Shown here in pieces: positions 1 to 64,000 of a stretch of 64,000 nucleotides of DNA. How positions within the stretch are numbered: position 1 is the stretch's first letter; each line of letters starts with the position of its first letter. The position numbers and the translations under genes were made by a program. Origin of the DNA: Escherichia coli O127:H6 str. E2348/69 (GTDB lineage Bacteria > Pseudomonadota > Gammaproteobacteria > Enterobacterales > Enterobacteriaceae); NCBI RefSeq assembly GCF_000026545.1, contig NC_011601.1. The stretch is one strand, 5' to 3'. The notes under the pieces are model-generated. The model was not told the origin of the DNA and did not search any database. It was given only the letters and a program-made list of their open reading frames with translations.

Positions 1-74
1 TGCGTGTTTTTATTTACTGGAGTCTGCAGGAGCTGGAGTTATAATGCCATTAGCTCTGCTAGAAACTGCAAACT

Positions 75-1049
75 ATGAGGAGTAGCAAAGTGCACTCAGA
101 AGAATTAAAAAATACACTTGGATTAGCTATTCAAATCGGGAAGCTAGCATCTGATCAAAGTGTATTAAAATTCTTTGAGCTTATCGATTTTGATGTTATT
201 CGTGATATACGCGACTTAACTGAGATGGTTAATAGCCACGGGTTTCTAAAAGATAAAATATCTGAGACTGATTTTCTAATAGCGAACGCTGAATTGGAGA
301 ACCACCATGTTAATGGTGTGGAGCTAATACCATATGGGTCTGAATTCTATCCTCTTAGTTTAGCTTTTACTCCTAATCCACCATCAATTCTCTACATAAA
401 AGGGGATAAAAGTATACTCAAAGAATTGCCGGGTGTCGCAATTGTAGGATCCCGTGATACCTCCCCTGCAGGGGAAGAAATAACGAGGCGGATCACTAAT
501 CAGATAGTGTCTGCTGGGTATATTGTTGTAAGTGGGTTAGCAATAGGCACTGATGCGAATGCCCACAAGGCAACGTTACAGGCAAAAGGAAAAACCATTG
601 CTGTCTTGGCGCATGGTCTTGAGGAGGCTAAGCCGAAGCAAAACAGTCGACTTGCTCAAGAGATTCTGGATAAAGGTGGTGCATGGATTTCTGAGTATCC
701 TATGGGTCGGCCGGCCCAGAAACAATCATTTGTACAAAGAAATCGGATACAAGTTGGATTATCTGCAGGTTCAATTTTAATCGAGGCTGCGTTAAATAGC
801 GGAACGATAACTCAAGCTGAGTTTGCAAATAAGGCGAAAAGACCAGTGTTTGCGGTTGTACCTCACCTACCTAATAATCCGCTTAATCTTAATTGTGAGG
901 GAACAGTTGATTTAGTTAAGAGCAACATGGCTAGAGCGCTAAAAACAAAACGGGATTATGATGATGTGATTATGATCATAAATGAGTCCCGGGAGTATTT
1001 GTTAGAGCTAAAATGGCCAGGGAAACAGAGTACATTAGACTTGATTTAA
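75..1049 (+). CDS. DprA/Smf-like (SLOG Rossmann-fold) protein, accessory cargo
   Basis: Translation carries the DprA signature (PPSILYIKGD...VAIVGSRDTSPAGEE...VVSGLAIGTDANAHKATL...RNRIQVGLSAG...PVFAV). Region is visibly AT-rich compared with the adjacent phage genes. Start may be the GTG at 90, which has a GAGGAG Shine-Dalgarno upstream. Confidence 0.6.
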   Translation: MRSSKVHSEELKNTLGLAIQIGKLASDQSVLKFFELIDFDVIRDIRDLTEMVNSHGFLKDKISETDFLIANAELENHHVNGVELIPYGSEFYPLSLAFTPNPPSILYIKGDKSILKELPGVAIVGSRDTSPAGEEITRRITNQIVSAGYIVVSGLAIGTDANAHKATLQAKGKTIAVLAHGLEEAKPKQNSRLAQEILDKGGAWISEYPMGRPAQKQSFVQRNRIQVGLSAGSILIEAALNSGTITQAEFANKAKRPVFAVVPHLPNNPLNLNCEGTVDLVKSNMARALKTKRDYDDVIMIINESREYLLELKWPGKQSTLDLI

Positions 1050-1052
1050 AGC

Positions 1053-1067
1053 GCCTCTTTTAGAGGC
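1053..1067. terminator. short perfect hairpin (GCCTCT-TTT-AGAGGC) between convergent DprA-like gene and Q
   Basis: 6-bp perfect stem with 3-nt loop seen directly; no clear U-tract, so terminator function is uncertain. Confidence 0.3.
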
Positions 1068-1073
1068 ACTTTG

Positions 1074-2102
1074 CTAAATTTGATATCTCTCGAATTTTAT
1101 AATTTCTTCACCGCTCCAATGATTAAATTCTTTCATTCTTTTTTGTAATGGTAATAATTCATTTTTCACAAATACCTTACTAGCTTTTTCTACATCCCCA
1201 AATCCCCCAACATTATTAGGCATTATCCCCATCATTTGTGGCGGCACACGATGCGCTGCCATCATGTCATCCCGACTCACGTTCTTGATGTTAAGAAATT
1301 CATCCTTCGCCGCGACTTCTGACAACGGGATGATCTGAAGCCCGTCCTTTTTGCCGTTAGGCGAGTACATAAACAGGTTGCGGAAGTTGCCAGGGCCTTT
1401 GGCGCTTTTCATCGCATTGCGGAGGTTGTTCACATCCTCCTGGTTCTGCGCGGCATCGGTCATGTACATGATGAAGCCTGCATGACTGCCGTTAATGTAA
1501 TACTTCCGGCGGAACAGCGTGGCGGACTCGTTGAGCAGGGCTGACGGAATGGCAGAAAGATAACCTGGCAGGCCGTAGATCTCCTGGTTGATGTCCGGTT
1601 CCATCAGATGAAAAATGCTGCCTTTCGTGAACTGATACGGCTGGGTTGTCATACCGTATTGCACAAACCAGTAGGTATCCAGGTCTAACCCGCGTCGGGT
1701 GTATTTTGCCAGAGCAGGCTCAAGGGCGATAACTTCACCGAAGCGGTTCGTGCGTTTCTCCAGGTAGGCGTTACCAAATACCAGATAGTCCTGCACAAAA
1801 CGTGAAAAAGCCTGCTGGCTGAGCAGCGGGTGAGGGATGTAGGTACTGGTCAGAATATTGCATTTCACCGCAATCGGTGAGCTGTGATGCACGGCGGCGC
1901 GAAAGGTGCGCGCCAGCCCGTCAAAACTCACTGGCGGCTCATACCATCGATCTGTCTGTACGCATTCCACATAGTCCAGCAGTTCACGGCGGTCCAGAAC
2001 AGGAACGGGATCGCCGAAGCTGAATGCTTCGGCTGAAGTCTGGCTTTTATGCTGGATCTGATTCATCGCCGCTACGCGGTTTTTTTTACTCTTTCCCATC
2101 AA
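1074..2102 (-). CDS. Q: portal protein (P2 gpQ-like)
   Basis: ~342 aa, position and orientation as in P2 (Q and P divergent from O); sequence recognised as P2 portal family. Confidence 0.9.
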   Translation of the reverse strand: MMGKSKKNRVAAMNQIQHKSQTSAEAFSFGDPVPVLDRRELLDYVECVQTDRWYEPPVSFDGLARTFRAAVHHSSPIAVKCNILTSTYIPHPLLSQQAFSRFVQDYLVFGNAYLEKRTNRFGEVIALEPALAKYTRRGLDLDTYWFVQYGMTTQPYQFTKGSIFHLMEPDINQEIYGLPGYLSAIPSALLNESATLFRRKYYINGSHAGFIMYMTDAAQNQEDVNNLRNAMKSAKGPGNFRNLFMYSPNGKKDGLQIIPLSEVAAKDEFLNIKNVSRDDMMAAHRVPPQMMGIMPNNVGGFGDVEKASKVFVKNELLPLQKRMKEFNHWSGEEIIKFERYQI

Positions 2103-3865
2103 AAAATCTCCACAATATTACTGGTATTGGCGGACTCGCCCTGCAGTGGTTCGTTAAACAGTGCGTGCATTGTTGCCCAGGCCAGATCGGCGTGGCTGGC
2201 TTCTTCGCTGCGGCTGGCTTCATAGGTCGGGCGGTTGCCACTGGCGGTGGTGGCGCGACGGATTGCCATAAATGACTGCGCTATGTCGGTGTGTCCGGCG
2301 TCAAACTCCAGACGGCGGTGGCTGATAATGTCGTAGGCCTTGAGTACCAGAGCGTTTTTAACGTTGGGGTTGTAGACAAACTCCCGGACGGCAGGAAAGA
2401 ACGCTTTCACGTTCTCATAAACCCCGTGACCGACGCCTGTCGAGTCGATGCCGATATAGGTCACGTTGTACTGCTCGGTCAGTTTTTTGATTGCATCAGC
2501 CTGGGCGCGGAAGTCCATCCCGCGCCACTGGTGACGCTCAAGAATGCGAAACTTACCGCCTGGCACGGCTGGCGGTGCCACCACCACGCATCCGGCGCTG
2601 TCGCCGTTCTGCGTACCTTTTGCCGGGTCATAACCGATCCACACCTCGCGCCAGCCAAACGGGCGCAGGGCCAGTGCATGAAAGTCGGTCCAGACTTCCC
2701 AACTGTCCACCATGCACGCCTGCAGTTCGCTGAGCGGGAACACGGACGCGAGATCGTCCACGAACTCGCACATCAGCAGGTTCTGGTATTCGTCCGGGCT
2801 GTACTCCATGCGTAGCTGGTCGAGGTCGAACAGGTTACAGCCGCCGCGCACCGCATCTTCCACGGTGACTATCTGGCGGTATTGCCCGTCTGCGCACAGC
2901 AGGCCGGGGGCCAGATTGTTGTGGGACAGGTCGATGTCCACCTTATCGGCTTTGTTGCGCCCACGGTTAAACAGCGCACCGGACCAGAACGGATAAGCAC
3001 TGTGTGTCAGGCTGGATGGCGTGGAAAAATAGGTTTGTCGCCATTTTTTGTGAATAGCCATACCGGAAGCCACTTTGCGCAGCTCCTGGAATTTCGGTAT
3101 CCAGAAATATTCATCCAGATACAGGTTGCCGTGGTAACTCTGGGCCGTGCGGGCATTGGTGCCGAGGAAGTACAGTGTGGCCCCGTTAGGAAGCACCATC
3201 GGATCGCCTTTCAGCTCCACCTCGACTTCTTTGGCGAAGTCGATGATGTACTGCTTAAAGACGTGGGCCTGAGCCTTGCTGGCGGAAAGGAAAATCTGGT
3301 TACGCCCGGTTAGCAGGGCGTCAATCAGGGCTTCACGGGCAAAATAGAAGGTCGCGCCGATCTGGCGTGACTTCAGCAGGTTGCGGATGCGGTTGGTTTT
3401 TCCGGCTTCCCACCAGTGGCGCTGGTAGTTGAACATGGAGGAATGGAAGATTTCTTCCAGCTTCTCAATCTGTTCATCGGTGAAAACGTTCTTTTCCGGC
3501 TGACGGCGCGGGCCTTTGTTGCGGTTGGCGACGTTAGGGTTTAAGTCGGCTTCGTTGCCGCCATTGTTAAACTTGCCGATCCGCGCATGGCGCTCCGACT
3601 GGCGCGCCAGCAGGTCAATCTCTTTGAAATCTTTCCCTTCTTTGTGCTCCTTCATAATGAGCTGACAGTAGCGTGCGGCGGTGGTGAGCTGCATCTGATC
3701 CAGCGGCCCATAGTCACCCCACTTGTCGCGTTTTTTCCAGCTGTGAACGGTTGCAACTTTCTCGCCCAGCATTTCAGCAATGCGGGCGACGCGGTATCCC
3801 TGAAAGTACAGCAGCATGGCCTGCCGACGGGGATCGAGATCTGCGGGTGTCAGTGTGGTGTTCAT
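2099..3865 (-). CDS. P: terminase large (ATPase) subunit (P2 gpP-like)
   Basis: 588 aa, overlaps Q by 4 nt, classic P2 Q-P operon arrangement. Confidence 0.9.
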   Translation of the reverse strand: MNTTLTPADLDPRRQAMLLYFQGYRVARIAEMLGEKVATVHSWKKRDKWGDYGPLDQMQLTTAARYCQLIMKEHKEGKDFKEIDLLARQSERHARIGKFNNGGNEADLNPNVANRNKGPRRQPEKNVFTDEQIEKLEEIFHSSMFNYQRHWWEAGKTNRIRNLLKSRQIGATFYFAREALIDALLTGRNQIFLSASKAQAHVFKQYIIDFAKEVEVELKGDPMVLPNGATLYFLGTNARTAQSYHGNLYLDEYFWIPKFQELRKVASGMAIHKKWRQTYFSTPSSLTHSAYPFWSGALFNRGRNKADKVDIDLSHNNLAPGLLCADGQYRQIVTVEDAVRGGCNLFDLDQLRMEYSPDEYQNLLMCEFVDDLASVFPLSELQACMVDSWEVWTDFHALALRPFGWREVWIGYDPAKGTQNGDSAGCVVVAPPAVPGGKFRILERHQWRGMDFRAQADAIKKLTEQYNVTYIGIDSTGVGHGVYENVKAFFPAVREFVYNPNVKNALVLKAYDIISHRRLEFDAGHTDIAQSFMAIRRATTASGNRPTYEASRSEEASHADLAWATMHALFNEPLQGESANTSNIVEIF

Positions 3866-3911
3866 GGCACAAACCTACAGCCTTGAATGAAGGCTTTCCC
3901 CGCCTGCGGTT

Positions 3912-3929
3912 TGTGTGGTTGTCGGTACA
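3912..3929. promoter_or_regulatory. TGT-N12-ACA dyad, candidate Ogr-dependent late promoter element for the O operon
   Basis: TGTGTGGTTGTCGGTACA lies ~80-95 bp upstream of the O start codon; P2 late promoters carry a TGT-N12-ACA element near -55. The pattern also occurs by chance, so the call rests on placement. Confidence 0.4.
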
Positions 3930-4007
3930 AATACCGCGCATTGTTTCACTGCCTCCATCACCGCAACCATAAGGCTCCAGTAAGTTTTTTCTAACGGAGC
4001 ACGGCTC

Positions 4008-4841
4008 ATGACAGTGAAAGCAAAGCGTTTTCGCATCGGGGTGGAAGGTGCCACCACCGATGGACGCGAAATCCAGCGTGAATGGCTGGAACAGATGGCA
4101 GCCAGCTACAACCCGGCGGTGTATACCGCGCTGATTAACCTTGAGCACATCAAGTCTTATCTGCCGGACAGCACCTTTAACCGCTACGGCAAGGTGACGG
4201 CGCTGTTTGCTGAAGAAATCACGGAAGGTCCGCTGGCAGGCAAGATGGCGCTGTATGCCGACGTTGAGCCAACGGAGTCCCTGGTGGAGCTGGTGAAAAA
4301 AGGCCAGAAATTATTCACCTCTATGGAAGTCAGCCCGAAGTTCGCTGATACGGGCAAAGCCTACCTGGTCGGCCTGGCTGCCACTGATGACCCTGCCAGT
4401 CTGGGCACTGAAATGCTGACATTCAGCGCCAGTGCAGCCCATAACCCGCTGGCAAACCGCAAGCAGAATCCTGCCAATCTCTTTACCGCTGCAGAGGAAA
4501 CGGTGATCGAACTGGAAGAAATCCAGGAGGACAAACCGTCCCTGTTTGCCCGTGTCACGGCGCTGTTCACCAAAAAAGAGCAGTCCGATGACGCCCGGTT
4601 CTCTGATGTGCATAAGGCCGTGGAACTGGTCGCCACTGAGCAGCAGAACCTGAGTGCGCGCACCGAAAAATCCCTGTCTGAGCAGGAAGAACGCCTGTCT
4701 GAGCTGGAGACTGCCCTGCAGGCACAGCTGACCGCCTTTAACGAACTGGTGGACAAGCTGAGCCATGAAGACAGCCGCCAGGACTACCGCCAGCGTGCAA
4801 CAGGCGGTAACGCCCCCGCTGACACTCTGACCAATTGCTGA
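4008..4841 (+). CDS. O: capsid scaffolding protein (P2 gpO-like)
   Basis: 277 aa, N-terminus MTVKAKRFRIGVEG resembles P2 gpO; synteny. Confidence 0.9.
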   Translation: MTVKAKRFRIGVEGATTDGREIQREWLEQMAASYNPAVYTALINLEHIKSYLPDSTFNRYGKVTALFAEEITEGPLAGKMALYADVEPTESLVELVKKGQKLFTSMEVSPKFADTGKAYLVGLAATDDPASLGTEMLTFSASAAHNPLANRKQNPANLFTAAEETVIELEEIQEDKPSLFARVTALFTKKEQSDDARFSDVHKAVELVATEQQNLSARTEKSLSEQEERLSELETALQAQLTAFNELVDKLSHEDSRQDYRQRATGGNAPADTLTNC

Positions 4842-4857
4842 TGGAGCACAAAACCTG

Positions 4858-5916
4858 ATGAAGAAGAATACCCGCTTTGCTTTTAACGCTTACCTGCAGC
4901 AGCTGGCGCGTCTGAACGGTGTGGCAGTTGAAGAACTGTCCAGCAAGTTCACCGTGGAGCCGTCCGTGCAGCAGACGCTGGAAGACCAGATCCAGCAATC
5001 CGCCGCATTCCTGACGCTGATTAACGTCACGCCAGTGACTGAGCAGTCTGGTCAGTTGCTGGGGCTGGGTGTTGGCAGCACCATTGCCGGAACCACTGAT
5101 ACCACCGCAAAAGAGCGTGAGCCTGTCGATCCGACGCTGATGGTCGATGTGGAATACAAATGCGAGCAGACCAACTTTGACACGGTGCTGACCTACGCGA
5201 AGCTGGACCTGTGGGCGAAGTTTCAGGATTTCCAGGTGCGTATCCGTGACGCCATCGTGAAACGTCAGGCACTGGACCGCATCATGATCGGCTTTAACGG
5301 CGTGAAGCGTGCGAAAACCTCCAACCGTAGTGAAAACCCGCTGCTGCAGGATGTGAACAAAGGCTGGCTGCAGAAAATCCGTGAGGATTCACCGGATCAC
5401 GTCATGGGCAGCACCACCACGGGCGGCGAAACCACACCGGGTGCGGTGAAAGTCGGGAAAGGTGGCGAATATGCCAACCTGGACGCTGTGGTGATGGATG
5501 CGGTCAATGAGCTTATCGACGTGGTCTACCAGGACGATGACGATCTGGTGGTGATTTGCGGTCGTGAACTGCTGTCTGACAAGTATTTCCCGCTGGTCAA
5601 CAAAGAGCAGGAAAACAGTGAAAAACTGGCTGCCGATATGATTATCAGTCAGAAACGCATGGGCGGTCTGCAGGCCGTGCGTGCGCCGTTCTTCCCGCCG
5701 AATGCGCTGCTGATCACCCGTCTGGATAACCTGTCCATCTACTGGCAGGAAGACACCCGCCGCCGTTCAGTTATCGACAACCCGAAACGTGACCGGATTG
5801 AAAATTTTGAATCCGTTAACGAAGCCTACGTGGTTGAGGACTACCGCTGCGCCGCACTGGTGGAAAACATCCAGATTGGCGACTTCAGCGCCGCCGCAGC
5901 AGAAACCGGAGCGTAA
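4858..5916 (+). CDS. N: major capsid protein (P2 gpN-like)
   Basis: 352 aa, strong resemblance to P2 gpN (RFAFNAYL...NGVKRA...VGKGG). Confidence 0.9.
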   Translation: MKKNTRFAFNAYLQQLARLNGVAVEELSSKFTVEPSVQQTLEDQIQQSAAFLTLINVTPVTEQSGQLLGLGVGSTIAGTTDTTAKEREPVDPTLMVDVEYKCEQTNFDTVLTYAKLDLWAKFQDFQVRIRDAIVKRQALDRIMIGFNGVKRAKTSNRSENPLLQDVNKGWLQKIREDSPDHVMGSTTTGGETTPGAVKVGKGGEYANLDAVVMDAVNELIDVVYQDDDDLVVICGRELLSDKYFPLVNKEQENSEKLAADMIISQKRMGGLQAVRAPFFPPNALLITRLDNLSIYWQEDTRRRSVIDNPKRDRIENFESVNEAYVVEDYRCAALVENIQIGDFSAAAAETGA

Positions 5917-5919
5917 TTC

Positions 5920-6570
5920 ATGAGCCTGAGTCCCGCACGGCAGCATCGCCTGCGCGTTCAGGCTGAACAGGCCGCTCGTGAGGGCGGCAGTGTTCGCCAC
6001 GCGTCGGGCTATGACCTGATGCTGCTGCAACTGGCGGAAGACCGCCGCCGTCTCAAGGGCGTTCAGTCCACGGTGAAAAAAGCGGAAATAAAGGTGGAGC
6101 TGCTGCCGAAATATGCCGCCTGGGCGGAGGGCGTCCTGGCTGCCGGAGGCGCTCAACAGGATGACGTGCTGATGTACGTGATGCTGTGGCGCATTGATGC
6201 CGGAGATTATGCCGGGGCGCTGGAGATCGGGCGTCATGCCCTGCGTCATGGCTGGGTGATGCCGCTGGGTAACCGCAACGTGCAGACCGTGCTGGCAGAG
6301 GAAATGGCAGATGCAGCGCAGAGCGCAATGCTTGCCGCCACCGGCTTTGATGCCGATCTGTTGCTGCAGACGCTGGAGCTGACAGACGGTCTGGATATGC
6401 CGGACCAGTCACGGACGCGTCTGCATAAAGCGATTGGCGCTGTCCTGAGTGAAAGCAATCCGGCTTCCGCCCTTAATCATCTCAACCATGCGTTACAGCT
6501 CGATCCCCGCTGTGGCGTGAAAAAAGACAAACAGCAGCTGGAGCGCAGACTGCGCAATGACAGCCGCTGA
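5920..6570 (+). CDS. M: terminase small subunit / endonuclease (P2 gpM-like)
   Basis: 216 aa, position after N; P2 gpM family. Confidence 0.85.
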   Translation: MSLSPARQHRLRVQAEQAAREGGSVRHASGYDLMLLQLAEDRRRLKGVQSTVKKAEIKVELLPKYAAWAEGVLAAGGAQQDDVLMYVMLWRIDAGDYAGALEIGRHALRHGWVMPLGNRNVQTVLAEEMADAAQSAMLAATGFDADLLLQTLELTDGLDMPDQSRTRLHKAIGAVLSESNPASALNHLNHALQLDPRCGVKKDKQQLERRLRNDSR

Positions 6571-6665
6571 CAGAACGTGCCCCCGCGCACGGGCGGCACG
6601 GGGTGGCGAAAGGCACTGCCACATCAAAACCCCGTCCACCGCCCTTTATTTCAGGAGAAAGCAGC

Positions 6666-7130
6666 ATGAAGTTTGTTGCGCCAGAACAGGCACCGGAACA
6701 GGCGGAAATCATCAGAAATACGCCGTTCTGGCCTGATGTGGACCTGTCGGAGTTTCGCAGTGTCATGCGCACTGACGGCACGGTGACGCAGCCGCGTTTA
6801 AAGCAGGTTGCGCTGTCGGCAATTTCGGAGGTCAACGCAGAGCTGTATGAGTTTCGCAGACGCCAGCAGATGCTGGGGTATGCCTCGCTGGCAGAAGTCC
6901 TGGCGGAACAACTGGACGGCAAAAGCGAGCGCATTCAGCACTATTTCAACGCGGTTTACTGCTGGGCACGCGCCATGCTCAACGAACGTTACCAGGACTA
7001 TGACGCCACGGCATCCGGTGCGAAGCGAGGCGAGGAACTGGCGGAAGCCAGCGGTGATTTATGGCGTGACGCCCGCTGGGCCATCAGCCGGGTGCAGGAT
7101 GCGCCGCACTGCACAGTGGAGCTTATCTGA
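6666..7130 (+). CDS. L: head completion/stabilisation protein (P2 gpL-like)
   Basis: ATG at 6666 preceded by AGGAGAAAG; the six-frame ORF begins earlier at 6603, but the homologous part starts MKFVAPEQ. Confidence 0.85.
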   Translation: MKFVAPEQAPEQAEIIRNTPFWPDVDLSEFRSVMRTDGTVTQPRLKQVALSAISEVNAELYEFRRRQQMLGYASLAEVLAEQLDGKSERIQHYFNAVYCWARAMLNERYQDYDATASGAKRGEELAEASGDLWRDARWAISRVQDAPHCTVELI

Positions 7131-7333
7131 TGAAAGTGCGTGCGCATCAGTATGACACGGTGGACGCACTTTGCTGGCGTCATTACGGGCGCACGCAGGG
7201 TGTCACGGAGCAGGTACTGAAGGCAAATCCGGGGCTTGCCGAATACGGCCCCTTTTTACCTCACGGGCTGCAGGTGGAGCTGCCGGACATTCCGACAACC
7301 ACCACCGTGCAGACCGTCCAGCTATGGGACTGA
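7130..7333 (+). CDS. X: tail protein X (P2 gpX-like)
   Basis: 67 aa, ATGA start/stop overlap with L; typical P2 gpX size and position. Confidence 0.8.
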   Translation: MKVRAHQYDTVDALCWRHYGRTQGVTEQVLKANPGLAEYGPFLPHGLQVELPDIPTTTTVQTVQLWD

Positions 7334-7336
7334 ATT

Positions 7337-7552
7337 ATGACGCTTGAGCGAATCAGCGCCTTTATCACGTATTGCATCGCCGTCGTGCTGGCCTGGCTGG
7401 GCGATTTGTCCATCAAGGATGCCTCAACGCTGGGCGGCCTGATGATCGGTGTGCTGATGCTGGCTATCAACTGGTACTACAAACACAAAGCCTACCAGCT
7501 TCTGCGCGACGGGCAGATCTCGCGGGAGGACTATGAATCCATCAATCGTTAA
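7337..7552 (+). CDS. small membrane protein, probable holin (pinholin-like)
   Basis: 71 aa with two hydrophobic segments, located immediately upstream of an endolysin that has an N-terminal signal-anchor-release segment. Confidence 0.6.
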   Translation: MTLERISAFITYCIAVVLAWLGDLSIKDASTLGGLMIGVLMLAINWYYKHKAYQLLRDGQISREDYESINR

Positions 7553-8045
7553 ACGCTGCCTTGTCGGGGCCGTGCTGGCTATTGCTGCCACGCTGCCGGG
7601 TTTTCAGCAGCTTCACACCTCCGTGGAGGGGCTGAAACTGATTGCCGATTACGAAGGCTGTCGTCTGCAGCCGTATCAGTGCAGCGCGGGTGTCTGGACC
7701 GACGGCATTGGTAATACGTCGGGCGTCATTCCGGGCAAAACCATTACGGAACGACAGGCAGCGGAAGGGCTGATCTCTAACGTGCTGCGTGTGGAGCGGG
7801 CACTGGAAAGGTGTGTGAAGCAACAGCCGCCGCAGAAGGTGTATGACGCTACGGTGTCGTTTGCCTTCAACGTGGGGACGGGCAATGCCTGCAGTTCCAC
7901 GCTGGTGAAATTGCTCAATCAGCGGCGCTGGGCGGATGCGTGCCGACAGTTGCCGCGCTGGGTTTATGTAAAAGGTGTTTTTAATCAGGGGCTGGATAAC
8001 CGCCGTGCGCGGGAGATGGCCTGGTGCTTACAGGGAGCAAACTGA
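7533..8045 (+). CDS. K: SAR endolysin (T4-lysozyme-like muramidase, GH24)
   Basis: Hydrophobic N-terminus (VGAVLAIAATLPG) followed by lysozyme motifs (EG..L.AY.D..GVWTDGIGNT). Confidence 0.8.
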   Translation: MNPSIVKRCLVGAVLAIAATLPGFQQLHTSVEGLKLIADYEGCRLQPYQCSAGVWTDGIGNTSGVIPGKTITERQAAEGLISNVLRVERALERCVKQQPPQKVYDATVSFAFNVGTGNACSSTLVKLLNQRRWADACRQLPRWVYVKGVFNQGLDNRRAREMAWCLQGAN

Positions 8046-8046
8046 A

Positions 8047-8424
8047 ATGAAAAAGAAATTAATCAGCGGGCTGTTTCTGATGTTATGGATGGCGCTGTTA
8101 ATCGCAGCAATGGTGTATCCGCATGGGATTTTTCCGGTACTGGCAGCGTCCGGCGTTTGGGTAGCCTGTTTGCTGACATGGGCGGTAATTCCGGTAGCAC
8201 TGGCTGCGTTAATTAAGAATGGCCCGCTCTGGCAGGAGTTGAGGGCATCTTTGCTGAAGAAAATTACCCGAAAAGAAAACGTATTTATCAGCTGGGTGAT
8301 GCGATTGCTGATTGTCGTCAGTCTCGCCTGGACGGGGTGGGCTATTACCCTGGTCTTTTATCTGCTGACCGTTATTGCCTTCTGGATCACCCGTAATCAG
8401 ATGGCGCAACAGGTAGCAGCATGA
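8047..8424 (+). CDS. lysA: LysA-like lysis-timing membrane protein
   Basis: ~125 aa multi-pass membrane protein from ATG 8047, positioned between endolysin and lysB as in P2. Confidence 0.6.
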   Translation: MKKKLISGLFLMLWMALLIAAMVYPHGIFPVLAASGVWVACLLTWAVIPVALAALIKNGPLWQELRASLLKKITRKENVFISWVMRLLIVVSLAWTGWAITLVFYLLTVIAFWITRNQMAQQVAA

Positions 8425-8849
8425 ACCGGTTGCTGCTGGTTGTGCTGACGTTATTACTGGCGGCGCTGGGCTGGCAGACGTGGCGGCTGGCTGATGCCAG
8501 CCGGACCATCACCACGCAGGCAGACGAGCTGCAGAGCAAAAGCCAGGCACTGGCAAAGAGCAACAGCCAGCTTATCAGCCTGTCCATTCTGACTGAAACC
8601 AATAACCGGGAGCAGGCGCGGCTCTATGCCGAAGCAGAACAGACCAGCGCGCTGCTGAGACAACGACAACACCGGATCGAGGAACTGAAACGTGAGAACG
8701 AGGATTTACGCCGCTGGGCTGATACTCCTTTGCCTGCTGACATTATCCGGCTGCGGGAACGTCCGGCACTTACCGGAGGTGCAGCTTACCGTCAGTGGTT
8801 GTCCGCGAGTGACGCCGTGTCGGCTGGAGCAGGCAGCGCCGCGCACTAA
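8421..8849 (+). CDS. lysB: LysB (i-spanin, Rz-like)
   Basis: 142 aa, N-terminal transmembrane segment then coiled-coil-rich periplasmic region; P2 lysB position. Confidence 0.75.
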   Translation: MNRLLLVVLTLLLAALGWQTWRLADASRTITTQADELQSKSQALAKSNSQLISLSILTETNNREQARLYAEAEQTSALLRQRQHRIEELKRENEDLRRWADTPLPADIIRLRERPALTGGAAYRQWLSASDAVSAGAGSAAH

Positions 8850-8979
8850 CGGTGATCTGAACGCAATGCTGGATGAAACGGAGGCCGCCTGGGCGGTCTG
8901 TGCAGACAAAGTGGACATGATTATTGCGTGTCAGGAGCGAAACAGTGAACAAACCACAATCCCTGCGCCACGCCCTTAA
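8692..8979 (+). CDS. lysC: LysC (o-spanin, Rz1-like lipoprotein) overlapping lysB in another frame
   Basis: 95 aa, lipobox LTLSGC, starts inside lysB out of frame, as in P2. Confidence 0.7.
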   Translation: MRTRIYAAGLILLCLLTLSGCGNVRHLPEVQLTVSGCPRVTPCRLEQAAPRTNGDLNAMLDETEAAWAVCADKVDMIIACQERNSEQTTIPAPRP

Positions 8980-28307: not shown

Positions 28308-29420
28308 ATGACCGCCTTAAATAAAAAATGGCTATCGGGTCTGGTTGCGGGGGCTCTGATGGCCGTCTCTGTCAGCACGCTCGCGGCTGAACAAAAAACA
28401 CTCCACATTTATAACTGGTCTGATTATATCGCCCCGGACACGGTGGCCAACTTTGAAAAAGAAACCGGTATTAAAGTCGTCTACGATGTTTTCGATTCTA
28501 ACGAAGTACTGGAAGGCAAATTAATGGCGGGGAGCACTGGCTTTGATCTGGTGGTGCCGTCAGCAAGCTTTCTTGAGCGCCAGCTGACAGCGGGAGTTTT
28601 CCAGCCGCTGGATAAAAGCAAATTGCCGGAGTGGAAGAATCTCGATCCGGAGCTGCTGAAGTTGGTCGCCAAACACGATCCCGACAATAAATTTGCTATG
28701 CCCTATATGTGGGCGACGACCGGGATTGGCTATAACGTCGATAAAGTTAAAGCGGTGTTGGGCGAAAACGCGCCCGTCGATAGCTGGGACTTGATCCTCA
28801 AACCTGAAAATCTGGAAAAACTGAAAAGCTGCGGTGTCTCTTTCCTGGATGCGCCAGAAGAAGTGTTTGCTACCGTGCTGAATTATCTCGGCAAAGATCC
28901 TAACAGCACTAAAGCGGATGATTACACCGGACCGGCTACCGATCTGCTGTTAAAGCTGCGCCCGAACATTCGTTATTTCCATTCATCCCAATACATCAAT
29001 GATCTGGCGAATGGTGACATCTGTGTCGCTATTGGCTGGGCGGGCGATGTCTGGCAGGCGTCAAACCGCGCGAAGGAAGCGAAGAATGGCGTGAATGTCT
29101 CGTTCTCGATTCCAAAAGAAGGGGCGATGGCGTTCTTTGATGTATTCGCCATGCCTGCGGATGCCAAAAACAAAGACGAAGCCTATCAGTTCCTGAATTA
29201 CCTGCTGCGTCCTGATGTGGTGGCACATATCTCTGACCATGTGTTCTATGCTAACGCCAATAAAGCAGCCACGCCGCTGGTGAGTGCGGAAGTCCGTGAT
29301 AACCCGGGTATTTATCCGCCTGCGGATGTTCGTGCGAAGCTGTTCACTCTGAAAGTGCAGGACCCGAAAATCGACCGTGTGCGCACCCGCGCGTGGACCA
29401 AAGTGAAGAGCGGAAAATAA
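28308..29420 (+). CDS. potF: putrescine-binding periplasmic protein PotF
   Basis: 370 aa with signal peptide, start ATG 28308. Confidence 0.9.
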   Translation: MTALNKKWLSGLVAGALMAVSVSTLAAEQKTLHIYNWSDYIAPDTVANFEKETGIKVVYDVFDSNEVLEGKLMAGSTGFDLVVPSASFLERQLTAGVFQPLDKSKLPEWKNLDPELLKLVAKHDPDNKFAMPYMWATTGIGYNVDKVKAVLGENAPVDSWDLILKPENLEKLKSCGVSFLDAPEEVFATVLNYLGKDPNSTKADDYTGPATDLLLKLRPNIRYFHSSQYINDLANGDICVAIGWAGDVWQASNRAKEAKNGVNVSFSIPKEGAMAFFDVFAMPADAKNKDEAYQFLNYLLRPDVVAHISDHVFYANANKAATPLVSAEVRDNPGIYPPADVRAKLFTLKVQDPKIDRVRTRAWTKVKSGK

Positions 29421-29514
29421 TCCGCAGCCGTAGATGCCGGACGGGCGCACCACACCCGCCGGCAATTCGCACCATCATGGTGCGCTTGCACACATTCAAT
29501 GCCGGAGAGCAGCC

Positions 29515-30648
29515 GTGAATGACGCTATCCCTCGCCCGCAGGCGAAAACCCGTAAGGCGCTGACGCCGCTATTAGAAATCCGTAACCTGACCAAATCCTA
29601 CGATGGTCAACATGCGGTGGATGATGTCAGCCTGACCATCTACAAAGGTGAAATCTTCGCGCTGCTGGGCGCATCCGGCTGTGGCAAGTCCACGCTGCTG
29701 CGTATGCTGGCAGGTTTTGAACAACCTTCTGCCGGGCAGATTATGCTCGATGGCGTCGATTTGTCACAGGTGCCGCCTTACCTGCGCCCCATCAATATGA
29801 TGTTTCAGTCTTACGCGCTGTTTCCGCATATGACCGTGGAACAGAACATCGCTTTTGGCCTGAAACAGGACAAACTACCGAAAGCGGAAATTGCCAGCCG
29901 GGTCAATGAGATGCTTGGGCTGGTGCATATGCAGGAGTTCGCCAAACGCAAACCGCATCAGCTTTCCGGTGGTCAGCGTCAGCGTGTGGCCCTGGCCAGA
30001 AGCCTTGCCAAGCGCCCGAAACTATTACTGCTCGATGAGCCGATGGGCGCGCTGGATAAAAAGCTGCGTGACCGGATGCAGCTTGAAGTGGTGGATATTC
30101 TGGAGCGCGTCGGTGTGACCTGCGTAATGGTTACTCACGATCAGGAAGAGGCGATGACCATGGCGGGGCGTATCGCCATTATGAATCGTGGGAAATTTGT
30201 CCAGATTGGCGAGCCGGAAGAGATCTACGAGCATCCGACCACTCGCTACAGCGCTGAATTTATCGGTTCGGTTAATGTCTTTGAAGGTGTACTCAAAGAG
30301 CGTCAGGAAGATGGTCTGGTGCTTTATTCGCCGGGGCTGGTGCATCCACTGAAAGTCGATGCGGATGCTTCGGTTGTTGATAACGTGCCGGTGCATGTGG
30401 CGCTTCGCCCGGAAAAAATCATGCTTTGCGAGGAACCGCCCGCCAATGGTTGTAACTTCGCGGTGGGGGAGGTGATACACATTGCCTATCTCGGCGATCT
30501 TTCGGTGTATCACGTTCGTCTGAAAAGTGGGCAGATGATTAGCGCCCAGCTACAAAACGCCCATCGTCATCGTAAAGGGTTACCGACCTGGGGCGACGAA
30601 GTACGTTTGTGCTGGGAAGTGGACAGCTGTGTGGTGCTGACGGTTTAA
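29515..30648 (+). CDS. potG: putrescine ABC transporter ATPase PotG
   Basis: Walker A GASGCGKST; GTG start at 29515. Confidence 0.9.
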   Translation: MNDAIPRPQAKTRKALTPLLEIRNLTKSYDGQHAVDDVSLTIYKGEIFALLGASGCGKSTLLRMLAGFEQPSAGQIMLDGVDLSQVPPYLRPINMMFQSYALFPHMTVEQNIAFGLKQDKLPKAEIASRVNEMLGLVHMQEFAKRKPHQLSGGQRQRVALARSLAKRPKLLLLDEPMGALDKKLRDRMQLEVVDILERVGVTCVMVTHDQEEAMTMAGRIAIMNRGKFVQIGEPEEIYEHPTTRYSAEFIGSVNVFEGVLKERQEDGLVLYSPGLVHPLKVDADASVVDNVPVHVALRPEKIMLCEEPPANGCNFAVGEVIHIAYLGDLSVYHVRLKSGQMISAQLQNAHRHRKGLPTWGDEVRLCWEVDSCVVLTV

Positions 30649-30657
30649 GGAGCAAAG

Positions 30658-31611
30658 ATGAGTACACTTGAACCTGCTGCCCAGTCGAAACCGCCGGACG
30701 GATTTAAGCTGTGGTTGTCGCAGCTGCAAATGAAGCATGGGCGCAAACTGGTCATTGCGTTGCCATATATCTGGTTGATCTTGCTGTTTCTGCTGCCATT
30801 TCTGATCGTCTTTAAAATAAGCCTGGCGGAGATGGCGCGCGCTATTCCACCTTATACCGAATTGATGGAGTGGGCTGACGGGCAACTTTCTATCACTCTT
30901 AATCTCGGTAATTTTCTGCAACTGACCGACGATCCGCTCTATTTTGATGCTTATCTCCAGTCGTTACAGGTGGCGGCGATTTCGACTATTTGCTGTTTAC
31001 TGATCGGCTATCCGCTGGCGTGGGCGGTGGCGCACAGTAAGCCTTCGACCCGTAATATCTTATTACTACTGGTGATCCTGCCGTCGTGGACCTCGTTTCT
31101 GATTCGTGTCTACGCCTGGATGGGAATATTAAAAAGCAACGGTGTGCTGAATAATTTTCTGCTGTGGCTGGGGGTTATCGATCAACCGCTGACCATTCTG
31201 CATACCAACTTTGCTGTTTATATTGGCATTGTTTACGCCTACGTGCCGTTTATGGTGCTGCCGATTTACACCGCGTTGATTCGTATTGATTATTCGCTGG
31301 TAGAAGCGGCACTGGATCTCGGTGCACGACCGCTGAAAACGTTCTTTACTGTGATCGTGCCGCTGACTAAAGGTGGGATTATTGCCGGATCGATGCTGGT
31401 GTTTATCCCGGCTGTGGGCGAGTTTGTGATCCCGGAACTGCTCGGTGGCCCGGACAGCATCATGATCGGGCGCGTGCTGTGGCAGGAGTTCTTTAACAAC
31501 CGCGACTGGCCGGTGGCCTCAGCGGTAGCGATCATCATGTTGCTGCTGCTAATTATGCCGATAATGTGGTTCCACAAACATCAGCAAAAAAGCGTGGGAG
31601 AACACGGATGA
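30658..31611 (+). CDS. potH: putrescine ABC transporter permease PotH
   Basis: 317 aa permease. Confidence 0.9.
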   Translation: MSTLEPAAQSKPPDGFKLWLSQLQMKHGRKLVIALPYIWLILLFLLPFLIVFKISLAEMARAIPPYTELMEWADGQLSITLNLGNFLQLTDDPLYFDAYLQSLQVAAISTICCLLIGYPLAWAVAHSKPSTRNILLLLVILPSWTSFLIRVYAWMGILKSNGVLNNFLLWLGVIDQPLTILHTNFAVYIGIVYAYVPFMVLPIYTALIRIDYSLVEAALDLGARPLKTFFTVIVPLTKGGIIAGSMLVFIPAVGEFVIPELLGGPDSIMIGRVLWQEFFNNRDWPVASAVAIIMLLLLIMPIMWFHKHQQKSVGEHG

Positions 31612-32453
31612 ATAATTTACCGGTGGTTCGTTCGCCCTGGCGGATTGTGATTTTGCTGTTGGGCTTCACCTTTCTCTACGCGCCAATGCTGATGCTGGTG
31701 ATCTATTCATTCAACAGCTCGAAGCTGGTGACGGTGTGGGCCGGCTGGTCAACGCGCTGGTATGGCGAATTATTGCGCGATGACGCGATGATGAGTGCGG
31801 TTGGTTTAAGCCTGACAATTGCGGCCTGTGCGGCGACGGCGGCGGCGATCCTCGGGACTATTGCGGCGGTGGTGCTGGTGCGCTTTGGCAGGTTTCGCGG
31901 ATCAAATGGTTTTGCCTTTATGATCACCGCGCCGCTGGTGATGCCAGATGTCATCACGGGCTTGTCGCTATTGTTGTTATTCGTCGCGCTTGCTCATGCC
32001 ATTGGCTGGCCTGCGGACCGCGGTATGCTCACCATCTGGCTGGCGCATGTCACTTTCTGTACGGCTTATGTGGCAGTCGTTATTTCGTCGCGTCTGCGGG
32101 AACTGGATAGCTCGATAGAAGAAGCCGCGATGGATCTTGGTGCGACGCCGCTGAAAGTGTTTTTTGTCATTACGCTACCGATGATCATGCCCGCGATCAT
32201 TTCTGGCTGGTTACTGGCTTTTACTTTGTCGCTTGATGATCTGGTGATCGCCAGCTTTGTTTCCGGGCCAGGAGCCACCACTTTACCGATGCTGGTCTTT
32301 TCCAGCGTGCGGATGGGGGTGAATCCGGAAATCAACGCCCTGGCAACATTGATCCTCGGCGCGGTCGGAATTGTCGGATTTATCGCCTGGTATCTGATGG
32401 CGCGCGCAGAAAAACAGCGGATACGCGACATCCAGCGTGCAAGACGTGGCTGA
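31608..32453 (+). CDS. potI: putrescine ABC transporter permease PotI
   Basis: 281 aa from ATG 31608, overlaps potH stop. Confidence 0.9.
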   Translation: MNNLPVVRSPWRIVILLLGFTFLYAPMLMLVIYSFNSSKLVTVWAGWSTRWYGELLRDDAMMSAVGLSLTIAACAATAAAILGTIAAVVLVRFGRFRGSNGFAFMITAPLVMPDVITGLSLLLLFVALAHAIGWPADRGMLTIWLAHVTFCTAYVAVVISSRLRELDSSIEEAAMDLGATPLKVFFVITLPMIMPAIISGWLLAFTLSLDDLVIASFVSGPGATTLPMLVFSSVRMGVNPEINALATLILGAVGIVGFIAWYLMARAEKQRIRDIQRARRG

Positions 32454-32512
32454 AGACACTAAAATTTGCCAACCTGGCTACATAATGCCGCGCATGTCGC
32501 GGCATTGTTTTC

Positions 32513-33001
32513 ATGGAAGACGAAACGTTGGGATTTTTTAAGAAAACATCTTCATCTCATGCTCGCCTGAATGTGCCTGCGCTGGTGCAGGTGGCGGCGC
32601 TCGCCATTATTATGATCCGTGGCCTCGACGTGCTGATGATTTTCAATACGCTGGGCGTGCGCGGTATTGGCGAGTTCATTCATCGCAGCGTACAAACCTG
32701 GAGTTTAACGCTGGTCTTTTTGAGCAGTCTGGTGCTGGTTTTCATTGAGATCTGGTGTGCGTTTTCACTGGTGAAAGGGCGTCGCTGGGCGCGCTGGCTG
32801 TATCTGTTGACACAAATCACAGCCGCAAGTTACTTGTGGGCGGCTTCGCTGGGGTATGGTTATCCGGAGCTGTTCAGCATTCCCGGTGAATCAAAACGTG
32901 AAATCTTCCATAGCCTGATGCTGCAGAAGCTGCCGGATATGCTCATCCTGATGCTGCTGTTCGTTCCCTCGACCAGTCGGCGGTTCTTCCAGTTGCAATA
33001 A
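32513..33001 (+). CDS. ybjO: inner membrane protein YbjO (DUF2593)
   Basis: 162 aa, synteny. Confidence 0.8.
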   Translation: MEDETLGFFKKTSSSHARLNVPALVQVAALAIIMIRGLDVLMIFNTLGVRGIGEFIHRSVQTWSLTLVFLSSLVLVFIEIWCAFSLVKGRRWARWLYLLTQITAASYLWAASLGYGYPELFSIPGESKREIFHSLMLQKLPDMLILMLLFVPSTSRRFFQLQ

Positions 33002-33041
33002 TGTGTATAATCGTCGCCCCTGATTATGTGAAGGTCAATGT

Positions 33042-34169
33042 ATGCAGTGCGCACTTTACGACGCGGGTCGCTGTCGTTCCTGTCAGTGGATAACGCAGCC
33101 GATTCCAGAGCAACTCTCCGCTAAAACCGCCGATCTTAAAAATCTGCTCGCTGATTTTCCGGTTGAGGAATGGTGTGCGCCGGTGTCAGGCCCGGAACAA
33201 GGGTTTCGTAATAAAGCCAAAATGGTGGTGAGTGGTAGCGTTGAAAAACCACTGCTCGGTATGCTGCATCGGGATGGTACACCGGAAGACCTTTGTGACT
33301 GCCCGCTTTATCCAGCCTCATTTGCGCCCGTTTTTGCGGCGCTAAAACCGTTTATCGCCCGTGCGGGTTTAACGCCTTACAACGTGGCGCGTAAGCGTGG
33401 TGAACTGAAATACATTCTGCTGACTGAAAGCCAGAGCGATGGCGGCATGATGCTGCGTTTTGTACTGCGTTCTGATACCAAACTGGCGCAACTGCGTAAG
33501 GCGCTGCCGTGGTTACAGGAACAATTACCGCAGCTGAAAGTTATTACCGTCAATATTCAGCCGGTACATATGGCGATTATGGAAGGGGAGACGGAGATCT
33601 ACCTGACCGAACAACAGGCACTGGCAGAGCGTTTTAATGACGTACCGCTGTGGATCCGTCCGCAAAGTTTCTTCCAGACTAATCCGGCGGTCGCCAGCCA
33701 GCTGTACGCCACTGCGCGCGACTGGGTACGACAGCTGCCGGTTAAACATATGTGGGATCTGTTCTGCGGTGTGGGTGGCTTTGGTTTACACTGCGCGACG
33801 CCTGACATGCAGTTAACCGGGATCGAAATTGCGCCAGAGGCCATTGCCTGTGCAAAGCAGTCAGCCGCTGAACTGGGCTTAACGCGTTTGCAATTTCAGG
33901 CGCTGGACTCTACGCAGTTTGCCTCCGCCCAGGGGGAAGTGCCGGAGCTGGTACTGGTTAACCCGCCGCGCCGCGGCATCGGTAAACCGCTGTGTGATTA
34001 TCTCTCAACGATGGCACCGCGTTTTATTATCTACTCCAGCTGTAACGCCCAAACTATGGCGAAAGATATCCGCGAACTGCCTGGTTATCGCATCGAACGG
34101 GTACAGCTTTTTGATATGTTCCCGCACACCGCGCACTATGAAGTGCTGACGCTGCTGGTGAAGCAATAA
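33042..34169 (+). CDS. rlmC: 23S rRNA (uracil747-C5)-methyltransferase RlmC (RumB)
   Basis: 375 aa, N-terminal Cys cluster, SAM-methyltransferase motifs. Confidence 0.9.
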
Positions 34170-34192
34170 AAAAGCCGCAGGTGCGGCTTTCT
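34170..34192. terminator. bidirectional intrinsic terminator between rlmC and artJ
   Basis: GCCGCAGG/TGCGGC hairpin flanked by A-run and T-run. Confidence 0.5.
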
Positions 34193-34197
34193 GAATC

Positions 34198-34929
34198 TTA
34201 CTGTGGGAACCACTGGTCATTGATTTTCTGATATGTACCGTCAGCTTTAATTGCTGCCAGCGCGTTATTCAGTTTTTCCAGTAGAGCTTTGTTATCCGGA
34301 CGTACAGCGATACCCAGGCCGGTGCCGAAGTATTGCGGATCGGTCACTTTTTCAGTAGCAACGCCCAGTTGCGGATTGGTTTTCAGCCATTCGTTTACCA
34401 CTGCGGTGTCACCAAATACGCCATCAATACGGCCATTTTTCAGATCGATAAAGGCATTCTGATAACTGTCATAGGAGACAGTTTTCACTTCCGGGTGCTG
34501 ATCCTGAATATATTTCTGGTGCGTGGTGCCGTTTTCCATCCCAATACGTTTGCCTTTCAGATCGGCAAACGTTTTGTAGGTATCTTTTTTGGCAATCACG
34601 ACGGCTGAGTTTTCGTAGTAGGGCGTGGTAAACGATACCTGTTTGCTACGCTCCGGCGTGATATCCATTCCGGAGATTACGGCGTCATATTTTCTGAATT
34701 TCAGTGACGGGATCAGGCTGTCGAACGCGTGATTAGTAAAAGTACATTCTGCCTGCATTTGTTTGCACAAGGCTTTTGCCAGGTCGATATCAAAGCCGAC
34801 AATCTCATTATTAGCACCTATAGATTCAAAGGGTGGATAGGTGGCTGAAACGCCAAAATTGATTTTCTCTGCGGCAGAAGCACCGAAAGTAAAAGAAGCA
34901 AGTAAAGCGGCAAGAACTAACTTTTTCAT
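34198..34929 (-). CDS. artJ: arginine-binding periplasmic protein ArtJ
   Basis: 243 aa from the Met at 34929, signal peptide. Confidence 0.9.
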   Translation of the reverse strand: MKKLVLAALLASFTFGASAAEKINFGVSATYPPFESIGANNEIVGFDIDLAKALCKQMQAECTFTNHAFDSLIPSLKFRKYDAVISGMDITPERSKQVSFTTPYYENSAVVIAKKDTYKTFADLKGKRIGMENGTTHQKYIQDQHPEVKTVSYDSYQNAFIDLKNGRIDGVFGDTAVVNEWLKTNPQLGVATEKVTDPQYFGTGLGIAVRPDNKALLEKLNNALAAIKADGTYQKINDQWFPQ

Positions 34930-35154
34930 GATGGAACTCCCGTCTGTCAATCTTATGATTTTTGGCCGTGTCTGCGGCATGGGATAACAATGCCATCAAG
35001 TGAATTTATATGCAATAAATATGATTAAATAATTTAAGTGAAATAAAAAAAGACGGACAACTTAGTGAGTTGTCCGTCTTCATTATAAGAATTTATGCAC
35101 TATGTAGGCCGGATAAGGCGTCCGCGCCGCATCCGGCATCAGCACGCAGCCAAA

Positions 35155-35823
35155 TTAATTCCTTCGCTCAAACGCCAGTGCTTTGCGCTCGATCAGACGC
35201 ATCATCAGCGTCAGCAGGCCGTTAACGACCAGATAAATAATCCCTGCCGCGCCGAACACCATGACATCGTAGGTGCGTCCGTACAACAACTGGCTGTATC
35301 CCATCACTTCCATCAGCGTAATGGTGTAAGCCAGAGAGGTACTTTTGAACACCAGCACCACTTCGTTGGAATAAGAAGAGAGCGAGCGTTTAAAGGCATA
35401 CGGCAGCAGGATCGCCAGCGTATCTTTTTTGCTCATTCCCAGGGCGCTACAGGACTGCCACTGACCTTCCGGGATCGCACGAATTGCACCGTAAAACAGC
35501 TGCGTGGTATACGCCGCACTGTTCAGCGACAACGCAATCAGCGCACATAACCACGGTTCTGACAACAAATGCCACAGTGCCGGATACTCCTGCAACGTCG
35601 GGAACTGGCCCGGCCCGTAATAAATCAGGAAGATCTGCACCAGCAGCGGCGTACCGGTAAACAGTGTGATATACCCCCGCACCAGCCACACCAGCACCGG
35701 CGTTTTCAGCGTCAGGATGATGGTAAAAATCAACGCCAGAATCAGTGCCACAATCAGCGAGGCAACGGTTAGCGTCAGGCTGGTGTGCAGCCCTTTCATC
35801 AGTTCGGGTAAATACTCAAACAT
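35155..35823 (-). CDS. artM: arginine ABC transporter permease ArtM
   Basis: 222 aa. Confidence 0.9.
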   Translation of the reverse strand: MFEYLPELMKGLHTSLTLTVASLIVALILALIFTIILTLKTPVLVWLVRGYITLFTGTPLLVQIFLIYYGPGQFPTLQEYPALWHLLSEPWLCALIALSLNSAAYTTQLFYGAIRAIPEGQWQSCSALGMSKKDTLAILLPYAFKRSLSSYSNEVVLVFKSTSLAYTITLMEVMGYSQLLYGRTYDVMVFGAAGIIYLVVNGLLTLMMRLIERKALAFERRN

Positions 35824-36539
35824 TAGCTGGGCCTCCGCTCAAAACGTGTCGCGCGCAGGTCAATGCGTTTGAGAATGTACTGACTGAGCAGGGTGATCAC
35901 CAGGTAAATTGCCGCCGCCACAATGTACCAGGTAAACGGTTCCTGGGTACGGGTAGCGATGCTTTTGGTTTGCAGCATTAAATCATTCACACTAATCAAA
36001 CTGACCAGCGCGGTATCTTTCAGCAGCACCAGCCACTGGTTACCGAGACCCGGCAGCGCATGACGCCACATCTGCGGCATCACCAGACGGAAAAAGATAG
36101 CCGATTTCGACAGCCCCAGCGCCTGACCAGATTCCCACTGGCCCACCGGCACCGCTTTCAACGCGCCGCGCAGCGTTTGCGAGGCATAGGCGGCATACAG
36201 CAGTGACAGAGCGATGACACCACAAAGGAACGGGCTAACGTCGAAGTTCTCAATGTCCATCTGCACCGGGATCTGCACGAACCCAAGATTGATAGTGAAG
36301 CCATCCGAAAGCGTCAGCAGCAGCTGCGAGGAGCCAAAATAGATAAACAGCACCACCAGAATTTCTGGCAGGCCACGCAGAATGGTTACCAGCGCTGAAC
36401 CTGCCCACGCGACAGGACGCCATTTCGCAGACTCCCATACCGCAAAGAACATCGCCAGCGCCAGCCCGACAATCAATGCACAAACGGCAAGGCCGACGGT
36501 CATCCCGGCGGCGCTTGCTAAAGGAAAAAATTCATTCAT
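35823..36539 (-). CDS. artQ: arginine ABC transporter permease ArtQ
   Basis: 238 aa. Confidence 0.9.
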
Positions 36540-36545
36540 CAGGAA

Positions 36546-37277
36546 TTACTTCTGGAACCATTTGTTGTAGATGGTTTCGTAAGTGCCATCTTTCTTCACT
36601 TTTTCCAGCGCAGTGTTGAGTTTCTGCTGCAGTTCAGTGTTGCCCTGGCGTACTGCGATGCCGAGGCCAGTACCGAAGTAATCTTTATCGGTCACTTTAT
36701 CGCCCACTGCCGCCAGTTTTGGGTTATCTTTCAGCCATTCGGTTACCACTGCGGTGTCACCAAATACGCTGTCGATACGACCGTTTTGCAGATCCAGTTT
36801 TGCGTTCTGGTAACTGTCATATGGCACGGTAGTGATTTCCGGATGCTTATCCATAATGAACTTCTGGTGTGTCGTCCCGTTCTGAACGCCAACTTTTTTG
36901 CCTTTCAGCTGATCAACACTGGTGTATTTGCCTTGCTGACCCACAAACAGGGCAGAGTTGTCATAGTACGGCGTGGTAAACAGCACCTGCTTTTCACGCT
37001 CCGGAGTGATATCCATGCCCGCCATCACTGCTTCTACGCGACGGAATTTCAGGCTTGGGATCAGGCTGTCAAACGCCTGGTTAGAGAAAGTGCAGGTTGC
37101 ATCAATCTCTTTACACAATGCCTGCGCCAGGTCGACATCAAAACCAACGATCTGGTTGTTTGCATCAATCGATTCAAACGGAGGATAGGAGGCTTCGGTG
37201 GCAAAACGAATGGTTTCGGCTGCTGTGGCGGAAAGACTAAAACCTGCAATTAACGCGGCAATCAGAACTTTTTTCAT
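36546..37277 (-). CDS. artI: arginine-binding periplasmic protein ArtI
   Basis: 243 aa, paralogue of ArtJ. Confidence 0.9.
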   Translation of the reverse strand: MKKVLIAALIAGFSLSATAAETIRFATEASYPPFESIDANNQIVGFDVDLAQALCKEIDATCTFSNQAFDSLIPSLKFRRVEAVMAGMDITPEREKQVLFTTPYYDNSALFVGQQGKYTSVDQLKGKKVGVQNGTTHQKFIMDKHPEITTVPYDSYQNAKLDLQNGRIDSVFGDTAVVTEWLKDNPKLAAVGDKVTDKDYFGTGLGIAVRQGNTELQQKLNTALEKVKKDGTYETIYNKWFQK

Positions 37278-37294
37278 TGTTGTTATCCCGAATC

Positions 37295-38023
37295 TTAGTG
37301 AGAGAGATAGTTTTTAAATGCTTCGGTTTGCGGCTCGGTAAAGCAGCTCGCGTCGCCTTGTTCTACGATATGACCGTTTTCCATATACACCACTCGGCTG
37401 GCGGTTTTACGCGCCACTTCAACTTCGTGGGTGACGATCACCTGGGTAATATTCGTTTCTGCCAGCTCACGAATGATGCTGACGATTTGTGCCGTAATTT
37501 CGGGGTCCAGTGCGGCGGTCGGTTCATCGAACAGCAGTACCTGCGGTTCCATCATCAACGCACGGGCAATAGCAACACGCTGCTGCTGACCACCAGAAAG
37601 ATGCAGCGGGTAACGATCGCTATAAGGTTTGAGACGCAGACGTTCCAGCAGTTTTTCTGCACGGGCCAGCGCCTGATCTTTACTCAGCCCCAGTACACGG
37701 CAGGGCGCTTCAATCAGGTTTTGCTGCACGGTCAGATGCGGCCACAGGTTGTATTGCTGAAACACCATGCCAACGTTACGACGCAAATCGCGAATCGCTT
37801 TGTCAGAGGGTGTTTTGGTGAAATCGAAATGGTTGCCTGCAATGTTGAGCGTACCGGAGCGCGGCATCTCAAGCAGATTGAGTACACGCAGCAGCGAGCT
37901 TTTACCCGCGCCGCTGGGGCCAAGTAACACCAGCGTTTCGCCCTGTGGGCAATCCAGCGTGATATCGAACAGCGCCTGATGCGCGCCGTAGAAGCAATTA
38001 ATGCCGTTTAATTGAATACTCAT
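37295..38023 (-). CDS. artP: arginine ABC transporter ATPase ArtP
   Basis: Walker [10 protein letters not shown]; start at the Met at 38023. Confidence 0.9.
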
Positions 38024-38240
38024 TGACACTCGTATACTGGCAGTCTGATAGCTATTGAGGTCGAAGATAGTACCTTTGACAGAATAATTATGCAATATTT
38101 CTGCTTTAAAAGTTAAAAGCAAAGCGCATTATTCAATAAACATAGCACAAAATAACGGGGGCGGTGGTCGGCGAGCATAAATGTCGGCATTCCTCACGAA
38201 ATGCCGGACAATTTACGGGGTTTATTGGTTGATCAAGACG

Positions 38241-38756
38241 TTAGCGATTCTCGATGGACTGACGGAGCGTACCCGCTGTGGCATGAACGCTACCGCCTAA
38301 GTAGCGCACATCGTCGATGACCCAACACTGGCCTTCCTGAATCATTAACACTTCATCCTGCCAGCCCTGGTCACCCTGCTTGAGATCCACGCGCAATGGA
38401 ATGTTACGGGCATCACGATTAGGGATAGTCGATGCACTGGCTACGTGGGCGCTGTCTGGCAAGGTGGTTCGACTGGAGAACGGATCGCTGCTTAACAATT
38501 CACGATGACTATTATCGCGGCTGGCATCGCTAAGTAGGGTTGCCAGTTTGTCACTCAAATAGGGGCGCAGGGCGGTAATGTCATTGCTGCGATGTTGAAT
38601 GCGGTAGTCATAGAATTGTTGAGCCACGCTATCAGGCCCCCCCTGGACACAGGAACCGGTGCGGGGGCCGTTATCTTTATAAGCTGGCGTGACGGTGGTA
38701 CAGGCACTGAGTAGCAGTGCGCAAGGGATAAGCATGGTCAATTTGCTATAGCGCAT
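38241..38756 (-). CDS. ybjP: lipoprotein YbjP
   Basis: Lipobox LLSAC; start at the Met at 38756. Confidence 0.8.
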   Translation of the reverse strand: MRYSKLTMLIPCALLLSACTTVTPAYKDNGPRTGSCVQGGPDSVAQQFYDYRIQHRSNDITALRPYLSDKLATLLSDASRDNSHRELLSSDPFSSRTTLPDSAHVASASTIPNRDARNIPLRVDLKQGDQGWQDEVLMIQEGQCWVIDDVRYLGGSVHATAGTLRQSIENR

Positions 38757-38881
38757 GATGATTTCCTTATAAGCGAACACCTTGAAAGCGTTCTACGATA
38801 ATAATGATATCCTTTCAATAATAGCGTATCAGTCCGATAATGCTTTGAAGATCGAAGGCTTAGCAAACAAGGAGATCGATC

Positions 38882-39205
38882 ATGCAATTTTCTACAACCC
38901 CAACTCTGGAAGGCCAGACCATCGTTGAATATTGCGGTGTGGTGACTGGCGAAGCGATTTTAGGCGCGAATATTTTCCGTGATTTCTTTGCCGGTATCCG
39001 CGATATCGTTGGCGGACGCTCCGGGGCTTATGAAAAAGAATTGCGTAAAGCGCGGGAGATCGCCTTTGAGGAGCTCGGCTCCCAGGCGCGGGCGCTGGGG
39101 GCTGATGCCGTAGTCGGTATTGATATCGACTACGAAACGGTCGGGCAAAATGGCAGTATGCTGATGGTTAGCGTCAGCGGTACGGCGGTGAAAACGCGTC
39201 GATGA
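38882..39205 (+). CDS. ybjQ: UPF0145 protein YbjQ
   Basis: 107 aa. Confidence 0.8.
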
Positions 39206-40032
39206 GAAGAGTCTTCTGGCTGGTCGCCGCCGCTCTGTTACTGGCAGGGTGTGCCGGCGAAAAAGGCATTGTCGAGAAAGAGGGATATCAGCTTGATACC
39301 CGACGCCAGGCGCAGGCGGCGTATCCGCGCATTAAAGTGCTGTTGATCCACTACACCGCAGATGATTTTGATAGCTCGCTGGCGACACTGACCGATAAGC
39401 AGGTCAGCTCGCATTATCTGGTCCCTGCTGTGCCACCGCGATACAACGGTAAACCGCGCATCTGGCAACTGGTGCCGGAACAGGAACTGGCCTGGCATGC
39501 GGGGATTAGCGCCTGGCGCGGGGCAACGCGTCTTAACGACACCTCTATTGGCATTGAGCTGGAAAACCGTGGCTGGCAAAAATCATCCGGAGTGAAATAT
39601 TTTGCCCCGTTTGAACAGGCACAGATTCAGGCGCTTATTCCGCTGGCGAAAGATATTATTGCCCGTTATCACATCAAGCCGGAAAACGTAGTGGCGCATG
39701 CGGATATTGCGCCGCAGCGCAAAGACGATCCGGGGCCGTTATTCCCCTGGCAACAACTGGCGCAGCAGGGGATTGGTGCCTGGCCGGATGCGCAGCGGGT
39801 GAACTTTTACCTTGCCGGGCGCGCGCCGCACACACTGGTAGATACCGCATCATTACTGGAGCTTTTGGCGCGCTACGGTTATGACGTTAAACCTGATATG
39901 ACACCGCGCGAGCAGCGGCGCGTGATTATGGCGTTCCAGATGCATTTCCGCCCGACGTTATACAACGGCGAAGCGGATGCAGAAACTCAGGCGATTGCCG
40001 AAGCGTTGCTGGAGAAATACGGGCAGGATTAG
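39202..40032 (+). CDS. amiD: N-acetylmuramoyl-L-alanine amidase AmiD (lipoprotein)
   Basis: 276 aa, lipobox LLAGC, amidase_2 family. Confidence 0.85.
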
Positions 40033-41042
40033 CGCGGCAGTTTTCCGTGGTCGCGTAGCCAGGCGGCAGTTTTCTCGATACCTTCATCCAGGGTAAGGAC
40101 TGGCTGATAACCTAGCTCTTCCTGCGCGCGCGTAATATCCAGCGTAAAGTCAAAATTCAACTTGGAGACGCCGTAGTGGGTTAGCGGCGGCTCTTTAGCT
40201 GACTTGCGACCTAAACGCTCCATGCTGCGGGCGATCATATCCAGCATTGGGTAGGGGACGGAACGAATACGACAGTCAATATTCAACTCGTCGATCAGCT
40301 TCTGCACGATGCTGCGCAGTGTGCGATGTTCGCCGTTGGTGATGTTGTACACACGCCCGGAAGGTAGCTTATCGCACGCTTCCTGGCTTGCCAGCCACAT
40401 GGCGTGCACGGCATTTTCATAGTAGGTCATATCGACCAGCGCACTGCCGCCATGCGGTAACAGAATACTGCCGTAGTGGTGCATCATATGCGCCAGACGG
40501 GGGATAAAGACTTTATCGTGCGGTCCGAACAGACTTTGTGGGCGCAGAATAGTAAAGCGCGTTTGTGGATTCGCCTGCGAAAGCATATTGATCACTTCTT
40601 CACTGGCTGCTTTGCTGCGGGCAAACTCGTTGGCGAAGCGGTGAGGGCGAAAATCTTCTTTAATATCGCGATGGTGGTGATAATCGAAGTACAGGGAGGG
40701 AGAAGAGATATGAATAAAGTTACGCACACCCCAGGCGACAGCCCATTCACCCAGGCGGCGAGTGGCGCGAACGTTAGCCAGATCGAAAGCCTGTTGTGTC
40801 CCCCAGGGCGAGGTAAAGCTGGAGCAGTGCCACAGCGTATCAATGCCCGCGAGCATCACTTTAGCTTGTGATGAGACCAGCTCGGTCAGATCCGCCGGAA
40901 CAAACTCTGCGCCCATTTTTTCCAGCAATTTACCCATTGCCTCGTTGCGACCGGTCGCTCGCACGCTGATGCCTTTCTGGCATAAAAACTCTACCGCGTT
41001 TCGACCTAAGCCGCTGGTGGCGCCGGTAACCAGTACCTTCAT
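40029..41042 (-). CDS. ybjS: NAD-dependent epimerase/dehydratase family protein YbjS
   Basis: GATSGLG Rossmann motif; start at the Met at 41042. Confidence 0.8.
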
Positions 41043-41140
41043 ATCAATCCACTGTTGTTGAGAAAATGACGTGCGCATTCTTCCGTGATTTCCCCCTTGA
41101 TGCAATGGGAAACATGAAAGAATAACGCAGGTTTTGTCGA

Positions 41141-42571
41141 TTAATCTGTGCTTTGTTCTGCCAGTCTGGCGATTCGTTTTGCCATTCCGCGAAAAATAAA
41201 CAGATGCGCGGGGATCATCAATAACCAGTAAAACAGCCCCGGCATACCGTGCGGATGCCAGAAAGCACGGACATCAATAGTACGATAGTCGCCTTTATCT
41301 TCCAGGGTAAAACACAGTCGTCCCAGCCCCGGCGCTTTCATGCCAAATAACAACGTAAGTTGTTTTTCCGGTTCAACGACAATCACTTTCCAGCTATCCA
41401 CCGCATCGCCGGTCTGTAAATATTCGCGCTCCGGGCGGCCTTTCGCCAGCTTATGACCGATCGCAAGGTCCATCAACGCCCGTGTCTGCCACAAAATATT
41501 GCCAAAGAAATAACGCTCTTTACCGCCGATTTGGTTCACTACCCGCCATAAAGCCGTAAGGCTGGCGGACGTTTTAACGGTAAACCCCGCCTGTTTGGCA
41601 AAATAACCGTATTCTGGTCGCCAGCGAGCAAAAGCCTGCGCGTCATATCCCCAGTCGCTGGAGTTGACCAGTTTTTCTTCCTCTTTCAACGTGCTACGTA
41701 CCGCGTCATCGAAAGCGATCAGCGGTTGTGGAATGAGTGCACGTAACGCGGTGTCATCCGCCAGCAGATCGTGTTTCAGCCCCTGAATCAACGCCCTGGC
41801 GGTGGTGGGCGGTACGGAAGTAATCACATTAAGAAACCACACCGAAATCCAGCGGGTGGGGAGGGGGATGGGGAGCAACCAGCGGCGCTTACCGCTCACC
41901 GCCATAAAATGTTCAAACTGTTGCTGATAACTGAGCACTTCTGGTCCGGCGGCTTCGAAGATGCGATGTTCGCAGGCCGGATGATCTAACAGCGCCACCA
42001 GATAGTGCAGCAAGTTTTCCAGCGCGATGGGCGTGGTGTGTGAACGTACCCAGCGTGGCGGCGTTAATACTGGCAGGTTGTAAACCATATCGCGCATGAC
42101 TTCGAATGCCGCTGAACCCGCGCCAACGATAATTCCGGCACGTAGTTCGGTCACCGGGACACCCGCTTCACGTAAAATATCCGCCGTGGCCTGACGAGCA
42201 CGCAGATGATCAGATTGTTCATGAGGCGGTGCCTGTAAGGAACTGAGAAAGATGACTTGCTTTACCGGTACTTCGCGTAGCGCATCGCGGACGTTGAGAG
42301 CCACCTGGCGCTCCTGAACGATAAAATTGCCGCCTTCGCCCATGCTATGTACCAGAAAATAGGCCGTATCGATATCCTGCAACAGGGCCGGAAGGTTATC
42401 CGGCCAGCTGAGATCGACTTTATGGCAACTGACGTTTGCCAGTTGCAGTTTTGCAAGTCTGTCGACGTGACGTGCCGCCGCCAGGATCTGATGCCCTTGC
42501 TGGCTGAGCGTGCGCACCAGATGCTGACCAATGTAGCCACTGGCACCGAGAACTAAAATGCGTTGCGGCAC
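41141..42571 (-). CDS. ybjT: NAD(P)-binding protein YbjT
   Basis: GASGYIG motif; GTG start at 42571 preceded by AGGAG. Confidence 0.8.
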
Positions 42572-42581
42572 GTCTCTCTCC

Positions 42582-43583
42582 TTAACGCGCCAGGAACGCA
42601 TGCCAGTGGGCGGCAACTTCCGCCAGTTGTTCACGCGAGACGTCAAGATGGGTCACCAGGCGGACAATCGGCGAGGCGTTAATCAGCACGTTTCTCGCTT
42701 TCATGTATTCGCCTAACGCGGCAGCATTTTCTTCCCCGACGCGAACAAACAGCATATTGGTGTCCTGACGCATCACATCCGCGCCTGCTTCACGCAACTG
42801 CTCCGCCATCCAGGCGGCGTTATCGTGGTCTTCCTGCAAACGTGCGACGTTATTTTTCAGGGCATACATCCCGGCGGCAGCCAGAATGCCGGACTGACGC
42901 ATCCCGCCACCTGTCATTTTCCGCCAGCGAATGGCACGTTTAATGTAATCACGATTACCGACGAGTAATGAACCGACTGGCGTCCCAAGACCTTTTGACA
43001 GGCAAATGGTGAACGAGTCACAATATTGCGTGATCTCTTTCAGTTCGCAGCCGTAAGCCACCACGGCATTAAAAATGCGCGCGCCGTCAACGTGCAGCGC
43101 CAGATTGCGCTCGCGGGTAAATTCCCATGCTTCTTTCAGGTATTCACGCGGCAGCACTTTGCCGTTGTGGGTGTTTTCCAGACTGAGTAATTTGGTGCGG
43201 GCGAAATGGATATCGTCGGGTTTGATTTTCATCGCCACTTTATCCAGCGGTAGCGTGCCGTCGGCAGCTGCGTCGATGGGTTGCGGCTGAATACTGCCCA
43301 GCACTGCTGCGCCACCGGCTTCAAACAGATAGTTATGCGCGGCCTGACCGACGATATACTCTTCGCCGCGTTCGCAGTGACTGAGCAGAGCGACCAGGTT
43401 GGCCTGAGTGCCGGTAGGCAGAAAAATGGCGGCTTCTTTACCGGAAAGCTCTGCTGCATAGTCCTGCAGAGCATTAACGGTAGGGTCGTCTCCGTAAACG
43501 TCGTCCCCAACCGGGGCGGCCATCATCGCTTCGAGCATGGCGCGGCTCGGTCGGGTAACGGTATCACTGCGTAAATCAATCAT
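42582..43583 (-). CDS. ltaE: low-specificity L-threonine aldolase
   Basis: 333 aa. Confidence 0.9.
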
Positions 43584-43619
43584 GGCATGTCCTTATTATG
43601 ACGGGAAATGCCACCCTTT

Positions 43620-45338
43620 TTACCTTAGCCAGTTTGTTTTCGCCAGTTCGATCACTTCATCACCGCGTCCGCTGATGATTGCGCGCAACATATACAGGCT
43701 AAAACCTTTGGCCTGTTCGAGTTTGATCTGCGGTGGAATGGCTAATTCTTCTTTGGCGACCACCACATCCACCAGCACCGGACCGTCGATGGAAAAGGCG
43801 CGTTGCAGGGCTTCATCGACTTCAGAGGCTTTTTCCACGCGAATACCCGTAATTCCGCACGCTTCGGCAATGCGGGCAAAGTTGGTGTCGTGTAGTTCGG
43901 TGCCGTCAGTCAAATAGCCACCAGCTTTCATCTCCATCGCCACAAAGCCCAGTACGCTGTTGTTAAAGACGACAATTTTCACTGGCAGTTTCATCTGCAC
44001 TACTGAGAGGAAATCGCCCATCAACATGCTAAAACCGCCATCGCCGCACATGGCGACCACCTGGCGTTCTGGCTCGGTTGCCTGCGCGCCCAGCGCCTGC
44101 GGCATGGCGTTAGCCATCGAACCGTGGTTAAACGAACCTAACAGGCGACGCTTGCCGTTCATTTTCAGATAACGCGCTGCCCATACTGTTGGCGTACCAA
44201 CGTCACAGGTGAAAATAGCGTCATCGGCGGCAAAATGACTAATTTGCTGCGCCAGATATTGCGGGTGAATGGCTTTCTCGCTCGGTTTAGCTAAATCGTC
44301 CAGCCCTTTGCGGGCGTCGCGGTAATCTTCCAGCGCCTTATCCAGAAACTTGCGTTCGGTTTTTTCTTCCACCAGTGGCAGCAATGCGCGCAGGGTTGAT
44401 TTGATATCGCCGACCAGCGCCATATCTACCTTGCTATGCGCGCCGATGCTGGCTGGGTTGATATCAATCTGAATAATTTTGGCATCGGTCGGGTAGAACA
44501 CACGGTAGGGAAACTGAGTACCGAGCAGCACTAACGTATCGGCGTTCATCATGGTATGGAAACCTGACGAAAAGCCGATTAATCCCGTCATTCCAACATC
44601 ATATGGATTATCGTATTCGACATGTTCTTTACCGCGCAGGGCATGGACTATAGGCGCTTTAATTTTCCCGGCAAACTCAACTAACTCTTTATGCGCCCCC
44701 GCACAGCCGCTGCCACACATCAGGGCGATATTGCTGGAATAACGCAGCAGCTGCGCCAGTTTGCGTAACTCTTCTTCTTCCGGTGTTACTACCGGCTGTG
44801 GCGCATGATACCAGTGGGTAGTTGCCCCTTCTGGCGCAGGTTTTAACGCCACATCGCCCGGTAACACAACAACGGAAACGCCACGGTTAAGCACCGCTTT
44901 GCGCATAGCAATTGCCAGCACTTGTGGGATCTGCTCTGGGCTGGAAACCAGCTCGCAATAGTGACTACATTCGCGGAATAGCTCTTGTGGGTGGGTTTCC
45001 TGGAAATAGCCGCTGCCAATTTCGCTGGAGGGAATATGAGCGGCAATCGCCAGTACCGGAACGTGATTGCGGTGGCAATCGAACAGGCCGTTGATTAAGT
45101 GCAGGTTGCCGGGACCGCACGATCCGGCACAGACCGCCAGTTCTCCGCTAAGTTGTGCTTCAGCGCCAGCGGCAAATGCCGCCACTTCTTCATGCCGGGT
45201 GGACATCCACTCGATGGTGCCCATGCGATTAAGACTGTCACTAAGACCGTTCAGAGAGTCGCCCGTGACTCCCCAGATGCGTTTCACGCCTGCCGATTCG
45301 AGTGTTTTGGCGATATAAGCTGCAACCGTTTGTTTCAT
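43620..45338 (-). CDS. poxB: pyruvate oxidase (ubiquinone-dependent pyruvate dehydrogenase) PoxB
   Basis: 572 aa TPP enzyme. Confidence 0.9.
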
Positions 45339-45470
45339 GGTTCTCCATCTCCTGAATGTGATAACGGTAACAAGTTTAGTTCATCTGACGGAGGGGGAAG
45401 GGATGGGAGAAAAAGGAGGCACTAACGGTTAAATAGCCCGATGAAAGGAATATCATCGGGCATCAGGCGA

Positions 45471-46439
45471 TTATGCGAGAACCAAATCCCCCTGCGGATG
45501 GCAGGAGCAGGCCAGTACGTAACCTTCAGCGATTTCGGCGTCGGTCAGTGTCATTGTGCTGCTCACCGTATATTCACCGGAAATCACTTTCGTCTTACAG
45601 CAGCCGCAAACACCCGCACGGCAGGCGGCGACAACCGGAACGTTATTGCTTTCCAGCGCCTCCAGTAGCGTGGTGCCAACCGGAGCGTAAAATTCTCGTG
45701 CCGGTTGCAGTTTGGTGAATTTCAGACCGCTGGTCGCCGCTTCCGCTACTGGGGTGAAGAATTTCTCTTTAAAGAAACGCGTCACGCCGAGCGTTTTCAC
45801 TTCCTGCTCTACCCAATCCATATATGGAGCAGGGCCACAGGTCATCACGGTACGTGAGGCTAAATCAGGGACACCTGCCAGCAGTTCGCGAGTGAGACGA
45901 CCAGCGATAAAGCCTTCGGTAACGTTATTTTCCGCCACCAGCGTTACCGGATAGTTACGCCACTCATCGGCGAAAATCACATCCTGCGGCGTACGCACGT
46001 TGTAGATCACCTGCACATCGGCCTGTGGACGGTTCTTCGCCAGCCAGCGACGCATCGACATAATCGGCGTGACGCCGCAGCCTGCCGCCAGCAACAGGAA
46101 TTTATCTTCTGCTTTATCGTCGCAGGTAAATTCCCCCATCGCGTCCGAAAGCCAGAGATAATCACCGCGTTTTACATCGCGCGTCAGCCACCGGGAGCCG
46201 ACACCGTCATCAATCCGCCGCACAGTCAGGGTGATGTATTCACTCACGCCTGGCGTGGAGGAAATGGTGTAAGCACGCAGCGTTTCTGCTGAGTTTCGCA
46301 CGCTGACCAGCGCATATTGCCCGGCGCGATACGGGTAGTAATCGTGGCAAATCAGGGAAATCGTCCACACATCCGGCGTTTCTTGCGTAATGTGATGAAC
46401 CTGCATCCGCCACGGGCATTGATTCGTTGGCATCGTCAT
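45471..46439 (-). CDS. hcr: NADH oxidoreductase for hybrid-cluster protein
   Basis: 322 aa, C-terminal 2Fe-2S ferredoxin cysteines. Confidence 0.9.
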   Translation of the reverse strand: MTMPTNQCPWRMQVHHITQETPDVWTISLICHDYYPYRAGQYALVSVRNSAETLRAYTISSTPGVSEYITLTVRRIDDGVGSRWLTRDVKRGDYLWLSDAMGEFTCDDKAEDKFLLLAAGCGVTPIMSMRRWLAKNRPQADVQVIYNVRTPQDVIFADEWRNYPVTLVAENNVTEGFIAGRLTRELLAGVPDLASRTVMTCGPAPYMDWVEQEVKTLGVTRFFKEKFFTPVAEAATSGLKFTKLQPAREFYAPVGTTLLEALESNNVPVVAACRAGVCGCCKTKVISGEYTVSSTMTLTDAEIAEGYVLACSCHPQGDLVLA

Positions 46440-46450
46440 CGACAAACTCC

Positions 46451-48103
46451 TTACGCGCTCAACAGTTGCTTCATGTCTTCTTCAACAGTGGTGATAGAAC
46501 GCAGGCCGAATTTCTCGTTCAGCACCGCCAGCAGGTCTGGTGTCAGGAAACCAGGTGCAGTCGGGCCGGTGACGATATTTTTCACACCCAGAGAAAGCAG
46601 CGTCAGCAGAATGACAATCGCTTTCTGTTCAAACCAGGAGAGCACCAGCGACAGCGGCAGATCGTTCACCCCACAGCCCAGTTTCTCTGCCAGCGTTACC
46701 GCCAGAATAATTGCTGAGTAAGCATCGTTACACTGACCAGCATCTACCAGACGCGGCAGACCTTCGATATCGCCAAACTCAAGTTTATTAAAGCGATATT
46801 TACCGCAAGCGAGGGTCAGGATCAGGCAGTCATCCGGCACGCTGGTGGCGAAATCGGTGAAGTAGTGACGCTCGCCGCGTGCGCCGTCACAGCCGCCAAG
46901 CAGGAAGATATGACGCAGTTTTTCACGGCTCACCAGATCAATCAGCGTATCGGCTGCGCCAAGCAGTGTCTGGCGACCAAAGCCCACGGTGATCAGGTGC
47001 GGAATTTCGCTGTACGGGAAGCCCGCCATCTGTTGCGCTTGGGCAATGACTGCAGAGAAATCTTCGCCATCCAGATGACGCACACCCGGCCAGCCAACGA
47101 TGCTACGGGTCCAGATACGATCGTCATAAGCGCCTACGGTTGGGTCGATGATGCAGTTTGAGGTCATCACGATGGGGCCTGGGAAACGAGCGAACTCCAC
47201 TTGCTGATTCTGCCAGCCGCTGCCGTAGTTACCGACCAGATGCTTGAATTTACGCAGCTCCGGGTAACCATGCGCAGGCAGCATTTCGCCGTGGGTGTAG
47301 ACATTAACGCCCGTGCCTTCGGTCTGTTCCAGCAGGTTGTAGAGATCTTTGAGATCGTGACCGGAAATCAGAATGCATTTACCCGCCGTCGCTTTGACGT
47401 TGACCTGAGTTGGCGTCGGGTGACCGTATTTACCGGTTTCGCCTGCGTCCAGAATGCTCATCACTTTGAAGTTCATCTGGCCGATTTCCATTGAACACTC
47501 AAGAAGCGCGTTCATATCGGCAGGCCAGGTCCCCAGCCACGCCATGATTTTATGGTACTGGGCATAAATATCGTTGTCGTATTGACCGAGAACATGCGCG
47601 TGTTCCATATAGGCCGCCGCACCTTTCAGGCCATACAGGCACAGCAGACGCAGGCCGAGAATGTTTTCGCCAATCGCCGCTTTATCTTTGTTAGGGGTAA
47701 ATTCTGCTGCCTGACGTTGCAGCTCGCCGAGATCGTCGCTCACCAGTTGCAGGTCAGCCATCGGGTTATCGACGCGGGCGTTGGCATCTACAGCCAGGCA
47801 TTGTGCTTTCAGCGCCTCGCGCAGGGCAATCGCTTCACGAGCGTAGCCGACAATACGCGGAGAATCGAAGTTAACGTTGGTCAGGGTTGAGAAAAAGGCA
47901 CGTGGCGCAAAGCTGTCTACATCGTGGTTGATGATGCCGTATTCACGTGCTTTCACTGCCCAGGCCGAAAGCCCTTGCAGCGCCGCGATGAGTAAATCCT
48001 GAAGGTCAGAGGTTTCCGCCGTTTTACCACACATCCCCTGCGCGTATGAGCAGCCGTTTCCTGCCGGAGTACGGATAGTTTGTTCACATTGCACACAAAA
48101 CAT
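46451..48103 (-). CDS. hcp: hybrid-cluster protein (hydroxylamine reductase)
   Basis: 550 aa, N-terminal CxxC cluster; start at the Met at 48103. Confidence 0.9.
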
Positions 48104-48246
48104 GATCACACCTTTTAAAGTTATATTTAATATACATGTTTAAGGTTAAGACGCTTAACGCGGGGATAAAAGAGATTTTTAATGCAACTTTAAGGGAGAT
48201 TGATTTAGCGCAATTTTGGCGGCAGAGATCTACCGCCAGAGAGGTA

Positions 48247-49146
48247 TTATGCAGAGAAAAAGGCGATGAGAATCGGCACTAACAGACTAAGAATAAAACC
48301 GTGAACAATCGCCGCCGGGACCATATCCAGCCCGCCTGTACGTTGAAGAACGGGCAGGGTGAAATCCATCGACGTCGCACCGCATAAGCCCAGTGCAGTA
48401 GAGCGGCTACGGCGAATCAGCCCAGGGATTAACATAATAGCAATCAGCTCACGGGCCAGATCATTAAAAAACGCCGCGCTCCCGATTACCGGACCAAAAG
48501 ATTCGGTCAATAAAATACCGGAAAGAGAATACCAGCCGAAACCGGAGGCCATTGCCAGCGCGGTATTGATGGGAAGATCAAGAATAAAGGCGTTAATTAA
48601 ACCACCAATTAATGAACTGGCAACCACCACCACGGCGACAATCATTCCCCGGCGATTAAGGACAATCTGCTTTAAGGTCATGCCATTATTGCGCAACTGA
48701 ATACCGACGAGGAAAAGTAGCAGAATTAAGGTGTATTCACTGGCTTCGGTCGCGTGTTGTAAGAAAGCCAGTCCACTCAGACCAATGGCAAAACCAATCA
48801 CTACTACGCCGCACAGTTTTAGCGACTCCAGCGCCATCGCAATACGCGACGGGAGTTTTTCTTGCTGATGGTGGTTGCGCCATGGCAGGCCGCGCTCCAG
48901 CCACATCAGGGCGGCAATATTACACAGTAAAATAACGGTAATACTGACGGCAGAATAATGCAGAATTGCCAACAAGTTACTGGCGAGGTTATCGAGAAAC
49001 GCCAGACTGATACCCATAAAAAAGAGAATGAGGTAAACCATCCAACTTAATAGCTGATTAATAACTCTTAATGCAGCTTTTTGGCGAAGCGGAATGAGGT
49101 AACCCACAATCAGGGGAACCAGAATGATTAACAGCCCAGAAAACAT
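48247..49146 (-). CDS. lysO: lysine exporter LysO (YbjE)
   Basis: 299 aa membrane protein. Confidence 0.85.
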   Translation of the reverse strand: MFSGLLIILVPLIVGYLIPLRQKAALRVINQLLSWMVYLILFFMGISLAFLDNLASNLLAILHYSAVSITVILLCNIAALMWLERGLPWRNHHQQEKLPSRIAMALESLKLCGVVVIGFAIGLSGLAFLQHATEASEYTLILLLFLVGIQLRNNGMTLKQIVLNRRGMIVAVVVVASSLIGGLINAFILDLPINTALAMASGFGWYSLSGILLTESFGPVIGSAAFFNDLARELIAIMLIPGLIRRSRSTALGLCGATSMDFTLPVLQRTGGLDMVPAAIVHGFILSLLVPILIAFFSA

Positions 49147-49339
49147 GAAAAACCAGTCCTTGCAAAGAAGATTCGAAATGCGCGATGACACACTACTGAA
49201 AGCGGAAGGACGAGTAAAGTTGCAATTAAAAGGAAATGTTATGCATAAGGATCGGTAGGGTATTCATTTTCATTTAAAGATATTCTTGCGCTTTAATTAC
49301 AAACCGCACCGGTGTTGGTGGCGTCAAAATCGCCGAGGC

Positions 49340-49550
49340 GTTCCCTGAAGGCCGGGGCAGCCCACATGGATGTGGGCTGAGGGCGCGTTTTACAGGGATG
49401 TTACCTCGCGCCCGACCCGGTAGCCGTAAGGGATAAGTCGAGGGCACCGCGCAGCGGCGATTTTGTTCGCCAGAGCCCGGGGGGGGCAGGGGGCGGCGGC
49501 GATTGGCCGCCCCCTGCGCGCTCCCTGCGCCAGTGACTATATGTGGCTTA
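49340..49550. repeat. GC-rich palindromic repeat cluster (REP/BIME-like)
   Basis: Several GC-rich imperfect palindromes (for example CAGCCCACAT/ATGTGGGCTG) in the intergenic region between lysO and aqpZ. Confidence 0.35.
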
Positions 49551-49629
49551 ACACATCAAGGAGCGCAACAGGAAGATGAATCAATATATTTAAAAAAGGC
49601 CTGACATTGCGCCAGGCCTTCTGCGTTAA

Positions 49630-50325
49630 TTAATTACGTTTTTCCAGCAGAGTCCGGTAAATCAGACCACCGATAATACCGCCGACAATTGGCACCACCC
49701 AGAAGAACCATAGTTGCTCTAATGCCCAGCCGCCCTGGAAGATAGCAACCGCAGTACTGCGCGCCGGGTTAACGGAAGTGTTAGTCACCGGAATACTGAT
49801 TAAGTGAATCAGGGTTAAGGCCAGACCAATGGCAATTGGCGCAAAACCAGCAGGAGCGAATTTGTCAGTTGCGCCGTGGATCACCAGCAGGAAACCTGCA
49901 CTCAATACCAGTTCAACTACCAGCGCGGAAAGCATGGAATAACCGCCTGGTGAATGCTCGCCATAACCGTTAGAAGCAAAACCGCTGGCTGCCGCGTCAA
50001 AACCCGTTTTACCACTGGCAATTAAATACAGCAGCGCCGCCGCAACAATACCGCCGACAACCTGGGCAATTACGTAGCCAACGACTTCTTTTGCCGGGAA
50101 ACGTCCGCCAGCCCATAAACCAATAGTGACCGCCGGGTTAAAATGACCACCAGAAATATGACCAACAGCAAAGGCCATTGTCAGAACGGTCAGACCGAAC
50201 GCCAACGCCACGCCGGCAAAACCAATGCCTAATTCCGGGAAGCCTGCGGCCAGTACGGCACTACCACAGCCGCCAAAAACAAGCCAGAAAGTACCAAAAC
50301 ATTCAGCTGCTAATTTTCTGAACAT
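49630..50325 (-). CDS. aqpZ: aquaporin Z
   Basis: 231 aa, two NPA motifs. Confidence 0.9.
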
Positions 50326-50750
50326 ATCCACCTCAATTAAAAATTGACCCTGTGAAAAATATGGTCGTTTTATAGGGTCGTCGTAAAAAAGTGACGACGG
50401 AAATAATGCGCGGCTATTTTAAAAACGAAGGCAAGTCATTCACCAGATAAATAAATCCAGTAAATTTGATTTAAGGCAACAGCGGGTTGCCCCATATAGT
50501 CATTTGTCTGATTGACAGTGTAGTGCAAGCGAAAGATTTAATCCTTTAGGCGTAATAAAAAATAATTTATCATGCTAATTATTTGATTTTGTTGTTTTTG
50601 CAGGCTTATCAGCAAGAGGGAGTATAACGCGATTATTCGCTCATTTTTCAGACATTTGCCATGCTTAAATGTGATGTCATCACGTATTAGCATGGCCTTT
50701 CCCGTTATACTGCCAGCGTAAAGGATAAGTCACATATTTCTGGAGGGGAT

Positions 50751-52409
50751 ATGATTCTTGAGCGCGTTGAAATTGTGGGTTTTCGCGGTATCAACCGTTT
50801 GTCGTTGATGCTGGAACAAAACAACGTCCTGATTGGGGAGAACGCGTGGGGTAAATCCAGCTTGCTGGACGCCTTAACCCTGCTGCTATCGCCAGAATCA
50901 GATCTCTACCATTTTGAGCGCGATGATTTCTGGTTTCCGCCAGGAGATATCAACGGGCGAGAACATCATCTGCATATTATTTTGACCTTCCGCGAATCGC
51001 TGCCAGGCCGACATCGGGTTCGCCGCTATCGGCCGCTGGAAGCGTGCTGGACGCCATGCACCGATGGTTATCACCGTATTTTTTATCGTCTGGAAGGGGA
51101 GAGTGCGGAAGACGGCAGCGTGATGACACTGCGCAGTTTTCTCGATAAAGACGGACATCCGATTGATGTTGAGGATATTAACGATCAGGCTCGTCATCTG
51201 GTGCGTTTAATGCCGGTGCTGCGTTTGCGTGATGCCCGTTTTATGCGCCGTATTCGTAACGGCACGGTGCCAAATGTCCCCAATGTGGAAGTCACCGCGC
51301 GCCAGCTCGATTTCCTCGCCCGTGAGTTGTCCTCACATCCGCAAAATCTCTCTGATGGACAGATTCGTCAGGGACTTTCCGCAATGGTGCAACTGCTTGA
51401 GCATTATTTTTCTGAGCAGGGAGCTGGACAGGCGCGATATCGTTTAATGCGGCGGCGAGCCAGCAATGAGCAACGAAGCTGGCGCTATCTGGATATCATC
51501 AACCGGATGATTGACCGACCTGGAGGGCGCTCGTATCGGGTTATTTTGCTCGGCCTGTTTGCTACTTTATTGCAGGCAAAAGGCACATTGCGACTGGATA
51601 AAGACGCCCGTCCATTGTTGCTGATCGAAGATCCAGAAACCCGTTTGCACCCCATTATGCTTTCAGTTGCCTGGCATCTGTTGAACCTTCTGCCATTGCA
51701 GCGCATCGCTACTACCAACTCGGGAGAGTTGCTTTCGTTAACGCCGGTAGAGCATGTTTGCCGACTGGTACGTGAGTCCTCTCGCGTTGCCGCCTGGCGT
51801 CTGGGACCGAGTGGCTTGAGTACCGAAGATAGCCGACGCATATCCTTTCACATTCGTTTTAACCGTCCGTCATCGCTGTTTGCTCGCTGCTGGCTGTTGG
51901 TGGAAGGGGAAACGGAAACCTGGGTTATCAATGAACTGGCGCGTCAGTGCGGACATCATTTTGATGCCGAAGGGATCAAGGTCATTGAGTTTGCCCAGTC
52001 CGGGCTAAAGCCACTGGTTAAATTTGCCCGGCGAATGGGGATTGAATGGCATGTACTGGTCGATGGCGATGAAGCAGGGAAGAAATATGCCGCTACGGTA
52101 CGCAGCCTGTTGAATAACGATCGGGAAGCCGAACGAGAACATTTAACGGCGTTACCGGCGCTGGATATGGAACATTTTATGTATCGCCAGGGATTTTCCG
52201 ATGTGTTCCACCGCGTGGCGCAAATCCCGGAAAATATACCGATGAATCTGCGCAAAATTATCTCGAAAGCGATCCATCGCTCTTCCAAACCCGATCTTGC
52301 CATTGAAGTGGCAATGGAGGCCGGACGTCGTGGTGTGGACTCCGTACCGACGCTGCTGAAAAAAATGTTCTCACGCGTGCTGTGGCTGGCGCGCGGTCGG
52401 GCCGACTAA
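50751..52409 (+). CDS. ybjD: OLD-family ATPase/Toprim protein YbjD
   Basis: 552 aa, N-terminal ATPase (GENAWGKSS), conserved chromosomal synteny. Confidence 0.85.
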   Translation: MILERVEIVGFRGINRLSLMLEQNNVLIGENAWGKSSLLDALTLLLSPESDLYHFERDDFWFPPGDINGREHHLHIILTFRESLPGRHRVRRYRPLEACWTPCTDGYHRIFYRLEGESAEDGSVMTLRSFLDKDGHPIDVEDINDQARHLVRLMPVLRLRDARFMRRIRNGTVPNVPNVEVTARQLDFLARELSSHPQNLSDGQIRQGLSAMVQLLEHYFSEQGAGQARYRLMRRRASNEQRSWRYLDIINRMIDRPGGRSYRVILLGLFATLLQAKGTLRLDKDARPLLLIEDPETRLHPIMLSVAWHLLNLLPLQRIATTNSGELLSLTPVEHVCRLVRESSRVAAWRLGPSGLSTEDSRRISFHIRFNRPSSLFARCWLLVEGETETWVINELARQCGHHFDAEGIKVIEFAQSGLKPLVKFARRMGIEWHVLVDGDEAGKKYAATVRSLLNNDREAEREHLTALPALDMEHFMYRQGFSDVFHRVAQIPENIPMNLRKIISKAIHRSSKPDLAIEVAMEAGRRGVDSVPTLLKKMFSRVLWLARGRAD

Positions 52410-53398
52410 CTACAAAACATCGTGGCCATTTGTGGCTGAATAGCGTCGAGCATCTCATAGCGCCGACGGTATTCAGCCCGTTTTTTACTGGCGATTTCGG
52501 CAATCTCTTTTCGTGCTATCTGTGCTGGAAGGCGGTAATGGCGTTCAGCATCACATACGCCGCCAACCGATTCCCAGAAAGCGTTGTAATCAGCGTGGAT
52601 CTTGCCTTCTTTATCGCGATAACGCAGGCTGCGGTAAATATGCGTTTCATTGCTGACGGCAATAATCTGCTCTACCTGCAAACGTTGGGCAAACAGACAG
52701 GCCGCTTCCATCACGAGGCGTTTGGGAAATAGCCCGTGGCAGGCTTTCGTCGCATTCTGGATTTCCTGGTGTGGAATTTCCCATTTTGCGCCTTGCAGTC
52801 CGCCAATAAACATCGTCCTTTTCCCCTGATATTCACACAGGGTAAAAGTGAGCTCTGCCAGAGGAATACCTTCGCTGTTGCGGAACAGGATGGTGCTGTC
52901 ACCTTCTTTATCCATTGAGATCATCATGGTCAGCTCAAGCGTGAACTGCTCGCCGTTTTTGCCTTCCAGCTTCGCCAGTTGCAGCCCGGGGGTATTCAAA
53001 TATAAGCTGAATTCTTCCGCCGACATACACCCGCGGAGTAACGCATAATGGTAACGTAACGCCTCCAGCAATTGCTTACGGCTAAGATTCGCCGCAAGGT
53101 AAGGGCGATGTAGACGTACAGGCAGTCGCGGCTGGCGCGTTAACAACACATTGAGATTAGGCCAGTGGGAAAGTTCGTTCATCCACTCAACGCTTAAACG
53201 CGGCATAATCAACGAGCGCAGCAAAAATTTCTGGCGAAAACTACGGCGATGCCAGAATTTACCCGGCCGACACTGTCCTCGTGCCAGACTAAGAAAAAGT
53301 GACAGGCTGCTGAGAGATTCTGATGGCGTGAAGGTCCGTTCAGTTAGCTGCGACATATTCATGAAATCAATGGTTATACATGACGTCAATTTAACCAT
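52406..53398 (-). CDS. ybjX: DUF535 protein YbjX
   Basis: 330 aa. Confidence 0.8.
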   Translation of the reverse strand: MVKLTSCITIDFMNMSQLTERTFTPSESLSSLSLFLSLARGQCRPGKFWHRRSFRQKFLLRSLIMPRLSVEWMNELSHWPNLNVLLTRQPRLPVRLHRPYLAANLSRKQLLEALRYHYALLRGCMSAEEFSLYLNTPGLQLAKLEGKNGEQFTLELTMMISMDKEGDSTILFRNSEGIPLAELTFTLCEYQGKRTMFIGGLQGAKWEIPHQEIQNATKACHGLFPKRLVMEAACLFAQRLQVEQIIAVSNETHIYRSLRYRDKEGKIHADYNAFWESVGGVCDAERHYRLPAQIARKEIAEIASKKRAEYRRRYEMLDAIQPQMATMFCS

Positions 53399-53512
53399 TG
53401 CGTATCTTAACCAAACATCAATAGTGTGATTATTAACGTAAATTTTAGGGTTTTGTTGATATTTCGTTGAAGTTAATGACCCGGATTGGCATATGGAGTA
53501 TTCAGAATATTT

Positions 53513-54628
53513 ATGAAAAAGCGGAAAACCGTGAAGAAGCGTTACGTTATTGCGATGGTGATAGTCATCGCCGGGTTGATTACGTTATGGAGAATTCTTA
53601 ACGCACCCGTGCCGACTTATCAGACGCTGATTGTGCGCCCCGGTGATTTACAGCAAAGCGTGCTGGCGACCGGAAAGCTGGACGCGCTGCGTAAGGTTGA
53701 CGTGGGCGCGCAGGTCAGCGGTCAGTTGAAAACGCTGTCGGTGGCGATTGGCGATAAAGTAAAAAAAGACCAGCTTTTAGGGGTTATTGATCCTGAACAG
53801 GCTGAAAACCAGATCAAGGAGGTGGAAGCAACGCTGATGGAGCTACGCGCGCAGCGGCAGCAGGCGGAAGCGGAGCTGAAACTGGCGCGGGTGACGTATT
53901 CCCGTCAGCAACGTCTTGTACAAACGCAAGCGGTTTCACAGCAGGATCTCGATAACGCCGCGACGGAGATGGCTGTGAAACAGGCGCAAATTGGCACCAT
54001 TGACGCGCAAATCAAGCGCAATCAGGCCTCTCTCGATACGGCTAAAACCAATCTCGATTACACCCGCATCGTTGCCCCGATGGCCGGGGAAGTCACGCAA
54101 ATCACCACTCTGCAAGGCCAGACGGTGATTGCCGCACAACAAGCACCGAACATTCTGACGCTGGCAGATATGAGCACCATGCTGGTAAAAGCGCAGGTTT
54201 CTGAAGCGGATGTAATCCACCTGAAGCCGGGGCAAAAAGCCTGGTTTACGGTGCTTGGCGATCCACTGACGCGCTACGAGGGGCAAATCAAGGATGTGCT
54301 ACCGACGCCGGAAAAGATTAACGACGCTATTTTCTATTACGCCCGTTTTGAAGTACCCAACCCCAATGGTTTACTGCGGCTGGATATGACCGCGCAAGTG
54401 CATATTCAGCTCACCGATGTGAAAAATGTGCTGACGATCCCTCTGTCGGCGTTAGGCGATCCGGTTGGCGATAATCGTTATAAAGTCAAATTGTTGCGTA
54501 ATGGTGAAACACGCGAGCGTGAAGTGACGATTGGCGCACGTAACGATACCGATGTTGAGATTGTCAAAGGGCTGGAAGCGGGCGATGAAGTGGTGATTGG
54601 TGAGGCCAAACCAGGAGCTGCGCAATGA
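53513..54628 (+). CDS. macA: macrolide efflux periplasmic adaptor MacA
   Basis: 371 aa from ATG 53513. Confidence 0.9.
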
Positions 54629-56571
54629 CACCCTTGCTCGAATTAAAGGATATTCGTCGCAGCTATCCTGCCGGTGATGAGCAGGTTGAGGTGCTGAAGG
54701 GCATCAGCCTCGATATTTATGCTGGTGAGATGGTGGCGATTGTCGGCGCTTCGGGTTCCGGTAAATCGACCCTGATGAATATTCTCGGCTGCCTGGATAA
54801 GGCCACCAGCGGCACCTATCGCGTAGCCGGTAAGGATGTTGCCACGCTGGACGCCGATGCGCTGGCGCAACTGCGCCGCGAGCATTTCGGCTTTATTTTC
54901 CAGCGTTACCATTTGCTTTCGCATTTAACCGCCGAGCAGAACGTTGAAGTACCCGCCGTCTATGCCGGTCTTGAGCGGAAACAGCGGCTGCTTCGCGCCC
55001 AGGAGTTACTGCAACGACTGGGGCTGGAAGACCGTACAGAGTATTACCCGGCACAGCTTTCGGGTGGCCAGCAACAGCGCGTCAGCATCGCGCGGGCATT
55101 GATGAACGGCGGTCAGGTAATTCTTGCCGATGAACCGACCGGCGCACTGGACAGCCATTCTGGCGAAGAGGTGATGGCGATCCTGCATCAGCTGCGCGAT
55201 CGCGGGCATACGGTGATTATCGTCACCCACGATCCGCAGGTTGCTGCTCAGGCCGAGCGGGTGATCGAAATTCGCGACGGCGAAATTGTGCGCAATCCTC
55301 CCGCCGTTGAAAAAGTGAATGCTACTGGCGGAACGGAACCTGTTGTCAACACGGCGTCTGGCTGGCGGCAGTTTGTCAGCGGTTTTAACGAGGCGCTGAC
55401 GATGGCATGGCGGGCGCTGGCAGCGAATAAAATGCGTACTTTTCTGACCATGCTGGGGATTATTATCGGTATTGCGTCGGTGGTTTCCATTGTCGTGGTG
55501 GGCGACGCCGCTAAACAAATGGTGCTGGCGGATATTCGTTCTATTGGTACGAATACTATTGATGTCTATCCCGGGAAAGATTTTGGCGATGACGATCCGC
55601 AATATCAGCAGGCGCTGAAGTACGACGACTTAATCGCCATCCAAAAACAACCGTGGGTTGCCTCTGCCACGCCCGCCGTCTCGCAAAACCTGCGCCTGCG
55701 TTATAACAATGTTGATGTGGCTGCCAGTGCCAATGGCGTGAGCGGCGATTATTTTAATGTCTATGGCATGACCTTCAGTGAAGGGAACACCTTTAATCAG
55801 GAGCAGCTGAACGGTCGTGCGCAGGTCGTGGTTCTCGACAGTAATACTCGCCGCCAGCTTTTCCCCCATAAAGCAGATGTGGTTGGCGAGGTGATTCTGG
55901 TCGGCAATATGCCCGCCAGAGTCATTGGTGTGGCGGAAGAAAAACAGTCGATGTTTGGTAGCAGTAAAGTGCTGCGTGTCTGGCTGCCATACAGCACGAT
56001 GTCCGGGCGAGTTATGGGGCAGTCGTGGCTGAACTCCATTACTGTCAGGGTGAAAGAAGGCTTTGACAGCGCTGAGGCGGAACAGCAACTCACGCGTTTA
56101 CTTTCACTGCGCCACGGTAAGAAGGATTTCTTTACCTGGAACATGGATGGCGTCTTGAAAACCGTTGAAAAGACCACACGTACTTTACAACTGTTTCTGA
56201 CGCTGGTTGCGGTGATTTCGCTGGTGGTGGGCGGTATTGGTGTAATGAATATTATGCTGGTGTCAGTGACCGAGCGGACGCGGGAAATTGGCATTCGCAT
56301 GGCTGTAGGTGCGCGAGCAAGCGATGTTTTGCAACAGTTTCTGATCGAAGCCGTACTGGTTTGCCTGGTTGGTGGCGCTTTGGGAATAACACTGTCACTG
56401 TTAATTGCTTTCACCTTGCAGCTTTTCTTACCCGGCTGGGAGATTGGTTTTTCACCGTTGGCACTGCTGCTGGCGTTTCTTTGCTCGACGGTCACCGGGA
56501 TTTTATTTGGCTGGTTACCCGCACGAAATGCGGCACGACTGGATCCAGTAGATGCTCTGGCACGAGAGTAA
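54625..56571 (+). CDS. macB: macrolide efflux ABC transporter MacB (ATPase-permease fusion)
   Basis: 648 aa, Walker [10 protein letters not shown]. Confidence 0.9.
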
Positions 56572-56643
56572 TTTTTGAGATAAAAATGCCAGCCGATCGG
56601 GCTGGCATTTTGCCTTTAGGATGTACACAATGAGACAGAAGAG

Positions 56644-56868
56644 CTATGCGACTGCCGCTTCTACTTCGACGGGCACAATAACACTGGCGTGATTGCCTTT
56701 TGGCCCCTGGTGGACATCAAACTGAACGGATTGTCCAGCTTTTAGCGTTCTGTAACCATCCATCTGAATGGTGGAATAATGAGCGAAAATATCTTCGCCG
56801 CCGCCTTCAGGGCAGATGAAACCAAACCCTTTGGCATTGTTGAACCACTTAACAGTACCCTTTTCCAT
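56644..56868 (-). CDS. cspD: cold-shock-domain protein CspD
   Basis: 74 aa, KWFN..KGFGFI motif. Confidence 0.9.
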   Translation of the reverse strand: MEKGTVKWFNNAKGFGFICPEGGGEDIFAHYSTIQMDGYRTLKAGQSVQFDVHQGPKGNHASVIVPVEVEAAVA

Positions 56869-57190
56869 GCTTCGACATCCTTCGCAAATCTTATACAAGT
56901 AAGATGGAATAAACCGGGGTCAGAGAGGGGGCTGTTCAAAACCTCGCCAACTCTAGAAATACAATTTAGAGAATTAGGGCGAGCCGTCAAGCATTTGACA
57001 GGGGGCAGGGGGCAGGTATGAATCAAAAATTTGAAGCAGTTAACGCTATTGACAGGAATGTGACAGATGTCGCTGATGCCAACGATAGATGATAGTTATC
57101 TATCATGTGGAGTAGATTGGTCAGGCAAATAAGCTCTTGTCAGCGGCAGGGCGTTCTGCCGATAACCGTAACCGAAGATGATAACTGACA

Positions 57191-57511
57191 ATGGGTAAAA
57201 CGAACGACTGGCTGGACTTTGAACAACTGGCGGAAGAAAAAGTTCGCGACGCGCTAAAACCGCCATCTATGTATAAAGTGATATTAGTCAATGATGATTA
57301 TACTCCGATGGAGTTTGTTATTGACGTGTTACAAAAATTCTTTTCTTATGATGTAGAACGTGCAACGCAATTGATGCTCGCTGTTCACTACCAGGGGAAG
57401 GCCATTTGCGGAGTCTTTACCGCTGAGGTTGCAGAAACCAAAGTGGCGATGGTGAACAAGTACGCGAGGGAGAATGAGCATCCATTGCTGTGTACGCTAG
57501 AAAAAGCCTGA
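57191..57511 (+). CDS. clpS: ClpS adaptor protein
   Basis: 106 aa. Confidence 0.9.
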
Positions 57512-57541
57512 ATGCAGGCATAAAAATTGGGGGAGGTGCCT

Positions 57542-59818
57542 ATGCTCAATCAAGAACTGGAACTCAGTTTAAATATGGCTTTCGCCAGAGCGCGCGAGCA
57601 CCGTCATGAGTTTATGACCGTCGAGCACTTGTTACTGGCGCTGCTCAGTAACCCATCTGCCCGGGAGGCGCTGGAAGCGTGCTCTGTGGATTTGGTTGCG
57701 CTCCGTCAGGAACTGGAAGCCTTTATTGAACAAACCACACCCGTTCTGCCTGCCAGTGAAGAGGAGCGCGACACACAGCCGACGCTGAGTTTTCAGCGCG
57801 TACTGCAACGTGCGGTCTTCCATGTCCAGTCCTCCGGTCGCAATGAGGTTACCGGTGCAAACGTTCTGGTCGCTATCTTTAGCGAACAGGAGTCGCAGGC
57901 GGCATATCTGTTGCGCAAACATGAAGTCAGCCGTCTCGATGTGGTGAACTTTATCTCTCATGGCACGCGTAAAGACGAGCCGACACAGTCTTCTGATCCT
58001 GGCAGCCAGCCAAACAGCGAAGAACAAGCTGGTGGGGAGGAACGTATGGAGAATTTCACGACGAACCTGAATCAGCTTGCGCGAGTGGGCGGAATCGACC
58101 CACTGATTGGTCGTGAGAAGGAGCTGGAGCGTGCTATTCAGGTTCTCTGCCGTCGCCGTAAAAACAACCCGCTGCTGGTAGGGGAGTCTGGTGTCGGTAA
58201 AACCGCGATTGCGGAGGGGCTTGCATGGCGAATTGTTCAGGGCGATGTGCCGGAAGTGATGGCTGACTGTACGATTTACTCTCTCGATATCGGTTCTCTG
58301 TTAGCGGGCACAAAATATCGCGGAGACTTTGAAAAACGTTTTAAAGCGTTGCTCAAGCAGCTGGAGCAAGACACTAACAGCATCCTGTTTATTGATGAGA
58401 TCCACACCATTATCGGTGCGGGTGCAGCGTCTGGTGGCCAGGTCGATGCGGCTAACCTGATCAAACCGTTGCTCTCCAGCGGTAAAATCCGCGTAATTGG
58501 TTCGACAACCTATCAGGAGTTCAGCAACATTTTTGAGAAAGACCGTGCTCTGGCGCGTCGCTTCCAGAAAATTGATATTACTGAACCGTCAATCGAAGAA
58601 ACTGTTCAAATCATCAATGGCCTGAAACCGAAGTATGAAGCGCACCACGACGTGCGTTATACCGCAAAAGCGGTGCGTGCGGCGGTAGAGCTGGCGGTGA
58701 AATACATTAACGATCGTCATCTGCCGGATAAAGCGATTGATGTTATCGACGAAGCGGGCGCTCGCGCACGTCTGATGCCGGTAAGCAAACGCAAGAAAAC
58801 CGTTAATGTGGCGGATATTGAATCCGTGGTGGCCCGTATTGCACGCATTCCAGAGAAGAGTGTTTCTCAGAGTGACCGCGATACCCTGAAAAACCTCGGC
58901 GATCGCCTGAAAATGCTGGTCTTCGGTCAGGATAAAGCCATCGAGGCGCTGACTGAAGCCATTAAGATGGCGCGTGCAGGTTTAGGTCACGAACATAAAC
59001 CGGTCGGTTCGTTCCTGTTTGCCGGCCCTACTGGGGTCGGGAAAACAGAGGTGACGGTACAGCTTTCGAAAGCGTTGGGCATTGAGCTTCTGCGCTTTGA
59101 TATGTCCGAGTATATGGAACGCCATACCGTCAGCCGTCTGATTGGTGCGCCTCCGGGATACGTTGGTTTTGATCAGGGCGGTTTGCTGACTGATGCGGTC
59201 ATCAAGCATCCACATGCGGTGCTGCTGCTGGACGAAATCGAGAAAGCGCACCCGGACGTGTTCAACATCCTCTTGCAGGTGATGGATAACGGTACGCTGA
59301 CCGATAACAACGGACGCAAAGCGGACTTCCGTAACGTGGTGCTGGTGATGACCACTAATGCCGGGGTACGGGAAACTGAGCGCAAATCCATTGGTCTTAT
59401 CCACCAGGATAACAGCACCGATGCGATGGAAGAGATCAAGAAGATCTTTACACCGGAATTCCGTAACCGTCTCGACAACATTATCTGGTTCGATCATCTG
59501 TCAACCGACGTGATCCATCAGGTGGTGGATAAATTCATCGTCGAGTTGCAGGTTCAGTTGGATCAGAAAGGTGTTTCTCTGGAAGTGAGCCAGGAAGCGC
59601 GTAACTGGCTGGCCGAGAAAGGTTACGACCGGGCAATGGGCGCACGTCCGATGGCGCGTGTCATCCAGGACAACCTGAAAAAACCGCTCGCCAACGAACT
59701 GCTGTTTGGTTCGCTGGTGGACGGCGGTCAGGTCACCGTCGCGCTGGATAAAGAGAAAAATGAGCTGACTTACGGATTCCAGAGTGCACAAAAGCACAAG
59801 GCGGAAGCAGCGCATTAA
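57542..59818 (+). CDS. clpA: ATP-dependent Clp protease ATP-binding subunit ClpA
   Basis: 758 aa, two AAA+ modules ([16 protein letters not shown]). Confidence 0.9.
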
Positions 59819-59842
59819 TCTGATTGTCTGGTAGGTTGGTGA

Positions 59843-59880
59843 AGTCCGTAATCTCGTCAGGGGTTACGGACTTTTTATTT
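59843..59880 (+). terminator. intrinsic terminator after clpA
   Basis: AGTCCGTAA...TTACGGACT hairpin followed by TTTTATTT. Confidence 0.5.
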
Positions 59881-60055
59881 ATGGGGGGAGGAGGTTCAGA
59901 CCCTTTTTTTAATGATGATGCTAAGTTATTGATAATTAGTGCTGCGGGTAGGTAAGGATAAAAAAGGGTGGCAGCAGGAGATTGAGATGGTTTTGCTTTA
60001 TTAACAACGGGCTAAACGTGTAGTATTTGAGTTCACTGCCGTACAGGCAGATAAA

Positions 60056-60120
60056 ATGCGAAAAAAAACTCGTACTTTCGTACGAGCTTTTCTTTAAAGA
60101 TGGCGGTGAGGGGGGGATTG
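60056..60120. repeat. upstream copy of the ~63-bp direct repeat: terminator hairpin plus tRNA-Ser 3'-end-like sequence
   Basis: Near-identical to 60234-60298, which is the 3' end and terminator of serW; the two copies are separated by ~113 bp. Confidence 0.4.
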
Positions 60121-60279
60121 ACTCGCTTCGCTCGCCCTGCGGGCAGCCCACTCACTGCGTTCGTGGTCTGTCCAACTGGCTGCGCCAGTTGTCGAACCCC
60201 GGTCGGGGCTTCTCATCCCCCCTGGAGTGCAATATGCGAAAAAAAAGCTCGCACTTTCGTACGAGCTTTTCTTTAAATA

Positions 60280-60367
60280 TGGCGGTGAAGGGGGGATTCG
60301 AACCCCCGATACGTTGCCGTATACACACTTTCCAGGCGTGCTCCTTCAGCCACTCGGACACCTCACC
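60280..60367 (-). tRNA. serW: tRNA-Ser (anticodon GGA)
   Basis: 88-nt minus-strand sequence GGTGAGGTGTCCGAGTGG...GGTTCGAATCCCCCCTTCACCGCCA with long variable arm. Confidence 0.9.
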
Positions 60368-60551
60368 AAATTGTTTTGCTACCAAACCTCATGGGTGGCA
60401 ACGGGGCGCTACTATAGGGAGTTGGAGTAAAACGGTCAAGAAGAATTTTAATGATAATTATTGTTTGCTCATACTGTAAACAAGTTGTGCAGTATATCTA
60501 CATCGAGACAAGTTATGGACTTATACTTCCAAAGTACTTCATACATATCAC

Positions 60552-60585
60552 AAAATAAAAAGGCCGGTTAAACCGACCTTTTACT
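60552..60585 (-). terminator. intrinsic terminator downstream of infA
   Basis: GGTCGGTTTAACCGGCC hairpin followed on the minus strand by a T-run. Confidence 0.4.
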
Positions 60586-60620
60586 CGTTCTTTCTCTTCG
60601 CCCATCAGGCGGTAAAACAA

Positions 60621-60842
<222 letters not shown>

Positions 60843-61123
60843 ATCCTCTGGGGTATCACTACCGTAATTTGAACCGGCAAGATAATGCCGAAGTTCTGTA
60901 AATAAGTAAAGATTTGCGCGCTAAATCGCAACAAACAGGTTCGGCACATTACTCCGAAAACACACGGCTAAGCCGCACCAAAAGCGCAACGTATAAGGGA
61001 GCGGTGAGATAAACGATGGGCGTTACCTGACGCGAAAAATTCCTTATCGGCAGCGGGGTAATGAGCGTAACCAACTCTGCGACCGCAATTATAACACTCT
61101 GGGGAGAAATGTGCCGAAAACAT

Positions 61124-61828
61124 TCATTCTTGTGGTGAAAACAAGCATCGAGGTACCCAGAAATTATTCGGCAATCGTCCGAGGCGCATTTGATTGAGAT
61201 AATTAAGGTAATCCCGGCGGGGAATTTCGCAGGCACCAAGCGATGCTGTGTGATCGTTAAGGATCTGGCAGTCGATAAGTTTACCGCCATGACGGATAAA
61301 TTCCTCACAGAATACCAGAAGCGCCGTTTTGGACGCATTTTCCATCCGGCTGAACATGGACTCGCCACAAAATAGTGTTCCCTGGGCCACGCCGTACATA
61401 CCGCCGACAAGCTCATCTTCACGCCAGACTTCAATGGAGTGGGCATGACCGAGTTCGTGAAGGCGATGGTAGGCTTCGACCACGCCACGCGTGATCCAGG
61501 TTCCTTCTTCGCGATCGCTGGCACAGCCTTCGATGACCTGACCAAAAGCGTAATTCATCGTGACACGATAGGGTGAGCGTTTATGAAATCGCTTCATACT
61601 ACGGCTGATATGCAGTGATTCTGGCCATAACACCGCGCGGGGATCGGGCGACCACCAGAGGATGGGGTCGCCAGGAGAAAACCACGGGAAAATACCACGC
61701 TGATAAGCCATTAACAGGCGCGCAGGGCTAAGATCGCCCCCCAGTGCCAGCAGGCCGTTAGGCTCACGTAATGCGCCTTCCGGGGAAGGGAAGGCTATTG
61801 AATGGCGAGAAAGCTGAACCAGGCGCAT
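61124..61828 (-). CDS. aat: leucyl/phenylalanyl-tRNA--protein transferase
   Basis: 234 aa. Confidence 0.9.
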
Positions 61829-61869
61829 GACCGCAAAACTCCACGCAAGTCGGATCGTTCAATAATAGC

Positions 61870-63591
61870 TTACAAACCCTGCTTAAACTGGTAATAACGC
61901 CCCTGTCTGGCAAGCAGTTCTGCGTGAGTACCTTGCTCAATAATTTGCCCGTTGTCCATCACTATTATTTGTTGGAAACGAGAGAGTCCGCGAAGTCGAT
62001 GGGTGACCATTAACACCGTTTTCTCGCACATCATTTCTGCAAGCAATTCAAGGATCTGACTTTCGGTTGTGGCATCTAAACCTTCTGTAGGTTCATCCAG
62101 CAATACCAGCGGCGCATCATGTAACAGCGCACGGGCGATAGCCAGACGGCGCAGTTCACCACCGGAGAGCTGGCGTCCGCCTTCACCTAACCAACTGTTG
62201 AGACCTGCATCCTCGAGCAGCTTCTCCAGACCAACGCGACGCAAGATCTCCGCCAGAGCCTCATCACTACTACCAGGCGAGGCGAGTAACAGATTATCAC
62301 GCAGCGTGGCGCTAAACAGATGCACTCGCTGGGGAACAACGCTGATGGTCTGTCGTAGAGCCGCTTCATTCAGGCTGGCTATGGGACTATCGTTAAGCAA
62401 AATCTCGCCCTGTTGCGGGTCCCATGCGCGGGTCAGCAGTTGTAACAGTGTTGATTTGCCGCATCCGGTTCGCCCGAGAATCGCAATATGTTCCCCGGCG
62501 TTTACCTGAAGATAAATCCCTTTAAGTGCCTGTTGGGATTGCTCCGGATAAGTGAACTGAACATCCCGTAATGTCAGCGAAACGCGATCGGCAACACGAG
62601 TTTGGGTATCAGGGAAGGTGACTTCCGGTTTTTGAGCCGTTAAATCAGAGATCCGTACGGCAGAGGCAATGACTTGCCCCAGATGCTGAAATGCACCCGT
62701 TACTGGTGCCAGTGCTTCAAACGCGGCTAACGCGCAGAAGACAAACAGGGCAATTAACGCGCCGGGTTGAGCATTGCCGCCAACGCCGCCAGACGCCATC
62801 CACAGCATCAGGATCACCGCTAACGCGCCAATGAGCAGCATTATCGCTTGCGACAATGCGGTGAGTTCAGATTGACGACGTTGCGCTTCCAGCCACTGAA
62901 TTTCGGTATTCTCTAACTGCGTGCGATAACGATCGCTGGCACCAAAAATGGTCAGCTCAGCTTGCCCTTGCAGCCAGGCCGTCAGTTGTTGGCGATACTG
63001 CCCGCGAAGATGAGTCAGATTTTGCCCTGTGCTTTTTCCCGCACGATAAAACAGCGGTGGCATCAGGAAAAGCGTCAGTAACATAATGCCACCCAGCGTA
63101 AAGGCGAGGGTGAAATCAAGGAAACTTAACCCGATTGTCACCACCATAATCACCACAAAAGCCCCCACCAGCGGCGAGATAACGCGCAGGTAAAGATGAT
63201 CGAGCGTATCAACATCCGCCACCACGCGGTTGAGTAATTCGCCCTGACGATAGCGCGCCAGTCCGGCAGGGGAGAGGGGCAGCAATTTGCTGAAGGTGTA
63301 TATGCGCAGATGCTGCAACACGCGGAAAGTCGCGTCGTGACTTACCAGACGTTCAAAATAACGCCCGGCAGTACGGGTGATTGCTGCGCCACGCACGCCC
63401 GCAGCGGGTAGCATATAGTTGAAGCTGTACAGTCCGGCAACCCCCGCTACCGCTGAGGCGGAGAGGAACCAGCCGGAAAGGGTCAACAGACCGATACTGG
63501 CGAGCAGCGTGACAATTGCCAGCACGATACCAAGACTTAACATCCATTTATGACGTTTATACAGTGCCAGATAGGGTAGCAAAGCGCGCAT
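61870..63591 (-). CDS. cydC: cysteine/glutathione ABC exporter CydC
   Basis: 573 aa, Walker A GRTGCGKST. Confidence 0.9.
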   Translation of the reverse strand: MRALLPYLALYKRHKWMLSLGIVLAIVTLLASIGLLTLSGWFLSASAVAGVAGLYSFNYMLPAAGVRGAAITRTAGRYFERLVSHDATFRVLQHLRIYTFSKLLPLSPAGLARYRQGELLNRVVADVDTLDHLYLRVISPLVGAFVVIMVVTIGLSFLDFTLAFTLGGIMLLTLFLMPPLFYRAGKSTGQNLTHLRGQYRQQLTAWLQGQAELTIFGASDRYRTQLENTEIQWLEAQRRQSELTALSQAIMLLIGALAVILMLWMASGGVGGNAQPGALIALFVFCALAAFEALAPVTGAFQHLGQVIASAVRISDLTAQKPEVTFPDTQTRVADRVSLTLRDVQFTYPEQSQQALKGIYLQVNAGEHIAILGRTGCGKSTLLQLLTRAWDPQQGEILLNDSPIASLNEAALRQTISVVPQRVHLFSATLRDNLLLASPGSSDEALAEILRRVGLEKLLEDAGLNSWLGEGGRQLSGGELRRLAIARALLHDAPLVLLDEPTEGLDATTESQILELLAEMMCEKTVLMVTHRLRGLSRFQQIIVMDNGQIIEQGTHAELLARQGRYYQFKQGL

Positions 63592-64000
63592 TTAAATCTC
63601 CTCCTGACGATGGGCCAGTAATGTGGCGAATGGGCCGCCAGCCACACTTAATTCCGCGTAACGTCCTTGCTCAATAATCTGACCATCCTGCATTACCCAA
63701 ATGACATCCCAGTCAGCAAGATCTTCTAACTGGTGGGTGACCATTAACGTTGTCTGGCGCAGAGAGGCGGCATTCAGCGCCTCCATTACGCGCTGTTCAC
63801 TGTGAGCATCAAGGCTGGCAGCGGGTTCATCCAACAGTAATAGCGAACAGGGATTTAGTAACGCACGGGCCACCGCCACGCGCTGCGCCTGCCCCACGGA
63901 AAGGCGGGCAGCCTGGTCGCCAACAGGCGTATCAACGCCTTGTGGCAGGAGCGGTAGAAACTCACTGACCCAGGCGTTATCCAGCGCTGTTTGTAACTCT
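63592..64000 (-). CDS. cydD: ABC exporter CydD, C-terminal part (gene continues beyond the window)
   Basis: ABC signature LSGGQAQRVAVARAL; ORF open to the window edge. Confidence 0.85.
   Translation of the reverse strand, partial: ELQTALDNAWVSEFLPLLPQGVDTPVGDQAARLSVGQAQRVAVARALLNPCSLLLLDEPAASLDAHSEQRVMEALNAASLRQTTLMVTHQLEDLADWDVIWVMQDGQIIEQGRYAELSVAGGPFATLLAHRQEEI

Follow-up and report, generated by a model that had tools for sequence, protein, structure and literature searches.

A candidate ShosTA-type gene pair with a short toxin, carried between cos and the portal gene of a P2/186-like prophage of Escherichia coli E2348/69

A DprA-like gene and its upstream partner

The window analysed here, a stretch of 64,000 nucleotides from E. 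coli O127:H6 str. E2348/69, opens with the tail of one gene, followed by a complete gene for a DprA-family protein and by the convergent portal gene of a prophage (Table 1). In the DprA-like protein, the DNA_processg_A domain (PF02481) spans residues 80-284 (E 1.8e-60), and a Pfam search found no DprA_WH or other C-terminal domain. The predicted structure (pLDDT 85) consists of an N-terminal helical SAM-like domain, a Rossmann core and a single long C-terminal helix, and its nearest PDB structure is ShosA (8zva, E 3.2e-20), aligned over approximately the full length of both proteins. Two PADLOC ShosA profiles also match (PDLC03961, 2.8e-70; PDLC02997, 2.8e-33). The GC content of window 1-1073 is 0.410, as compared with 0.541 in the prophage late region and 0.518 in the host flank, and the gene is found in 22 of 5426 complete E. 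coli genomes, or 22 of the 1084 related prophage-bearing genomes. An earlier note, made from the letters of the window, had described a 324-codon open reading frame with a DprA fold, lacking the C-terminal extension of chromosomal DprA/Smf, set in AT-rich DNA and ending 24 bp from the stop codon of the portal gene Q; each of these points is borne out.

Table 1. Features at the left end of the prophage. Positions are those of the window unless given for L001, the 19.4-kb E2348/69 locus; negative positions lie upstream of the window.
Feature	Position	Strand	Basis or detail
cos	L001 8361-8379 (window -639 to -621; 621-639 bp upstream of position 1)		19-mer GGCGTGGCGGGGATACGAG
Cassette insertion between cos and portal stop codon	L001 8392-10073
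shosT-like PRTase gene, 3' end (last 85 nt with stop codon)	1-85	+	gene cut by the window start
Overlap of PRTase and DprA-like genes, 11 nt	75-85	+	L001 8510-9085 and 9075-10049
shosA-like gene, DprA-family protein, 324 aa (324 codons), ATG start	75-1049	+	ORF list, PADLOC, Pfam
Stem-loop filling the spacer	1047-1073	both	folding
Portal gene, homologous to Q of P2 and W of 186; marks the conserved right-hand end of the cargo slot	1074-2102	-

Several complete E. coli genomes, EPEC E2348/69 among them, match window positions 1-1400 with 100% identity, and the upstream sequence was read from an E2348/69 locus that contains window 1-10400 and whose positions 9001-10400 reproduce window 1-1400 base for base. 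The gene cut by the window start extends there to L001 8510 (window -490), lies on the same strand as the DprA-like gene, and encodes a 191-aa phosphoribosyltransferase (PRTase) that ends with ...NVLLLDDVKTTGGSLSAC...; an in-frame stop 3 nt 5' of its ATG bounds the reading frame. The overlap of the two genes suggests an operon organisation, possibly with translational coupling, and the same overlap is annotated in strain ECCHD184 and in orf14/orf15 of phage SopEΦ. At the level of sequence the PRTase is divergent. It matches the PADLOC ShosT profile PDLC03962 (3.7e-14), the general ShosT profile of 237 positions is covered at positions 62-211 only, and the 427-position ShosT model PDLC03012 gave no match in the PADLOC profile search; the Pfam match (Pribosyltran, 0.0018) is weak, as are those to adenine PRTase models. 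The AlphaFold model (pLDDT 91) is nevertheless that of a complete, confidently folded PRTase domain, predicted to be nearest to ShosT (8zvc/8zvd/8zvb) and ComFC and about equally close to both. When the short PRTase was searched against PDB sequences, ShosT was not retrieved; structure comparison alone recovered it. Given the ShosT and ShosA calls, the earlier guess at a DprA plus PRTase defence system was right, as was its placing of the partner upstream, outside the window.

In the RefSeq annotation of E2348/69, the approximately 1.1 kb upstream of the DprA-like gene, where the PRTase reading frame lies, is blank, and most other identical records show DprA and the portal protein only under the match. 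ECCHD184 lists the same reading frame under WP_001316964.1 (hypothetical protein), so the blank in the E2348/69 record is an annotation gap. A consensus promoter scan upstream of the PRTase gene gave nothing convincing (3 sites, with 5.5 expected), an Rfam search revealed no RNA family in or near the cassette, and the repeats around it are chance-like.

The cargo slot between cos and the portal gene

Neither the P2 nor the 186 cos 19-mer occurs with up to 3 mismatches in the 19.4-kb locus, in agreement with the earlier failure to see a P2 cohesive end beside Q. The search for cos upstream of the window that the note had recommended was rewarded with a variant site, which we placed by aligning the flanks with the right ends of P2 and 186, with SopEΦ and with the APEC O1 junction. 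The 19-mer carries 4-5 mismatches, and 15 of its 19 positions agree with the 186 end. Its left neighbour is ...CATAAAGCGGGCA, at the very point at which the 186 record stops, and CGCGCGC comes after it, a feature shared with P2 and 186. A block of ~150 bp (L001 8235-8391) is common to many P2/186-type phages. Homology to P2 and 186 stops ~12 nt past cos; other E. coli P2-like prophages become homologous again 2-7 nt past the portal stop codon (window 1076-1081). The interval from cos to the portal stop measures 1.7 kb here, as opposed to ~170-190 bp with a terminator only in P2 and 186.

The right-hand boundary is compact. The DprA-like and portal reading frames converge with 24 bp between their stop codons (1050-1073), the portal frame ending at 1074, and the hairpin that fills this spacer has a folding energy of -12.9 kcal/mol on the plus strand and -15.5 kcal/mol on the minus strand (z -3.2 and -4.7). 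P2 and 186 carry annotated terminators at the equivalent position, and the stem-loop is probably a bidirectional terminator that replaces their tQ and tW. The last 300 nt of the portal gene (window 1074-1373) have a GC content of 0.40, versus 0.50 for the whole gene; from this AT-rich end, a mosaic boundary may reach into the 3' end of Q.

In E2348/69, gene A is followed by a small hypothetical gene, by a DinI/Tum-like gene and by an oppositely oriented DUF8087 gene; then come cos, the PRTase and DprA-like genes, Q and terminase. The gpA-gpQ interval is a hotspot as defined by Rousset et al. (PMC9122126), and both flanks of cos fall inside it. The earlier note had assigned the DprA-like gene to hotspot cargo at the tin/old position. 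The assignment to the hotspot stands; the precise position does not, as, seen from cos, the cassette lies towards Q rather than towards old/tin. Like the cassette, old and tin of P2 are accessory, AT-rich and variable cargo next to cos, but in the packaged genome they are found at the right end, upstream of cos, and the cassette at the left end, from cos to Q. Cargo on the old/tin side differs from one prophage to another: a DUF8087 gene in E2348/69 (L001 7454-8224), a large protein with a P-loop NTPase fold in ECCHD184 (L011 1-1575) and the candidate defence pair PDC-M11A/B in SopEΦ (L004 2037-3501). Homology between E2348/69 and ECCHD184 stops ~135 bp upstream of cos. The old/tin side thus varies independently of the cassette, and the two sides of cos appear to act as distinct cargo slots. 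The cassette is cos-proximal cargo of the P2-family gpA-gpQ hotspot, variable among related prophages.

The prophage that carries the cassette has early genes of the 186 type (CI, CII, Fil, DinI/Tum-like). At the far end of its early region, L001 1-1671 holds a gene for a KAP-family P-loop NTPase and two adjacent genes annotated as phage repressor protein CI (307 aa and 189 aa); the NTPase may be further accessory or defence cargo. In the late region, a baseplate/tail-fibre block comprising V, W, J, I and a 353-aa tail-fibre gene (window 9369-15137) lies on the minus strand, in the orientation opposite to that of the remaining late genes. A gpS-like virion morphogenesis gene is truncated at one junction of this block, and the other junction bears a Hin/Cin-type recombinase gene (14526-15137) and a hypothetical gene of ~390 aa (13272-14453), an arrangement that suggests a large, invertase-associated inversion and a prophage defective for tail assembly. 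The tape-measure reading frame (window 17461-20538, 1025 aa) is intact here and annotated as frameshifted in NZ_CP059840.2. The RybB sRNA gene (window 22501-22579, minus strand, 105 bits) lies between ybjL and the ogr end of the prophage, immediately next to the latter, from which we place the integration site next to rybB. Further into the host flank, window 60101-60367 (minus strand) contains an 85-nt tRNA gene and an adjoining RtT RNA element, both unrelated to the cassette.

Conservation of the pair and its relation to ShosTA

The short PRTase is uniform in length. Homologues in Citrobacter, Enterobacter, Dickeya, Yersinia, Hafnia, Kluyvera, Pectobacterium and Shewanella are all 189-193 aa long, and strongly kept motifs of the family include CG-YHPY, MMDFK, VPSH, SAHxEGGDRS-GH and LLLDDVKTTGGS. 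Between E2348/69 and ECCHD184, the DprA-like gene shows 14 synonymous and 0 nonsynonymous differences, and the PRTase gene shows 3 synonymous differences and a single conservative I-to-V change. With 17 synonymous differences and 1 nonsynonymous difference between the two strains, the short pair is under purifying selection.

The pair also recurs, with the same sizes and order, in other temperate phages. It adjoins the portal gene in the Salmonella phage SopEΦ (orf14/orf15), occupies the same position as in E2348/69 in P2-like prophages of Pectobacterium, and is situated between mor and the lysis genes in a Mu-like prophage of Shewanella algae. As in E2348/69, these pairs encode proteins of 190-193 aa and 319-325 aa in the same order, with overlap or adjacency of the genes, and in SopEΦ and Pectobacterium they lie between cos and the portal gene. 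They differ from the E2348/69 pair in host genus and phage backbone. The DprA-like protein of E2348/69 is 60% identical to that of SopEΦ and 53% identical to that of Shewanella, and identity between the PRTases is 40-51%. Judged by their sequences, the three sets of pairs are true orthologues of the E2348/69 cassette; their genes are annotated as 'unknown', with no described function.

More distant relatives were sought in reference genomes, where a scan turned up full-length short PRTases at 26-37% identity in at least 30 distant loci. Among the matches listed, the hosts include cyanobacteria, Achromobacter, Morganella, Microbulbifer, Clostridia and archaea of the ANME/Methanosarcinales. A DprA-like gene is present on the same strand in 21 of the 30 distant loci listed, immediately downstream of the PRTase gene in 20 of them. 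The remaining nine have no DprA-like partner at E <= 1e-5; in one (L046) the sequence stops at the PRTase match, and the other partnerless PRTases may pair with something else. We take the combination of a short PRTase and a DprA-like protein to be an old, mobile and constrained module. No DNA homologous to the cassette was found in the plasmid collection. Archaeal full-length relatives of the short PRTase, among the matches listed, come from MAGs of ANME-2/Methanosarcinales, Altiarchaeales and Methanomassiliicoccales; a DprA-like gene often follows immediately downstream.

The closest characterised counterpart is ShosTA of E. coli APEC O1. Rousset et al. validated it (pFR105), and Pu et al. 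and Yang et al. examined it in detail (PMC9122126, PMC11961720, PMC12961424; see also Millman 2022, Pu 2025, Yang 2026 and structures 8ZVA-8ZVD and 9VZO). Both cassettes consist of two genes, for a PRTase toxin and a DprA-like antitoxin, in the cos-proximal gpA-gpQ hotspot of a P2-family prophage, and the DprA-like protein of E2348/69 has the same layout of SAM-like domain, Rossmann domain and C-terminal helix as ShosA, with 36% identity over the 198 aa of the core. At 191 aa, the putative E2348/69 toxin is far shorter than the 424-aa ShosT of APEC O1, lacks its N-terminal pyrophosphatase (HAD-like) domain, and resembles it in sequence only around the PRPP loop (16 of 44 positions identical). 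The gene order is toxin then antitoxin, with the 11-nt overlap, in E2348/69 and antitoxin then toxin in APEC O1, and, with respect to cos, the cassette is located towards the portal gene, that of APEC O1 towards old/tin (order there: portal, cos, shosA, shosT, gene A).

The ShosT acidic pair D331/D332, mutation of which abolishes toxicity, aligns to D154/D155 in LLLDDVKTTGGS of the short PRTase; among 23 members of the PRTase family, D155 is invariant and D154 nearly so. ShosA R139 and R234, essential for ssDNA binding and antitoxin activity (PMC11961720, PMC12961424), correspond to R127 and R222, both invariant in a five-sequence alignment, and K200, the main RecA-contact lysine, is kept as K188. 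ShosA R206, also a RecA-contact residue, and the dimer-interface residues L181/F182 correspond to A194 and Q169/A170, and neither is kept. On this comparison we classify the E2348/69 pair as a short-toxin member of the ShosTA family, distinct from the characterised APEC O1 system. Our literature search found no paper testing the short-toxin form, and N-terminal and internal peptides of the pair had no match in the portions of the Rousset supplementary catalogues that were accessible.

PsyrTA (RqlHI) is built along similar lines, with a DprA-like antitoxin and a toxin bearing a C-terminal PRTase domain, and PADLOC returned weak matches to PsyrA (1e-30) and to PsyrT (positions 577-686, 4.9e-06). 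PsyrT is ~690 residues long and includes a RecQ-like helicase region; its PRTase tail alone aligns to the short PRTase. We rejected membership in PsyrTA on these grounds and because the ShosA and ShosT models score far better.

Proposed function and alternatives

We consider it likely that the gene at 75-1049 encodes the ShosA-type antitoxin of a two-gene toxin-antitoxin or abortive-infection cassette of the ShosTA family, carried as accessory cargo by a P2/186-like prophage. For the long form of ShosT, binding of PRPP by the PRTase is required for toxicity, and the toxin disturbs purine metabolism, leading to DNA damage and filamentation. ShosA does not bind ShosT, and neutralises it indirectly through ssDNA binding and RecA; release of the toxin has been attributed to host shut-off by T7 gp0.7 together with the instability of ShosA, and possibly to phage ssDNA (PMC11961720, PMC12961424). 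Mutation of the pyrophosphatase domain lowers ShosT toxicity only marginally, which makes a PRTase-only toxin credible. The toxicity, neutralisation, anti-phage phenotype, trigger and chemistry that we infer for the short pair would then be as follows. The PRTase would bind PRPP through its conserved DDVKTTG loop and perturb either the metabolism of nucleotides or the integrity of the DNA; ssDNA binding (R127, R222) and engagement of RecA (K188) would let the DprA-like protein keep the cell viable. On infection by another phage, host shut-off or a flood of phage ssDNA would disable the antitoxin, and the freed toxin would kill or arrest the cell before the invader matures, protecting the lysogen population and the resident prophage.

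A more far-reaching version of this proposal is speculative, and we think it rather doubtful. It holds that the short pair is a distinct, ancient module of bacteria and ANME/Methanosarcinales derived from a ComFC-DprA partnership in ssDNA handling; that its proteins interact directly and sense foreign ssDNA, incoming or replicating, unlike the non-interacting, pyrophosphatase-coupled APEC O1 system; and that the cos-to-portal interval is a second P2-family cargo slot apart from old/tin.

A third possibility is that the pair was captured from a competence-type system and serves the phage. A ComFC-like PRTase and a DprA-like protein would bind each other and ssDNA, assisting recombination, protecting replication intermediates or acting in counter-defence; the ComFC-like fold of the short PRTase and reported interactions between ComFC and DprA favour this. 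The ComFC resemblance is nonetheless incomplete: the four-Cys N-terminal zinc finger is missing (the cysteines of the short PRTase are at 10, 111, 112 and 166, with no CxxC pair), the NCBIfam comF model scores 25.5 (E 1e-5) against a cutoff of 233.55, and neither protein reaches its NCBIfam cutoff, comF or dprA, the DprA winged helix at the C-terminus being absent as well. The ComFC and DprA of natural transformation belong to a competence locus, whereas the present pair is AT-rich and phage-borne; it occupies accessory, variable slots in unrelated temperate phages, as defence cargo typically does and core phage functions do not, and its presence in so few of the related prophage-bearing genomes points the same way. 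In addition, every characterised pair of a PRTase and a DprA-like protein (ShosTA, PsyrTA/RqlHI) is a toxin-antitoxin system (PMC9122126; 10.1101/2022.05.11.491447). We therefore judge a phage-serving role of this kind to be improbable.

Still less probable, and largely refuted, is the view that the locus is a decaying remnant in which an orphan DprA-like gene adjoins a non-functional fragment of a long ShosT, and was left unannotated for that reason. The blank stretch in the E2348/69 RefSeq record, a PRTase reading frame less than half as long as the characterised ShosT, and a prophage that itself looks rearranged would all fit decay. A fragment would not be expected to recur at a uniform 189-193 aa across genera, to be modelled with confidence as a complete domain, or to differ between strains almost exclusively at synonymous sites; moreover, the reading frame is annotated in ECCHD184, and the pairing is kept into archaea. 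Finally, the chance that the gene is simply the dprA/smf orthologue of the host, at or close to its usual chromosomal place, is negligible: it is named 'DNA-processing protein DprA' by PGAP and falls just below the TIGR00732 cutoff (186.4 versus 191.15), but against the E. coli Smf equivalog PRK10736, of which it covers only positions 71-271 of 374, its score is 168.6 (cutoff 495), and it lacks the C-terminal winged helix, sits in a prophage between phage cos and portal gene, and has nothing of the near-universal presence of a canonical DprA/Smf. It is thus a DprA-family protein but not host Smf. Two findings that would have spoken against the earlier note, ordinary chromosomal genes upstream and identity with host smf, are replaced by prophage DNA with a partner gene and by a protein of another kind.

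In returning to the ShosTA-type toxin-antitoxin reading, we note that a known family is found here at a known hotspot, and that the short toxin, the reversed gene order and the location to the left of cos set this subgroup apart. With it, the prophage of a reference pathogen, EPEC E2348/69, gains a putative anti-phage toxin-antitoxin system. Because the toxin gene is missing from the E2348/69 RefSeq annotation, a defence finder working from annotated proteins would meet no more than an orphan 'DprA'. Being short and PRTase-only, the toxin provides a natural experiment on the role of the PRTase and on the importance of the pyrophosphatase domain, questions left open by the two structural papers, and its likeness to ComFC hints at the origin of these systems. 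If the left-of-cos placement proves to be general, surveys of P2-family cargo should count the two flanks of cos as separate slots.

Follow-up and report, generated by a model that had tools for sequence, protein, structure and literature searches.

The window analysed here is a stretch of 64,000 nucleotides from Escherichia coli O127:H6 str. E2348/69 (contig NC_011601.1). From position 1 to about 22500 it carries the late half of a P2-like prophage, and this prophage part shares about 96% identity with Escherichia phage 500465-1 (Peduoviridae, Wadgaonvirus) and also with many Klebsiella prophages. Two late operons point away from each other. On the minus strand, P (2099..3865), which encodes the terminase large subunit of 588 aa, is the first gene of the P-Q operon; it was identified by Pfam (Terminase_6N with 3e-65, Terminase_6C and Terminase_5) and by PGAP. 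The start of Q, the portal protein gene (1074..2102, minus strand), overlaps the P stop. On the plus strand, O (4008..4841), the gene of the capsid scaffold/protease (Pfam Phage_GPO, 5e-113), opens an operon with the order O N M L X, lysis genes, R S, in which N is the major capsid gene and M the small terminase gene. Between the ATG of P (3863..3865, minus strand, with its A at 3865) and the ATG of O (plus strand, 4008) lies a divergent gap of 142 bp.

The tail genes of the prophage are rearranged. The segment 9738-14509, with a 384-aa hypothetical gene, pV, V, W, J, I and the 5' part of H, is inverted with respect to 500465-1 and to an intact relative in E. coli NCTC11121. H has lost its 3' end, the genes for tail-fibre assembly are gone, and S is an annotated pseudogene without its C-terminus. 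With the tail cluster rearranged and H and S truncated, the prophage cannot make tails. A repeat search at the inversion junctions did not detect crossover sites, though direct reading found them: at the junctions (TAAACGTAGGT/ATGTGAGAA and ...AGTAACCTACGTTTATGAAAA) a sequence in S that resembles a crossover site is joined to the crossover site of H and to the invertase-proximal one. A DNA invertase gene (14526-15137, assigned by Resolvase and HTH_7) adjoins the inverted segment, and the arrangement points to aberrant action of this enzyme as the origin of the inversion. The rearrangement was found in E2348/69 assemblies only.

Within the divergent gap, direct sequence reading gives a perfect TGT-N12-ACA match, TGTGTGGTTGTCGGTACA, at 3912-3929, with its centre at 3920.5. 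This 18-bp dyad has no strand and is predicted to be an activator site of the Ogr/B/Delta family, common to the two promoters pP and pO. The original prediction had placed a TGT-N12-ACA element in the divergent P/O intergenic region, and both the sequence and the Pfam identities of P and O agree with it. Its caveat that so short a pattern is frequent by chance was borne out as well: the 64-kb window contains 11 matches to the bare pattern against 15.1 ± 4.4 expected from shuffled windows, i. e. there is no enrichment. Hence placement and homology have to carry the case for the motif. Shuffling yields a perfect site in 2.8% of the trials for the P/O gap, in 2.1% for the gap upstream of V and in 3.9% for the gap upstream of FI. 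All three gaps contain one, for which the joint chance is about 2e-5, positional constraint left aside. The placement of the motif is far beyond chance.

The relatives of the locus show which parts of the motif are kept. In 80 IMG/VR loci, collected as close relatives by O, substitutions within the 18-mer are confined to the central N12 and both TGT and ACA are invariant. As all 80 loci are 99-100% identical, they are informative on the invariance of the half-sites only. In SEN8 and KPC3phi13.6 the spacer differs, yet TGTGTGGT...ACA is retained.

The upstream regions of V and of FI, the sheath gene, are the remaining places of late promoters in P2, and each contains a sister site in our window. 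The first, TGTGCCAAAAATCATACA when read toward V, spans 13262..13279 (no strand), with 54.5 bp between its centre and the V ATG at 13216 (minus strand); the corresponding distance in 500465-1 is 55.5 bp. In the P2 record the V-operon start falls on the first base of the V CDS, and we predict that the transcript from pV of the window is leaderless too. The second, TGTGTGAATAACGGTACA, spans 15186..15203 (no strand) before FI, whose ATG is at 15280, 85.5 bp from the site centre. It has TGTGTG...CGGTACA in common with the P/O site. A -10-like CAACAT at 15238-15243 would place the start of pF near 15250, and the whole arrangement has the geometry of pF in P2 and of pJ in 186. At P/O, V and FI alike the distance from site to start is 54.5-55.5 bp, the starts being predicted or taken from homology.

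A candidate for the cognate activator is encoded on the same element. The ogr homologue (22205..22423, plus strand, 72 aa; Pfam Ogr_Delta 6.7e-22; PGAP 'ogr/Delta-like zinc finger family protein') adjoins the prophage end, before the host gene ybjL. Its CX2CX22CX4C zinc finger is intact and the four Cys are invariant. Identity is 51% to P2 Ogr and 54% to 186 B, so that the specificity of this protein is only assumed.

For comparison with characterized phages, the curated promoter features were taken from the GenBank records of P2 (NC_001895) and 186 (NC_001317). The P2 record holds one feature, 'activator binding site; pO, pP promoters' at 3057-3087, between the annotated starts of the two operons (P at 3016, O at 3127), and each of these starts is 55.5 bp away from the dyad centre. 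The 186 record likewise holds one 'B protein' site, 3798-3817, annotated as activator of both pV and p12. Alignment with the P2 late promoters had been named as a check of the original prediction. In a MAFFT alignment of the three intergenic regions, TGTGTGGTTGTCGGTACA of the window, TGTGTCAGTGATAAGCCA of P2 and TGTGTGGGCGGTTGTCCA of 186 occupy identical columns, and 3912-3929 is thereby in register with the annotated sites of both phages. The 55.5-bp spacing in P2 agrees with what a passage in PMC3152322 states of this phage, namely that the inverted repeats bound by Ogr have their centre near -55 and that Ogr requires the RNA polymerase alpha subunit; the contact of the activator with the alpha C-terminal domain is described there as known, with citation of Wood et al. 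1997. The TGT-N12-ACA consensus for PP, PO, PV and PF is given in a passage of PMC3931495.

On the P side, a -10-like hexamer TAGGTT lies at 3872..3877 on the minus strand (read from 3877 to 3872), in the register of the P2 hexamer TAGCCT and invariant in the 80 relatives. The A of the P ATG lies 55.5 bp from the site centre, at the place taken by the +1 in P2. The order in P2 is TAGCCT, 6 nt, the annotated +1, a 23-nt leader with GAGG and then the ATG; the order in the window is TAGGTT, 6 nt and the ATG, with a register from the dyad identical to that of P2. In the interval from -16 to -5 before the P ATG there is no Shine-Dalgarno sequence. As TAGGTT plus 6 nt reaches the A of the P ATG (3865), a leaderless P-Q mRNA is predicted, with this A as the +1 of pP. 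We hold this with moderate confidence; a start 1-3 nt upstream of the ATG is conceivable.

The reading depends on the P ATG being the real translation start, and this is what an in-frame TAG five codons upstream, the beginning of Pfam Terminase_5 at residue 11, an N-terminal length equal to that of the P proteins of P2 and 186, and the presence of synonymous differences only between the first 15 P codons of the window and those of SEN8 argue for. PGAP places the P start at the identical ATG. According to a passage in PMC4633059, which cites Christie and Calendar 1985, leaderless genes in E. coli are known from few sources, P2 among them; the same text puts leaderless expression in E. coli at about 10% of leadered expression. 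One may speculate that an output of about 10% would suit the low need for terminase relative to capsid proteins. In the literature searched we found no earlier description of a leaderless terminase in P2-like phages. The leaderless reading of the terminase transcript is the sole part of our interpretation that a specialist might not expect, but the evidence for its novelty is weak.

On the O side, the original prediction had judged the distance to the O start consistent with a -55 activator site. By homology the geometry fits: the site centre is 87.5 bp from the O ATG in the window, as in 186 (87.5 bp), and near the 95.5 bp of P2, where the transcription start is 55.5 bp from the centre. A -10-like hexamer AACCAT (3965..3970, plus strand) aligns with GAAACT of P2 and 186 and with CAACAT of pF in the window, at the same distance from the site, and a weak -35-like TTGTTT (3941-3946, plus strand) lies 18 nt upstream of it. 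Transfer of the P2 spacing gives a pO start near 3976 and AACCAT gives 3977-3979, so the predicted start is 3976..3979 (plus strand), 55.5-58.5 bp from the site centre as judged from P2. Because the -10 is ambiguous (CAACCA, AACCAT or TAAGGC), the start could be anywhere from about 3976 to 3982. A Shine-Dalgarno GGAG for O is present at 3996..3999 (plus strand), 8 nt before the ATG at 4008, and is conserved in SEN8 and KPC3phi13.6. The predicted pO leader would therefore be about 30 nt long and bear this GGAG.

The original prediction had read the motif as an element of pO. That an Ogr-type site lies upstream of O is supported by the alignment, the ogr gene and the sister sites. As an account of the site this was incomplete, since pP was left out: the site is as much an element of pP as of pO, because the P2 and 186 records assign their site to both promoters and the geometry on the P side is exact. 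We therefore consider it very probable, from the sequence comparisons, that 3912-3929 is an activator site shared by pP and pO. Of the features of this class of late promoters, the region has the dyad, an activator gene on the same element, a position before late operons, sister sites and no usable -35, and homology speaks for the position at about -55. No sigma-70 consensus promoter was found in 3700-4200, and the -35 position of pP reads GGGAAA. With a -10-like hexamer but without a usable -35 at either promoter, host RNA polymerase should need a bound activator, and in this way we infer Ogr dependence of both pP and pO.

The best overall explanation, which we regard as probable to a high degree, if slightly less so than the sharing of the site, is that of an Ogr-type operator between two back-to-back late promoters, of which the leftward one would, with moderate probability, give a leaderless P-Q mRNA. 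The activator encoded at 22205-22423 would bind the 3912-3929 dyad, midway between pP and pO, and from there, about 55 bp upstream, would recruit host RNA polymerase in both directions. The rightward product would be a leadered mRNA that covers O as well as the head and lysis genes downstream of it. The leftward one, the mRNA of the terminase-portal operon P-Q, would begin directly at its AUG and be translated without a leader. That the activator binds and is required, where exactly the transcripts start and that P is translated leaderless are all deduced from sequence, with the putative start points transferred from the annotations of P2 and 186.

To see how far this layout extends, the P and O starts were located in 15 reference phages, which represent 13 named genera and one unclassified Peduoviridae record. 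In each enteric member the gap contains a single TGT-N12-(A/C)CA, at a distance of 81.5-95.5 bp from the O ATG, and an equivalent site is found at a like position in 10 or more Peduoviridae genera. The distance from the centre to the P ATG depends on the group. It is 55.5 bp, with no leader, in the window, 500465-1, SEN8 (Felsduovirus) and KPC3phi13.6 (Gegevirus), and leaders are equally absent at 56.5 bp in Yersinia YenM_31.17 and at 56 bp in Burkholderia KS5, which has an N13 dyad. At 57 bp in phiCTX (N13 dyad) no Shine-Dalgarno sequence was found, and the hexamer is not TAnnnT. P2, 186 and Kp4885-2 have 78.5 bp and a 23-nt leader with GAGG; P88, OXA48phi5.4 and 3LV2017 are leadered as well, with 71.5-75.5 bp and a G-rich run resembling a Shine-Dalgarno sequence. 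The largest distance, 103.5 bp, is that of the leadered YenM_42.18. Seven of the 15 reference phages, from six genera, have TAnnnT at -12 to -7 of the P ATG and no Shine-Dalgarno sequence; Vibrio Kappa (TATGAT) and Burkholderia KS5 are among these seven with TAnnnT-N6-ATG. A Shine-Dalgarno motif lies in the scanned interval in five of the seven leadered phages, the exceptions being P88, whose GGGGGAG run is just outside this interval, and YenM_42.18, where the motif is absent from it. Outside the enteric phages, spacing and palindrome deviate (N13 in phiCTX and KS5, another palindrome in Vibrio Kappa, a 23-bp gap in ESSI-2), and thus the TGT-N12-ACA rule does not hold throughout.

IMG/VR was scanned twice, with the N-terminus of P from YenM_31.17 and from KS5 as query, and 160 loci of 56-100% identity were retrieved. 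In all 86 unique intergenic regions analysed, TAnnnT precedes the P ATG, by 6 nt in 53 and by 7 nt in 33 of them, a count to be read with the fact that both queries came from phages already leaderless in layout and that many of the retrieved sequences are related. The hexamers themselves vary (TAACGT, TACCCT, TAGCCT, TAGTCT, TATGTT, TATTTT). Of the 86 regions, 71 have a TGT-N11-13-ACA whose centre is 55-57.5 bp away from the P ATG. The motif filter dropped 24 loci, most of which display the same layout on inspection. From a site 55-57.5 bp away and a TAnnnT 6-7 nt before the P ATG we propose that the start codon is the transcription start. It seems reasonably probable that the terminase P-Q mRNA is leaderless in this prophage, and apparently in the majority of Peduoviridae that do not belong to the P2/186 clade, its start codon being the transcription start, and that the same applies to gene V.

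Several other explanations have to be weighed against the operator shared by pP and pO. The motif might be a chance occurrence with no regulatory role, as the unenriched bare pattern (11 versus 15.1 expected) and a second, evidently fortuitous perfect match at 3854-3871 would allow. Yet it aligns in register with two annotated activator sites, an equivalent site stands at a like position in all enteric Peduoviridae examined, the half-sites are invariant over a variable spacer, and the sister sites in the other two late-promoter regions bring the joint chance down to about 2e-5, which makes coincidence extremely improbable. Hardly any more credit can be given to the idea that CRP or another host regulator binds here, or that the motif is part of an RNA element or terminator. 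TGTG...ACA does resemble CRP half-sites, and a simple scan found a terminator-like hairpin of 5 bp with a T-run at 3923-3936. However, the CRP consensus has a gap of 10 nt between TGT and ACA, so that the spacing of N12 here is wrong; the hairpin is absent from SEN8 and KPC3phi13.6; and an RNA element was rejected after Rfam gave no match in 3600-4300 even at E<=1. The site could also serve pO alone, with P-Q transcribed from another promoter, activator-independent or separately controlled, that provides a conventional leader for P. The inefficiency of leaderless translation in E. coli, as stated in a passage of PMC4633059, would speak for such an arrangement, and the second TGT-N12-ACA at 3854-3871 leaves room for one. 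As a site specific to pP, however, this second match was rejected: it shares bases with the P start codon, a position downstream of every possible pP, and it is not conserved, SEN8 having CCA for ACA and KPC3phi13.6 lacking the TGT. Moreover, the P2 and 186 records assign a single site to both promoters, the region contains no sigma-70 consensus promoter, and TAnnnT stands 6-7 nt before the P ATG in all 86 unique regions and, without a Shine-Dalgarno sequence, in six reference genera. A site for pO only is thus improbable, if somewhat less so than chance or a host site.

The explanation that deserves most attention after the shared operator is that the site is a decaying relic of a circuit no longer used, which at most would answer superinfecting P2-like phages or P4-like satellites. 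As the prophage is tail-defective, the site may no longer serve virion production in E2348/69: the tail cluster is rearranged, with V-W-J-I-H' inverted, S and H truncated and the tail-fibre assembly genes deleted, and this was seen in the assemblies of this strain only. The late switch is nevertheless intact. The site, both -10 hexamers, the sister sites and the ogr reading frame show no sign of regulatory decay, and the P/O intergenic region is identical to that of the IMG/VR relative L006 and one position off in most others. We consider disuse possible, though clearly the less probable state. It concerns the current use of the site and not another mechanism.

For the annotation of the element, these results fix the late regulatory layout of a genus of P2-like prophages that is widespread in E. 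coli and Klebsiella but unstudied, in which three activator sites would serve four late promoters and a cognate ogr gene is present. The defective prophage of the model EPEC strain E2348/69 retains an intact late switch before its head and lysis genes. In principle this switch could be set off by superinfection with a P2-like phage or by a P4-like satellite. Of more general interest is the constant distance between activator site and start codon on the terminase side. To our knowledge, very few leaderless genes have been described in E. coli. Should the predicted start site prove correct, there would be a large conserved family of leaderless mRNAs in phages of enterobacteria, Burkholderia and Vibrio, and the 23-nt Shine-Dalgarno leader of P2 and 186 would be a clade-specific difference. 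From one site, terminase and portal would then be translated at a low level and scaffold and capsid at a very different, high one, which suggests a simple means to set the stoichiometry of terminase to capsid from a single bidirectional control site.

Compared with known systems, the window is closest to P2 and 186. As in P2, the P and O genes are divergent and one central dyad (TGTGTCAGTGATAAGCCA in P2, in register with TGTGTGGTTGTCGGTACA) lies between them. In both, a -10 of the form TAnnnT is found 6 nt before the +1 of pP, which is 55.5 bp from the site centre and, for the window, predicted, and an Ogr-family gene follows gene D at the prophage end. The two differ in the right half-site, which completes a perfect TGT-N12-ACA in the window and is CCA in P2, and in the length of the P/O gap (142 bp versus 173 bp). 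The O and P proteins have about 44% identity or moderate similarity only to those of P2, and the genera are different (Wadgaonvirus versus Peduovirus). Between +1 and P ATG, P2 has its 23-nt leader with GAGG and the window has none. Leaderless layout is thus confined to V in P2, where P is leadered, whereas in the window it would extend, by prediction, to both V and P.

In 186, as is proposed for the window, a single annotated activator site serves both divergent promoters (p12/pV). Its left half is nearly identical to that of the window (TGTGTGG), and the distance from the site centre to the ATG of the scaffold gene, 87.5 bp, is the same in both. In contrast to the window, 186 has a 23-nt leader with a Shine-Dalgarno sequence on the terminase side and CCA as the right half-site. 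A more distant parallel is Smp131 of Stenotrophomonas, for which a passage in PMC3931495 assigns an 18-mer similar to TGT-N12-ACA (nt 4381-4398, both strands) to PP'/PO' and reports an Ogr-like CX2CX22CX4C protein; the host is distant and the assignment of the site is itself a prediction in that source. The region studied here is, by its sequence, a late promoter region of the P2/186 type and hence of a known kind, which differs from its models by a perfect ACA, a shorter gap and the lack of a P leader.

Gene V, like the terminase large subunit gene P, appears to be leaderless, that is, its mRNA is predicted to begin at the A of the start codon. This view comes from a comparison of the regions upstream of V in the window (13216-13279, minus strand) and in two further phage sequences (L003, 16160-16226; L001, 10243-10310). 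The V ATG lies 54.5 bp from the centre of the V TGT-N12-ACA site in the window and 55.5 bp from it in the closely related Escherichia phage 500465-1. AACTAT or CAACCT is found 6 nt upstream of the V ATG in these two. The site sequence at pV, the predicted late promoter of V, is unrelated between them and the spacing is retained. In the P2 record, the start of the V operon is the first base of V.

On the P side, the layout of -10 hexamer, 6 nt and P ATG is retained in the non-enteric relatives Kappa, phiCTX and KS5; the upstream dyad is altered. In phiCTX and KS5 it reads TGT-N13-ACA, centred 56-57 bp from the P ATG. Vibrio phage Kappa (L098, 1277-1449) has a different palindrome with 9-bp arms, TTCGGATAT-N6-ATATCCGAA, whose centre lies 67.5 bp from the P ATG. 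The window has a further perfect TGT-N12-ACA at 3854-3871 (TGTGGTGTTCATGGCACA), which overlaps the start codon of P. We judge this match fortuitous, as neither SEN8 nor KPC3phi13.6 conserves it and any possible P promoter would lie upstream of it.

The Ogr homologue (22205-22423) and its counterpart in 500465-1 share only 63% identity, with the divergence mostly C-terminal, whereas DNA identity in the flanking late region is about 96%. This discrepancy suggests a mosaic exchange at the prophage end.

The window prophage is tail-defective. A block of tail genes (9738-14509) comprising a hypothetical gene of 384 aa, pV, V, W, J, I and the 5' part of H is reversed in orientation relative to 500465-1 and E. 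coli NCTC11121, and its junctions resemble invertase crossover sites. H has lost its 3' end, both tail-fibre assembly genes have been deleted, and what is left of S (from 9369) is a pseudogene truncated at the C-terminus. Among the matches listed, only the three E2348/69 assemblies carry the full arrangement contiguously. A Hin/Gin-type DNA invertase gene (14526-15137, plus strand; Resolvase plus HTH_7) is kept despite the loss of the normal invertible tail-fibre segment.

The 384-aa cargo gene (13299-14453, plus strand) has S on one side and V on the other and is encoded on the opposite strand; it is missing from 500465-1 and found in several E. coli prophages. Its product had no PADLOC match, and its only Pfam match was weak and sub-threshold (tRNA-synt_1e, 1.8e-4). 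The DprA-like/SLOG protein encoded at 75-1049 (plus strand; Pfam DNA_processg_A, 1.4e-60) matches by sequence ShosA of the Shosta anti-phage system (PADLOC, 2.8e-70); its ShosT partner would be expected left of the window start. The 384-aa gene occupies the position of orf30 in P2, and the ShosA-like gene adjoins the portal gene Q, the place held in P2 by old and tin.

Follow-up and report, generated by a model that had tools for sequence, protein, structure and literature searches.

Background

In the holin S21 of phage 21, the small-xxx-small (glycine-zipper) face of the second transmembrane domain (TMD2) lines the pinhole. The hol and lys genes of phage HP1 have acted as a pinholin and SAR endolysin pair in experiments in which HP1 Hol, the prototype of its family, released no beta-galactosidase, and its topology was reported as unusual by the authors (PMC7312051). 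Phage Mu relies on a releasin and has no holin, and P1 also uses the holin LydA. A role of P2 LysA in the timing of lysis is given in the P2 record and in PMC3091744, and for Klebsiella phage KP12 a published description (PMC9902359) gives a lysis cassette of P2 architecture in which a P1-Lyz-like SAR endolysin is combined with overlapped spanins.

The DNA analysed here, a window of 64,000 nucleotides, matches Escherichia coli O127:H6 E2348/69 with 100% identity, and the site under study lies within a P2-like prophage (Peduoviridae, Wadgaonvirus-like) of this EPEC host. With high probability, the locus is the late-operon lysis cassette of this prophage, is intact and most likely uses a pinholin, SAR endolysin and spanin route. 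A literature search on the P2-like prophage of E2348/69 found nothing. The cassette itself is already known: it is annotated, it is common (1057 of the 5426 complete E. coli genomes carry it, about a fifth), and a 97%-identical copy is in the literature.

Gene layout of the cassette

Five genes, encoding a holin, a lysozyme, a LysA-like protein, LysB and LysC, occupy positions 7337-8979 (Table 1), and the lysozyme gene overlaps the holin gene by 20 nt in a different frame. The open reading frames (ORFs) are judged to be real genes rather than chance ORFs because all five products match Pfam or NCBIfam profiles above the curated cut-offs. RefSeq labels them HP1 family holin, lysozyme, DNZ54_00345, LysB and LysC, which agrees with an earlier sequence-only reading of the region as a lysis cassette. 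That reading had placed the holin, lysozyme, lysB and lysC genes exactly to the base, and its four genes stand, but it had overlooked the LysA-like gene between the lysozyme and lysB.

Table 1. Positions in the window of the cassette genes, the endolysin segment and the presumed activator site
Feature	Position	Strand	Description or basis
Holin	7337..7552	+	71 aa; class II, two TMDs; HP1-family / holin superfamily II; probable pinholin
Endolysin	7533..8045	+	170 aa; GH24/T4-type muramidase, P1 Lyz SAR class
Endolysin SAR segment CLVGAVLAIAATLPGF, codons 9-24	7557..7604	+	hydropathy, composition, Cys9 alignment
LysA-like integral membrane protein	8047..8424	+	125 aa; NCBIfam DNZ54_00345, phrog_162
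lysB, i-spanin (Rz-like)	8421..8849	+	142 aa; TIGR03495, phrog_89
lysC, o-spanin (Rz1-like) lipoprotein precursor	8692..8979, GTG start	+	95 aa; NF038368, PF23793
TGT-N12-ACA dyad, presumed Ogr/Delta-type activator site	3912..3929	+	pattern search, sequence

The endolysin

The lysozyme matches PF00959 (E 4e-40), and its best relative of solved structure is P1 Lyz (1XJT; E 2e-26). Its catalytic triad follows the pattern E-8aa-(D/C)-5aa-T, with E41 and T56 at its ends and C50 in the D position, and C43/C50 form the caging pair; E41/C43/C50/T56 align with E42/C44/C51/T57 of P1 Lyz and also with HP1 Lys, and Cys9 shares a MAFFT column with C13 of P1 Lyz and C11 of HP1 Lys. Hydropathy gives a single N-terminal hydrophobic segment, CLVGAVLAIAATLPGF (residues 9-24), preceded by K7 and R8 and with Cys9 at the cytoplasmic edge. 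When SAR features are taken as described in PMC9239132, the composition of the segment can be set against that of ordinary membrane spans: G, A, S and T make up 44% of it, as compared with 21-32% in the TMDs of LysA and LysB from the window and from P2. The segment is shorter than those of P1, R21 and HP1 and has no lipobox; a lipoprotein reading of Cys9 was rejected, as K-R precede the cysteine and a hydrophobic lipobox is missing. The motif K/R-R-C is kept in all homologues with a native N-terminus at 80% identity or more, while the neighbouring residues vary, and an N-terminal cysteine occurs in 24 of the 27 homologues that have a hydrophobic N-terminus and the EGC..C pair (16 of 19 after removal of near-duplicates).

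The AlphaFold model of the endolysin (pLDDT 92.9) has residues 11-26 packed onto the body, with pLDDT above 90 for residues 11-30, and its top Foldseek match is full-length P1 Lyz (1XJT; TM 0.85, 173 columns). The predicted model thus indicates that the N-terminal segment would refold within the soluble enzyme. The SAR endolysin proposed by the sequence-only reading, here assigned to the P1 Lyz type, is supported by the relationship to P1 Lyz, by the aligned cysteines and catalytic residues, and by a predicted fold that matches with the N-terminal segment included.

The same N-terminus could be read as an ordinary cleavable Sec signal peptide, which would yield a soluble periplasmic enzyme that is otherwise controlled. 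Taken alone, the sequence is compatible with such a signal, since the hydrophobic stretch spans only 13-16 residues, a Pro among them, and its A16-I17-A18 fits the -3/-1 rule; the A-I-A, however, is found in P1 Lyz as well. SignalP-type tools call segments of this kind signal peptides, and SignalP does so for HP1 Lys even though HP1 Lys is treated as a SAR endolysin, so that a predicted cleavable signal peptide does not discriminate. A signal peptide would also have to be reconciled with the conservation of Cys9, the counterpart in the alignment of the regulatory Cys13 of P1 Lyz, between flanks that vary, and with the confident placement of residues 11-26 in the folded body, where the corresponding segment of full-length P1 Lyz also lies. 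Moreover, an unregulated secreted muramidase would presumably kill the cell before assembly ends. A cleavable signal is therefore regarded as highly improbable, and the SAR assignment is preferred. Such assignments call for some care: at least one that had been published, for T4 RI, was later overturned (PMC8385771).

A dependence on a Mu-type releasin, for which K7R8 might be a sign, was considered and rejected, and no match to DUF2730 was found among eight proteins scanned around the cassette. Longer database proteins of 235 aa (P0001, a frameshifted holin-endolysin fusion), 296 aa (endolysin-LysA frameshift fusions) and 288 aa (P0051, the endolysin with an unrelated C-terminal part, PF05954) were not accepted as new domain architectures.

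The holin

The ORF coordinates and hydropathy agree with the earlier description of a 71-aa protein with two TMDs directly before the lysozyme. The hydrophobic segments cover residues 6-22 and 29-47, separated by a short acidic loop and followed by a basic C-terminal tail starting KHK; the predicted N-in/C-in topology is that of class II, as in pinholins. The protein matches PF16080 (36.7 bits, Pfam cut-off 28.8), and phrog_20 is common to it and to two pinholins that have been studied in experiments, the S21-like EssD and HP1 Hol. In TMD2, S30xxxG34xxxG38 shows little or no variation across the family and aligns with G40/S44/G48 of EssD (GxxxSxxxG, of the S21 type); the N..Y.K tail aligns too. 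Direct comparison by BLAST and hhalign with EssD and HP1 Hol is too weak alone to prove homology (hhalign probabilities of 22% and 8%, respectively), and the link is drawn from the Pfam and PHROG profiles and from intermediate sequences. A PDB search with the holin gave only chance matches to photosystem I, with E values of at least 0.8.

An alternative is a class II holin of the canonical, large-hole kind, which would collapse the membrane potential and free the SAR endolysin and could also pass folded proteins. The properties of TMD1 speak for it, since in S21 this segment is rich in Gly, Ser, Thr and Ala, whereas in the present holin it is conserved and strongly hydrophobic. Energy sums over 17 residues on a crude Hessa scale are -0.56 kcal/mol for TMD1 and +1.94 kcal/mol for TMD2, which makes TMD1 the more hydrophobic of the two, and the TMD1 value resembles those of known SAR segments (P1, R21 and HP1, -0.3 to +0.15 kcal/mol), which this scale, of descriptive use only, does not separate from stable TMDs. 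G, A, S and T account for 35% of TMD1, versus 55% in the S21-type TMD1 of EssD; an escape of TMD1 in the manner of S21 is thus unsupported by composition, because the segment is hydrophobic and poor in small residues. The score against the P21 S family (PF04971, 23.2 bits) lies under the cut-off of 26, another point for a large hole, as is the ability of SAR endolysins to work with partners that are not pinholins (P1 LydA and the Mu releasin). The premise of the sequence-only reading, that the usual partner of a SAR endolysin is a pinholin, has exceptions of this kind.

A large-hole holin is nevertheless less easily reconciled with the PHROG shared with S21-like and HP1 holins, with the conserved zipper of TMD2, and with the failure of HP1 Hol to release beta-galactosidase (PMC7312051). 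In the relatives inspected, moreover, this holin family adjoins SAR-type lysozymes only: a SAR lysozyme with the KRC...EGC..C pattern directly follows the holin in all six of the diverged P2-like phages inspected, and a holin homologue is present in 83 phage records, with an overlapping lysozyme or endolysin in nearly all of the annotated entries listed. We consider a large-hole holin unlikely.

The dual-start motif is absent from the holin: its one start codon is an ATG, and 3 nt upstream of it lies an in-frame stop, that of X. A dual start, MGL[KST]MEKI, comparable to the S21-like MKSMDKI, occurs in relatives at 28-37% identity, and HP1 Hol likewise does without it, so that the motif is not strictly defining for pinholins. 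The earlier proposal of a probable pinholin thus draws strength from the family and PHROG membership and from the conserved pairing with SAR endolysins, and loses some from a TMD1 composition that is not SAR-like and from the missing dual start. On these sequence comparisons the holin is probably, if unproven, a pinholin. For this very widespread gene the label is one that we infer, because the literature yielded no hole-size tests of enterobacterial HP1-family holins; a search for Fels-2 together with pinholin returned a spanin survey as its sole match.

The LysA-like gene

The product of the gene between the endolysin and lysB, a position that matches that of P2 lysA, has four TMDs by hydropathy (about residues 5-23, 36-56, 79-97 and 96-114) and a basic central loop. 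It matches NCBIfam DNZ54_00345 (119.7 bits) and belongs to phrog_162 (E 9e-43, 146.9 bits), to which P2 LysA also belongs (227 bits); a direct BLAST comparison with P2 LysA is weak (E 0.003). By analogy with P2 LysA, it is presumed to be a non-essential factor in lysis timing or an antiholin-like one. Its role appears dispensable, because the gene is absent from the sister cassettes of RE-2010, ST13-OXA48phi12.1 and Yersinia phages.

It seems very unlikely that this protein replaces the missing dual-start antiholin as the timing regulator of the pinholin and SAR endolysin pair. In P2, the holin next to the phrog_162 protein is unrelated and of class I, and the endolysin is soluble. Because of these different partners and of the dispensability of the gene in sister cassettes, phrog_162 proteins might act regardless of the type of holin, with membrane energisation or the release of SAR domains as possible points of action, rather than by specific binding to one holin.

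The spanin genes

LysB matches TIGR03495 (173.7 bits, cut-off 92.75) and phrog_89. An N-terminal TMD (residues 4-20) is followed by a periplasmic helical domain, and the protein is 30% identical to P2 LysB, with the motif NENEDxRRW conserved. LysC matches NF038368 P2_Rz1 (122.9 bits, cut-off 27) and PF23793 (52.5 bits). Its signal is MRTRIYAAGLILLCLLTLSG/C, and the lipobox LTLSGC noted in the sequence-only reading was found as LTLSG/C21, that is, an L-S-G-C lipobox with Cys21 and with Gly22 at +2 (outer-membrane sorting). Mature LysC has 75 aa with four further Cys and seven Pro.

The gene lysC starts at codon 91 of lysB in the +1 frame, shares 158 nt with it and continues for 130 nt beyond its end. 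By the definitions of PMC6139136, this is the overlapped architecture of a two-component spanin. The P2 spanin arrangement proposed earlier, with lysC starting inside lysB in another frame and ending beyond it, is therefore retained, and the word nested, which had been used for these genes, is replaced by overlapped. RefSeq begins lysC at CTG 8734, as opposed to GTG 8692 in the sequence-only reading. The GTG is better supported because it has a GAGGA Shine-Dalgarno sequence 8 nt upstream, because it gives a full n-region, h-region and lipobox signal, and because the product is then co-linear with P2 LysC (MRTKIFAAG...), to which it is 41% identical from residue 1.

Prophage integrity and transcription

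All ORFs of the cassette are open and are 93-100% identical to those of phages 500465-1 and vB_EcoM-813R9, with no nonsense or frameshift changes across six consecutive small genes. An inversion of the DNA-invertase type has cut short the tail genes S and H, the V-H block is inverted, and the annotation contains no tail-fibre assembly gene. An intact cassette beside a damaged tail module, as described in the sequence-only reading, is thus what was found.

The tail damage and the lack of an annotated tail-fibre assembly gene would fit a silent relic, a defective prophage whose lysis genes are never expressed and whose open frames merely reflect recent inactivation. The unbroken run of six small genes argues against this, as does the presence of the integrase, CI, CII and replication genes, of an ogr/Delta gene at the end of the prophage, and of a late-promoter dyad. 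We regard a silent relic as rather unlikely. The dyad, TGT-N12-ACA, lies between the divergent genes for the terminase (P) and the scaffold (O), and further equivalent dyads precede V (13262-13279) and FI (15186-15203); the number of such patterns across the whole window is not above chance. By analogy with P2, it is presumed to be the late-promoter activator site driving O-N-M-L-X-hol-lys-lysA-lysB-lysC-R-S'. Between 6500 and 10000, no internal promoters or terminators were found above shuffled controls.

Proposed lysis route

The cassette would be co-transcribed with head and tail genes from an Ogr-dependent late promoter upstream of O. Judging by homology and context, the class II holin would build up in the inner membrane, trigger at a set time and depolarise the membrane, its holes probably being small, of the S21 type and lined by TMD2. 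The endolysin would be exported by Sec and remain anchored to the membrane through its SAR segment, which is weakly hydrophobic, while a C43-C50 disulfide would block its activity in the way known from P1 Lyz. Upon depolarisation, by the P1 Lyz precedent, the segment would exit the bilayer, Cys9 would isomerise the disulfide, and the enzyme would refold and degrade the murein. Timing may be modulated by the four-TMD LysA-like protein, as P2 genetics suggests. Finally, inner-membrane LysB and the outer-membrane lipoprotein LysC, as their families predict, would make up the spanin by which the outer membrane is removed.

The cassette has little significance beyond correct annotation, as its parts come from well-studied families. 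The practical gains are a well-supported lysC start in place of that in RefSeq and the recognition of the LysA-like gene within the cassette. Additionally, with S and H truncated and complete tails impossible, induction of the E2348/69 prophage is predicted still to lyse the host, without infectious particles being produced.

Comparison with known systems

In phage 21 (S21/R21), as in DLP12 (EssD/RrrD), a 71-aa two-TMD class II holin is directly followed by a SAR lysozyme, as in E2348/69, and the holins belong to the same PHROG, with the TMD2 small-xxx-small face and the juxtamembrane N..Y.K aligning. The E2348/69 holin differs from S21 in having no dual start and a TMD1 that is about nine residues shorter and much more hydrophobic, while R21 lacks the Cys caging system of the E2348/69 endolysin. 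HP1, which is also P2-like, shares with E2348/69 a PF16080 holin lacking a dual start, the overlap of the holin and lysozyme genes, and the pattern of a cysteine in the SAR segment with EGC..C in its Lys. HP1 Hol is, however, only 21% identical to the E2348/69 holin, and the HP1 cassette follows the tail tube gene and carries no lysA-like gene.

P1 Lyz (PDB 1XJT/1XJU; disulfide caging) is 35% identical to the E2348/69 endolysin and shares EGCRxxPYxCxAGVWTDGIGNT with it. Its segment has about 20 residues, compared with 16 in E2348/69, where the cysteine sits at the cytoplasmic edge, and its main holin LydA is unlinked, whereas the E2348/69 endolysin gene adjoins the holin gene. The P2 module, Y-K-lysA-lysB-lysC, sits between X and R as the E2348/69 cassette does, has the same lysA, lysB and lysC families (phrog_162, TIGR03495 and NF038368; protein identities of 24%, 30% and 41%, respectively), and likewise overlaps lysB with lysC. 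Its first two genes differ: Y, a holin of class I, has three TMDs (PF04550), and K is soluble, has no hydrophobic N-terminus and is 15% identical to the E2348/69 lysozyme in a global alignment.

The full order X-hol-lys-lysA-lysB-lysC-R is found in the Wadgaonvirus-type P2-like phages 500465-1, vB_EcoM-813R9 and Cartapus and in Klebsiella phage KP12. These cassettes are 97% identical in nucleotide sequence and 93-100% identical in protein sequence to that of E2348/69, from which they differ by point substitutions only, whereas the adjacent tail genes are rearranged in the E2348/69 prophage.

Gene content and integrity of the lysis cassette

The lysis region of the P2-like prophage is composed of five tightly packed genes, which overlap by 4 to 158 nt or lie 1 to 3 nt apart, and their profile matches are far beyond chance and past the curated cut-offs (see the table). 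The holin, lysozyme, lysB and lysC genes had been recognized from the sequence alone and all were found where that reading placed them, whereas a fifth gene within the same interval, encoding a LysA-like protein, had been overlooked. The RefSeq order is tail protein X, HP1 family phage holin, lysozyme, DNZ54_00345 family protein, LysB, LysC, tail protein (R) and a truncated virion morphogenesis gene (S). From X-hol to R, all six genes are open and encode proteins 93-100% identical to those of the Escherichia P2-like phages 500465-1 and vB_EcoM-813R9 (813R9). Relative to 500465-1, most codon changes are synonymous (synonymous to non-synonymous 15:3 in lys, 9:5 in lysA and 8:2 in R), lysB being exceptional (3:9).

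Features of the lysis cassette and its surroundings
Feature	Position	Product	Match or remark
ShosA-like gene (RefSeq DprA)	75-1049 (+)		ShosA antitoxin model of the ShosTA defence system (PADLOC, E 3e-70)
TGT-N12-ACA dyad	3912-3929		between divergent P and O genes
holin	7337-7552	71 aa	PF16080 36.7 bits, cut-off 28.8
lysozyme (endolysin)	7533-8045	170 aa	PF00959 E 4e-40; 20-nt out-of-frame overlap with holin
LysA-like gene	8047-8424	125 aa	NCBIfam DNZ54_00345 119.7 bits; phrog_162
lysB	8421-8849	142 aa	TIGR03495 173.7 bits, cut-off 92.75
lysC	GTG 8692-8979	95 aa	NF038368 122.9 bits, cut-off 27; PF23793 52.5 bits, cut-off 27
crossover site	9731-9756 (reverse strand)		26 bp
inverted block	9738-13216		V start through H constant part
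inverted segment between sites	9745-14502	4.76 kb	H constant part, I, J, W, V and AT-rich cargo ORF
unrelated AT-rich DNA	13217-14497		holds the cargo ORF
TGT-N12-ACA dyad	13262-13279		directly upstream of V operon
cargo ORF, AT-rich	13299-14453 (+)	384 aa	S-V intergenic position
crossover site	14490-14515		26 bp
DNA invertase gene	14571-15137		
TGT-N12-ACA dyad	15186-15203		directly upstream of FI operon
distant holin relatives with dual-start motif	L010:2495-2716; L011:2495-2716; L012:2495-2716		loci of diverged P2-like phages

Endolysin

The endolysin N-terminus reads MNPSIVKR-CLVGAVLAIAATLPGF-QQLHTS, in which a pair of basic residues precedes a stretch of 16 residues that is 44% Gly/Ala/Ser/Thr, compared with 21-32% in the LysA and LysB transmembrane domains (TMDs) of the window and P2 and 55-63% in the SAR segments of P1 Lyz, the R21-like RrrD and HP1 Lys. 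The closest solved sequence is P1 Lyz (1XJT, E 2e-26), followed by R21 and DLP12 RrrD, and in a 23-sequence alignment E41, C43, C50 and T56 share columns with P1 Lyz E42, C44, C51 and T57, while Cys9 occupies the column of P1 Lyz Cys13 and HP1 Lys Cys11. Among homologues at least 80% identical, (K/R/N)-R-C is kept in every sequence with a native N-terminus, and positions 2-5 and 10-13 are variable. More distant homologues were represented by sequences drawn from a 1.84-billion-protein library; an N-terminal Cys is found in 24 of the 27 representatives having both a hydrophobic N-terminus and the EGC..C motif (16 of 19 without near-duplicates of the query), and in one of five with a hydrophobic N-terminus but lacking the EGC..C pair. 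Since this pair also occurs in 21 soluble relatives, the extra N-terminal Cys is the informative feature.

In the AlphaFold model (pLDDT 92.9), residues 11-26 form short helices against the enzyme body, and the best PDB match of the model is full-length P1 Lyz (1XJT, TM 0.85, 173 columns); the same likeness has been published for the 97%-identical endolysin of phage KP12 (PMC9902359). A conserved, Cys-bearing segment that is predicted to be structurally integrated argues against a discarded signal peptide. Cleavage would nevertheless be compatible with the short core, which contains A-I-A, as does P1 Lyz. A predicted cleavable signal peptide, named by the sequence-only reading as evidence against a SAR endolysin, would not tell the two readings apart: the N-terminus of HP1 Lys is scored as a signal peptide by SignalP, although HP1 Lys acts as a SAR endolysin (PMC7312051).

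Holin

Hydropathy places TMD1 of the holin at residues 6-22 and TMD2 at 29-47, with a short acidic loop between them and a basic tail (KHK...) past TMD2, a predicted class II layout with both termini inside (N-in/C-in). The protein belongs to PF16080, the Pfam family of HP1 holins; on the phage 21 S family model it scores slightly under the cut-off (23.2 against 26 bits). It matches phrog_20 (93.7 bits), as do HP1 Hol (39.5 bits) and EssD of E. coli, the S21-type holin of DLP12 (116.6 bits). A weak hhalign match of the holin family profile to EssD (probability 22%) aligns S30/G34/G38 with G40/S44/G48 and N45/Y47/K49 with N55/Y57/K59; across 83 family members, S30, G34 and G38 vary little or not at all. 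Each of the six diverged cassettes inspected has, after the holin, a lysozyme that starts M(N/S)(P)SIVKRC... and carries the EGC..C motif. Pinholin and SAR-endolysin behaviour was shown by experiment for HP1 Hol and Lys (PMC7312051), and further pinholins partnered with SAR endolysins are P1 LydD and an N4 protein. On the other hand, TMD1 is more hydrophobic than TMD2 and has 35% small residues, against 55% in EssD TMD1, which would count against an S21-like mechanism in detail, and in Mu a SAR endolysin can work without any holin. Overall, we regard the protein as probably a pinholin, with appreciable room for doubt.

In P2-like phages of Yersinia, Erwinia and Klebsiella, relatives of the holin at 28-37% identity start MGL(K/S/T)MEKI(S/T), a dual-start motif resembling MKSMDKIS of S21. 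In the subfamily of the window the second Met is replaced by Leu3 and only a single start is present, so that the antiholin isoform has been lost or was never there.

LysA-like protein and spanins

Hydropathy shows four hydrophobic segments in the LysA-like protein, with a basic loop at the centre. P2 LysA also matches phrog_162 and has the same position and topology, with an identity of only 24%; it is annotated as non-essential and affecting lysis timing, and is described as a four-TMD antiholin (P2 record; PMC3091744). In the comparison of diverged loci (L010-L015), the gene is present in the lineage of the window and in Erwinia phage EtG, and is not found in Salmonella RE-2010, Klebsiella ST13-OXA48phi12.1 and RCIP0057, and the Yersinia phages, whose cassettes are otherwise syntenic; given this patchy presence, it is an accessory component. 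Frameshift alleles joining endolysin to LysA-like protein (296 aa) occur in some E. coli genomes, one such sequence being on 30 contigs, complete chromosomes among them, and other database entries join holin to endolysin, including a frameshifted 235-aa protein (P0001).

LysB has an N-terminal TMD and a conserved NENEDxRRW motif. The lysC start lies at lysB codon 91 in the +1 frame, so that 158 nt are common to both genes and 130 nt extend past the lysB end. The P2 arrangement proposed from the sequence alone therefore stands, but its description as nested does not: this architecture, defined for P2, is overlapped, in contrast to the embedded genes of lambda (PMC6139136; PMC3091744). The RefSeq lysC start, CTG 8734 (81 aa), loses the signal peptide and leaves just "LLTLSG" ahead of the lipidated Cys, and phage records start the gene later still (products of 38-56 aa). 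GTG 8692 is preceded at 8 nt by GAGGA, and its product has an entire lipoprotein signal with normal n-region, h-region and lipobox and aligns with P2 LysC from residue 1 (MRTRIYAAG against MRTKIFAAG in P2). Mature LysC begins at the predicted lipidated Cys21, with Gly at +2, and has four further Cys and seven Pro, a content typical for Rz1-like o-spanins.

Damaged tail module and neighbouring genes

The window is collinear with 500465-1 as far as 9736, 79 nt short of the S end, and again from 14498, immediately ahead of the invertase gene, which looks intact; between these points lie the inverted block and the unrelated DNA. Cin/Gin-type crossover sites with a central TA stand at both junctions as an inverted pair, one within gene S, and each is a hybrid of halves found in 500465-1 sites. 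When the 4.76-kb segment is turned back computationally, the S reading frame and C-terminus are regained (...RYAKRRLLG...); neither the variable tail-fibre segment nor the fibre-assembly genes are present. The 4.76-kb segment may still be able to invert. An intact cassette beside a damaged tail module had been read from the sequence, and this is borne out: the lysis genes are untouched, and S and H are cut short by invertase-mediated rearrangement.

The cargo ORF has no Pfam match over threshold and no PADLOC match, and may represent an uncharacterised gene of accessory or defence function; in relatives the same S-V position holds other cargo, orf30 in P2 and a predicted ATPase pair in 813R9. 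The ShosA-like gene lies in the cargo region of the prophage, with the portal gene on one side and the DinI-like gene on the other.

Promoter and terminator signals internal to the cassette region do not exceed shuffled controls. The TGT-N12-ACA dyads before O, V and FI, that of V falling within the inverted segment, are placed as would be expected of Ogr/Delta-dependent P2 late promoters; across the whole window the pattern shows no enrichment (11 found, 15 expected).

Distribution and comparison with known systems

The prophage is flanked by rcdA and ybjL and retains integrase, CI, CII, a replication gene and an ogr/Delta late activator. The 2.2-kb region 7130-9376 is 100% identical to E. 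coli O127:H6 EPEC E2348/69 and 97-98% identical to about 1000 further E. coli chromosomes; it is matched in 1057 of 5426 complete genomes, with at least 80% of the query covered in 961 of the 1057. Identity is 97% to the P2-like phage records 500465-1, vB_EcoM-813R9 and Klebsiella phage KP12, and also to many Klebsiella prophage-derived records. The cassette is already annotated and extremely common, with a 97%-identical phage copy in the literature, and is a textbook set of a P2-like prophage, with a probable pinholin, a predicted SAR endolysin, a LysA-like protein and overlapped spanins.

Follow-up and report, generated by a model that had tools for sequence, protein, structure and literature searches.

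What kind of element fills the spacer between lysO and aqpZ in Escherichia coli O127:H6 strain E2348/69, and on which molecule might it act? The spacer lies in a stretch of 64,000 nucleotides of contig NC_011601.1, referred to here as the window, and all positions are those of the window unless K-12 is named. According to the open reading frames and the RefSeq annotation, it is bordered by lysO (48247..49146/49191) on one side and by aqpZ (49630..50325) on the other, both on the - strand. The GC content is 0.63-0.72 over 49300-49549 and 0.33-0.45 in the flanks. A repeat finder reported a perfect inverted repeat of 10 nt (I11, 100%, 49358-67/49370-79), together with imperfect ones of 19 nt (84%, 49479-97/49506-24) and 10 nt (90%, 49518-27/49557-66) and a long-range one of 16 nt (88%, 49325-40/49450-65). 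Folding of a 269-nt stretch gave -149.1 kcal/mol (z -5.5) for the + strand and -133.9 kcal/mol (z -5.1) for the - strand, with none of 200 dinucleotide shuffles equally stable in either case. The GC-rich palindromes reported in a preliminary description of this spacer are confirmed by the GC profile, the repeat finder and the folding z-scores; their position, given there as 49340-49550 (~200 bp), was right, and the true unit is somewhat larger, at 49304-49569.

This unit is, with near certainty, TRIP1a, one of the 3-5 locus-specific TRIP1 copies of E. coli. The 266-bp element corresponds to positions 915016-915281 of K-12 (NC_000913.3), with 256 of 266 bases identical (96.2%), and the identification follows from the common locus, length and GC content together with this 96% identity. 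TRIP1 repeats were described by Rudd (1999). In a new survey covering 6725 genomes, Li et al. (2024, PMC10888264) recognized five locus-specific types, TRIP1a-e, reported 62-65% GC for the 266-bp K-12 TRIP1a (915016-915281), located it 31 bp beyond the apparent aqpZ terminator and predicted a very stable "double-Y" RNA fold. That terminator was read directly from the window sequence (Table 1), a terminator scan having passed over it because of its 9-nt loop. As a sequence feature, TRIP1a is already catalogued and requires no new name, and the earlier judgement that the cluster was probably ordinary was fair to that extent.

The distribution of the repeat within the species is wide and its structure variable. 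Of 5426 complete E. coli genomes, all but one (5425) had a match to the intergenic query, at a median of 3 and a maximum of 8 places per genome; other copies are situated in the dusC-yohP spacer and downstream of putP, and a more distant one in the yegH-asmA spacer. In O157:H7, TRIP1a is present at the same locus, inverted and with different immediate flanks. Both orientations have been found at the TRIP1a and TRIP1c loci, TRIP1a is missing from 30% of genomes, and inversions of up to 1.3 Mb between TRIP1a and TRIP1c copies have been reported in strain SMS-3-5 (PMC10888264), so that TRIP1a is a documented substrate for chromosomal inversions. Short direct repeats, GGCCGGGG and GCCCGGGG, delimit a deletion-prone interval, and the same deletion between them, which removes the whole TwoAYGGAY-type core discussed below, is found both in TRIP1b of K-12 and at the lysO-aqpZ locus of strain 4750; these deletions arose independently. 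TRIP1b and some alleles of TRIP1a have lost the core, and a substantial share of genomes has no TRIP1a, so that the repeat is dispensable.

Table 1. Features of TRIP1a and its immediate flanks in window coordinates
Feature	Position	Strand	Basis
TRIP1a repeat, solo "R module"	49304..49569	+	K-12 locus and identity; name and coordinates from PMC10888264
Multibranched core domain	49319..49472	+	RNAalifold and pair counts, 50 copies
Core helix H1	49319-23/49468-72	+	Pair counts, 50 copies
Core helix H2	49327-32/49458-63	+	Pair counts, 50 copies
Core helix H3	49333-39/49437-43	+	Pair counts, 50 copies
Core helix H4	49342-45/49430-33	+	Pair counts, 50 copies
Core helix P2	49350-56/49416-25	+	Pair counts, 50 copies
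Hairpin 1, 9-bp stem, CAUGGAUG at 49365-49372, GGA 49368-70	49358..49379	+	Inverted repeat I11
Hairpin 2, CAGGGAUG at 49393-49400, GGA 49396-98	49381..49413	+	Pair counts
Small hairpin CCGC-GCA-GCGG	49447..49457	+	Helix 10, compensatory G-C to A-U in 9 copies
12-bp GC hairpin, GCAGGGGGCGGC / GCCGCCCCCUGC	49486..49517	+	Helix 11, 4 covarying pairs
Terminal stem-loop CGCUCCC...AGGAGCG	49519..49565	+	Helix 12, covaries
Deletion-prone interval	49350..49482		Direct repeats GGCCGGGG (49350-57) and GCCCGGGG (49475-82)
aqpZ intrinsic terminator	49592..49618	-	GGCCUG-9 nt-CAGGCC then U6, read from sequence
Predicted sigma-70 promoter of lysO/ybjE, TTGACG-19-TGTAAT	49296..49327	-	Genomic SELEX list (Shimada et al. 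2014, PMC3946193), prediction only

The fold of the repeat was examined in an alignment of 50 distinct copies (281 columns) from Escherichia, Klebsiella, Enterobacter, Pseudescherichia, Raoultella, Kluyvera and Pseudocitrobacter. RNAalifold proposed 62 pairs, of which 17 show compensatory changes; the GC hairpin was then corrected by hand, and the resulting fold has 66 pairs in 12 helices. Standard pairs occupy 98.2% of the cells formed by these 66 pairs and 50 copies, against 37-43% in slid controls, where the partners were displaced by 1-3 columns; changes on both sides occur at 20 of the 66 pairs, and the covariation score is 0.229, with slid controls reaching at most 0.059. In none of 500 shuffles was the observed percentage, cell count or score of the 12-helix fold matched. 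Individual replacements are distributed along the element: one pair of hairpin 1 changes from A-U to G-C between Escherichia and Klebsiella copies, at pair 94/103 of hairpin 2, 28 copies have A-U and the other 22 have G-C, and the terminal stem reads CGUUCAC...GUGAACG or GCGCUCU...AGAGCGC in other subfamilies. It is therefore highly probable that TRIP1a forms a single structured module on the + strand, composed of a multibranched two-hairpin core, a 12-bp GC hairpin and a terminal stem-loop. A P1 stem with tandem G.A pairs, which appeared in the minimum-free-energy fold and in the Rfam alignment, was rejected, as covariation favours a different multibranch.

The direction of the structured strand is given by the wobble pairs. 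The well-aligned helices 1-10 contain 42 G.U cells at 10 positions versus a single A.C cell, and this excess indicates that the structured strand is the + strand of the window, antisense to both lysO and aqpZ. G.T pairs are tolerated in single-stranded DNA as well, and a strand asymmetry of this kind is not proof of RNA.

Comparison of orthologous copies demonstrates that the module is under constraint. Between E. coli and E. albertii, identity is 96.3% in the core (49320-49481) and 71-80% at the third codon positions of lysO and hcp; for a divergent E. coli the core value is 98.1%, the third-position range over both comparisons being 71-86%. The 3' loops of TRIP1a and its right flank are far less conserved than the core. 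Gene conversion among copies is not the cause of this conservation, since paralogues within a genome diverge more than orthologues between species. The 5' region of lysO is equally conserved, so that identity reveals the constraint and leaves its kind unspecified.

The architecture of the core connects TRIP1 to a known class of structured motifs. An E-value scan against Rfam returned one relevant match, to TwoAYGGAY (RF01731), on the + strand at 49324-49463, and its 30.6 bits (E-value 0.043 for a 3-kb search space and 0.92 for the whole window) place the window copy below the gathering cut-off of 43 bits. The relationship follows instead from relatives at other loci, because modules of L047, L018, L061 and L066 exceed this cut-off: the R module of L047 scored 51.5 bits and the L modules of L018, L061 and L066 scored 49.2 bits, with the L module of L047 reaching 37.8 bits on the opposite strand. 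As far as model scores go, membership of the TRIP1 core in the TwoAYGGAY class is settled by these relatives. The closing stem of the class is represented by P2 together with the covarying outer helices H1-H4, and the loop motif is AUGGAU in hairpin 1 and AGGGAU in hairpin 2, the latter a variant seen in the seed members ACAGGGACGUA and AAUCAGGGAUGAUU.

Both loops are strongly preserved. The sequence CATGGATG of hairpin 1 is invariant (50/50 copies), and CANGGANG is kept in hairpin 1 of all 50 copies and in hairpin 2 of 49, variation being limited to its two N positions. The + strand contains four GGA triplets, two of which occupy the hairpin loops at a GGA-to-GGA distance of 28 nt, and in L011, L021 and L043 an inserted optional domain adds a third hairpin of this type. 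CANGGANG is the hairpin consensus of RsmE/CsrA, reportedly defined by Schubert and co-workers in 2007. In hairpin 2, UACAGGGAUGU equals the SELEX consensus RUACARGGAUGU, reportedly obtained by Dubey and co-workers in 2005, and a 28-nt spacing lies inside the span open to a single CsrA dimer, reportedly established by Mercante and co-workers in 2009.

TwoAYGGAY itself was described in gut metagenomes, Clostridia and gamma-proteobacteria (Weinberg et al. 2010) and was proposed to be a CsrA sponge by Gardner and Eldai (PMC4333381). In Rfam it shares clan CL00106 with CsrB, a clan label that was checked. The Psychromonas seed members of RF01731 are also multicopy repeats, with the loops ACAUGGAUGU and ACAGGGAYGU.

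Relatives beyond E. coli provide clues to the origin of the repeat. They were located, by an exact-pattern scan with each species represented by one genome, in Escherichia spp., Pseudescherichia vulneris, Klebsiella, Raoultella, Kluyvera and Pseudocitrobacter, with 7 copies in Enterobacter sp. ENT03. In a distant search of a plasmid collection, single Klebsiella records matched at up to 13 places; a plasmid origin was rejected, as the four Klebsiella records inspected are mislabelled chromosome fragments carrying housekeeping genes. No phage match was found.

A larger form of the element is a composite of 630-710 bp (a unit of 630-690 bp in Enterobacter ENT03 and P. vulneris) containing two modules head-to-head, laid out as a GC-rich left arm and a right arm equivalent to TRIP1, with an AT-rich centre between them. 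The left arm, which was found in six lineages and begins abruptly at GTTCCGTTCAC, displays on its bottom strand the architecture of the right arm, namely a closing stem, GGA hairpins, a GC hairpin and a terminal stem, and is scored as TwoAYGGAY by Rfam on the strand opposite to the right arm. As the two arms are homologous and lie on opposite strands, the composite represents two head-to-head modules, with TRIP1 as the solo right one. Divergent promoters in the centre of the composite were considered and none was found by a promoter scan; a scan of the top strand of the ENT03 element revealed terminator-like hairpins.

The ends of several composites point to their mobility. Those of P. vulneris, Escherichia sp. 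ESNIH1 and Pseudocitrobacter are bounded by 18-bp inverted repeats, which in L061 are perfect (TAATGCTGGTCAGTTAAG) and flanked by a 13-bp duplication, and direct duplications of 15 bp, about 11 bp and 9 bp surround L013, L020 and L011, respectively. The ends of K-12 IS4 are TAATGCCAGTCAGTTAAG and TAATGCCGATCAGTTAAG, within a 12-bp duplication, and IS4-like ends are present around L010, L012, L013, L018, L020 and L061; the insertions, with duplications around IS4-type ends, split terminator-like palindromes. No similarity to IS4 was detected in the composite interior. The IS4 inverted repeats and target duplications thus identify these full-length composites as miniature elements (MITEs) of IS4 type. 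IS4 terminal repeats were absent near the window copy (4 mismatches allowed) and from the whole window (3 mismatches), and IS4-like ends were absent near every E. coli, Klebsiella and ENT03 copy, so that the MITE descent of TRIP1a itself is an extrapolation. TRIP1a is nonetheless probably the solo half of a composite of the kind found in Enterobacter, Pseudescherichia, Pseudocitrobacter and Kluyvera, which in several of these genomes has IS4 inverted repeats and 9-15-bp target duplications and is there an IS4-mobilized MITE; the E. coli copies would then have lost any IS4 ends and would now be fixed.

Signs of transcription were sought at the locus. A consensus scan detected no promoter on either strand at TRIP1a; the best + strand candidate found by eye, TTCATT-17-TTTAAT, is weak and ends 7 nt before 49304, and a sigma-54 promoter look-alike, TGGCGTCAAAATCGC, which is located within helices H1/H2, was set aside. 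An RNA-seq compendium lists nine short + strand transcripts in K-12 914914-915346, two of which begin at 915000 and enter TRIP1a. Unannotated transcripts of this type generally occur in few samples of the compendium. The CsrA CLIP-seq gene table gives ybjE and dusC as unbound, although repeat reads may have been discarded there, and the Term-seq tables (Adams 2021) have no entry for lysO, aqpZ, yohP or dusC. The orientation of TRIP1a relative to the neighbouring genes is not fixed, as the inverted O157:H7 copy and the two directions seen for TRIP1a and TRIP1c illustrate.

We infer that the molecule under selection is RNA. CsrA is the obvious candidate partner because both loops fit its hairpin consensus and TwoAYGGAY is grouped with CsrB in one Rfam clan. 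Upon transcription of the + strand, the two GGA hairpins, 28 nt apart, could be bound by one CsrA dimer, and the module would then serve either as a small CsrA-binding or titrating RNA or as a means of bringing CsrA control to a host transcript. Binding of CsrA by TRIP1a RNA through these two hairpins is put forward tentatively, from sequence and fold. More speculative still is the general proposal that TRIP1/TwoAYGGAY modules are genes for small CsrA-binding RNAs, spread in Enterobacteriaceae as cargo of IS4-type MITEs, with TRIP1a and TRIP1c as the intact K-12 members; if true, mobile CsrA decoys or CsrA-recruiting RNA modules would constitute an unrecognized class alongside CsrB and CsrC. 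The account as a whole, covering identity, fold, composite origin, CsrA mechanism and side effects on DNA, appears to us just on the probable side.

The main alternative is that TRIP1a is a purely selfish or relic repeat whose fold serves only propagation, as single-stranded DNA hairpins or in a transposition or replication intermediate, the fixed E. coli copies merely supplying homology for rearrangements. It is compatible with the full-length relatives being true MITEs with IS4 ends and target duplications in terminator-like palindromes, with the differences among E. coli copies in presence, orientation and internal deletions, with the megabase-scale inversions between TRIP1a and TRIP1c (up to 1.3 Mb), and with the lack of a detected promoter or CLIP signal. 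However, IS4-type (DDE) transposition requires terminal repeats only, not some 270 bp of internal structure, and the two modules of the composite have diverged, yet each has kept its fold and the GGA loops on its outward strand. Orthologous cores that no longer move are, moreover, far more conserved than synonymous sites, and loop decamers identical to these are found again in Psychromonas and, as Rfam and Weinberg et al. (2010) state, in Clostridia. Such a relic is a possibility that we consider with some doubt, giving it about the same weight as CsrA binding.

A role of the DNA itself in cis is improbable as the main function. Under this explanation, TRIP1a would provide the lysO -35 hexamer, insulate lysO from aqpZ read-through or bind nucleoid proteins in the manner of BIMEs. 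The SELEX-listed sigma-70 site TTGACG-19-TGTAAT does map here: its -35 hexamer is the reverse complement of 49322-27, within the 5' end of TRIP1a, and its -10 hexamer that of 49296-301, in the flank outside the repeat, so the lysO promoter may take its -35 hexamer from TRIP1a. Co-transcription of lysO and aqpZ is not predicted by the RNA-seq compendium, and both strands fold stably, as such a role would allow. Nevertheless, it accounts for at most about 10 bp of the 266-bp conserved fold, the same module is found at unrelated loci in both orientations, and the G.U/A.C asymmetry speaks against a symmetric duplex or cruciform role.

The preliminary description had compared the cluster with REP/BIME-type repeats, and in so far as it is a GC-rich, palindromic, dispersed extragenic repeat this was right; the family, however, is TRIP1. 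A REP/BIME cluster, stabilizing the upstream mRNA and binding gyrase or IHF, would suit such palindromes directly past a stop codon, and some TRIP1 relatives adjoin true REPs. Comparison with the REP consensus, however, revealed neither half, GCCKGATGNCGRCG or CTTATCMGGCCTAC, within 2 mismatches in 49192-49629, and the REP-derived Rfam model naRNA4 has no match at the lysO-aqpZ repeat, whereas a canonical REP is found elsewhere in the window, at 35104-35147, with CTTATCCGGCCTAC at 35104-35117 and a naRNA4 match. About 3 copies per genome (median 3, maximum 8) also contrast with the hundreds of REPs, as does a unit of 266 bp with the 35-40 bp of a REP, and this highly improbable reading is already refuted by these sequence tests. 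Absence of any REP match had been named beforehand as speaking against it and was observed; absence from other genomes, named likewise, was not, given the matches in nearly all E. coli and in several genera.

A small protein, encoded by the 57-aa ORF at 49274..49447 (-) of the mechanical ORF list or by a 5-aa ORF behind AGGAG and ATG at 49559-49579 (+), can be dismissed as hardly credible even though an annotated CDS overlies a K. aerogenes copy, because single-base indels separate the subfamilies (alignment columns 84, 88, 111, 117 and 124) and rule out coding, substitutions are pairwise-compensatory and not codon-like, AGGAG, for all its likeness to a Shine-Dalgarno sequence, forms one side of a covarying helix and gives way to GUGAAC elsewhere in the family, and the tiny ORF differs among all copies. 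A 5' leader or riboswitch with a sequestered Shine-Dalgarno sequence was rejected likewise: AGGAG, which is no ribosome-binding site, belongs to the same helix strand and is exchanged for GUGAAC or AGAGCG between subfamilies, and the "ORF" behind it, of 5-9 aa, is different at each locus.

With the links described here, the question of TRIP1 function, standing since 1999, becomes testable through a defined strand and fold, CsrA as candidate partner and a mobilization route, the latter indicated in sister genera by ends and target duplications of IS4 type. PMC10888264 contains neither a fold tested by covariation nor an assignment of the structured strand, and it mentions no relatives beyond E. 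coli and no connection with TwoAYGGAY or with IS4-type MITEs. The links of TRIP1 to the TwoAYGGAY/CsrB clan and to MITEs of IS4 type are, to the extent that the literature could be searched, unreported. With them, TwoAYGGAY, an orphan motif, would gain a tractable model organism. TRIP1a is further relevant to genome stability because recombination between TRIP1a and TRIP1c yields megabase inversions (Li et al. 2024, PMC10888264), and it may shape the architecture of the lysO promoter.

Among known systems, REP/BIME and BoxC resemble TRIP1a as GC-rich extragenic palindromic repeats of enterobacteria, whereas the TRIP1a unit is 6-7 times longer, about 100 times rarer and without either consensus. 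The BoxC (PIT/TMECO) triplex motif had been considered on account of a G5...G5...C5 arrangement and was rejected, since the published consensus, CCCTCNCCC-N3-6-GGGNGAGGG-N3-GGGNGAGGG (PMC4666352), differs and is absent from the lysO-aqpZ sequence when compared by eye. IS4 and IS4-derived MITEs share with the full-length relatives the 18-bp inverted repeats, an IS4-like subterminal hairpin and long target duplications, whereas the window copy and all E. coli copies are without IS4 ends. CsrB, CsrC and the Rsm RNAs are similar in their GGA-bearing hairpin loops, the CANGGANG context and the common clan CL00106; TRIP1, in contrast, has two (optionally three) sites against 9-22, short of the at least nine GGA sites taken to mark that group, has neither a BarA/UvrY-type promoter nor a demonstrated terminator, and is multicopy and probably of MITE descent. 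The likeness to TwoAYGGAY consists of an adjacent pair of A-N-GGA-Y-loop hairpins inside a closing stem, with the ACAUGGAUGU and ACAGGGAUGU loop contexts common to TRIP1 and the Psychromonas seeds, both of them multicopy; the enterobacterial closing region is a covarying multibranch rather than a single long P1 stem, TRIP1 has extra 3' domains (GC hairpin and terminal stem), and the known members, from Clostridia, gut metagenomes and Psychromonas, are AT-rich. From TRIP1 of E. coli, finally, the window copy does not differ, having the same locus, the same 266 bp, the same GC content and the same predicted "double-Y" fold.

An identical internal deletion has wholly removed the two-hairpin core from two copies of the repeat, namely K-12 TRIP1b, the relative of TRIP1a located downstream of putP (L073), and the reverse-oriented TRIP1a allele in the lysO-aqpZ intergenic region of strain 4750 (L072), the latter deletion being independent of that in TRIP1b. 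In the window, the deletion-prone interval is bordered by two short direct repeats, GGCCGGGG and GCCCGGGG, and the loss of the core from both copies has the appearance of repeated slippage over the palindrome.

At lysO-aqpZ in O157:H7 C1-057 (L071), TRIP1a is oriented opposite to the window copy, its immediate flanks differ, the window-type aqpZ terminator hairpin is absent, and the annotation gives aqpZ as a pseudogene interrupted by an internal stop. The yegH-asmA intergenic region is also polymorphic among genomes (L022, L067-L069): in some, REP-like sequences flank a TRIP1-like copy of the distant kind, K-12-like genomes have a truncated copy, and others possess a RelE/ParE toxin-antitoxin pair instead.

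Other features of the window are collected in the table below. The ORF directly past aqpZ encodes a product whose N-terminus, judged from its sequence (GENAWGKSS), looks like that of a P-loop ATPase. The match to the cspA thermoregulator model presumably represents the leader of a cspA paralogue.

Coordinates of the deletion-prone interval and of other features in the window
Feature	Position	Strand	Remarks
Deletion-prone interval	49350-49482		
RybB sRNA	22501-22579	-	Rfam, 105 bits
552-aa ORF	50751-52409	+	
cspA thermoregulator 5' UTR model match	56580-56973	-	Sub-threshold, 41.6 bits vs cut-off 78
CRISPR-repeat-like match	60031-60058		Weak; near RtT-like element and tRNA
RtT-like element	60101-60237	-	Adjoins tRNA; score exactly at Rfam cut-off
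tRNA	60283-60367	-	Within 60101-60367

Klebsiella-type copies with Klebsiella-like flanks occur on contigs assigned to unrelated phyla, in MAGs labelled 'Desulfacinum' (L009) and 'Sporobacter termitidis' (L064), and are most likely bin contamination. A CDS annotated as an 'uncharacterised protein' runs right over a repeat copy in K. aerogenes NCTC10006 (L007, 2928-3509) and is probably spurious.

Among the two-module composite relatives bounded by IS4-type inverted repeats, the right end in three sequences (L010, L012, and L020) pairs with an internal complementary copy. The resulting 12-bp hairpin leads into a T-rich tail; the scan scored this structure as a terminator, and it could end a transcript from the right module, the counterpart of TRIP1. 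Within the core itself, some copies from three subfamilies (L011, L021, and L043) contain an insert of approximately 75 nt at the same position; its last part is a third hairpin, with the sequence GCCCCAGGGATGGGGC or GGCCCATGGATGGGCC, presenting a further CANGGANG loop, the CsrA-type GGA consensus of both core hairpins.
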